Assembly (NCBI GenBank): GCA_016839815.1
Contig: JAEOTM010000131.1
Location: 1 to 36,795 of the forward strand
DNA: 36,795 bases
Origin: Candidatus Hodarchaeota archaeon
GTDB lineage: Archaea; Asgardarchaeota; Heimdallarchaeia; Hodarchaeales; Hodarchaeaceae
Reading direction: 5' to 3'
Below the pieces are notes generated by a model. That model worked only from the letters and a program-made list of their open reading frames with translations, did not search any database and was not told the DNA's origin. Both the position numbers and the translations under genes were made by a program. Numbering within the stretch: the stretch's first letter is position 1; each line of letters begins with the position of its first letter. Of the stretch, positions 1 through 36,795 are shown in pieces.

Positions 1-1
1 C

Positions 2-259
2 TGTATACTGTGCTGATCCTGATACTCCACTTCCACCTAGGTAATAGACTCCGGAATAGCTCGTTCCTGGGGGAATCGTATAATAATCCCAATCACCGTA
101 AGATGCAGGATACGATTCAGGGATATATGTATCTTCAACATCATCAACGGGGACAATTGGGGTTTGGTCAGCTTTTGCTACAACTGAAGAAAATGTCAGA
201 AGTGTGAGTATAAAGAGACAAAAACCAACCAGTTTAAGATTGAATGTTTTATTGATCAT
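2..259 (-). CDS. Secreted/surface protein, N-terminal part only (runs off window edge); not in ORF track
   Basis: Manual translation from ATG at 259: MINKTFNLKLVGFCLFILTLLTFSSVVAKA|DQTPIVPVDDVEDTYIPESYPASYGDWDYYTIPPGTSYSGVYYLGGSGVSGSAQYT..., no stop before position 1. Classical signal peptide (basic N, hydrophobic core, A-K-A site). Confidence 0.8.
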   Translation of the reverse strand, partial: MINKTFNLKLVGFCLFILTLLTFSSVVAKADQTPIVPVDDVEDTYIPESYPASYGDWDYYTIPPGTSYSGVYYLGGSGVSGSAQYT

Positions 260-371
260 TTTAATTTTCCTTCTTTTTACAAAATGATATGCTCGTTCAA
301 GTAATTCTGTTATATATAACTTAAGAAATAAAAAAATAGTATAGTCAGCCCTTCTTAACTAGATATCCCAA

Positions 372-412
372 AAAAGAGAGTATCTAAGATGTTTAGGTTG
401 TCTCTCTCTTTT
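372..412. terminator. Possible hairpin/terminator downstream of the 458..1927 gene
   Basis: aaaagagag (372-380) is the reverse complement of ctctctttt (404-412). Long loop and low complexity. Confidence 0.25.
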
Positions 413-457
413 AGTCATATATTGAAAAGATGAGGCATCGATTGTACATTCTAACAG

Positions 458-1927
458 TTATAGTTTTCTTTTTTTACGTCTAAAAGAAATAATTAGCAGA
501 ACCATTATAATAATTGAGAATTCATAACTGTTACCAGCTCCGTCTGCAGGTTCGTATGAAGTAGGCTCTTCTGTTGTTGGTTTTTCCAGTTTAAGAAACT
601 CTTCAAAGGCGAGAAGTAAGTGAACATGATCGGTAAGAAATTGATTTTCTGAATCTTCATTAGATGTAAAATAGCTAGAATCTTCTGAACCGAAGTTCGA
701 TCTTACCATATGAATGGAAAAATCGGCAAAATTTCTTTTATCTTGAAGAATGTTCGCTCTGATATAAAATATTTGATCTCTTAACGTTTTTCGTGAAGAT
801 AACATATCGGAAGTTTCATTGTAACTGGATGCGATACTCCAATCTTGTCGAAGAAATACATCAGTTAAAAAATTGTTTAGCCTGTTTGTTAAAGTCTCTA
901 AAATAGAATATGGACCTAGAAGGGACTTTAATTTATCTAAAACTAAGATCATGTTGGCCTGGTGATGAGAGTGGTAGATTTCGGAAAGATTTGTAAGTGT
1001 TTTTTCAAATGATTTAGGAAGACCGTCGACTGAATTAGTAATAACTGTTAGAGTTTCTAGTACCTGAGTTGCCAGCTGATTTGTATGACTAAGGTTGAAC
1101 AGAGCTGGAAAATTAGATGTTTTAGCTAACACTTGACAAAATATAATTTGATCTTCCATTTCAATGAGGGTATCATTATTAGGATCCATTGTTCCAGTTT
1201 CGTTATTATAAACTGATGTCACATTTCTCCATAATTGTTTCGCTCTATTTTGGTAGATTTCAAGATTGGTAGCATTACTTAGGATTGGATTTGGTGAATA
1301 AGCTAGTAGTGTTCGAAGTGTGAGTAGTTGGAAATGAATATTCTCTGACAAGTATGAAGTCTTATTCCACAGGGTATAGGTTTCAAAGACAAGACTTCTC
1401 CCTAAATCCCACCATTCTGAGCTTGTATCAAATTGATTCAAGATCCACACTAGTTCAAACAATTCTAAATCAGTTATTGTGAGCGAGCGATTGATTGTCC
1501 CATTAACTATCATTGGGTTAATTAAGGAACGATTTGGGGCAATCATTGTGCTTATCAATGTCTCTACATTAAGAATCGAATTTGTTATGTAAGTATCCGT
1601 GTCTAAAGGTTGAGTTGTTTCCATTTGGGTGGTTGTAGACATAGTCGTAGTTACCGTAGTAACCTCGGTTGTCGTAGTCTCATTAGTATTGTTATTACTT
1701 GTAGGGTTAAAATCAAGGATCGAACTTCCAAGCATTAGACTCGTGGAGATTATTATTAAGATCATTACCCCAATTAACCTTAACGGTAACGATCTTTTTG
1801 GTTTAAAAATTAATGGAGATTTCCCATTTTTCATTTGTGAGATTGATTTTCGACTCTGTCGGAGGTAATCATCCAGATCTTCTTGAGATGGAGCCTCAAA
1901 TCCCTTTTTACCCCGAATTTCACTCAT
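458..1927 (-). CDS. Membrane-anchored surface glycoprotein: N-terminal TM, Thr-rich linker, helical ectodomain, C-terminal sorting/anchor signal
   Basis: TM LIGVMILIIISTSLMLGSSIL after about 45 polar residues; TTTTEVTTVTTT linker; more than ten N-x-S/T sequons; C-terminus YEF + hydrophobic helix + RRKKRKL. Confidence 0.75.
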   Translation of the reverse strand: MSEIRGKKGFEAPSQEDLDDYLRQSRKSISQMKNGKSPLIFKPKRSLPLRLIGVMILIIISTSLMLGSSILDFNPTSNNNTNETTTTEVTTVTTTMSTTTQMETTQPLDTDTYITNSILNVETLISTMIAPNRSLINPMIVNGTINRSLTITDLELFELVWILNQFDTSSEWWDLGRSLVFETYTLWNKTSYLSENIHFQLLTLRTLLAYSPNPILSNATNLEIYQNRAKQLWRNVTSVYNNETGTMDPNNDTLIEMEDQIIFCQVLAKTSNFPALFNLSHTNQLATQVLETLTVITNSVDGLPKSFEKTLTNLSEIYHSHHQANMILVLDKLKSLLGPYSILETLTNRLNNFLTDVFLRQDWSIASSYNETSDMLSSRKTLRDQIFYIRANILQDKRNFADFSIHMVRSNFGSEDSSYFTSNEDSENQFLTDHVHLLLAFEEFLKLEKPTTEEPTSYEPADGAGNSYEFSIIIMVLLIISFRRKKRKL

Positions 1928-1949
1928 AATTCTACATCAGCCATAATTC

Positions 1950-2756
1950 TCATTCTTGAATTAACTTGGTACAAAACTCTTCGATTTCCATCGTAAATGG
2001 ATGATCTTTTTCATCAAGGACATAAATTCGCTCAGTTACAAAGGGGATTCGGGGGAAAGAATGCAGGAGCGGAATGGGAGTATTACTTTCCTCGAGGCAT
2101 TTGGTGATACCTAGTATGTTAACTTTGACAAAATTGACATCTAGTGGATTAGGAACGTGTGCTAAGTCTTCTATATGTTCCACTTGATTCATTATGGAGA
2201 ATAACTGTGCTCCTTCAAGTTTTGAATAACATTCTGATATAACTAACCTTAATCCAGAAATTTCTGACTTTACAGGTCGTGTGACAACCATAACTTTATC
2301 TGAAACAACTAGTGCATCTAACGAACGATATGTTATTCCTGGCATACAGTCAAAAATCAAATAATCGAATTTTTGGGAATTACAGTATCTTATAAACTCA
2401 AATAATTTAGCTAGAATCCTTCCTTCTCCATGTTGAGTTAATTTTGCACGAATTTTGGAATCTTTCTGTTGTAAGATTTCGATGTTAGAAAAAACACAAA
2501 AAAAGTTCTCTCTATCTGTTGAATTAACTATATTTTGTGGATTATGATCTCCAACGAGAAAGCCTGTAAATGATTTAGTTGCAGGAGTTATAGAAAATGT
2601 ACTTGAGGCAAATAAAGATTGGTGAGAAGGGGCTCGAAGATCAAAATCAACGAGACACACTTTTTTTCCCAATAAAGCCAGTTTTACAGCGGTGTTAACT
2701 GAGAGAACAGTTTTCCCGACTCCTCCTCTATAACTATGAAATGTAATTGTTTCCAT
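1950..2756 (-). CDS. MinD/ParA-family (SIMIBI) ATPase
   Basis: Deviant Walker A SYRGGVGKT, VCLVDFDL (switch I), YLIFDCMPG (Walker B/switch II), IMNQV. Confidence 0.9.
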   Translation of the reverse strand: METITFHSYRGGVGKTVLSVNTAVKLALLGKKVCLVDFDLRAPSHQSLFASSTFSITPATKSFTGFLVGDHNPQNIVNSTDRENFFCVFSNIEILQQKDSKIRAKLTQHGEGRILAKLFEFIRYCNSQKFDYLIFDCMPGITYRSLDALVVSDKVMVVTRPVKSEISGLRLVISECYSKLEGAQLFSIMNQVEHIEDLAHVPNPLDVNFVKVNILGITKCLEESNTPIPLLHSFPRIPFVTERIYVLDEKDHPFTMEIEEFCTKLIQE

Positions 2757-3200
2757 CTAACTATTCACTCCAACAATTCTATACCAGACTTCTGTAGCCC
2801 TGCTTTCCGCATCGATTTTTTCTCTCTTTTTCATTACAAATCCTTTTTGAGCGAGAAAATTGAGATACCGAGATTCTAATCCTCGACTTCGTGATGTCAT
2901 CTCTGCGATATCAGCACTTTTCACCCAGTCTTCTTTCTTCTGGATTGCTTTGTAGGTTCTAAATATTCCAGGCCGAGATTCTTGTAGATTAATTATTTCT
3001 AGACTAGAAGGCATCGTTGCTAGATCATCTAGTTCTGATTCGTTTGAATCAGGAGATAAAATAGTTTGGGTGCTAAGTGGGACGTTTGAAGAGGTAGCTA
3101 GGTAGGTATCAATAGATTGTAACTTCTGAGAAATCGTCTTCAATTCATTTAGAATTTGTGAAAGGATTTTCTTCAATTCTCTATCCTGTAATTCTGACAT
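2757..3200 (-). CDS. Winged-helix DNA-binding protein with N-terminal coiled coil
   Basis: Heptad LKKILSQILNELKTISQKL; C-terminal wHTH SADIAEMTSRSRGLESRYLNFLAQKGFV...VWYRI. Its stop codon directly abuts the ATPase ATG. Confidence 0.8.
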   Translation of the reverse strand: MSELQDRELKKILSQILNELKTISQKLQSIDTYLATSSNVPLSTQTILSPDSNESELDDLATMPSSLEIINLQESRPGIFRTYKAIQKKEDWVKSADIAEMTSRSRGLESRYLNFLAQKGFVMKKREKIDAESRATEVWYRIVGVNS

Positions 3201-3227
3201 TTTCCACAGATAGAATCAATGTAAACT

Positions 3228-3236
3228 GCTTAATAA
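3228..3236 (-). promoter_or_regulatory. Putative TATA box of the wHTH-ATPase operon (near-leaderless transcript)
   Basis: Minus strand TTTATTAAG about 28 nt upstream of ATG 3200. Confidence 0.5.
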
Positions 3237-3260
3237 ACGTTGCGCAATGTTGCACAACGT
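3237..3260. repeat. Palindromic tandem repeat, putative protein-binding site
   Basis: acgttgcgca-atgttgcaca-acgt: two 10-bp units aYgttgcRca. The 24-mer matches its own reverse complement at 20/24 positions. Confidence 0.65.
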
Positions 3261-3414
3261 AAATAAAATGGTCAATTCGATGAGTACTACCTATGAAATA
3301 TAATTCCTTTTTCTTTCCCACAGTTACTTCAGAAAAAATTCATCTCTCATCAATAATCTGCACTATTTAGAAGATCTTAAAAAAATTCTAACCTTAGACA
3401 TATGAATAATTGAG

Positions 3415-3435
3415 TCTTCACATTAATTGTGAAGA
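3415..3435. promoter_or_regulatory. Inverted repeat (putative operator) upstream of the 3477 gene
   Basis: tcttcaca-ttaat-tgtgaaga: perfect 8-bp arms, 5-bp spacer, just upstream of a TATA-like tttatgaa. Confidence 0.5.
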
Positions 3436-3476
3436 GAGTGCAAATTTCTTTATGAATAGGGCTTGGACGGATTCCA

Positions 3477-4355
3477 ATGGTTGTAATAAGTCAAATCTGG
3501 ATTCAACACTTGAATTGCACTCAAATAATCGGCCATTGTCATCTCAGGACGGGAAGTGAACTCGATCCATTTTTAGGAGGAAGTATGTTTACAGCTCTGG
3601 AGGCCACCCTCGCAGATATTGAACATGAGTTTAATTACACCATGAGTGGCTTTTATGGATATAGAATTCCTGAAATCGAGGGGATGGGACTCTTCACAGT
3701 TTCAAACAAAAACTTTAGGGTATATTTTCTGTGTGAGGGTCTGTATACGAAGGGCATTCCTTATTTAGCGGGAAAGGATATTTCTCTAAAGCTCAGTAAA
3801 TTATTTGATCATCTTCAGGACCAATCATATGCAAACTCCTGTACCTCTGCTCATCGTTTAGAGCAGGGCTCATACTGGTTCGATTTAATGTGTTCTGTTG
3901 GTTTTGGAGGAGAGATTTCCGTTGAAATGATTAATGAAATCTATCCTTTGAGAAGTGTAACGATACATACAAAATCCCATCTTCAAACAACCTTTACCAA
4001 AATTTTTCAACTGGAATCATCTTTATTAGGTTCATTAGGACATGGATGGAAGGAGAGGGACGATATGATTGCTTCAAAAATTGAAGGGATCTTTCGAGAA
4101 CCCGAGAGGAGTTATCAGTTTTACGAAACAATTTTCCGACAGATCAGAGAATTTATACCCTCTTTTGAACCAAATACTGTGATATTGACCTATCAACCAT
4201 CCTCAGATTCAGAATCAGAGAGCGCTTTAGTTGCGTTCTTAACTGCGAAAGGAGATTCTTTAGATATTAGATATTGCATTCCTGTGGTTAAAAGTTCTGG
4301 AATACATGGAACACCAACCAACCTCTTTTTACAGAATTTATTCCTTGAGTCTTAG
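3477..4355 (+). CDS. Hypothetical protein with divergent N-terminal longin-like domain
   Basis: ISQIWIQH..IIGH beta-hairpin then DPFLGGSMFTALEATLADI helix, resembling the Asgard longin pattern D..L.SG..TAL..F. Confidence 0.5.
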   Translation: MVVISQIWIQHLNCTQIIGHCHLRTGSELDPFLGGSMFTALEATLADIEHEFNYTMSGFYGYRIPEIEGMGLFTVSNKNFRVYFLCEGLYTKGIPYLAGKDISLKLSKLFDHLQDQSYANSCTSAHRLEQGSYWFDLMCSVGFGGEISVEMINEIYPLRSVTIHTKSHLQTTFTKIFQLESSLLGSLGHGWKERDDMIASKIEGIFREPERSYQFYETIFRQIREFIPSFEPNTVILTYQPSSDSESESALVAFLTAKGDSLDIRYCIPVVKSSGIHGTPTNLFLQNLFLES

Positions 4356-4372
4356 GAACGGAAATATCACAG

Positions 4373-5029
4373 TTATTTCTTGAGGAAGACCTGAAGGAGT
4401 GGGAGATAGTCTTTTAATTTATATTTGTAGCCTCTGCTCAAGGAAAGGTCGATAAAATCTTCAAAGTTGAAATCGTAAATAAAATCTCTAATATCTGAGC
4501 AGACGGAAAAATGATCTTCTTGATTTATTGAGGAAATCCATGGCGAGGAATACATTTCTTTGGGAATTAACAACGTAATTCTCGGTAAATCAACCAGAAC
4601 AGGAATAGATGTTTGCTTTTCAAACAGCTCAATTAATCGTATGACTGTTTCTTTAAGCTGCTCTTCTTTACTTCCTTTGATAGCTAGCACATTCATACAT
4701 TCAAGGTATGAGTAATAATCATCATATTCTCGTCCATGTTTAGAATGGAATTTCTGAACAATACCTTGTTCTTGAAGAAATTTGTATGCGATAATATGAA
4801 TAGTTAATTCTACTGAATGAGAATTAATGAGCTTTTCTAAATCAGTTGACCATCCAAATTGTTCAGTTACCCTTGTTTGAATATCTCTGTCAAATTCATA
4901 TCCATAGAAAGTTGTATACGGAGTTAACCACATATTAGAGTCATCTGATTTAATTTGGATATGATCCATATCGATAAAGCAAATTTTGAGCTTTTTTCGG
5001 ACATATTTGCCTTCTTTCATTGATTTCAC
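4373..5029 (-). CDS. Hypothetical cytoplasmic protein
   Basis: 218-aa ORF with normal composition; no recognised motif; start codon uncertain. Confidence 0.6.
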   Translation of the reverse strand: MKSMKEGKYVRKKLKICFIDMDHIQIKSDDSNMWLTPYTTFYGYEFDRDIQTRVTEQFGWSTDLEKLINSHSVELTIHIIAYKFLQEQGIVQKFHSKHGREYDDYYSYLECMNVLAIKGSKEEQLKETVIRLIELFEKQTSIPVLVDLPRITLLIPKEMYSSPWISSINQEDHFSVCSDIRDFIYDFNFEDFIDLSLSRGYKYKLKDYLPLLQVFLKK

Positions 5030-5190
5030 TTATTCATCAGACCAGTTTATTGACTTGACTCGTTCCTTCTTATTACTTGTTGCCAGAAAAATTAACTATT
5101 TATATATCAAACTGTAGAATTTTTACAGAACTATAACAGCTCTAGACAAAGTTTCTTGGTAAATGGACATATTAGAAGGTAATAATAATA

Positions 5191-6498
5191 ATGGAAGCAA
5201 GTGAATCAAAAATTTCGTCTTTAGAAGATCAAGGACATTCAAACACCACTACCAATCTGCCAGGATATATTGTAATATGGGTTGGGCAGTTAATTTCGCT
5301 TCTTGGCTCAGGTATCGTACAATTCGCCATAATATGGTGGTTAACTAATGAAACAGGTAGTACACTTATACTCGCAACTGCTACTTTTGTTGGATTAGTA
5401 CCAATGGTTTTAATTGGCCCATTTTCTGGAGTACTCGCCGATCGTTGGAATCGGAAGAAAATAATGCTAGTGACTGACTTTTCTCAGGCCATTGCTACCC
5501 TAGGTTTGATCTTCCTGTTCTGGATAGAAGTAGTTGAGATATGGCACGTATTAGTTCTAATAGCAATACGTGGGACTTTTCAAGCATTTCAGATGCCTGC
5601 AAGTGTGTCTATTGTTCCTCAAATGGTTCCAAAAGATCAAATTAGTCGAATTAACGGTTTTGGACAATTTTTCAATAATTTCATATTCATTTTAAGTCCA
5701 ATTCTGGGAGCAATATTGCTAGAAATATCAACAATTAGTGTGATATTATGGATTGACGTTGTTACATTTTTAATTGCGTTTATTTTCTTGATTTTTGTTA
5801 CTATTCCCCCTATTATCAAGAAAGTAACAGATGGAATGGAAACGGATTCTCCCTCCTTCAGAACACAATTTTTCGAGACTTTCGATTACTTAAAAACCCA
5901 TGGGTGGTTACCTCTAATAATAGGATTTACATTCGGTAATATTTTAATCAATCCTCTTTTCAGCTTATTACCTCTTTACGTTAAAGACTTCCATCTAGGA
6001 GGAGCTTTTGAATTAGCATTAATTTTAGGTACGTTTCAAGCAGGGAGTTTACTTGGGTCGGTTGTGATAGCAATAAGGAACTTTAAGCCTAGAGTCAATA
6101 TTATTGTTGGTTCTACATTTTTAGCTTTTATTGGCTTACTAATAGTTTCATTAGCCCCTCCTGGAGTATTTGAGATAATACTCATAGGGAGCCTTATCGT
6201 TGGATTTTCTGTAGCAATGATTGATGTGGGAATAATATCCCTTCTACAGATTACAATCCCTCCAGAATTACAAGGACGTATTTTTTCAGTAACTTTTACG
6301 TTAGTTAAATCGATATTACCAGTAGCCCTATTGTTTGTTGGAGGGATTGCCGAATTCATTGAACTTCAAGTAATCTACATAATTTCCCCTTTACTAGGAA
6401 TATTGCTGGTTGGTTATCTAGTCTTTATTGCTAATGTATCTGCTCTTGATACAAAATTCACAGAACCCGAAGAAGTTACGACAACAGCGCTGATTTAA
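5191..6498 (+). CDS. MFS efflux transporter (DHA3/MefA-like)
   Basis: About 12 TM; WVGQLISLLGS; motif A GVLADRWNRKKIM; IPPELQGRIFS. Confidence 0.92.
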   Translation: MEASESKISSLEDQGHSNTTTNLPGYIVIWVGQLISLLGSGIVQFAIIWWLTNETGSTLILATATFVGLVPMVLIGPFSGVLADRWNRKKIMLVTDFSQAIATLGLIFLFWIEVVEIWHVLVLIAIRGTFQAFQMPASVSIVPQMVPKDQISRINGFGQFFNNFIFILSPILGAILLEISTISVILWIDVVTFLIAFIFLIFVTIPPIIKKVTDGMETDSPSFRTQFFETFDYLKTHGWLPLIIGFTFGNILINPLFSLLPLYVKDFHLGGAFELALILGTFQAGSLLGSVVIAIRNFKPRVNIIVGSTFLAFIGLLIVSLAPPGVFEIILIGSLIVGFSVAMIDVGIISLLQITIPPELQGRIFSVTFTLVKSILPVALLFVGGIAEFIELQVIYIISPLLGILLVGYLVFIANVSALDTKFTEPEEVTTTALI

Positions 6499-6622
6499 TA
6501 CAAATTCTAATCTCTAGAACTCATTTTAAAAATCTGAGATTAGAAATTACATTTATTTAACTCGAGAGGTAAGGGGAACACTATTGATTCTTCAATTAAT
6601 CCATGTACCCAGAGATTTGTAA

Positions 6623-7543
6623 ATGCCTTCAGACCTTTCTTATGAATTTATCCGACGATTAGTTAAATTTAGTGCTAGAATCGGATATCGATTAGAGGTT
6701 AAAGGAAGTGAAAATCTTGCAAATCATTTGGATGGATTGGGTGACGGTGTTATATTTGCAGCAAACCATGAAAGTGTCATCGATGCATTCTTAATGGGAT
6801 TAATTGTTCCTTCTGAAATTTCACGTGTTTTTTTCTTAGGCAAACAGTCGGCACTTTGGAGAAATCGAATTTGGGGAACAATGATGGATTATTTTGGAGT
6901 GATCCCTGTACAAAAGAGAAATAACGATGAAGCAATACGTAGAGGTTTAGAAGTCCTACATCGAAATCAAGCACTTGGGATATTCCCAGAGGGACATATC
7001 AGATATTCTCGTAAGAGTCTTGATGGAAAGGTTGGAGTTGCAAGATTTGCTTTTGAAACAGAGTCCCCAGTTGTACCTGTTGGAATTGTAGGAACAGATG
7101 GGATTCTCCCCTACGGAGCAGGAAATTGGCCTTCTGTAGGGAAAAAAGTTACCCTGACAGTAGGAGAACCAATCTACTTATCATATGATTTTGATAAATC
7201 TGATATTTACAGTTTAGGAGCATTGAGGCAAGCTACTGATCTTGTTATGTATAATATCCGTCATCTTAGCTCTGGGTATGGGATAAATCCCCATGACGCT
7301 TCAAACCTAAAAAGTATGAGGGGCGTAGATAAAATCCTAATTCCACGTAGACGAATGCAAATTCTTCGTTCTCAACAATTACTACAGAAACAGAAGAAAG
7401 ACGTTGTAGACCACTTCACAGAATGGATGACTACCCTGTCAGACGACTGGGAAAGAAATCCAGCCAACGAGGAAATTAGTACACCATTGCCGAAAAAAGC
7501 TGCAAGTGATGAATTCTTAGAATGGTTGAATGATCAGTTATAA
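6623..7543 (+). CDS. plsC: PlsC-family lysophospholipid acyltransferase with C-terminal extension
   Basis: Catalytic NHESVID (HX4D), block II GVIPVQK, block III IFPEGH, block IV PVVPVGIVG. Confidence 0.88.
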   Translation: MPSDLSYEFIRRLVKFSARIGYRLEVKGSENLANHLDGLGDGVIFAANHESVIDAFLMGLIVPSEISRVFFLGKQSALWRNRIWGTMMDYFGVIPVQKRNNDEAIRRGLEVLHRNQALGIFPEGHIRYSRKSLDGKVGVARFAFETESPVVPVGIVGTDGILPYGAGNWPSVGKKVTLTVGEPIYLSYDFDKSDIYSLGALRQATDLVMYNIRHLSSGYGINPHDASNLKSMRGVDKILIPRRRMQILRSQQLLQKQKKDVVDHFTEWMTTLSDDWERNPANEEISTPLPKKAASDEFLEWLNDQL

Positions 7544-7561
7544 GAAAAGACACTCGTCTCC

Positions 7562-8620
7562 TTAGACTGAAGAATTGAATTGTTTATCTATTTGACCAAT
7601 GAGTGATCTAAACCAGGCAAGAAGAGTTAAATGTCCTCCTGGGTATCTATATAGTTGTTTTCCTAGCATTTTAGCTAGTTTCCAAACTAAATTGAAGGGT
7701 ACTATACGATCGTATAATCCCCCAATGATGGTGGTATTTTCATTAGTTGTATACGGATAAAAATACTTTAAATTAGTGGAGTAGAGTATTTTATAGTAAG
7801 AAGTTAAACCCTGCTCTTTATGTTGTTGAATATAATTATTGGCGATAGGGACGATATTAGATTTCGAAGCAAGACTGAAAAGAAAAGGACTTGCCAGAGC
7901 AGCTATACAATCTATATCTGTTACAAATTGTGTGGATAATGCAACAAGATGGCCGCCAAGAGAAACACCAAAAAGAATCACTCTGTCATATTTGTTCTTT
8001 AAATAATTTATTAGAAACTGTATCTCAATAACGGATTGACGAAATGCTTCAAACATACGAACTGGATTACCATTAAGGAAATAAGCTCCTGAAAAGGGTG
8101 AATCATATGGTACTCTATGGTGGTGATAAGGTAATTCTAGGGCGAATATATCACTTTTAAATTGGTTATATGCTAATCGGAAGTACATTTGTTCATGAAA
8201 AATAAAGTGTGATTCCGCATAACCATGAATGAAGAGAAAAGCCGTTGAGTGTTCTTTTCCTTTCTTTTGATATCTGTGAATGACTAATTGTTTAATTGGG
8301 TCGAACTTAGAATCAGTAAAAATAGCTTCCGAAATTGGTTTGTAGGGAGTATAGGCTGAACCAATAGATTCACAAAACAATCCTCGATCTACGCCCTTCT
8401 TCCAAAGAATCCTCCTCTTAGCTTTACTATCCAGAGAAAAAAGACTCCTCGGTTTTTTTTCATGGAGATAAAGATACTTCTGAATGAGGTTATCTGTTAG
8501 AAGCAAATCTTCTAGATACCCATTGTTCCGATATTGAAAATAGTTAATTACAGGATACTCAAGCAAGTCGGAAGGAACGACATGTAATGTCCTAACTAAC
8601 TGCCTGATTTTGGTATTCAT
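7562..8620 (-). CDS. Alpha/beta hydrolase (lipase/esterase-like, possibly ABHD18/DUF2048-like)
   Basis: FIHGY oxyanion region, GVSLGG nucleophile elbow, YDRIVP acid, GGH catalytic His. Confidence 0.85.
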   Translation of the reverse strand: MNTKIRQLVRTLHVVPSDLLEYPVINYFQYRNNGYLEDLLLTDNLIQKYLYLHEKKPRSLFSLDSKAKRRILWKKGVDRGLFCESIGSAYTPYKPISEAIFTDSKFDPIKQLVIHRYQKKGKEHSTAFLFIHGYAESHFIFHEQMYFRLAYNQFKSDIFALELPYHHHRVPYDSPFSGAYFLNGNPVRMFEAFRQSVIEIQFLINYLKNKYDRVILFGVSLGGHLVALSTQFVTDIDCIAALASPFLFSLASKSNIVPIANNYIQQHKEQGLTSYYKILYSTNLKYFYPYTTNENTTIIGGLYDRIVPFNLVWKLAKMLGKQLYRYPGGHLTLLAWFRSLIGQIDKQFNSSV

Positions 8621-8729
8621 AAAGCTCTGCCCCTATTTATATTTACCAATCTTGAGACATGTAAACTTAAAAAACTACCATATTTAGGTAAGAATATCCC
8701 TAATTGGTTAAATCAAACCTAGAAAATCC

Positions 8730-9590
8730 TTACCTATTCTTAAGGAATGTCCCATTCCGATATTCATCAAAGGAGATTCGCAGTTCTTCTTGAGTATTCA
8801 TAAAAATAGGACCAGCCCATGCAATAGGTTCGTCGATAGGCTTTCCAGAAATTAAAAGAAAACGAACTCCTTCATCACCACTAGTGTTAACTTGTATCGT
8901 ATTTCCATTTCGTCTGTAGATTACTAGATTGTCTTTATCAATGAAGACACGGCTATTTGGTGCGAATCGCCCTTTTCCCTCGAAAATATACGCGAATACA
9001 GTGTGGCCATCTGATACAGTATGTGTAAATGTAACACCTGAGGGAATCTCGACATCAAGGTATTGAGGTTCAGCAATGATATCCTTAACTGGACCTTCAG
9101 TACCACGATATTTCCCAGCAAGGACACGTACAATTATACCGTCATCATGGGTAATTTCAGGCACTTGAGAAGCAACAATATCTTGATATCTAGGATTAAT
9201 CAGTTTAGAAGCTCTTGGAAGGTTTACCCACAATTGAAAACCAGCTAATTTTCCATCTGATACCTGAGGCATCTCTTGATGGACAATTCCTCCTCCAGCG
9301 GTCATCCATTGAATATCACCCTTGCCTAGAATGCCAGAGTTACCGATACTATCTTCATGTTTAACCAACCCCTCTAACATATAAGTAACAGTTTCTATTC
9401 CTCGATGAGGATGCCAAGGGAAACCTGCAATATAATCCTCAGGATTCTCAGAACCAAAAGCATCGAGTAATAAGAATGGATCAAGCAATTTAGTTTCTTG
9501 ATGACTAAAAACTCGTCTTAGTTTTACCCCTGCTCCATCCATTGTCGGGAAACTAGCTTGAGATCTATCAATTGTTCGAATAATACTCAT
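8730..9590 (-). CDS. Pirin family protein
   Basis: DPFLLLD, GFPWHPHRGIETVTY, HEDS, QWMTAGGGIVHQE, QLWVNLP, GPIFMNT. Confidence 0.96.
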   Translation of the reverse strand: MSIIRTIDRSQASFPTMDGAGVKLRRVFSHQETKLLDPFLLLDAFGSENPEDYIAGFPWHPHRGIETVTYMLEGLVKHEDSIGNSGILGKGDIQWMTAGGGIVHQEMPQVSDGKLAGFQLWVNLPRASKLINPRYQDIVASQVPEITHDDGIIVRVLAGKYRGTEGPVKDIIAEPQYLDVEIPSGVTFTHTVSDGHTVFAYIFEGKGRFAPNSRVFIDKDNLVIYRRNGNTIQVNTSGDEGVRFLLISGKPIDEPIAWAGPIFMNTQEELRISFDEYRNGTFLKNR

Positions 9591-9769
9591 GACAAACGTG
9601 ACAAAGTCGGAGGATATAAGCTTCGTTATGAAAAAATCAGATTTTGTAATTAAATGAGAGACTCTAGCCTAATACTCACTACTTATTGATAAAGAAAATT
9701 GATTAGGAAATGCCTCTCTGACCTCTCGGAGAAGCAGTGAATGTATAAATAAAATGTGAGGAGGGGTAG

Positions 9770-10033
9770 TCACATCTTTGATGCCGCTAATCTAATATCA
9801 TCACTCTTAACAGTCTTACGGCCAGAGTTATTGCAAATTTCAACTGCATACTTAGATAATTTTAGGCTATGCTCGGTTAAGACTGAATTAAGTGCATCAA
9901 CGGCGTCAGCGGAAACTCGGAATGCGCCAGCATCACGAATTAATCTTTCAACTCTTGCACTAGCAAAGCCACCAGCTCCAGAGCTTGCTTTCTTTGCGGG
10001 TGCGGCTTTTTTTACGACTTTTTTCTTTGCCAT
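9770..10033 (-). CDS. Archaeal histone (HMf-type fold) with Lys/Ala-rich N-terminal tail
   Basis: Histone fold ARVERLIRDAGAFRVSADA...GRKTVKSDDIRLA, preceded by about 22-aa tail MAKKKVVKKAAPAKKASSGAGG. Confidence 0.95.
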   Translation of the reverse strand: MAKKKVVKKAAPAKKASSGAGGFASARVERLIRDAGAFRVSADAVDALNSVLTEHSLKLSKYAVEICNNSGRKTVKSDDIRLAASKM

Positions 10034-10103
10034 TTTTTTCAGATTCCTTTTCTCTTAAGGTACGTTTAGTAACTTGTTGTGAGTTGCTATAAGGAACTAT
10101 CCC

Positions 10104-10112
10104 CTTTAAAAA
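10104..10112 (-). promoter_or_regulatory. Putative TATA box of the histone gene
   Basis: Minus strand TTTTTAAAG preceded by purine-rich ggaataag, about 70 nt upstream of the ATG. Confidence 0.4.
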
Positions 10113-10563
10113 CTTATTCCATCAGAGACGGTTCTTTCTAGTAAGCTAACCTCTGACACCAATCATCTGAGTGAACATGATCGATTAGAATTATGACTCT
10201 TAGAGTGAAGCTTGACTATGCAAATATCTTGGAAAATAACGAATAGCTGACAATGGTACTACTTGATTATGACCTATCTGACAATCATATCCTAGTAGTC
10301 AAAGGATTGATTCATCTTTTGTCTTGCAATGACATATAATTGAAAAGTCCTAATTTCTGCTGGAGGGTAAGAAAATGACTTTATTGTCCCTAAGGTAAAA
10401 GTAATACTTGTACTACTATTCTTATGTTAGTTGATCTGTGATCAAACAGTGTATGTAGGAAATAGGGAATATTGAACCGATTTGGGATTTGTTTAGTCCT
10501 TATGATAAGAAGGAAAATAAAATAAACTTGTAGAACTTTCTTGCTGTTGCGGAATGGAAAATC

Positions 10564-11442
10564 ATGCAAGTAAAATTTTATTCGGATGTTGAGAAATTCG
10601 CAGTATTAGTTCAAAAATTTCTTCTTAGTCATGAAGCAGAGAATAACCTGCTTATTGGGATATTAAATGCTCTAAAAAAAGATATTAACACTTACAGTAA
10701 AACAGAAAAACCCATTTTAATCATTGTTGAGAAGGAGGACTCCATTCAATTGGTTTCTATACGAACTCCTCCCTATAATCAGCTTATTTCTTATACGGAT
10801 AATCTTGAGAGTATTGATAGTTTAGTGGATAAGCTAGGGGAAGTAAATGAAGAACTACCTGGAGTGCTTGGTTTCAAAGCAGGAGTATTGAAGTTTGCAC
10901 AAAATTGGTCGCAGATCAAATCGGTAGATTATTCTTTAGATCAGCACGAGAGAATATATCGACTGGAAAAAGTCAATCCCTCAACATTAGGAAATAGGCA
11001 GGTGACCAAAGCAACATCTGATGATAAGGACACCATTCTAGAGATGATGAAGAATTTTATTCTTGAAGCCCTCCCTGATTCATTACCCCAGAAATCAAAG
11101 CCTGAAATTGAAGCTTCTCAACGTAGAATGGAAAAAGCGTTAGAAAACAATTTAGTTTACGTTTTAAAGGAAAATAATGAAGTAGTTTCAATGGCGAAGA
11201 AAGCACAAGCAACACCAAATGGACAAATAATAAATGCAGTTTACACTTATCCAGATAAACGAAGAAGGGGTTATGCTACTGAAGTGGTCGCTCGAGTAAG
11301 TCAATCAATTCTGGATAGTGGAAAGAAATATTGCTTTCTCTTCACTGATCTAGCTAATCCCACCTCAAATAAAATTTACCAGACAATAGGCTATCGACCA
11401 ATCATCGATATGGATTTTTATAAGTTTAAAAGTAGGAAATAA
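10564..11442 (+). CDS. GNAT-family acetyltransferase (two-domain, C-terminal FR47-like GNAT)
   Basis: Acetyl-CoA motif A AVYTYPDKRRRGYA; motif B LFTDLANPTSNKIYQTIGY. Confidence 0.92.
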   Translation: MQVKFYSDVEKFAVLVQKFLLSHEAENNLLIGILNALKKDINTYSKTEKPILIIVEKEDSIQLVSIRTPPYNQLISYTDNLESIDSLVDKLGEVNEELPGVLGFKAGVLKFAQNWSQIKSVDYSLDQHERIYRLEKVNPSTLGNRQVTKATSDDKDTILEMMKNFILEALPDSLPQKSKPEIEASQRRMEKALENNLVYVLKENNEVVSMAKKAQATPNGQIINAVYTYPDKRRRGYATEVVARVSQSILDSGKKYCFLFTDLANPTSNKIYQTIGYRPIIDMDFYKFKSRK

Positions 11443-11443
11443 C

Positions 11444-11683
11444 ATGCAGATAAAAAAGAAGTGTCAAGATTGCGGAGGTGCCTTTATAATGAATATTCCA
11501 TCAAGTTTATTCGAAAGAGAAGAGCATTTAATTATGAAATGTCCCTATTGTGGTCTTCAATTATCCATGATGATTGAGGATGGGAAATTACTCGCTGAAT
11601 CAGACACCAGTTCGTACATTAGGCAATTACCAGGAAAACAAATACCTACCAAACCATGGGTCGAGTTAATTCGAAAAGGATAA
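11444..11683 (+). CDS. Small Zn-ribbon protein
   Basis: CQDCG...CPYCG; ATG begins one base after the GNAT stop codon. Confidence 0.75.
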   Translation: MQIKKKCQDCGGAFIMNIPSSLFEREEHLIMKCPYCGLQLSMMIEDGKLLAESDTSSYIRQLPGKQIPTKPWVELIRKG

Positions 11684-11724
11684 TTTTCTATCCATCTCTT
11701 CAGACTTCTTTCTACGAATTTCAG

Positions 11725-11768
11725 AGTTCAAGTTTTCTTGAACTAACGTTTTTACACGAATGTGTAAA
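11725..11768. repeat. Two adjacent perfect inverted repeats
   Basis: agttcaag-tttt-cttgaact (11725-11744) and tttacac-gaat-gtgtaaa (11751-11768), just before a TATA-like aactataag. Confidence 0.6.
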
Positions 11769-11853
11769 CAAAACTATAAGTTTGTTTTCCGTGGTAATAC
11801 ATTCAGACATAAAATTAACTAAATACTAAAAAATACATGGATGGTGAAGTTAC

Positions 11854-12063
11854 TTGAAAACGCTTGAAGAATTAGAGAAGGAATATATAGTACAGAAGAG
11901 AAATTGTTGGTGGTGTGGATCAGTGTTCAGGAAAGGATCGATCTGGAGTGATTCAAATAAGCATGGTGTATCGTTATTAGGGAAAAATGAAAAGCAACTG
12001 GTTTTTCTTCACTGCACAGATTGTGGGAATGAAACGTCCCTAACCAGATGGATCTCACAGTGA
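11854..12063 (+). CDS. Small Zn-finger protein
   Basis: CWWCG...CTDCG; TTG start with GGTGA Shine-Dalgarno-like motif upstream. Confidence 0.7.
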   Translation: MKTLEELEKEYIVQKRNCWWCGSVFRKGSIWSDSNKHGVSLLGKNEKQLVFLHCTDCGNETSLTRWISQ

Positions 12064-12135
12064 TTTACTTCAGGGAGGAAGTATCTATTTTCTTTTGTAG
12101 GAAACAGGGTATTATTTTTCTTCTAATCTAGTTAC

Positions 12136-12157
12136 TAGAAGTAGGAATATACTTCTA
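12136..12157. repeat. Inverted repeat in intergenic region
   Basis: tagaagta-ggaata-tacttcta, 8-bp perfect arms. Confidence 0.45.
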
Positions 12158-12373
12158 ATTATCTAGTACCAACTAAGAGATGATTAATGCAATTGGTACC
12201 AAATAAGGGCAAAAGTTTTCTTATTTTACAATCGATCATTGATTTTTCACAATATCAAATTACATGGTTATTTTATAATATTCACTAAACACTCTCTCAA
12301 CTGATAAAAATCAATTGTTTTTTACTTATTTCAATATCCGATTTACAAAATGATTATAAATTTCAAAGATTAG

Positions 12374-13288
12374 GTGGCTGAAATGACACATGAAAATGCA
12401 ATTGTGATTAGCGAATTAACGAAATATTATGGTCCCACACGAGGGATCGAAGGTCTTACTCTAAAGGTACGGAGCGGAGAGATTTTTGGTTTCTTGGGCC
12501 CTAATGGAGCTGGAAAAACAACCACAATTCGCTGTATGATGAATACTCTCCTGCCTACTAACGGAGAAATTAGAATCTCCGGTGAGAAAGTTACACGACA
12601 AAATCCACGTTTACGAGAAAAAATTGGCTATGTTCCTGGGGAATTATCCTTACCCGAATATTATACAGTTAATGAATTTTTGAATTACATTGAAGCTATG
12701 CGTGCTAAACCAGCATTACGAAGACAAGAAATTGTCGATCGATTCGATCTGAATTCAAATCTTAAGAAAAAGATTGGCGAACTATCAAAAGGAAATAAGC
12801 AGAAAGTGGGTATCGTTTCTGCTTTTATGAATGATCCAGATATCTTGATAATGGATGAACCAACAGCGGGACTTGATCCCCTACTTCAACAAGAAGTGTA
12901 CAAACTCCTGTTAGAATCCAAAAAAGAAGGAAAAACCCTTTTCATGAGTTCTCACAATTTGGAGGAAGTTCAACGCGTGTGTGATCGAGTTGGGATTGTT
13001 AAAGATGGTTTTCTCATTAGTATTGAGGATATAGATAATCTTAATAAAGATGTACCCAGAATCGTGGAAGCTCGCCTTAGATCTCCTGATGAAAAACAGC
13101 TGAGGGAATTTGGTGAACGTCTATTGGAATTTAGACAATCTGATAATTACGTGAGAATACTAATTCGGATGGAGGATTCAATTAAAGACAATATTGGGAA
13201 GCTTCTAGCTATGGATCCTGAAGAGCTTGTATATCCTCCTGCAAGTCTGGAAGAGTTCTTCCTGCAATTTTACGAAGGCAAAAGTTAG
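12374..13288 (+). CDS. ABC transporter ATP-binding protein (ABC-2/DrrA type)
   Basis: GPNGAGKTT, signature LSKGNKQK, ILIMDEPTAGLD, SSH. Confidence 0.96.
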   Translation: MAEMTHENAIVISELTKYYGPTRGIEGLTLKVRSGEIFGFLGPNGAGKTTTIRCMMNTLLPTNGEIRISGEKVTRQNPRLREKIGYVPGELSLPEYYTVNEFLNYIEAMRAKPALRRQEIVDRFDLNSNLKKKIGELSKGNKQKVGIVSAFMNDPDILIMDEPTAGLDPLLQQEVYKLLLESKKEGKTLFMSSHNLEEVQRVCDRVGIVKDGFLISIEDIDNLNKDVPRIVEARLRSPDEKQLREFGERLLEFRQSDNYVRILIRMEDSIKDNIGKLLAMDPEELVYPPASLEEFFLQFYEGKS

Positions 13289-13299
13289 GTGATATAGTA

Positions 13300-15015
13300 A
13301 TGTATTTTCACTTCGCACTCCACCGATATTGGTTAAATTTCAAACGTCATAGAAATACTGTTATTTTAGCGATAACGATTCTAACAGCAGTTGTCGTATT
13401 AGTAGGTCTTGTTTATCCAGGATCCGAAGCTGTGGAAGCTTATCTTGGCATTCCAGCCTTTCAATTGCTTTTTGGAGAACAAGAAGTTGATAATCCAGGG
13501 ATGCTCGTATGGTTATTATTCATATTTAGTTCATTTCTATTAACAATTCTATATCCAGTTATCGGTATTTTCTTCGGAGTCAAAATTCTACCTTTCAGTG
13601 AAAAAGAGGGAAAAGAGCTTCTTTTTAGTACAGAAAAATCACCACTAAAATATTTTTTAGAAAATCTACTAATTGCTACTATACTAATTCCTCTTACGAT
13701 TATACCTGCATATCTTATTGGGGTAATGTTTCTAGTCTTAAATGGTAGTGAAATATCACCCTTTGTAATCGCCTCTATCATACCAATGTTTTATGTTATG
13801 GTTGTTATGCTAGTTTCTAGCTTGGGAAGTGCAATTAAGTCCTCCCAAAGGACTGGGTTTGCATTTGGAGGAGTTTTCTTCATTGTATCGTTCACTTTGA
13901 ATCTCTTACAAGAAGAAATTGACTTCGTGAAAGATATTAACCTGATGTCTCAAATAAATTCATTTCAGCATGCTATTGCTGGAACTTGGAACCAAGAATT
14001 CATCATAAAATGTCTTTTGTTGATAGGAGTGCTGATCATACTAACGATATTCTTTTTATATAGAACAGATTACATTGAAACTCGATCAAGGTATGTAGAG
14101 TCAACTGAGACGGAAGAACGTAGAAGCGTTAAATCTAAAGTATCTTTTATTAGAACACCTGTTGAATCAATCCTTTCAGGTGTAGGTTGGAAATTCCCTG
14201 CCTTCAGAGATCAACTACAATCGTCTGCGGGTATTTTTCTTATCTATTTAATAGCAACGAGTCTTTTACTAATGGTAGTTGCTCTTGTATACCCTGGAGA
14301 CGAGACTATGACACTACTTTTCTCTGAAATGGAAGCTACACTTAATTCACCAATAATTGCAGCCTTTATGTTTAACCATTCACTATCAGCAACTTTAGAG
14401 GGGTTTGTTTTAGTCAAAATCATGCTCTTTCATTGGATCTATTATGCACCATTTCTCTTCATTTTCACTTATGATATAATTATGAGAGACAGAAGTGCTG
14501 GATATGATGAGATTACTTGGTCTATGCCTCGTACACGTACTTTAGTTCTTATCCAGAGAACCCTAGCTTCAATTGTCTACCTTTGGCTTATTATTTTAGC
14601 TAATTGGATCGCTTTGTGGATTGGAGAATATGTCTTGAGTATGTATGCCGATGTAGTTCTTACAGACTTTGGAGCAACTAATATGGCATTTATTTTCTTA
14701 GGGATAGGATACAGTTTCTTCCTAGTTCTATTTGTAGCCGTTGCCTCACTTCCTCATCCAAAATATCTTCCGCTAGCTTTAGCAGGGACATTTTTAGTAG
14801 CACTATTCCTACCAGTAATATGGTATATGAATCAAGATTTCTCCTGGTTACTATACTTGTCACCGTTCTATTACTTTGATGTTGCTGGTATGCTCCTAAG
14901 TGACATCAATCTTTTTGGAAAAGCTATTCCTGAAGTAATAATCTATGGAGTGGTTACAATCCTATTCTTTACCTATGTGGTTAGATATTGGACTCCTAAA
15001 CAGGATATTGCCTAA
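13300..15015 (+). CDS. ABC-2 permease, tandem-duplicated (two fused 6-TM halves)
   Basis: About 12 TM; halves start GLVYPG / ALVYPG; KELLFS / DEITWS motifs; follows the ATPase. Confidence 0.85.
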   Translation: MYFHFALHRYWLNFKRHRNTVILAITILTAVVVLVGLVYPGSEAVEAYLGIPAFQLLFGEQEVDNPGMLVWLLFIFSSFLLTILYPVIGIFFGVKILPFSEKEGKELLFSTEKSPLKYFLENLLIATILIPLTIIPAYLIGVMFLVLNGSEISPFVIASIIPMFYVMVVMLVSSLGSAIKSSQRTGFAFGGVFFIVSFTLNLLQEEIDFVKDINLMSQINSFQHAIAGTWNQEFIIKCLLLIGVLIILTIFFLYRTDYIETRSRYVESTETEERRSVKSKVSFIRTPVESILSGVGWKFPAFRDQLQSSAGIFLIYLIATSLLLMVVALVYPGDETMTLLFSEMEATLNSPIIAAFMFNHSLSATLEGFVLVKIMLFHWIYYAPFLFIFTYDIIMRDRSAGYDEITWSMPRTRTLVLIQRTLASIVYLWLIILANWIALWIGEYVLSMYADVVLTDFGATNMAFIFLGIGYSFFLVLFVAVASLPHPKYLPLALAGTFLVALFLPVIWYMNQDFSWLLYLSPFYYFDVAGMLLSDINLFGKAIPEVIIYGVVTILFFTYVVRYWTPKQDIA

Positions 15016-15096
15016 ATCCCAAGAAAAAAACATACTCAGATAGCTTTGGCCACTTTGAATAAGAGTATGATTATAATCCATCAGCTTATACTTTAG

Positions 15097-16239
15097 ATGA
15101 TTCAACTTCCAAAGGGTAGGACTATGAGTATCGTTGATTATACCTTTCCACAGCTCCAGTATATCATCCTCTCTTGGTTATCAGTTCTTATAGCGACAAG
15201 CGGAGCGCTTATTGTGTTTAGGGAGTATCGGAAACTCAGAGCTCAACCATTAATTTATCTAGAATTAATATTAGTGTTTCTTGTTCCCTATAATATTTGT
15301 CATGGTATGTTATTCCTCGTAGGATTTGAAAATCGATCTACCATGGAATTCCTCTTTCGTATTCAGATGATTATCTTATTTATTGTGGTATTCTTCCTTG
15401 TATTCTTTATAGAATCATTACGCGCAGATAAACCCTCGCCTTTCATACTCATGATACTTGGATTAGGTTTAGGGAATGGTTTGGTTATGTCAGTTATTCC
15501 TAATTCGATCAAATTCAGTATAGAAATTGGCCCCTATTTGTCAGATTTTGCCCGTGCATTATTTGGCATTGATTTAATCTTTCTGACATTTTTATTAACT
15601 ATAAGAATTAGTAGATTTCTTCCGTTTGTGCCTCAAACGTACCTTAAACCAGCTCTTCTATTTTATTTTGGATGTTTAAGTCCTATCTTATTCCCACTGA
15701 TTTGCGTAAGCACCAAAATGTCACTAGTCATTCTAGGAATTGAAATCTTGAGTGTTGCTTTAGGTACCTTTATTGTAATTATTGCAATATTGCTTGATGA
15801 ACGGGTATTACGAGTTTTACCTTTCAATGCTTATCGAATATCAGTTATTAACATGAATATTGGATTATCTATCTTTGATGTTCTTTTCGAGACAAAACAA
15901 TCGGGTCCTGATTCTAGTGTTCTTATACCACATCTGATGACCGCTAATTTTCAATTTGTTCAATCTGTCATACATGATACCGAAAAAATTAAATCTATTG
16001 AAACCGATAATTACTATTTCATCTTTGAAGCCTATAAAGATATAGTCGCATTTGTAATCGCCGATAATACTTCAATGTTGATTAAATCTGCGTTAAAAGA
16101 ATTCGTAAAAAATTTCCATGAAAAGTTTGGAGAGAATATTGATTCTTCGGAAATTAGTCAGTATACAGAGGCTGGTACTTTATTAGATCTATATTTTGCT
16201 TTTCTACCTGAGTATAAGATCGTCTCTATTGGATCCTAA
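15097..16239 (+). CDS. 7-TM membrane protein fused to C-terminal longin-like domain
   Basis: Seven hydrophobic segments in residues about 20-235, then YRISVIN..GLSIF, DSSVLIPHLMTANFQF, IKSIETDNYYFIF, IVAFVIAD, ALKEFVKNFHEKF (longin beta-beta-alpha-beta-beta-beta-alpha pattern). Confidence 0.75.
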   Translation: MIQLPKGRTMSIVDYTFPQLQYIILSWLSVLIATSGALIVFREYRKLRAQPLIYLELILVFLVPYNICHGMLFLVGFENRSTMEFLFRIQMIILFIVVFFLVFFIESLRADKPSPFILMILGLGLGNGLVMSVIPNSIKFSIEIGPYLSDFARALFGIDLIFLTFLLTIRISRFLPFVPQTYLKPALLFYFGCLSPILFPLICVSTKMSLVILGIEILSVALGTFIVIIAILLDERVLRVLPFNAYRISVINMNIGLSIFDVLFETKQSGPDSSVLIPHLMTANFQFVQSVIHDTEKIKSIETDNYYFIFEAYKDIVAFVIADNTSMLIKSALKEFVKNFHEKFGENIDSSEISQYTEAGTLLDLYFAFLPEYKIVSIGS

Positions 16240-16341
16240 GTCCTTATCTAACCTTTGATCCAGATGCACTTTTAGTTAGTTTTACTCATTTCTGGAGGGA
16301 GAAATTTTTATTTTATTGATGGATAACCTGTTTGATATTTA

Positions 16342-17808
16342 ATGGGACAAGAATCACTCAATCCAGAACTAAATCAAGAACTTATTTCTGTGCTTGAAGC
16401 CATGATAGACCCAGTTCATATTATCAATAAAGAATTTAATATCATTTTCATGAATGAGGCATTTAAAAAGTGGAATGCTCATTTTGGATTTAAAACGGAA
16501 GTTATTGGTAAAAAATTGACAGATATTTTCCCCTTCCTGTCAGACCGCCCTTTAGCTGAATATGAGTATATCTTTGAGACTGGAAAGGCAATGGCTATTG
16601 CTGAAAGAACAGGCCATAGACGAGAAGAATTCTATAACATTCAACGAATTCCTATATTCAATAAAAACTCTCCTCAAGTGACTCACATAGTAACAATTAT
16701 TCGTGATGTAACAAAAAATGTAGCTATTACGGAAGCTCTAAAAGAATCGGAAAGAAAGTATCGATCGTTAATACAAACCATGGGAGAAGGAGTATGGGTC
16801 ACTGATCGCCTAGATAGAACCATTTTAGTGAATTCAACACTATTAAAAATGTTAGATTATACAGAGGGAGAGATGTTAGGAAGAAAAGTCACGGAATTCT
16901 TAACCCCTGAATATATTGATTTATTTAACGAAATACGGGAAAAACGAATGTCGGAGGAAATTCCAGCATCCACTTATGAACTTGATTTTCTAACAAAGAA
17001 TGGGTTAACAATTCATACACGAGTCGCTGGAACAGCACTCTATAACGAGGAAAATGAATTAATAGGATCGTTTGGAGTTATTTCTGATATTTCTGCAGAA
17101 AAGAAATATCAACAACTGCAGGAACGATTTATTGGAGTGACAGCCCATGAGTTAAGAACTCCTTTAGCGATCATCTCTGGGTACTTGGAACTTCTTCAGA
17201 AAGATCCTTCGATCACTCAGGAACATCAAAATATCTATAATGCAATGTTTAAAAATGCACTTCGGTTACATCAACTTGTACAATCAGTACACGACCTTAC
17301 TGCCATCCAAGCAAATGTTTTTACTATTAATCCTACTAGAACAAACTTAAATGACTTTGTTTCTCAATTTAAAATGCAAATCAAAATCCTTTTTCCGAAT
17401 AGGTTGATTCTAATAAATGAAGAAATTCATTCCCCTCAACTTGAGCTTATGATTGATACCAATCGAATAAACCAAGTATTAGAAAATCTCGTTGATAATG
17501 CAGCAAAAAATTCTCGACAGGACAAAATCATTACAATTAATTTCAGTTATTCTGACAATTCTCTTAATCTAACAGTGGAGGATGAGGGTACAGGAATCTC
17601 TAATCAGAAATTATTCCAACTGTTCCAACCATTCTCACATATTCCGACCGAATTTTCTCAACGAGGGACAGGATTAGGTTTATATATAATAAAGTCTATT
17701 ATTTCTGCACATAATGGTAAAATGAGTGTCATAACTCAAGAAAATAAAGGAAGTTGCTTTTCTGTTACCATTCCTAGTTTTCTCGAAATTTTTCCAAAAT
17801 CTTTCTAG
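16342..17808 (+). CDS. Soluble PAS-PAS sensor histidine kinase
   Basis: Two PAS/PAC repeats; H-box AHELRTPL; N-box NLVDNAAKNS; G1 DEGTG; G2 GTGLGL. Confidence 0.94.
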   Translation: MGQESLNPELNQELISVLEAMIDPVHIINKEFNIIFMNEAFKKWNAHFGFKTEVIGKKLTDIFPFLSDRPLAEYEYIFETGKAMAIAERTGHRREEFYNIQRIPIFNKNSPQVTHIVTIIRDVTKNVAITEALKESERKYRSLIQTMGEGVWVTDRLDRTILVNSTLLKMLDYTEGEMLGRKVTEFLTPEYIDLFNEIREKRMSEEIPASTYELDFLTKNGLTIHTRVAGTALYNEENELIGSFGVISDISAEKKYQQLQERFIGVTAHELRTPLAIISGYLELLQKDPSITQEHQNIYNAMFKNALRLHQLVQSVHDLTAIQANVFTINPTRTNLNDFVSQFKMQIKILFPNRLILINEEIHSPQLELMIDTNRINQVLENLVDNAAKNSRQDKIITINFSYSDNSLNLTVEDEGTGISNQKLFQLFQPFSHIPTEFSQRGTGLGLYIIKSIISAHNGKMSVITQENKGSCFSVTIPSFLEIFPKSF

Positions 17809-18671
17809 TTTAATGTGTTTGCTAGAAAATTTGACACTGTTTGTTGATATTCAGGTAGATATTCATAGTTAAAGTGAGTTCCATTTTCAGGAGTCCAGAC
17901 CTGAGAATCTTTGATGAAAGAACCTAGTTCTTGGGAATACTCGTACGGGAAAATAATATCTTCTCTGCCATGTATAATTAGAGTTGGGACTTTAATTTTT
18001 GGTGCGACCGCTAGGGGACTGTATTCCCCTTTCTTAAATCTTCGGAATATTCTCAAGGTAATGAAAGTTATTCCAGGAATTAAAATTGGGGTTAGAAATT
18101 TAAGAGCTGGCCCATAAACAAATTTTAAACTAAAGGGAAAGGCATAGGGGGGTGATTCTGCAATAATTGCTTTAACTTGCGAATTTTGTGACCCAGCTAA
18201 CAGAGCAGCTCCTCCACCAATAGAATGACCTAATAAGACTACAGGTTGATCCCACCAAGATATACACGCTTTAAGATCTTGTGTGAAACGTATAATACTC
18301 ATTCCTAGTATCTCTTTATCGGAATTTCCATGATCTCGTGCGGAAAAAAGAATAGTAGTATATCCTAGTTCTCCATAAATGCGTGCATGTGAGACCATTC
18401 TTCCTCTATTTCTTCCCCAACCATGTAGAAGTATGATTGCGGGCAAATTATTAGAAAGTGTGTCTGGTCGAACTACCCAACATTCTAACGTTTTATTATT
18501 TACCGTTGGAATACGGTGTTCCTCAATTGTTCCCCAATCAGGGATATCTGGAAGTGAATCTCTAGGCAATTTAGCTAAAATCAACATAATTATAAGACAA
18601 AGTAGTAGATATACAATAATGATACTACCAACAATTAGGATTGATTGGAGAAGAAATAAAAACATTGACAC
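17805..18671 (-). CDS. Membrane-anchored alpha/beta hydrolase
   Basis: N-terminal TM; LLHGWG; GHSIGG; HGRED; GTH. Confidence 0.9.
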   Translation of the reverse strand: MSMFLFLLQSILIVGSIIIVYLLLCLIIMLILAKLPRDSLPDIPDWGTIEEHRIPTVNNKTLECWVVRPDTLSNNLPAIILLHGWGRNRGRMVSHARIYGELGYTTILFSARDHGNSDKEILGMSIIRFTQDLKACISWWDQPVVLLGHSIGGGAALLAGSQNSQVKAIIAESPPYAFPFSLKFVYGPALKFLTPILIPGITFITLRIFRRFKKGEYSPLAVAPKIKVPTLIIHGREDIIFPYEYSQELGSFIKDSQVWTPENGTHFNYEYLPEYQQTVSNFLANTLN

Positions 18672-18848
18672 AAGCTCTCCATTGGAAAAGTATATAGACT
18701 AAATTTTTCTTCTGATTAACAATCTTTCAACAACCCTTTATATTTCATTCTTGAACTTGAATAAAATATTAATCAGATATGAATTATTGAATTTCTATTA
18801 AGTAAGAAACGAAAGGATTATTAGAATCAGGTAGATGAGGAATTAAGC

Positions 18849-19427
18849 ATGAGTGAAAACGCAGAATATGAATACTGCAGATTATGTGGATATGTAAGAC
18901 GAGTGGGAAAAGGAGGAATTTGTCCTGCCTGTGGAGCTCGAGAAAAAGCATTTTTACCTTATGAACACAAGGCCTCAGAACAAAGACGTATGTTTCTAAA
19001 ATTAGATGTTCATCCAGTGTCTGTACACTTCACAATATCTTATATCGCAGTAATTGCCTTGTTATATGTTATATCGATATTTTCATCTGAGCTAGTAGGA
19101 ATCTCAATAGAAGGTACACGTGATCTACAAATTATTTTCTTTCCCCTTCTTGTGATTGGAGGAGGTATTACGGGACTCATAGATGGAAAAGTTAGATTTA
19201 GAAAACTCACCACTCCTTATTTGCAACGTAAAATCATCTTAGGAAGTGTTTTGTTTGTAATCTCCGTTCTCATCTTTGTGGTCCATAATCTTGATCCCTC
19301 TGATGGATTAACTGGATTATTGGAAGGTATTTTGATCTTCTCGGCATTTGGAATCGCGAGTTACCTTGGTTGGATTGGTGCAGAAATGATATGTCCAATA
19401 GTTCCTGTTGGACGACCAAAAGCATGA
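18849..19427 (+). CDS. Rubredoxin-like domain fused to DUF2231-like 4-TM membrane domain
   Basis: CRLCGY...CPACGA..KAF (rubrerythrin-type rubredoxin); HPVSVHF, GGITGLID and LGWIGAEM membrane motifs. Confidence 0.8.
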   Translation: MSENAEYEYCRLCGYVRRVGKGGICPACGAREKAFLPYEHKASEQRRMFLKLDVHPVSVHFTISYIAVIALLYVISIFSSELVGISIEGTRDLQIIFFPLLVIGGGITGLIDGKVRFRKLTTPYLQRKIILGSVLFVISVLIFVVHNLDPSDGLTGLLEGILIFSAFGIASYLGWIGAEMICPIVPVGRPKA

Positions 19428-19517
19428 CATAATCTTCCGAAGTTTTTCGATAATCTCTAAGAGAAAAATAAAAAGAGCTCAAAGTTCCTTGAATTCAGAC
19501 GAAAGAGCGAATATCTT

Positions 19518-19655
19518 ATGAGTTCAAAACGACTTCAAAATAGAATGATATGTCCTTCCTGTAGAAAAGAACAGGGAGGGTGTTTTTCTTATTGTGTAAT
19601 ATGTGGATCAAGACTAACATTGAAGTCTGAAGAAAGAAGATTCTTAATGAAGTAA
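19518..19655 (+). CDS. Small (45 aa) Zn-ribbon protein; not in ORF track
   Basis: Manual translation: MSSKRLQNRMICPSCRKEQGGCFSYCVICGSRLTLKSEERRFLMK*, with CxxC-x10-CxxCG pattern. Confidence 0.7.
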   Translation: MSSKRLQNRMICPSCRKEQGGCFSYCVICGSRLTLKSEERRFLMK

Positions 19656-19665
19656 AAATGTGATT

Positions 19666-21189
19666 CTAGGCATTATTAGGTAATTTTATTGTAAAAATGC
19701 ATCCAGTATCTTCTTCTCCGCTAACAACTTCGATAGTACCTTCATGAGCCTGAACAATTACTTTAATGATATATAGCCCAAGACCAGTACCAGTTTGAGA
19801 ATATTCAGTTGGGATATGAGCGAATGGCTTGAATAATTGCAGCATACTGTCATTAGATATACCTGTTCCTTGATCCTGTACACAGATTGTTAATTCAGTA
19901 GGATGAAAGTTGATGCGAATATTGATGGGTGAGTCTTTTGGTGAATTTTTAACAGCGTTTTGTGCTAAATTTTCGACCGTTTGTTTGATCCTTTCACCAT
20001 CCATGTTAAAAGTCACATTAGAATCAATAAATACATTTGTATCCCAAAAAATGTTCCGTTTTGGAAACAGGATTGTGATCTGATCTTTTAATTCATTTAT
20101 AAACTCAAACAGGTTGATTTCTTCTCGATTGATAGTAAATAAATTTGCTCGAACAGAAGAGAGATCATGTACATTTCTAACCAGTCTAATAAGTCGATTA
20201 ACGTTTCGTGACATTTTTTCGACAATAACCAACAGATCTTCTTGAGATAGATCAGGACTAATTTGTAGAACATCAATATAACCACTTATAACCGTAAGAG
20301 GTGTCCTTAGCTCATGAGCTGTTGTAGCTATGAATCGTTCCTGTAATTTCTGAAGTGATTTTTCCTGAGTGATGTCGGATATTACACAAAAATTACCAAT
20401 TTTTTGACTGTTTGGATCTGTTAATGTTGAAAGAATTAACCTCGTATCTACTTCCACCCCTGATTTATTAAAAAATGTAATATCAATTGGATTTGATGTA
20501 GAATCGATGTCTAGAGAGTTTAATTCTTGTAAAAAGGCCTCCTGAAGCTTTGGACCAATAAAATCTGTGATAAGCTTTCCAATCATTTCAGTCTCTGTAT
20601 ATCTTAGCATTTTACTCAAAGCCTTATTTATGAAAACCGTCCTTAAGGAATTATCAAATAGCCAAACACCTTCACCCATCTGAGTAATTAATTTTCTGAA
20701 CCTGTCTTCACTCTCTCGGAGAGCTTTCATCATGCTTTCATACTTCGTCTCGATATAACGCATATTTTTTTCTGTTTTTGCTTCTGTAGACTGATATTTC
20801 AGTATTGTAGTTATTAGTTTTCTTTTATTAGTAATTATGGGTACCAGATTTACAGAATACGATGTAGGATCCATTGGAACAATCCATGAGCTAACAAGAA
20901 GTGTTTCTTGTGACTGGATTACTTCTTTATAGTCACTTATTCTCTCTTCACATAAGAATGGAAGCATGTCGCCAATATATTGATTTTTACGAGGTGAGGG
21001 TAGTCCCCAGCCGTGTAATAGACGTAAAAAAGTTTCGTTTGAAAATTGAAATTTTAAATGATTATCTACTATGAAAATTGGATCAGATATGAGCTTAAAA
21101 GATTGATAAAATTGATGAATAAATGTTTCATCAGTTTTACGTACATCTGCATTCGTAGTAACTGTTTTAGGCATTGCTTCCCAATCCAA
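19666..21189 (-). CDS. Soluble PAS-PAS sensor histidine kinase (paralogue of 16342..17808)
   Basis: AHELRTPL, NLAQNAVKNS, DQGTG, GTGLGL; two PAS-like repeats. Confidence 0.93.
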   Translation of the reverse strand: MDWEAMPKTVTTNADVRKTDETFIHQFYQSFKLISDPIFIVDNHLKFQFSNETFLRLLHGWGLPSPRKNQYIGDMLPFLCEERISDYKEVIQSQETLLVSSWIVPMDPTSYSVNLVPIITNKRKLITTILKYQSTEAKTEKNMRYIETKYESMMKALRESEDRFRKLITQMGEGVWLFDNSLRTVFINKALSKMLRYTETEMIGKLITDFIGPKLQEAFLQELNSLDIDSTSNPIDITFFNKSGVEVDTRLILSTLTDPNSQKIGNFCVISDITQEKSLQKLQERFIATTAHELRTPLTVISGYIDVLQISPDLSQEDLLVIVEKMSRNVNRLIRLVRNVHDLSSVRANLFTINREEINLFEFINELKDQITILFPKRNIFWDTNVFIDSNVTFNMDGERIKQTVENLAQNAVKNSPKDSPINIRINFHPTELTICVQDQGTGISNDSMLQLFKPFAHIPTEYSQTGTGLGLYIIKVIVQAHEGTIEVVSGEEDTGCIFTIKLPNNA

Positions 21190-21267
21190 TCAAGAGGACG
21201 TTAAAAAATGAAGCTGATTAGTTAATCCTATCTCATTACTTTCCAAAGAAGTTTCAGAGGTTTTAAA

Positions 21268-22380
21268 TTATTTTTGTATGTTAAGTATTGCTTTCTTAGT
21301 TGTGCTAAGAGGTTTATCAACCATATATTCTAGTGAGGTTTTCCATTTTCCTCCAATAAAATCGAAGTTTTCAGGATAGAAACAGTAAAGCATTGAACCT
21401 TTTACCTTTGTATCAAGAACATGGATCTTAAAATTTGGAATATTCTGCCAACATGCATAAGTAAAATCTGATGCCTGACCTGGACTCATCGTGATCCAAA
21501 TCAAGATCTTTTCGTCTTTAAGAAGATCTAATGAAAGAAAGAAGGGAGGAGGATCACTTCTCATTCCCTCATAAAGTTTCTCTTGTCTACGAAGGTCTAC
21601 TTCAGATCCAAAAGCAATAATTGTTTCTGTTAGATCAAAAACATCTCTATCATAAATGAATCGTATTTCTCCAATATAATTTTCTTTTACAGTTCTGTAA
21701 GCTTCTTCTATTTCTTTTTTGGCAAATCCTGCCTTTTTAGAAAGCTCATCTAGTGAAAGAGAAGCATCAGCTGTCAAAAAGCGTAGAATTTGAGCTTGAA
21801 CAGGTGTGAAAGTCGGTAATTCCATTGGAGGGTCTGAAGGAGCTGGTAAACGAGGAGGATCGACTTCTAATGTCGCAAACCAGATCGGCCAGATGAAACT
21901 CCAGTTTGATGTACCCGCATTATATTTTTCTAGATTTGGATAAGATTCTATCCTGATCCCTGTACTCTCATAAATTTCAAAAGAATCAACAACCTCTAGT
22001 TCTGTTAATTCCTTGAAAAGGAGTTCAATATGTTTCTCTGTACCGATCGGAATATCAAATATGATGAATAAACCGAGGCTGCCTCCAAAAATTCTTGAAC
22101 GATAATGAGTATAGGGATGAGCGGTACACAGCTCTTCCATTATTTCCAAACAGGAGAAGTTTGGAAGAACTGTATTAACATGAATGCGTTTTAATCCTAA
22201 TGATGCTGGGCTATATACCGCGATTGGGTTTTTAATTACTCCTTTTGTTTTTAATAGATTATATCGTTCAGTTGCTTCGGATTCTGGAACTTTAATTTGG
22301 CGAGAGAGCTCTCTCATTGACATAAAAGGATCCTGATTCAATGCTAAAAGAATTGCAAAATCCTCTGATTTGAGCTCCAT
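21268..22380 (-). CDS. Tandem Lrp/AsnC-like transcription regulator (two HTH + ferredoxin-like modules)
   Basis: ILLALNQDPFMSMRELSRQI...ERYNLLKTKGVI..SLGL; second HTH QILRFLTADASLSLDELSKK. Confidence 0.75.
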   Translation of the reverse strand: MELKSEDFAILLALNQDPFMSMRELSRQIKVPESEATERYNLLKTKGVIKNPIAVYSPASLGLKRIHVNTVLPNFSCLEIMEELCTAHPYTHYRSRIFGGSLGLFIIFDIPIGTEKHIELLFKELTELEVVDSFEIYESTGIRIESYPNLEKYNAGTSNWSFIWPIWFATLEVDPPRLPAPSDPPMELPTFTPVQAQILRFLTADASLSLDELSKKAGFAKKEIEEAYRTVKENYIGEIRFIYDRDVFDLTETIIAFGSEVDLRRQEKLYEGMRSDPPPFFLSLDLLKDEKILIWITMSPGQASDFTYACWQNIPNFKIHVLDTKVKGSMLYCFYPENFDFIGGKWKTSLEYMVDKPLSTTKKAILNIQK

Positions 22381-22479
22381 TTCTTCTCACATATTAGGTA
22401 GTTAACTTTATGTTAGCTTTTATGTTTCAATAACATCCCAATCTTCTATATCGGTACATTTAGCATTCTTAGCGCTTCA

Positions 22480-22992
22480 TTAGAGATATAGTTTAGCTAT
22501 TGGAGGTTCGGTCCCACCAATTCCTTCTGGAGGATCAAAGATGAGGGAATCTTTATCATGAGCTCGGTCATCATCTGCATAAGCCGAGCAATCCATTTTA
22601 ACGGTATACCAACCAGGTTCAGTAGCGTGATTATACATGAAAAGGACTGAGTGGTCAGAAGGACGATCACGTAAGTAGAAGATATGTTTGTACTCGAAAC
22701 CAGATGGGAGGGTTAATTCTACTTTTAATCTATAGAAATATAGTTCTCTCCAATCTCTGATTTCAATCTTTAATGTGAATTCTACAACTACATCATCCTC
22801 TGCACCATCAAAATCAGCATCACAGTAAAAAGCATTATTAATTGTAATGTCTACATAAAGATCATCTGCATCATCATCCTCCTCCCAGTCATATTCATGT
22901 GCAAGAACAGAGACCGTAGAAGAATTAAGCAGGAAAATCGAGATGATAAACAGAGTTAAGCTAAGTAACTTCTTATTATTCATAGAGTACAT
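22480..22992 (-). CDS. Secreted acidic beta-rich protein with possible Ca-binding loop
   Basis: Signal peptide (KKLLSLTLFIISIFLL..VLA); D/E-rich N-terminus; DADFDGAEDD loop. Confidence 0.7.
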   Translation of the reverse strand: MYSMNNKKLLSLTLFIISIFLLNSSTVSVLAHEYDWEEDDDADDLYVDITINNAFYCDADFDGAEDDVVVEFTLKIEIRDWRELYFYRLKVELTLPSGFEYKHIFYLRDRPSDHSVLFMYNHATEPGWYTVKMDCSAYADDDRAHDKDSLIFDPPEGIGGTEPPIAKLYL

Positions 22993-23216
22993 ACTCCATC
23001 GTGTATTGAAGAAATATTAGCATATCATGTTTTTTATACATTTGCGAGGAGAAATTTACTAGAGGGGCTTATATAATACCAGCAATATAATTTTTTATTC
23101 CCCGTTTAAATCCAGATCAGTTCAAATAAGAAATATTGTTTCTGCTTGCATGAACCAAATATTTCAACGACAATGAGAAAAAATACTCCCACCCCTCCTT
23201 TTCAGTATGTTACTCC

Positions 23217-24809
23217 TCATTCTAGATTATCTAAGTGTCTTACTCCAATATAGAGGAAGATAACTCCGAGTATCATGGTTACAAAGGTTACCACACCCAT
23301 AATATAATAGAAAGAATCAACAATTTGAAATGTGTCATACAGATACTTATCCAACATGATTAATCCAAAGAAAAAAGGAATCATAATTGAAAAAATAATA
23401 ACTTGCATGTTAATTATGTATTCCGGGGCCTTTTCGTGATAAGCTGGATTTCTTAGAAATAAACCAGTAGAAAACAGAGTTAATCCGATAGCCATACCTA
23501 TTTGATACCCTACATTGAACACTATTTCATAAAGTTGAATATTAGGTGCTAAGAGAGAAATGATTACTTCTAACACAATCGCAAGTGGTAGAATGATTAG
23601 GAAATAATGAGCTAATTTCATCTTTACGAACGAACCTGTGGTAATTGGAGTTTGTTTATAGAGGAGAAGATTTTCCTTACCTTGTAATCCAATTTCTCCG
23701 ACGATAAACGCAGTTAAAAGTGGAGTGATCATGATTGTACCTACAATTGCACTTTCTGCATCTTCAGGTTGCATAAGAAATAGATTCATAGAGGCAACTA
23801 GGGCGATAACATAGAATAACATTGTCAGGTTTTTTATCGTCCTCACATATCCTTTCCAGCTGGCCGTAACCATTATGGCAAATGAACCACTACCCAGTAA
23901 CCTAGATAGTACCCGATAGAATCTACTGTCTGGTTTAGCTTTAGCAGCAGAGAAGGATCTCAATTCAAGACTATATAACCGATTTGAAAGACTAATTCCA
24001 AGAATGAATACAGCAAAAGTAAAACCTATGAACAATATGAGTTGAATAGATGTTGAAGAAGTAATACCTAGGAGATTACTCGGATTACGTGCAATTTCGA
24101 TGACAATTTCAGCCCCCCAAGAGCTAGGAATTAATTTTAGAATATCTCCAAACCATTTTCCTTTCTCAGGATCAAGAAGGAAATCAAAGTATCCACCTAT
24201 AGCTGCATACATAATTCCAACCAAAGGAATAACTAGTAGAAAGGCTAAACCTTTACCAATGTCACGACCTCTCGCGTTTTTCATAAGAAAGGACCTGATT
24301 AGTACTGCAGTGACATTTCCAATCCAAGAGGCTGTTAAAAAAGTAATTACAAAAATACTAAGGATGAAGATGATTTGGATTGAATTAATGCCTAAGGGAA
24401 TCATAGTAATAGTGAAGAAACTCCCAATTACCATCGCAAAAGTAGCATAAAACGGCATTTTTCCAAGAAATTCACCAAACAAAAGATTTCCTGGACGAAT
24501 AGGTGTAGAAAACACATTTTCAAAGTGGTGATCTCGAATATCTTGAAGAATACTCATCATAGGTAAAAGAAAGAACATCAGGAAGAAAAAGAAAAGAACA
24601 GACTGAACTAAGACTACTGCCACAATTGAGAATAGATAAGTTTCCATCTCAGAGAGTAAGGACTCGGCAAGAGAGGGACCTAAATAAAAAATCCAGAAAA
24701 GTAATCCCCCGATTAGTAAGTAGGGAAGAAATGGACGATATTGTCGAAAACGACTTGTTGTCATCCGATAGTCGGCTTTGGCAATCGCCCACCATTGAAA
24801 TGATAACAT
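23217..24809 (-). CDS. ABC exporter permease (about 12-13 TM)
   Basis: Highly hydrophobic; VFSTPIRP and LYKQTPIT motifs; directly downstream of an ABC ATPase. Confidence 0.85.
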   Translation of the reverse strand: MLSFQWWAIAKADYRMTTSRFRQYRPFLPYLLIGGLLFWIFYLGPSLAESLLSEMETYLFSIVAVVLVQSVLFFFFLMFFLLPMMSILQDIRDHHFENVFSTPIRPGNLLFGEFLGKMPFYATFAMVIGSFFTITMIPLGINSIQIIFILSIFVITFLTASWIGNVTAVLIRSFLMKNARGRDIGKGLAFLLVIPLVGIMYAAIGGYFDFLLDPEKGKWFGDILKLIPSSWGAEIVIEIARNPSNLLGITSSTSIQLILFIGFTFAVFILGISLSNRLYSLELRSFSAAKAKPDSRFYRVLSRLLGSGSFAIMVTASWKGYVRTIKNLTMLFYVIALVASMNLFLMQPEDAESAIVGTIMITPLLTAFIVGEIGLQGKENLLLYKQTPITTGSFVKMKLAHYFLIILPLAIVLEVIISLLAPNIQLYEIVFNVGYQIGMAIGLTLFSTGLFLRNPAYHEKAPEYIINMQVIIFSIMIPFFFGLIMLDKYLYDTFQIVDSFYYIMGVVTFVTMILGVIFLYIGVRHLDNLE

Positions 24810-24814
24810 GGTTC

Positions 24815-25600
24815 TCAGTTCCTCCAGGGAGATAAATTTGAGCTAGGACTTCCACCTGTGATAGTAATAAACGCTTCTTCGAGTGTTTGTGTTTGACTCT
24901 GTGCTAGGATTTCTGTAACTGTGCCTATGGCTATTAATTGTCCCTGATGGATAATTCCAATTCTATCACATAATTCTTCAACAACTGGAAGTCTATGACT
25001 ACTGATAAGAATGGTTTTACCTCGTTTCGAGAGATCTTTTACTAATTCTTTGACTGTACGGGCTGCTCTCGGGTCAAGTCCAGCTGTGGGTTCGTCTAGA
25101 AAAATTACTTCTGGATCATGAATTATTGCAGCTGCTAACAACACTTTTTGACGCATACCTGTACTAAATCCTTCTATAAGATCATTCTTTCGTTCTGAAA
25201 GATCGAAGAAGTTTAGGAGTTCATTTATTCGAGTTTTCAAGTTTTTCAGTCCGTATAAAGCTCCCATAAATTCTAGAAACTCGTATGCCGAGAGCTTTGC
25301 ATGAACTCCTGGAGATTCTCCTAAGAGACCAGAAATTCGTTTCACCTGTTGTGTATCCTTAAGGATATCATAGCCATTGATATTGGCTGATCCATGTGTA
25401 GGTTTGATAAGTCCATTTAGTAAGCGAATTGTTGTCGTTTTTCCCGCACCATTTGGACCAAGCAATCCAAAGGTTTCGCCTTGGTTTATAGTTAAACTTA
25501 AATCATCGACAGCTCTAATCTGGCCATTTGAATAGAATTTCGACAATTCTTTTATTTGTATTAAGCCATTTCTTTTTATAAAAGTTTGTTTTGTTTGCAT
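24815..25600 (-). CDS. ABC transporter ATP-binding protein
   Basis: GPNGAGKTT, FSTGMRQK, FLDEPTAGLD, SSH. Start moved to ATG 25600 (GGTGA SD upstream, removes overlap with the upstream gene). Confidence 0.94.
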   Translation of the reverse strand: MQTKQTFIKRNGLIQIKELSKFYSNGQIRAVDDLSLTINQGETFGLLGPNGAGKTTTIRLLNGLIKPTHGSANINGYDILKDTQQVKRISGLLGESPGVHAKLSAYEFLEFMGALYGLKNLKTRINELLNFFDLSERKNDLIEGFSTGMRQKVLLAAAIIHDPEVIFLDEPTAGLDPRAARTVKELVKDLSKRGKTILISSHRLPVVEELCDRIGIIHQGQLIAIGTVTEILAQSQTQTLEEAFITITGGSPSSNLSPWRN

Positions 25601-25617
25601 GAGAATATCACCTATGT

Positions 25618-26010
25618 TTATTTTAATCGTACCCCACAATTAGTACAGAAAAAGTCTGAAAAGTCAACTAATGATCCACAATTGGTACAATACTCGAATT
25701 TAGATTTTGAATGTTCAGTCCAGGTTGAATGTGACAATTTTGGTGGATTTGGACGATGTGTTGTTACGTAATCACTATGAGTATTCGAATTTCTTGACCC
25801 AATCACAACAATAATTGGGATAAATGATGCAATTAGGACAATAATTCCTAGAACGACGAACACTAAGTTGATCGACATCCCATTCATGAACGTAAATCCG
25901 ATTAGTCCAAACATAAGAAACAATAGGAGTATTATTGACGCAATTAGTGCGAGTAGATTAGGTTTTTGACCTCTTTGTGAGGGAGGGACATATGGAATTA
26001 TTGGAATCAT
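25618..26010 (-). CDS. Two-TM membrane protein with C-terminal Zn ribbon
   Basis: Two hydrophobic helices; YCTNCG...FCTNCG. Confidence 0.8.
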   Translation of the reverse strand: MIPIIPYVPPSQRGQKPNLLALIASIILLLFLMFGLIGFTFMNGMSINLVFVVLGIIVLIASFIPIIVVIGSRNSNTHSDYVTTHRPNPPKLSHSTWTEHSKSKFEYCTNCGSLVDFSDFFCTNCGVRLK

Positions 26011-26362
26011 TTAATTTCACCAAATAATTTGTGTGTTTTTGAGCGGTTTTTGAGTTGAATTGACATTATTTATCAATTACTACTTTTTGGTAACATATTT
26101 AAATACTCTTCGAATGTGGAAAAAAATTGTAATTCGATTTTTCTGTTTTCTATCTTTAATAACTGAAAGGATTTTCTGATGATATTCGAAACTCATGAAA
26201 ATTCAGCTTAAAAATCGAGATTCCTTTTAGTATTAGGTTTCAAAATATACTATTAATCCATACGTGCAATAACTGCTTAATTAAACCAACCCCAAGCTTT
26301 ATAAGGAAATTGGTAATTTACTAATTATAGTAATATATTCATTCGAATGTGATGGACTCCCT

Positions 26363-26899
26363 GTGAAAAAGCTATCCGAATCTGAATTAATTGTAATTCG
26401 TGGGATATTTAAGAAACCGTCCATTACATTGAATGAATTGGCAGAAATATTGGAGAATGCTGAAGATCGCCAGGTTCGTAAACCAAATAAGGCTGTTGAT
26501 TTACGATCTGTTTCTAAATTCAAATCAGTTGGTTTTAAAAAAGTGAGGGAAGGATTACTAAAATTAGCTACTGATTTTCGTCTTGATCTTTCACTACAGG
26601 CAGATACTCCCGAAGAAAAAAGAAGGGAAGAAGAAGTTAACGAGGTACTTCTGCGTAATGGGATTTTAAGAGGTTTTGATTTTCGAACCAATGCAATGGT
26701 TTATCTTCTATTTATTCTCAAAGACCAATCGATACTCCCTTGGCAAGCTCACCATTGTCGTTCTCAATGTGAAATAGATTGTATGAATATCCTTGAGCTT
26801 CTCCGATCTGAACATGGTTTACCTTCCCCAAATATACAACTAGAAGTCCTTGATCTAATTGATATAACAATCAAAGAAATAGTTGCTCGTGAAACGTGA
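26363..26899 (+). CDS. Putative HTH regulator with C-terminal His/Cys metal-binding motif
   Basis: LSESELIVIRGIFKKPSITLNELAEIL (HTH-like); WQAHHCRSQCEIDC. Confidence 0.55.
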   Translation: MKKLSESELIVIRGIFKKPSITLNELAEILENAEDRQVRKPNKAVDLRSVSKFKSVGFKKVREGLLKLATDFRLDLSLQADTPEEKRREEEVNEVLLRNGILRGFDFRTNAMVYLLFILKDQSILPWQAHHCRSQCEIDCMNILELLRSEHGLPSPNIQLEVLDLIDITIKEIVARET

Positions 26900-27657
26900 T
26901 GAAAATGTCTGATCTTCCACATATAATTGGTTCTGAAATTCCTTCTACTCCACCAGATAAACCACGAATTATTCGTCCAAGTAAGAATTTTTTGTACAAG
27001 AATTATTTCCTATTTTTATTAACGGCTATCATATTTATCATAGCAATGATTATATTTGTCTTATTCGTGAATACATTGATAGGGAGTTCTCAAGGTCCCA
27101 CAGTTCAACAAGAATTAGATGATATGTTTACAATAATGACTGTGGGATTTTCATTACTATGGGTAATTCTCTTCGTGATATATGGAATTGGGATGTATAT
27201 ATACGTTAAACAGATGGTTTTTATTGTACATGGAAGTGAGATTGTAGTTAAAAAAGGAATTATTAATAAAACAGAGAAACATGTCCCTTATCGAACAGTT
27301 ACTCATATTAGCATGAGAGCAGGACCCTTTGATCGGTTATTTAATATTGGGACTGTTGAAATTCAAACAGCTGGAGGACCAAGTTCATCTCTCGAATCTA
27401 TGGCGGAAGAAAAACTTGAAGGACTTATAGTTTATCGCGAGGTCCGTGATTATATCTTAACTCAACTCCGAATGTTTCAAAAACAACAAAAAGAGGAATC
27501 AAGCATTGAAGGATCCTCACAGGTTTTAACTACAAATTCGAGAGAGGATGCACTTTTGAGTACTCTTCAGGAGATAAAAACCATTCTTTCGCAAAAATTC
27601 GATAGTTTGGAAGCAAAACTAGAGTCAATCTCTCACAAATTGAAAGATAAGTATTAA
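26896..27657 (+). CDS. bPH_2 (YdbS-like) membrane protein with C-terminal coiled coil
   Basis: Two TM; KKGII..EKHVPY..VT..GPFDRLFNIGTVEIQTAG; 4-nt overlap with the upstream gene. Confidence 0.88.
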   Translation: MMKMSDLPHIIGSEIPSTPPDKPRIIRPSKNFLYKNYFLFLLTAIIFIIAMIIFVLFVNTLIGSSQGPTVQQELDDMFTIMTVGFSLLWVILFVIYGIGMYIYVKQMVFIVHGSEIVVKKGIINKTEKHVPYRTVTHISMRAGPFDRLFNIGTVEIQTAGGPSSSLESMAEEKLEGLIVYREVRDYILTQLRMFQKQQKEESSIEGSSQVLTTNSREDALLSTLQEIKTILSQKFDSLEAKLESISHKLKDKY

Positions 27658-27766
27658 CATAATTAATATCATCGTGCATTTCATTTCGAACGAGAGATAT
27701 TGAGAAATATTCATATTACTAACGCGATAAACAGAGCTTTTTTGGATTTATGAGTAGGTTATATTC

Positions 27767-28798
27767 ATGTTAAAAGAAATATTTGTCATTGAGAACGGTG
27801 TTTTACTATTTCACTACTCCCGTGATCCTAAGAAAGCGAATAGTGATGAATCAATACTCTCTTCAGGTTTATTGACCGCAATACAAGATTTCAGCGAGGG
27901 AGCGAGGGCTGATGCACTTGATTCTTTTGCAATGGAAAATGAATATTTTCTCTTTAAGAAGTTTCCAAGTTCCCAAAAAACGCTTGTGGGAGTGTATGAA
28001 AAACACACTCCCCAGTCTTTGTCAAGAAAGTCCCTTATCAAAATCTTTGCGGTCATCAATGAGGCTAACCTTCCTGATGAAAAAGGATTTGTTGAATTAG
28101 ATACTCCTGAGAAACAATCGCTCAAGAATCAAATTTTGGAACTTAGTGCTCAGTTATTTGGCACTGAAGAAGACGTAGCTTATATAAGTGAACTGCTTGA
28201 AAAACGTACGGATATCCCTTTAGCTTTACTACTAGATTCAATAGAAAAGAAGGTTATTACTAAATTTGCTAGGCCAAAGCCATTGTTTAAACAGCAACAA
28301 GTAACCGATTTCTTTCTATTAAATTCTACGCTGAAAAAGTTAATTTCACGCTTAGGGTTGAAAGGAGATTGCGAATATTTCTGTATAATTACCAATGAAT
28401 ATGTAGTAGCGTCTGTTTATTGTGGGAAAAAAATCAGCGTTGCCACTGGTTCAATGAATAGCTTAGAAGATGATGTTCTATCAGCTGCCCTTCAGATGTG
28501 TTATTATGCTACTTTGAAAGATTTAACAGGAATTCATGGAGAAGAATATGAACATAATTCTTCAGTAGTTCAAACTGACGGCACTATAGACCACATAAAA
28601 GGTTCTAAACTTCCCCCAACTTCCTCTGTGTTTCTATTAACATTGATTAATAACTTAAACAGTTTTTCCAAGCTTTTAACAAGACGCCGTTTTGTTGAAT
28701 TTCGATTGAGAATTTCTGGAGAACAATCGTATACGCTCATTCTTCAAAGAAAGGGTATCTCTGAAGATTTCTTTCTACGAATACTTAGTTATTCTTAA
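27767..28798 (+). CDS. Longin-domain protein with additional C-terminal alpha/beta (possibly roadblock-like) domain(s)
   Basis: MLKEIFVIENGVLLFHY...DESILSSGLLTAIQDFSEG..LDSFAMENEYFLF matches the Asgard longin pattern. Confidence 0.72.
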   Translation: MLKEIFVIENGVLLFHYSRDPKKANSDESILSSGLLTAIQDFSEGARADALDSFAMENEYFLFKKFPSSQKTLVGVYEKHTPQSLSRKSLIKIFAVINEANLPDEKGFVELDTPEKQSLKNQILELSAQLFGTEEDVAYISELLEKRTDIPLALLLDSIEKKVITKFARPKPLFKQQQVTDFFLLNSTLKKLISRLGLKGDCEYFCIITNEYVVASVYCGKKISVATGSMNSLEDDVLSAALQMCYYATLKDLTGIHGEEYEHNSSVVQTDGTIDHIKGSKLPPTSSVFLLTLINNLNSFSKLLTRRRFVEFRLRISGEQSYTLILQRKGISEDFFLRILSYS

Positions 28799-28857
28799 AT
28801 AACTTGTAATTGTAAAGTAGTTCTAATTATAACTCTCTCTTCTGAGGTATTGATTTA

Positions 28858-29595
28858 ATGTCTGTTACAAATAAGGCTGAAAAAGTTCTTGACGCTGTTT
28901 TCATATACGGAGGAATTTTGGATGCTTATGAAGCTGTAGGTACTGAGCTTATCGGAGAAAATGTTGTTTCTGATTATGTAATTCCAAAGATGGTTTACTA
29001 TGTGAGAGAATTCTTGCCTGAAGTATTCTCGGAAATATCAACTGATCAGGATAAGTTAATTAGTGAACTTGAGACTTGGTTGAATGAATTCCGAGGAAAA
29101 ATAGAGAGAGCTAGGGAGATAGGCACTGGAAGGGATTTTACTATGGAGGAGATATGGGAGTTAAGAGCAGCGATTTTTGGTTATGAAAGTGTTTTTATTG
29201 ACATCCTAGGGGAAACAGCTATCAAAAATTATGTATTCAAACGAATTGCAGATATTATCTCCGCATATTTGCCTGATTCCTTCATCTATGAAGGAGATAC
29301 TACTCTCACGACGTTAGATGCAAAGCTCGACTCATTTATCACGACTATCCAGTCGAAAAAGTTTGTTGAATTTGCCAAATATAAGATTAAGGATGAAAAT
29401 GTAATAATTACTGCGAATAGATGCGCATTTTCTAAAATTCATGATTCAGAGGCATACAGAAATGCAAATGTGAGATTTTGTCCATGGGGGATGATTGGAT
29501 CTGCAATTTTAGCTAGCCATCGGGGAAAAGAGACAAATATCAAATCCTGCCTCTTTACTACAAAAGGGAGTGTTTCAACAATTATAAGTAAGTAA
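28858..29595 (+). CDS. V4R/MetOD1-like domain protein with duplicated N-terminal helical module
   Basis: C-terminal VIITANRCAF...FCPWGMIGSAIL...KSCLF; internal repeat (see findings). Confidence 0.6.
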   Translation: MSVTNKAEKVLDAVFIYGGILDAYEAVGTELIGENVVSDYVIPKMVYYVREFLPEVFSEISTDQDKLISELETWLNEFRGKIERAREIGTGRDFTMEEIWELRAAIFGYESVFIDILGETAIKNYVFKRIADIISAYLPDSFIYEGDTTLTTLDAKLDSFITTIQSKKFVEFAKYKIKDENVIITANRCAFSKIHDSEAYRNANVRFCPWGMIGSAILASHRGKETNIKSCLFTTKGSVSTIISK

Positions 29596-29606
29596 GGTGA
29601 TTATAC

Positions 29607-30092
29607 ATGGAGTATGTGACGATTGGGAACTTAGAAATACAATTTATTCCGTTACTTGTAATGCTATTTGAAACAATTTTGATTAGTTCACTTGTAATTG
29701 GATGGTATTTTGGAGCAAGACGATTAAATATTGATTTACATCATTGGATGGTGTATGGGGCTACTCCTGTACATGCGATCATCTGGTTCCTTTGGATGCT
29801 TCCTGCGGTGCTACGGTCTTTACCTAGAGCCCTTCAAGATCCAATTCCTAGAATTTTTCCTCTTCTCCACTGGACTTCTGGACTGATTGCTCTTATTCTC
29901 AGTATTTCTATTACTATTACCTTTCTTCTCAATAAAGATATCCCATTAGGTTTATTACGGAGGATAAGACCGTTTATGATTGTTACCATCATCTGTTGGA
30001 CAATAGCCTTTGTTTTAGGTATCTACATCTTCTTAAATTTTAAAATTGATACTGTTTCCGAATACTCCTCTTCTATCTGGGAGTTTCTGTAA
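29607..30092 (+). CDS. DUF420-like 4-TM protein (putative oxidase assembly factor)
   Basis: Four TM; GWYF.ARR...LHHWMV and LLHWTSG His motifs; located upstream of cox genes. Confidence 0.6.
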   Translation: MEYVTIGNLEIQFIPLLVMLFETILISSLVIGWYFGARRLNIDLHHWMVYGATPVHAIIWFLWMLPAVLRSLPRALQDPIPRIFPLLHWTSGLIALILSISITITFLLNKDIPLGLLRRIRPFMIVTIICWTIAFVLGIYIFLNFKIDTVSEYSSSIWEFL

Positions 30093-30100
30093 TTACAAAA

Positions 30101-30117
30101 GAAAGGCTTAAATAAAG
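30101..30117 (+). promoter_or_regulatory. Putative BRE/TATA promoter of the DOMON-cox operon
   Basis: gaaagg followed by cttaaataa in the intergenic gap. Confidence 0.4.
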
Positions 30118-30244
30118 GGTGAATTCAAAATATTCGATTTTCACAAACGATTCTTAATAATCTTTGACAATTTTTTCTTCCTCTGCACCAAAAAATTTGT
30201 CTCTGAAGGAGATCTCAACGTTGAATAGAAGGCTTGATAACAAA

Positions 30245-30994
30245 ATGCGAATAATTGCCAAGAGTAAACAGATTTTAGCTTTTATGGTGTTTATACTAAT
30301 ACTCTCATTTACAGTTAATTCTTTAGTTGCGAAACAACAATTTACTACAGAAAATATTCTGGATGGTATTATTACACCAGGAGAGTACTCTAACTCACAG
30401 AATATAGATGAAGGTAAGTTTATTCTATATTGGAAAGCAACAAGCCAAAATTCGATAATATTCGCAATGGAAGTCAAAACGACGGGCTGGATAGCGATTG
30501 GAATCGATCCTATTTACAGAATGAAAGACGCTGACATGTACTTTGGTTGGGTAAGTACGAATGGCAGTGTGCATATGATTGATGCCTTTAGTACCGATGA
30601 TTACGGACCACATCCTCCAGATACTGAATTAGGTGGAACTAACAATATAATCGCCTTTGATGGTACAGAAAGTGATCAAACAACCATTGTCGAATTTGAA
30701 CGAGGGATTGTTACCAATGATACTAAATATGATAACCCTATTCCACTTACGGGAGAAATTATCATTCTCTGGGCATATGGGACTTCTGACGATTTCGAGG
30801 CTCAGCATGCGATCATTAATCGTGGAACAATACATTGGAGTCTAAAGGGTGCGAGTATTCTGAGATATGATTTTAGTCAACCTTTCATTTTAGGCCTAGC
30901 TTTTTTTATAACCTTATCTGGGTTATTAATCTATGTAGATAGTCTGGGACGACCGTCTAAGAAAGAAAATGGTAATAAAAACGGTGAACAATAA
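30245..30994 (+). CDS. Exported, membrane-anchored DOMON-domain protein (putative heme b)
   Basis: Signal peptide; GWIAIGI..YRMKDADMYFGW (Met ligand position); IILWAYG..QH...RG (His ligand position); C-terminal TM. Start may instead be TTG 30221. Confidence 0.85.
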   Translation: MRIIAKSKQILAFMVFILILSFTVNSLVAKQQFTTENILDGIITPGEYSNSQNIDEGKFILYWKATSQNSIIFAMEVKTTGWIAIGIDPIYRMKDADMYFGWVSTNGSVHMIDAFSTDDYGPHPPDTELGGTNNIIAFDGTESDQTTIVEFERGIVTNDTKYDNPIPLTGEIIILWAYGTSDDFEAQHAIINRGTIHWSLKGASILRYDFSQPFILGLAFFITLSGLLIYVDSLGRPSKKENGNKNGEQ

Positions 30995-32436
30995 TGGCTG
31001 AGTTACATCCAATAGTTTTACACTTTCATATTGCGAACTTGGCTTTAAGCATCTTTACATTTCTTATTGCAATGATAGTTACAATTTTTGAAAAAACTGA
31101 CTTTTTTAACCGAAAGAGAGTGAAAAGAGCTTTTCGTGGCAGAGAGTTAATGAATCAGTCTACGTGCCGTACTTATGCTGATAAATTCGAGTTTGTCGCA
31201 TTTATGTTTCTAATTTATGGCGCTGTGACCTTAGTGGTTGCAGGAATAGCAGGCTTTTTGGATGCGTCTGGAAATATTGGAATTGGGAACATATCTATAG
31301 ATAACTTGGTAGCTGGGGTAACTGCGGCAGGTTTAAGTTCAGTTTTAGGATATAAGGTTATATATGCAATAATTGGCACATCTTACTTCCTTTTTGCGAT
31401 CGTGATTCGAATTTATTTTGTTAGTTATAGAAAAGAACGCTTCTTCAATCAACACTACTTGTATTGGATCATTTTCTTTATCAGCCAAGTATTAGGATAT
31501 CTTCTTCTAACCTTGGTTTCAGGGGCTGGAGCAATCCGTGTTTATGGTGGAACTTTGATATCAGATTTACCAATTTTCGGGGATATGCTCCCTGGTGGTT
31601 CACTTGATCCAACTCCTCTAATCTTAGTAGGGTCACTTCTAATTGTCTTTTTAGTTATTTTTGCAGGTTTTTCTCGAAAACCACCTCAAATAGAACCACC
31701 TGAAGAGGATTCACATGAAGAACATGAAGTAACCCTTTGGCCTGCGGCATTGGCGTTTGGAACTGTGTTTGTTGCAGCTGCTCTCATTAATTTTACTGAT
31801 GGAAATGAATTAGCTGCTTTTGGATTCTTTTGGACATTTTTTGTTGTATTACTTGCCTTCATATTCAATGAAGCTTATACTCAGAAGCTTTTCAAAAGAC
31901 CCCGTGAAGGATGGGTGTGGTTATTCCTTGGAAGTGAGGTAATTTTATTTTCAATGATTATTGGGACCTCTTTTGGGTTAAGACTTTCCGCAGCAGATTG
32001 GCCTGTTCAGAGTCAAACCCTAGATATTCCTTTAACGGCACTTAATACGTTTATCCTCATTATTAGTAGCTTTACAATGGTTAAATCTGTAGATGCGATA
32101 CAACAAGGCAAACAGAAGGTAGCTCGTAATTTTCTGCTAGCCACTGCTGGATTAGGTACTCTCTTCCTTAGTATTCAGGTTACTGAATATCTAAAGCTAT
32201 TTTCTCATCATTTTACTCCTGATTCAGGATTATTTGGATCTACGTTTTATATTCAGACAGGACTACACGGTGCTCATGTGTTCTTTGGTGTGCTTCTAGT
32301 TGTTTTTACAACCTTACGTACTCATCAGGGAGGATTTACACCGGAGAATCACGCTGGTTTGGAATTAGTTGGATTATATTGGCATTTTGTTGACTTAGTG
32401 TGGATAGTTTTATTTACGCTTGTCTATTTAATATAG
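30994..32436 (+). CDS. ctaE: Cytochrome c oxidase subunit III fused to an N-terminal DUF2231-like membrane domain
   Basis: C-terminal half: LWP, WLFLGSEVILF, NTFILIISS, QVTEY, TGLHGAHV, GLYWHFVDLVW. N-terminal about 230 aa extra, starting LHPIVLHFH. Confidence 0.9.
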   Translation: MAELHPIVLHFHIANLALSIFTFLIAMIVTIFEKTDFFNRKRVKRAFRGRELMNQSTCRTYADKFEFVAFMFLIYGAVTLVVAGIAGFLDASGNIGIGNISIDNLVAGVTAAGLSSVLGYKVIYAIIGTSYFLFAIVIRIYFVSYRKERFFNQHYLYWIIFFISQVLGYLLLTLVSGAGAIRVYGGTLISDLPIFGDMLPGGSLDPTPLILVGSLLIVFLVIFAGFSRKPPQIEPPEEDSHEEHEVTLWPAALAFGTVFVAAALINFTDGNELAAFGFFWTFFVVLLAFIFNEAYTQKLFKRPREGWVWLFLGSEVILFSMIIGTSFGLRLSAADWPVQSQTLDIPLTALNTFILIISSFTMVKSVDAIQQGKQKVARNFLLATAGLGTLFLSIQVTEYLKLFSHHFTPDSGLFGSTFYIQTGLHGAHVFFGVLLVVFTTLRTHQGGFTPENHAGLELVGLYWHFVDLVWIVLFTLVYLI

Positions 32437-32463
32437 GTTGAATTTGAATGGGTGATAGATTAA

Positions 32464-33114
32464 ATGAAAATGAAAAATATAACTATTTTGGGTAGTATAT
32501 TATTAGGGTTATTCTTAGCGAGGCCTATAATCTCCGCTAGAGCTTCTACGACTGATTCCACCTATACCCCACAGATAGAGTTCTTGTTGACACTAATGAT
32601 TTTAGTATCAATTCTAATTGCTGCAATTGTGTTTGGGATGTTAATCTATATTGTAGTTCGTTTCAGAGAAGGGAACAATACGGTACGTAAAAAGATCCAA
32701 AATGAGATGCGTTTAGAAATTGGATGGGTTATTTTTGCTACAGTCATAGTCATATCATTATTCGCCGCTAGCTTACCAGCCACTACTTCGTACTTCTCAG
32801 AGCGAAAGGACTATGATGAGGAAATCCTGATCGTCGCTTACCAATATAATTTTACTTTTGTTCGGGAAGATAATTCATTTACCGTAGGTTATGTGGAGAT
32901 TGAGGTACATAAGGTGTACATGCTTAACATTACCTCAACGGATGTTATTCATTCATTTTACTCTCATGAGCTAAGTATTAAGCTTGATATGGTTCCAGGT
33001 AGGTATAATATTATCTACTTACAAGTACGCACTCCAGGTACTTATGAAGTTCATTGTGCGGAATATTGTGGATTCGGCCATTATTCTATGGAAGCAAAAA
33101 TCATAGTAACATAA
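32464..33114 (+). CDS. ctaC: Cytochrome c oxidase subunit II (CuA)
   Basis: Signal-like segment plus two TM with LEIGW; DVIHSF; CAEYCGFGHYSM CuA motif; no C-terminal CxxCH domain. Confidence 0.96.
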   Translation: MKMKNITILGSILLGLFLARPIISARASTTDSTYTPQIEFLLTLMILVSILIAAIVFGMLIYIVVRFREGNNTVRKKIQNEMRLEIGWVIFATVIVISLFAASLPATTSYFSERKDYDEEILIVAYQYNFTFVREDNSFTVGYVEIEVHKVYMLNITSTDVIHSFYSHELSIKLDMVPGRYNIIYLQVRTPGTYEVHCAEYCGFGHYSMEAKIIVT

Positions 33115-33115
33115 G

Positions 33116-34648
33116 GTGATAAAAATTACAGATAGTAAACATCCTCCCTTTTATAAAAATTGGAAAACATTGATTGGGACAACTAATCATGAAGAAATTG
33201 GTCTTCTCTACATTATTCTAGCCATCATTAGTGTGTTTATTGGTGGGACTCTTGCAATGGTCATGAGGACTGAATTAGCCTTTCCTGGGCCAACACTAGT
33301 AACTGATGAATTATATGCTGTTATATTCACTGCTCATGGTACAATTATGATTTTCTTAGTGATTTTTCCTTTAGGTGCGGGATTTGGGAATTATCTTGTC
33401 CCCAAATTAATAGGGGCACCCGATATGTATTGGCCAAGATGGAATAACGCTGCCTTATGGTTATTAATACCTGCGGGAGGATTAATTTTCTTTGCTCAAG
33501 CCTCAGTTGGTTGGACTGCTTATACACCCCAAAGTGCAATTTTCGAAGGAGTAAGTGTAGATATGTGGATTATCGGTGTGTTACTTGCTGGAGTTTCATC
33601 ATTAGTATCTGCAATTAACTTTCTAATGACAATTGCGACTATGCGTGGACCAGAATTAACATGGGGAAAGTTAGACTTGTTTAGTTGGTCTATTTTAGCC
33701 ACATCAATCATACAACTATGTGCAACCCCTTTAATTACTACAGGTCTAGCAATGTTACTCTCTGACAGAATTATTGAAACAACTTTCTTCTCAGTATCCG
33801 CTTATGGTGTGGATTCCTTTCTATGGCAACATATTTTCTGGTCATATTCTCACCCCGCTGTATACATTATGATTCTCCCAGCCATGGGATTAACATCAAT
33901 GATGGTGCAAAAGTTTTCACGTAATGAAATCTTTGGTTATAAATCCATGGTAGTATCCATGATGGTTATTACCTTCCTTGGATTCCTTGTGTGGGGGCAC
34001 CACCAATACACTCTGTATGGTGCAGCGACTGATGCTCTCACTACCACGATTTTTTCTATTATCACTTCACTTATTGCAGTTCCCTCTGGAATTAAAACAT
34101 TTAATTGGTTACTAACAATGTGGGGTGGCAGAATTAAACTGGAGGTTCCGATAGTCTTTCCATTTGGCTTTATTATCGGTTTTGTTATTGGAGGGGTGAC
34201 TGGAGTTTGGTTAAACATTGTTCCTCTTGATATTGTTGCCCATGATACTGCGTTTGTAGTTGGTCATTTTCATATGATTATCCTTGGTGGAGCTCTTACT
34301 GCACTTATTGGCGCGTTTTATAACTTTTTCCCAGAATTTACTGGAAAAATGTACCATCGCAACCTAGCATGGGCTCATTGTTTCATGTGGGTCATTGGAT
34401 TTTTAACTACGTTTGGATCTATGATGATAATCGGAATACATGGAATGCCACGAAGGTTTTATGATTACTCAAATTTTGGAAATGTAGATTTCTTAGCCTT
34501 TTGGAATTTAATAGCAACATTGGGTGCTTATTTAATGTTCACTTCTGGAATCGTATTCGTCATTAACATGATTTACAGTTTGAGAAGGGGCCCTCCTGCA
34601 GGTCCTGATCCCTTCAATCTGAATATTGATGAACTCCCTACTATGTAA
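33116..34648 (+). CDS. ctaD: Heme-copper oxygen reductase subunit I, type A2
   Basis: AHGTIMIF; D-channel PDMYWPRWNN; YSHPAVY; VWGHH; K-channel PSGIK; GHFH; MPRR. Confidence 0.97.
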   Translation: MIKITDSKHPPFYKNWKTLIGTTNHEEIGLLYIILAIISVFIGGTLAMVMRTELAFPGPTLVTDELYAVIFTAHGTIMIFLVIFPLGAGFGNYLVPKLIGAPDMYWPRWNNAALWLLIPAGGLIFFAQASVGWTAYTPQSAIFEGVSVDMWIIGVLLAGVSSLVSAINFLMTIATMRGPELTWGKLDLFSWSILATSIIQLCATPLITTGLAMLLSDRIIETTFFSVSAYGVDSFLWQHIFWSYSHPAVYIMILPAMGLTSMMVQKFSRNEIFGYKSMVVSMMVITFLGFLVWGHHQYTLYGAATDALTTTIFSIITSLIAVPSGIKTFNWLLTMWGGRIKLEVPIVFPFGFIIGFVIGGVTGVWLNIVPLDIVAHDTAFVVGHFHMIILGGALTALIGAFYNFFPEFTGKMYHRNLAWAHCFMWVIGFLTTFGSMMIIGIHGMPRRFYDYSNFGNVDFLAFWNLIATLGAYLMFTSGIVFVINMIYSLRRGPPAGPDPFNLNIDELPTM

Positions 34649-34668
34649 TTGAAGAAATTAAGTTAAAG

Positions 34669-35019
34669 ATGATAAGTATGGCAACACAGGTAGAATCTAA
34701 TAACGCGCATGAATATGTAAAACGTCCCTATTTCCTTGTTTTTCTTATGTTGGGATTACTAACGGTCTTAGAATTGAATGTTGGTTTTATGGCGAAAATT
34801 GTGGGAGAAGGCACTGATATTGAGGGATTTATTGATCTAGCATTAATTGTACTTGCGCTTCTTAAAGCATACTTAGTTGCTGCCTTTTTTATGGGGATAA
34901 AATATCAAGATAATCCTAAAACAGTATATGGAATAATGTTCGGGATTCCTATGTTCATTGCATTACCTGTAGTTGTTATCCCAGCTCTTGGTACAATTGT
35001 CTATTTGTGTGGAATATAA
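34669..35019 (+). CDS. ctaF: Cytochrome c oxidase subunit IV (prokaryotic caa3-type)
   Basis: Three TM; YFLVFLML..LTVLE; LALLKAYLVAAFFM. Confidence 0.8.
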   Translation: MISMATQVESNNAHEYVKRPYFLVFLMLGLLTVLELNVGFMAKIVGEGTDIEGFIDLALIVLALLKAYLVAAFFMGIKYQDNPKTVYGIMFGIPMFIALPVVVIPALGTIVYLCGI

Positions 35020-35046
35020 TATTGAGGTAAAAGGAGTTATTATCGC

Positions 35047-35715
35047 ATGGAACAAAGTACTATTGTTGGAACACTCATTGGCGTTATGATTCTAGCCGGA
35101 ATCGGGTCTGCATTCATTCTCTATCCGCTAAGTCAAAACCAAATGCTGCCAGTTATTAAACCAGCTCCCGATTTTACCTTAATAAATCAAGAAAATGAAA
35201 CGGTGAGCTTACAGCACTTTTCAGGAAAGGTATTAATGCTTGGATTCCTTTACACTAATTGTGAGGATGATTTGTGTTCATTAATGACTTACGATTTTAA
35301 AACAATTCAAACTGTACTAGCTCCCTCCTTGGGTAAAGATGCTATGCTTCTCTGCATTACTTTAGATCCATTATTTGATACCCCTTCAGTATTGAAGAAT
35401 TATGCTTTGTCTAATGGAGTCAATCTTTCTGGTTGGCAATTTCTTACAGCATATGATCTAGAGACCATTCAGAGAGTTGTCGATGATTACGGTGTATTAT
35501 CATACGCAAATGAACTAGATAAATTTGTAAATGTCACTAATGATAATACATCTTTCAATCTAAAAGTCTCTCATGGAAACGATTCTCAACCCAGTATTCT
35601 CATCCATTCCTGGGTTAGTATACTGATTGATCAAAACCTTATGATTCGTAAGGTCTATACTCGCGTCAGCTGGGTTGTTGGTGCTGCGATTGATGACATG
35701 AAGAGTTTACTTTAG
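35047..35715 (+). CDS. SCO1/SenC-family copper chaperone
   Basis: N-terminal TM; APDFTLINQ; FLYTNCEDDLC; ITLDP..DTP; WQFLT; IHS. Confidence 0.92.
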   Translation: MEQSTIVGTLIGVMILAGIGSAFILYPLSQNQMLPVIKPAPDFTLINQENETVSLQHFSGKVLMLGFLYTNCEDDLCSLMTYDFKTIQTVLAPSLGKDAMLLCITLDPLFDTPSVLKNYALSNGVNLSGWQFLTAYDLETIQRVVDDYGVLSYANELDKFVNVTNDNTSFNLKVSHGNDSQPSILIHSWVSILIDQNLMIRKVYTRVSWVVGAAIDDMKSLL

Positions 35716-35729
35716 AAATCTGTCGCTTA

Positions 35730-36707
35730 TCAACGCTTTTTCCTTTGAAATATTGGAATCATGACTAAGAAAGTTAAGCTTAGTGAAATTATTGGAAACT
35801 CAAATCCTGGAGTATCTTTTCCTTCATTAAATGTTATAAGAAACGGTTTAGCTGATTCATTTCCTATGATTGGATCATCAAAAGCTGGTGAAAACAGATG
35901 AGTATCAACTGTCTTATTAAATGTTCCATATAATTTATTATCCCAGTGTAAATGTGCGAAGACTGCTAGTTCTGAAGGAAGAGTTCCTGCTTCTTTATTT
36001 ACAAGAACATACTCATTTATATCTATATAGAGATCATTGTTAATGCCCTGTTTTAGTGGAATATGCCGTCTACCTACCATTGCTCCTAATCCACTATCGT
36101 TAATATGGATCACTACCCATGCTGGTCCAGGAACAATGACCTTTTCTATGAAAACTTTGGCATTTGCAGTATCAACCTCTTGATCACTAACAATGATGGT
36201 TGTTGGATAAGTATCTGTGATGGTAAATTGTTCTTCAGCCTCGTTAGCGTTTTCATCTACAAGAATGAGGTCTGATCCCTCGGATTCGAACATCATGTTC
36301 ATATTTGTGTCATTGTAAAGCTTAGCAGTAAGTTGTGCAGTTCGGCCAATTGAAGATAAGTGAACTCGCACAAACGTTGTGTGGTTTACTCCTTCATCAG
36401 AGAGTGAGAGGATTTTCAGTGAGGCGTAAGTATGGTTATGGCTCATCCCAATTTCCTCCATAGTTGAACTATATCCAAGTAGATCACCTGATGAATTATA
36501 GATTGCTACAAAACCCATATGATGAACATTTACTCTAGCCATTACTTGATTGTCGACTATTGGTTGATCTTTTACAATGAAATCGAAACCAACATATGCT
36601 ATCTCACTTTCTGAAGTTGCTAGTGATGTAGAGATGTGAGTCGAAGGTAAAGTAGCTGTTATGAAAAGCATTATTGATAGAAACTTAATATGTCTCATAA
36701 TTACCAC
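35730..36707 (-). CDS. Surface protein with two DUF7282-like beta domains and PGF-CTERM/Heimdall-CTERM-type sorting signal
   Basis: Signal peptide; repeats FIVKDQ...GFVAIY...LLGYS and IIVSDQ...AWVVIH...MVGR; C-terminal TPGFE + hydrophobic helix + QRKKR. Start may be ATG 36698. Confidence 0.8.
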   Translation of the reverse strand: MVIMRHIKFLSIMLFITATLPSTHISTSLATSESEIAYVGFDFIVKDQPIVDNQVMARVNVHHMGFVAIYNSSGDLLGYSSTMEEIGMSHNHTYASLKILSLSDEGVNHTTFVRVHLSSIGRTAQLTAKLYNDTNMNMMFESEGSDLILVDENANEAEEQFTITDTYPTTIIVSDQEVDTANAKVFIEKVIVPGPAWVVIHINDSGLGAMVGRRHIPLKQGINNDLYIDINEYVLVNKEAGTLPSELAVFAHLHWDNKLYGTFNKTVDTHLFSPAFDDPIIGNESAKPFLITFNEGKDTPGFEFPIISLSLTFLVMIPIFQRKKR

Positions 36708-36795
36708 CGTTTTCCGTACTTTGAATATAAATTAAATATCTCCAGTATCTTTTTGTCGTAAATTAGTGATATGGATGGTGTATAATCATCTAGAA

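Follow-up and report, generated by a model that had tools for sequence, protein, structure and literature searches.

A 36,795-nt window, the whole stretch of DNA analyzed here, from a Hodarchaeales (Asgard) archaeon encodes six intact, tightly packed genes on the forward strand between positions 30245 and 35715, and the open reading frames all match the named families in Pfam. These are a DOMON protein (30245–30994), a 480-aa DUF2231-like::CoxIII fusion (30994–32436), CoxII (32464–33114), CoxI (33116–34648), CoxIV (34669–35019), and Sco (35047–35715). The stop codon of the DOMON gene overlaps the start codon of the coxIII gene (TAATG, 30992–30996). The observation made in the preliminary description, namely this operon-like run with an intact CuA site and no CxxCH motif in the cluster, is confirmed, although the absence of CxxCH does not extend to the genome.

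The DOMON protein (PF03351, E 5e-26) is 249 aa long from the ATG at 30245; a TTG at 30164 is an alternative start, but homologues favor the ATG region. It has an N-terminal signal-like segment (aa 1–27), a DOMON domain (nt 30410–30781), and a conserved C-terminal TM anchor (nt 30869–30955) followed by a basic tail. The candidate haem ligands M93 (nt 30521–30523) and H188 (nt 30806–30808), numbered from the ATG at 30245, together with H123, are invariant in 26 relatives. Among eight cox-linked orthologues, the TM anchor is 73% identical, compared to 59% for the DOMON domain and 22% for the signal region. The nearest non-cox relatives are prokaryotic DOMON-cytochrome b561 fusions at 38–43% identity, which places the protein in the haem-b electron-transfer class, and a conserved Met/His pair is the predicted haem-b ligand pair in the CYBDOM protein HYP1 (PMC10784544).

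The first 240 residues of the subunit III fusion (30994–31713, +) form a DUF2231-like membrane domain with five predicted TM helices and the N-terminus outside, and K/R residues counted from the sequence number 10 in loops 1 and 3 and none in loops 2 and 4. The DUF2231 assignment is below threshold when scored directly (PF09990, E 0.054; 14 bits against a cut-off of 26.4) and is rescued only transitively, as unfused homologues neighboring DOMON genes score 39.5 and 34.7 bits for PF09990 and match this domain at E 1e-6 to 1e-8. The conserved residues H5, H10, D90, and K121 all lie at the outer face. The domain was modeled with a pLDDT of 89.7 and pTM of 0.84, while a fold search gave only generic four-helix-bundle matches, and neither a second set of His residues nor a recognizable quinone motif was found. 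An acidic, His-rich linker joins this domain to the seven-helix subunit III core (31726–32436, +), with COX3 on residues 250–479 (PF00510, E 1e-24); a Foldseek search matched CoxIII chains (e.g., 7q21_E, TMt 0.82), and the full-length fusion is conserved in about 35 clusters at 45–83% identity.

Subunit II (PF00116 and PF02790) has a minimal CuA domain that, in alignment with R. sphaeroides subunit II, retains all ligands (H163, C198, E200, C202, H206, and M209; nt 32950–33090), whereas the QWYW electron-entry motif of cytochrome c oxidases reads QYNF and the docking region is truncated. Subunit I (PF00115, E 1.5e-134) is A2-type, with haem ligands H74, H384, and H386, CuB ligands H246, H295, and H296, Y250, D-channel residues N92, D103, and N110, K327, and a YSHPA motif with A248 in place of the helix VI Glu. 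Alignment with E. coli CyoB shows that the four bo3 quinol-site residues are all replaced (R71I, D75L, H98L, and Q101V). Subunit IV is a prokaryotic COX4 (PF03626, E 4e-7), conserved in the same position in the congeneric genomes G049, G053, G048, G062, and G064. The Sco1/SenC-type protein (PF02630, E 1e-18), a copper chaperone or thiol-disulfide protein for CuA assembly, is conserved downstream of CoxIV in G049, G053, and G048.

Conservation of the linkage, which the preliminary description had set as a test, was examined in related genomes. The gene order recurs in at least six congeneric genomes, with the same order in G049, G053, G048, and G062 and part of it, as DOMON-fusion pairs, in G063, G067, and G055, and the stop/start overlap also recurs in relatives; the arrangement is thus not due to chance. 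Other Heimdallarchaeia keep DOMON next to an unfused DUF2231 gene, and such pairs were found in G033 (contig C57, which also carries cox), G034 (contig C122), and G069 (twice). One metagenomic operon from ENA reads CoxII(CuA)-CoxI-DOMON::CoxIII-CoxIV, fusing DOMON directly to CoxIII. On the other hand, the congeners G060 and G061 have a CuA oxidase operon with plain CoxIII and no adjacent DOMON or DUF2231, and DUF2231 proteins and this DOMON subfamily also occur in anaerobes without cox.

A possible accessory gene at 18849–19427 (+) encodes a 192-aa rubredoxin-like::DUF2231 membrane protein with the opposite predicted topology (N-terminus inside, conserved His/Asp/Lys at the cytoplasmic face). 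It has only weak RUBY_RBDX and DUF2231 hits, although its f4 relatives coincide with PF09990 hits above cut-off. The gene lies beside the cox operon in G048, G062, and G064 and 7–11 kb away in G053 and here, but it is far from cox in G055 and also present in seven cox-lacking congeners, so its membership of the system is uncertain.

Conventional electron donors were searched for in this genome (89.5% complete) and across 22 genomes of the genus, including some that are 96–99% complete. No cytochrome b (PF00033, 0 of 22) or blue copper protein (PF00127, 0 of 22) was found, the only Rieske ORFs were oxygenase-like or ferredoxin-like, and no class I cytochrome c was found. A quinone pool is implied by NuoH and CydA. 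However, the label “cytochrome-c-free” is wrong for the genome, as it encodes CcmF, CcmE, and a membrane-anchored heptahaem cytochrome c (contig C189), and Ccm genes occur in 18 of the 22 congeners.

The interpretation in the preliminary description, in which electrons pass from a quinol or cytoplasmic donor through the DUF2231-like domain to DOMON haem b and CuA, bypassing complex III and cytochrome c, is partly supported. The operon anatomy, the absence of Rieske/bc, cytochrome b, and blue copper in the genomes searched, the DOMON class, the tight genetic linkage, and the placement of the organism as a close archaeal relative of eukaryotes all agree with it. Conversely, the DUF2231-like domain has conserved His at only one membrane face (H5 and H10) and so cannot by itself be a b561-like two-haem transmembrane wire. 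The claim that the architecture had not been described is only partly true, since Appler et al. (10.1101/2024.07.04.601786) noted “putatively electron-transferring DOMON” neighbors of Complex IV operons in Hodarchaeales/Kariarchaeaceae.

We consider the best explanation, with a probability of about 0.45, to be that the operon encodes an A2-type, CuA-containing haem-copper oxygen reductase whose electron entry is a dedicated two-part module instead of cytochrome c, a bc complex, or blue copper. In this view, the DOMON protein would be a fixed, type-I membrane-anchored subunit binding one haem b through Met93/His188 on the outer face, made in step with subunit III through the overlapping codons. 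It would dock through its conserved TM helix on the divergent DUF2231 four-helix domain (plus a fifth helix) and pass single electrons from its haem b to CuA and then to haem a/o and haem a3/o3-CuB. Electrons would most likely reach the DOMON haem from membrane quinol oxidized at the conserved outer-face site of the DUF2231-like domain (H5, H10, D90, and K121). The gene anatomy, conservation, fusions, absence of conventional donors in the genomes searched, and retention of CuA are shown by our analysis, whereas the functions are inferred without experimental support: haem binding and stable association with the oxidase are likely, DOMON-to-CuA transfer is about as likely as not, and quinol oxidation by the DUF2231-like domain is only tentative. 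Subunit III lies away from the subunit II TM helices in solved oxidases, so that the inferred transfer would depend on a haem-to-CuA distance that may or may not be suitable. Complex prediction of the N-domain with DOMON gave weak support, with a score of 0.44 against a best control of 0.01. The mark was reached by 58 of 80 solved complexes and 2 of 110 mismatched pairs, but at 0.60 or under it was reached by only 7 of the 80 solved complexes and by both mismatches that passed. These counts hold only roughly because our own alignments with a riding haem were used; the runs agree in at least 68% of contacts, and partner pLDDT is at least 73.

An alternative, which we regard as unlikely, is that the core enzyme (subunits I–IV) is itself a quinol oxidase and that DOMON is an accessory or alternative input or a protective add-on. 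The B3_Heim cyoABCD enzyme, whose subunits are 81–85% identical to those here, was reported to show ubiquinol but not cytochrome c oxidase activity when expressed in E. coli without DOMON (10.1101/2025.11.07.685452), and CuA-bearing oxidases that also use quinol are known, such as Aquifex ba3 (PMC8251803). However, subunit I lacks all four bo3 quinol-site residues while subunit II keeps every CuA ligand, the assay used E. coli membranes with native bo3 present, and the CuB mutant kept residual activity. Moreover, the expressed CyoC presumably included the DUF2231-like domain, so the result does not separate the core from that domain.

Less likely still, DOMON and the DUF2231-like domain may form a biogenesis module, acting as an outer-face cupric or ferric reductase or a haem-handling device that works with Sco to load CuA, CuB, or haem. 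CYBDOM proteins reduce Cu(II) and Fe(III) (PMC10784544), Sco is in the operon, DUF2231 members give weak hits to the haem-handling family PF01578, and CcsBA appears among the structural matches (Z 8.5, within the generic range), but these PF01578 and CcsBA similarities are below significance. Assembly factors are rarely fused to a structural subunit, yet two independent fusions to CoxIII exist (DUF2231-like::CoxIII and DOMON::CoxIII), and DOMON is first in the operon with translational coupling.

It is similarly doubtful that CuA is served by a donor encoded elsewhere, such as the heptahaem cytochrome c, an unrecognized cupredoxin, or a bc-type complex in the missing 10% of the genome, although Ccm genes are widespread in the genus and Appler et al. 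report qcrABC in some Heimdallarchaeia. In addition to the negative searches of the 22 congeners and the altered QYNF motif and docking region of subunit II, Ccm and multihaem genes also occur in cox-lacking congeners, the B3_Heim orthologue did not oxidize cytochrome c, and the Imachi/Nobu preprint independently found that cox-bearing Heimdallarchaeia lack a discernible donor (10.1101/2025.02.26.640444). The weakest alternative is a cytoplasmic supply, in which the rubredoxin::DUF2231 protein would pair antiparallel with the N-domain of subunit III as a transmembrane wire to DOMON and CuA; the opposite topologies, the conserved His/Asp/Lys residues on the side of each redox partner domain, and the proximity to cox in some genomes are consistent with this, but the gene also occurs in cox-lacking congeners, profile comparison with the N-domain aligned only the HPxxxHF motif (probability 19.7%), and DUF2231 has no known cofactor.

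Among related systems, the B3_Heim contig NJBF01000076.1 carries the same DOMON-fusion-CoxII-CoxI-CoxIV-Sco order with subunits 66–85% identical. As far as the texts were consulted, neither Appler et al., who draw QcrABC to cytochrome c to Cox, nor the B3_Heim study, which treats the enzyme as a typical quinol oxidase, describes the 240-aa extension of subunit III, the DOMON::CoxIII fusion, or the unfused DOMON-DUF2231 pairs, or proposes the module as the link replacing complex III and cytochrome c; the rubredoxin::DUF2231 gene was likewise not described in the papers searched. In CYBDOM proteins (e.g., Arabidopsis HYP1/CRR) and AIR12, an exported DOMON with a conserved Met/His pair also sits on a membrane partner and passes electrons to an outer-face metal acceptor, but the partner here is not b561 (no PF03188 match and no four-His pattern), is a separate chain fused to subunit III, and the proposed acceptor is CuA of a respiratory oxidase rather than free Fe(III) or Cu(II). 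The cytochrome domain of cellobiose dehydrogenase is a haem-b DOMON-like one-electron shuttle to the copper of LPMO, although that enzyme is fungal and soluble, is fed by its own flavin domain, and has no membrane partner or oxidase; CDH templates are cited in PMC10784544. The caa3 oxidase of T. thermophilus (PDB 2yev) and the SoxM supercomplex of Sulfolobus are A-type oxidases with a built-in donor (cytochrome c fused to subunit II, or sulfocyanin/Rieske/cytochrome b in SoxM) and also show subunit I/III fusions, whereas the donor here would be a haem-b DOMON tethered through subunit III, with no cytochrome c domain, sulfocyanin, or Rieske/cytochrome b present. E. coli cytochrome bo3 is likewise a four-subunit A-type enzyme, and the B3_Heim orthologue is reported to oxidize quinol, but the Hodarchaeales enzyme retains the CuA ligands, has all four QH-site residues replaced, and carries the A2-type YSHPA motif in helix VI. 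The two unusual parts of this operon, the exported haem-type DOMON protein and the DUF2231-like membrane domain fused to subunit III, may explain how these relatives of eukaryotes feed electrons to oxygen without complex III, cytochrome c, or blue copper proteins.

Six intact, closely spaced ORFs occupy positions 30245-35715 on the forward strand, and the arrangement set out in the preliminary description is confirmed. Pfam profiles identify, in order, a DOMON protein (PF03351, E 5e-26, 91.8 bits against a cut-off of 32.7), a 480-aa protein whose residues 250-479 are COX3 (E 1e-24), COX2 with its TM domain, COX1 (PF00115, E 1.5e-134), prokaryotic COX4, and SCO1/SenC (PF02630, 68.1 bits), the last of which has conserved synteny with the cox genes but a Cys spacing that reads CEDDLC rather than CxxxC. 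The DOMON stop codon TAA (30992-30994) shares its last base with the ATG of the next gene. The window is a whole 36.8-kb contig of a 4.24-Mb MAG that is 89.5% complete with 7.8% contamination, and the rest of it holds unrelated genes, including PAS histidine kinases, MFS and ABC transporters, and a pirin (bicupin) gene at 8730-9590 (-); quercetin 2,3-dioxygenase is listed by Appler et al. among the O2-dependent enzymes of Heimdallarchaeia. Full-length relatives of the fused subunit III (45-83% identity) are found in about 35 protein clusters, which are named Heimdallarchaeota B3_Heim, Hodarchaeales or Hodarchaeota, and the organism is therefore a Hodarchaeales archaeon. Two neighboring ORFs were considered as further parts and rejected. 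A 161-aa, four-TM, His-rich membrane ORF directly upstream of DOMON (29607-30092, +) has no Pfam family and no counterpart in any relative's cox neighborhood, and a secreted, C-terminally anchored protein with a DUF7282 domain (35730-36707, -), which converges on sco, is conserved only in the closest relative (genome G053 of the same genus).

Subunit I was aligned with E. coli CyoB taken from NC_000913. The ligands of the low-spin haem, the high-spin haem and CuB and the cross-linked Tyr are present, as H74, H386, H384, H246, H295, H296, and Y250 align with CyoB H106, H421, H419, H284, H333, H334, and Y288. The D-channel residues N92, D103, and N110 and the K-channel residue K327 are conserved, while the helix VI Glu (E286) is replaced by A248 within a YSHPAV motif containing Y244-S245, which is the signature of the A2 type in the classification of Pereira et al. 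(2001). The four residues of the bo3 high-affinity quinol site are all replaced (R71I, D75L, H98L, and Q101V, at positions I42, L46, L66, and V69), and subunit II keeps the CuA ligands H163, C198, E200, C202, H206, and M209, so that neither the loss of CuA nor the quinol site expected of a bo3-type quinol oxidase is observed. On the other hand, the QWYW electron-entry segment of R. sphaeroides subunit II aligns with QYNF, and roughly 45 residues of the docking region in the globular domain are missing. The enzyme is therefore a CuA-dependent A2 oxidase that looks neither like a classical cytochrome c oxidizer nor like a bo3-type quinol oxidase. No CtaA (PF02628) hit was found in the genome, although a short archaeal CtaA may escape this profile, and the enzyme could accordingly carry either haem a or haem o.

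The DOMON protein consists of a signal-like N-terminus, a DOMON domain, a short linker, one TM helix, and a basic tail. M93, H123, and H188 are invariant in 26 relatives, including cytochrome b561 fusions, and the spacing of M93 and H188 resembles that of Met90/His174 in the plant CYBDOM protein HYP1, where this pair is the predicted haem-b site and the protein carries electrons to outer-face Fe(III) and Cu(II) (PMC10784544). Sequence and profile searches of the DOMON against PDB found nothing usable, such that these putative ligands could not be mapped on a solved structure. The closest relatives outside cox operons are DOMON-cytochrome b561 fusions, which occur in metagenomes and in Methanomassiliicoccales, Thermoplasmata, Spirochaetes, and Planctomycetota genomes. 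However, neither the DOMON protein nor the subunit III fusion encoded here has a PF03188 match, and the conserved His residues of the fusion's N-domain are only those at positions 5, 10, and 12, in contrast to the four haem-ligating His of the b561 domain that CYBDOM proteins carry in the same polypeptide. Among eight cox-linked orthologues, the TM anchor is 73% identical, the DOMON domain 59%, and the signal region 22%, a pattern that argues for a specific helix-helix contact and not a passive anchor. The genome encodes a second DOMON protein (contig C17, 9773-10534; PF03351, E 4e-27, with a weak CDH-cytochrome hit), which sits between a beta-lactamase-like and an alpha-amylase-like gene and is not linked to cox.

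The first 240 residues of subunit III form a DUF2231-like domain whose direct score for PF09990 is sub-threshold (E 0.054, 14 bits against a cut-off of 26.4), although one orthologue (P0007) carries a precomputed PF09990 hit. Unfused 188-200-aa proteins encoded next to DOMON genes in other Heimdallarchaeia score above the cut-off (39.5 and 34.7 bits) and match the window domain at E 1e-6 to 1e-8, and the family motifs HPxxxHF, GxxDA, and GGxxVYG are present. Across 25 family members, the conserved residues are H5, F11, G87, K121, and G179, with H10 and D90 near-invariant. The AlphaFold model is confident (pLDDT 89.7, pTM 0.84) and shows a four-helix bundle plus a fifth TM helix. Loops 1 and 3 carry 10 Lys/Arg whereas loops 2 and 4 carry none, and since subunit III must start in the cytoplasm, the N-terminus and all conserved polar residues are placed at the outer face, the side of DOMON and CuA. 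Unfused DOMON-linked forms have four helices (N-out, C-out), and the fifth helix of the fusion is what is needed to reach the cytoplasmic start of subunit III.

Fold searches of the N-domain model gave only generic helical-bundle matches, and no specific fold assignment was possible. A Foldseek search against PDB gave a best E of 0.39, and a wide VIA search was topped by de novo four-helix bundles (Z 11.6), above the four-helix haem-binding membrane cytochromes (b561, b6, and CcsBA), for which the scores were Z 9.2 (4o6y, rmsd 3.8, 141 aligned), 9.0 (7r0w_I), and 8.5 (7s9z), all within the generic range for helical bundles. A fold search of the whole fusion returned only CoxIII chains. A search of representative sequences with the N-domain found only 14 relatives, so the close family is small, and a search for longer fused forms of a bona fide DUF2231 found none, although this is weak evidence. 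A stand-alone 234-aa paralogue of the N-domain (28% identity) is encoded on contig C205 of the same genome (6787-8649), 33 nt after a 374-aa secreted protein, but comparison of the latter with DOMON by hhalign gave a probability of 0.3%, and its identity as a DOMON is not supported by that test.

The order DOMON-fusion-CoxII-CoxI-CoxIV(-Sco) recurs in the congeneric genomes G049 (B3_Heim), G053, G048, and G062, and DOMON-fusion pairs recur in G063, G067, and G055. In a further family of the class (f5), the order on one contig is DOMON, unfused DUF2231, a 533-aa ORF with no Pfam match, then CoxII-CoxI, while in the Heimdallarchaeia genomes G034 and G069 (twice in the latter) DOMON and DUF2231 are adjacent. 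An ENA contig (REYS20-1 scaffold_37565) carries CoxII(CuA)-CoxI-DOMON::CoxIII-CoxIV, in which DOMON is fused directly to subunit III without the DUF2231-like domain, representing a second, independent fusion to this subunit. In G062 (C1:40000-53000) and G055 (C1:592000-604000), the cytochrome bd oxidase genes cydA and cydB lie directly upstream of DOMON on the same strand, so the two terminal oxidases form one block, and in G062 a UbiA-family gene (possible haem O synthase) follows CoxIV. There are also counter-examples. The congeners G060 (contig C94) and G061 (contig C17) have a second type of oxidase operon, CoxII (CuA intact)-CoxI-CoxIII-CoxIV, with a plain 277-aa CoxIII and no adjacent DOMON or DUF2231. 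In G055, a 3.16-Mb single-contig genome, DOMON-fusion-CoxII is present but subunit II is cut short and no COX1 was found; we read this as a truncated, decayed or rearranged copy and not as evidence against the linkage.

A complex prediction of the N-domain with DOMON, with a haem riding along, gave weak support for their association (score 0.44 against a best control of 0.01). The mark was reached by 58 of 80 solved complexes and 2 of 110 mismatched pairs, but at 0.60 or under it was reached by only 7 of the 80 solved complexes and by both mismatches that passed, and these counts hold only roughly because our own alignments and a ligand were used. The runs agree in at least 68% of contacts, and partner pLDDT is at least 73. 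Taken together with the gene linkage, the probability that DOMON is a stable subunit held by the DUF2231-like domain is put at about 0.8.

Conventional electron donors were searched for across the genome and the genus, a check proposed at the outset. The genome itself has no Rieske protein, no PF00033 cytochrome b, no PF00127 blue copper protein, and no PF13442 cytochrome c, and no small class I cytochrome c candidate emerged from a CxxCH scan. Across the 22 genomes of the genus, there is no cytochrome b and no blue copper protein, and Rieske occurs only as ORFs of about 337 aa (oxygenase-like) or 117 aa (ferredoxin-like). The searches are able to detect such proteins, as Rieske and blue copper were found in other families of the class, including a cupredoxin beside a CoxI-III fusion in genome G043. 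However, the genome is not cytochrome-c-free, contrary to the label given in the preliminary description: contig C189 (58359-65019) encodes a membrane-anchored heptahaem cytochrome c (7 CxxCH), followed by a GH76-like protein, CcmF, and CcmE. Contamination as the source of these genes was rejected because Ccm genes (CcmC-like and CcmF) occur in 18 of 22 congeners, including ones without cox. NuoH and CydA imply that a quinone pool exists.

The operon type is already known, whereas its electron-entry module has been little described. Appler et al. noted "putatively electron-transferring DOMON" neighbors and draw QcrABC to cytochrome c to Cox. The Hodarchaeales culture preprint (10.1101/2025.02.26.640444) states that Cox-bearing Heimdallarchaeia lack any discernible way to feed Cox, and a later preprint (10.1101/2025.11.07.685452), in which B3_Heim cyoABCD was expressed in E. 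coli without DOMON, found no cytochrome c oxidase activity but did find ubiquinol oxidase activity, with no mention of DOMON or the subunit III extension. Literature searches found no functional work on DUF2231/PF09990 and no paper linking DOMON to CuA.

The best-supported chain, although tentative, runs from quinol to the outer-face site of the DUF2231-like domain, to DOMON haem b, to CuA, and then to the haems and CuB. The feature itself is real and conserved, whereas haem b binding and redox activity of the DOMON protein, together with the electron-transfer steps that depend on them, are inferred from sequence and by analogy. The interpretation in the preliminary description, which proposed a quinol or cytoplasmic donor feeding CuA through the membrane domain and a DOMON haem b, is only partly supported. 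The first step is the weakest, since the domain has no second His set and cannot be a b561-style two-haem wire; a quinol site next to the DOMON haem is the simplest reading and fits the reported quinol activity, but nothing shows it directly. Among the alternatives, direct quinol oxidation by the core enzyme survives best but is considered unlikely. A role of the module in copper or haem biogenesis is less likely still, and a donor encoded elsewhere, such as the heptahaem cytochrome, is similarly doubtful. A cytoplasmic route through a rubredoxin::DUF2231 protein encoded on the same contig is the least likely.

This 192-aa rubredoxin-like (CxxC...CxxC)::DUF2231 membrane protein (18849-19427, +) is flanked by two PAS-domain histidine kinases (16342-17808, +, and 19666-21189, -), which may act in redox or oxygen sensing. 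Its relatives in the family f4 coincide with PF09990 hits above cut-off. Its charge distribution gives a topology opposite to that of the subunit III N-domain, with the same conserved His/Asp/Lys residues at the cytoplasmic face beside the rubredoxin, such that in both forms the conserved site faces the attached redox domain, as would be expected of a membrane redox adaptor. The gene is conserved in 16 of 22 congeners and lies beside the cox operon in G048, G062, and G064 (also a congener) and 7-11 kb away here and in G053, but because it also occurs in seven cox-lacking congeners its link to the oxidase is uncertain. An hhalign comparison of the N-domain family with the rubredoxin fusions aligned only the 18-residue His motif. 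A more speculative and, on present evidence, unlikely possibility is that DUF2231 is an unrecognized family of membrane redox adaptors, coupling the quinone pool, or another DUF2231 copy, to a redox domain on either membrane face (rubredoxin inside and haem-b DOMON outside). In Hodarchaeales, DOMON plus DUF2231::CoxIII, possibly fed by the rubredoxin::DUF2231 protein, would then form a complete route from quinol or cytoplasmic reductant to O2 that needs neither complex III nor cytochrome c, which would mean that these closest relatives of eukaryotes can run a short proton-pumping aerobic chain that current annotation scores as "incomplete."

Whether Heimdallarchaeia/Hodarchaeales respire oxygen is actively disputed. 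Appler et al. read their Cox genes as aerobic respiration, whereas the Imachi/Nobu culture paper argues that Cox cannot be fed because complex III, cytochrome c, and blue copper carriers are missing, while explicitly leaving open that "uncharacterized proteins fill in the gaps" (10.1101/2025.02.26.640444). The DOMON plus DUF2231-like::CoxIII module is a concrete, conserved, and genetically fused candidate for that gap. If confirmed, it would add a new kind of electron entry to haem-copper oxidases, give the first function to DUF2231, and change metabolic reconstructions that bear on eukaryogenesis.
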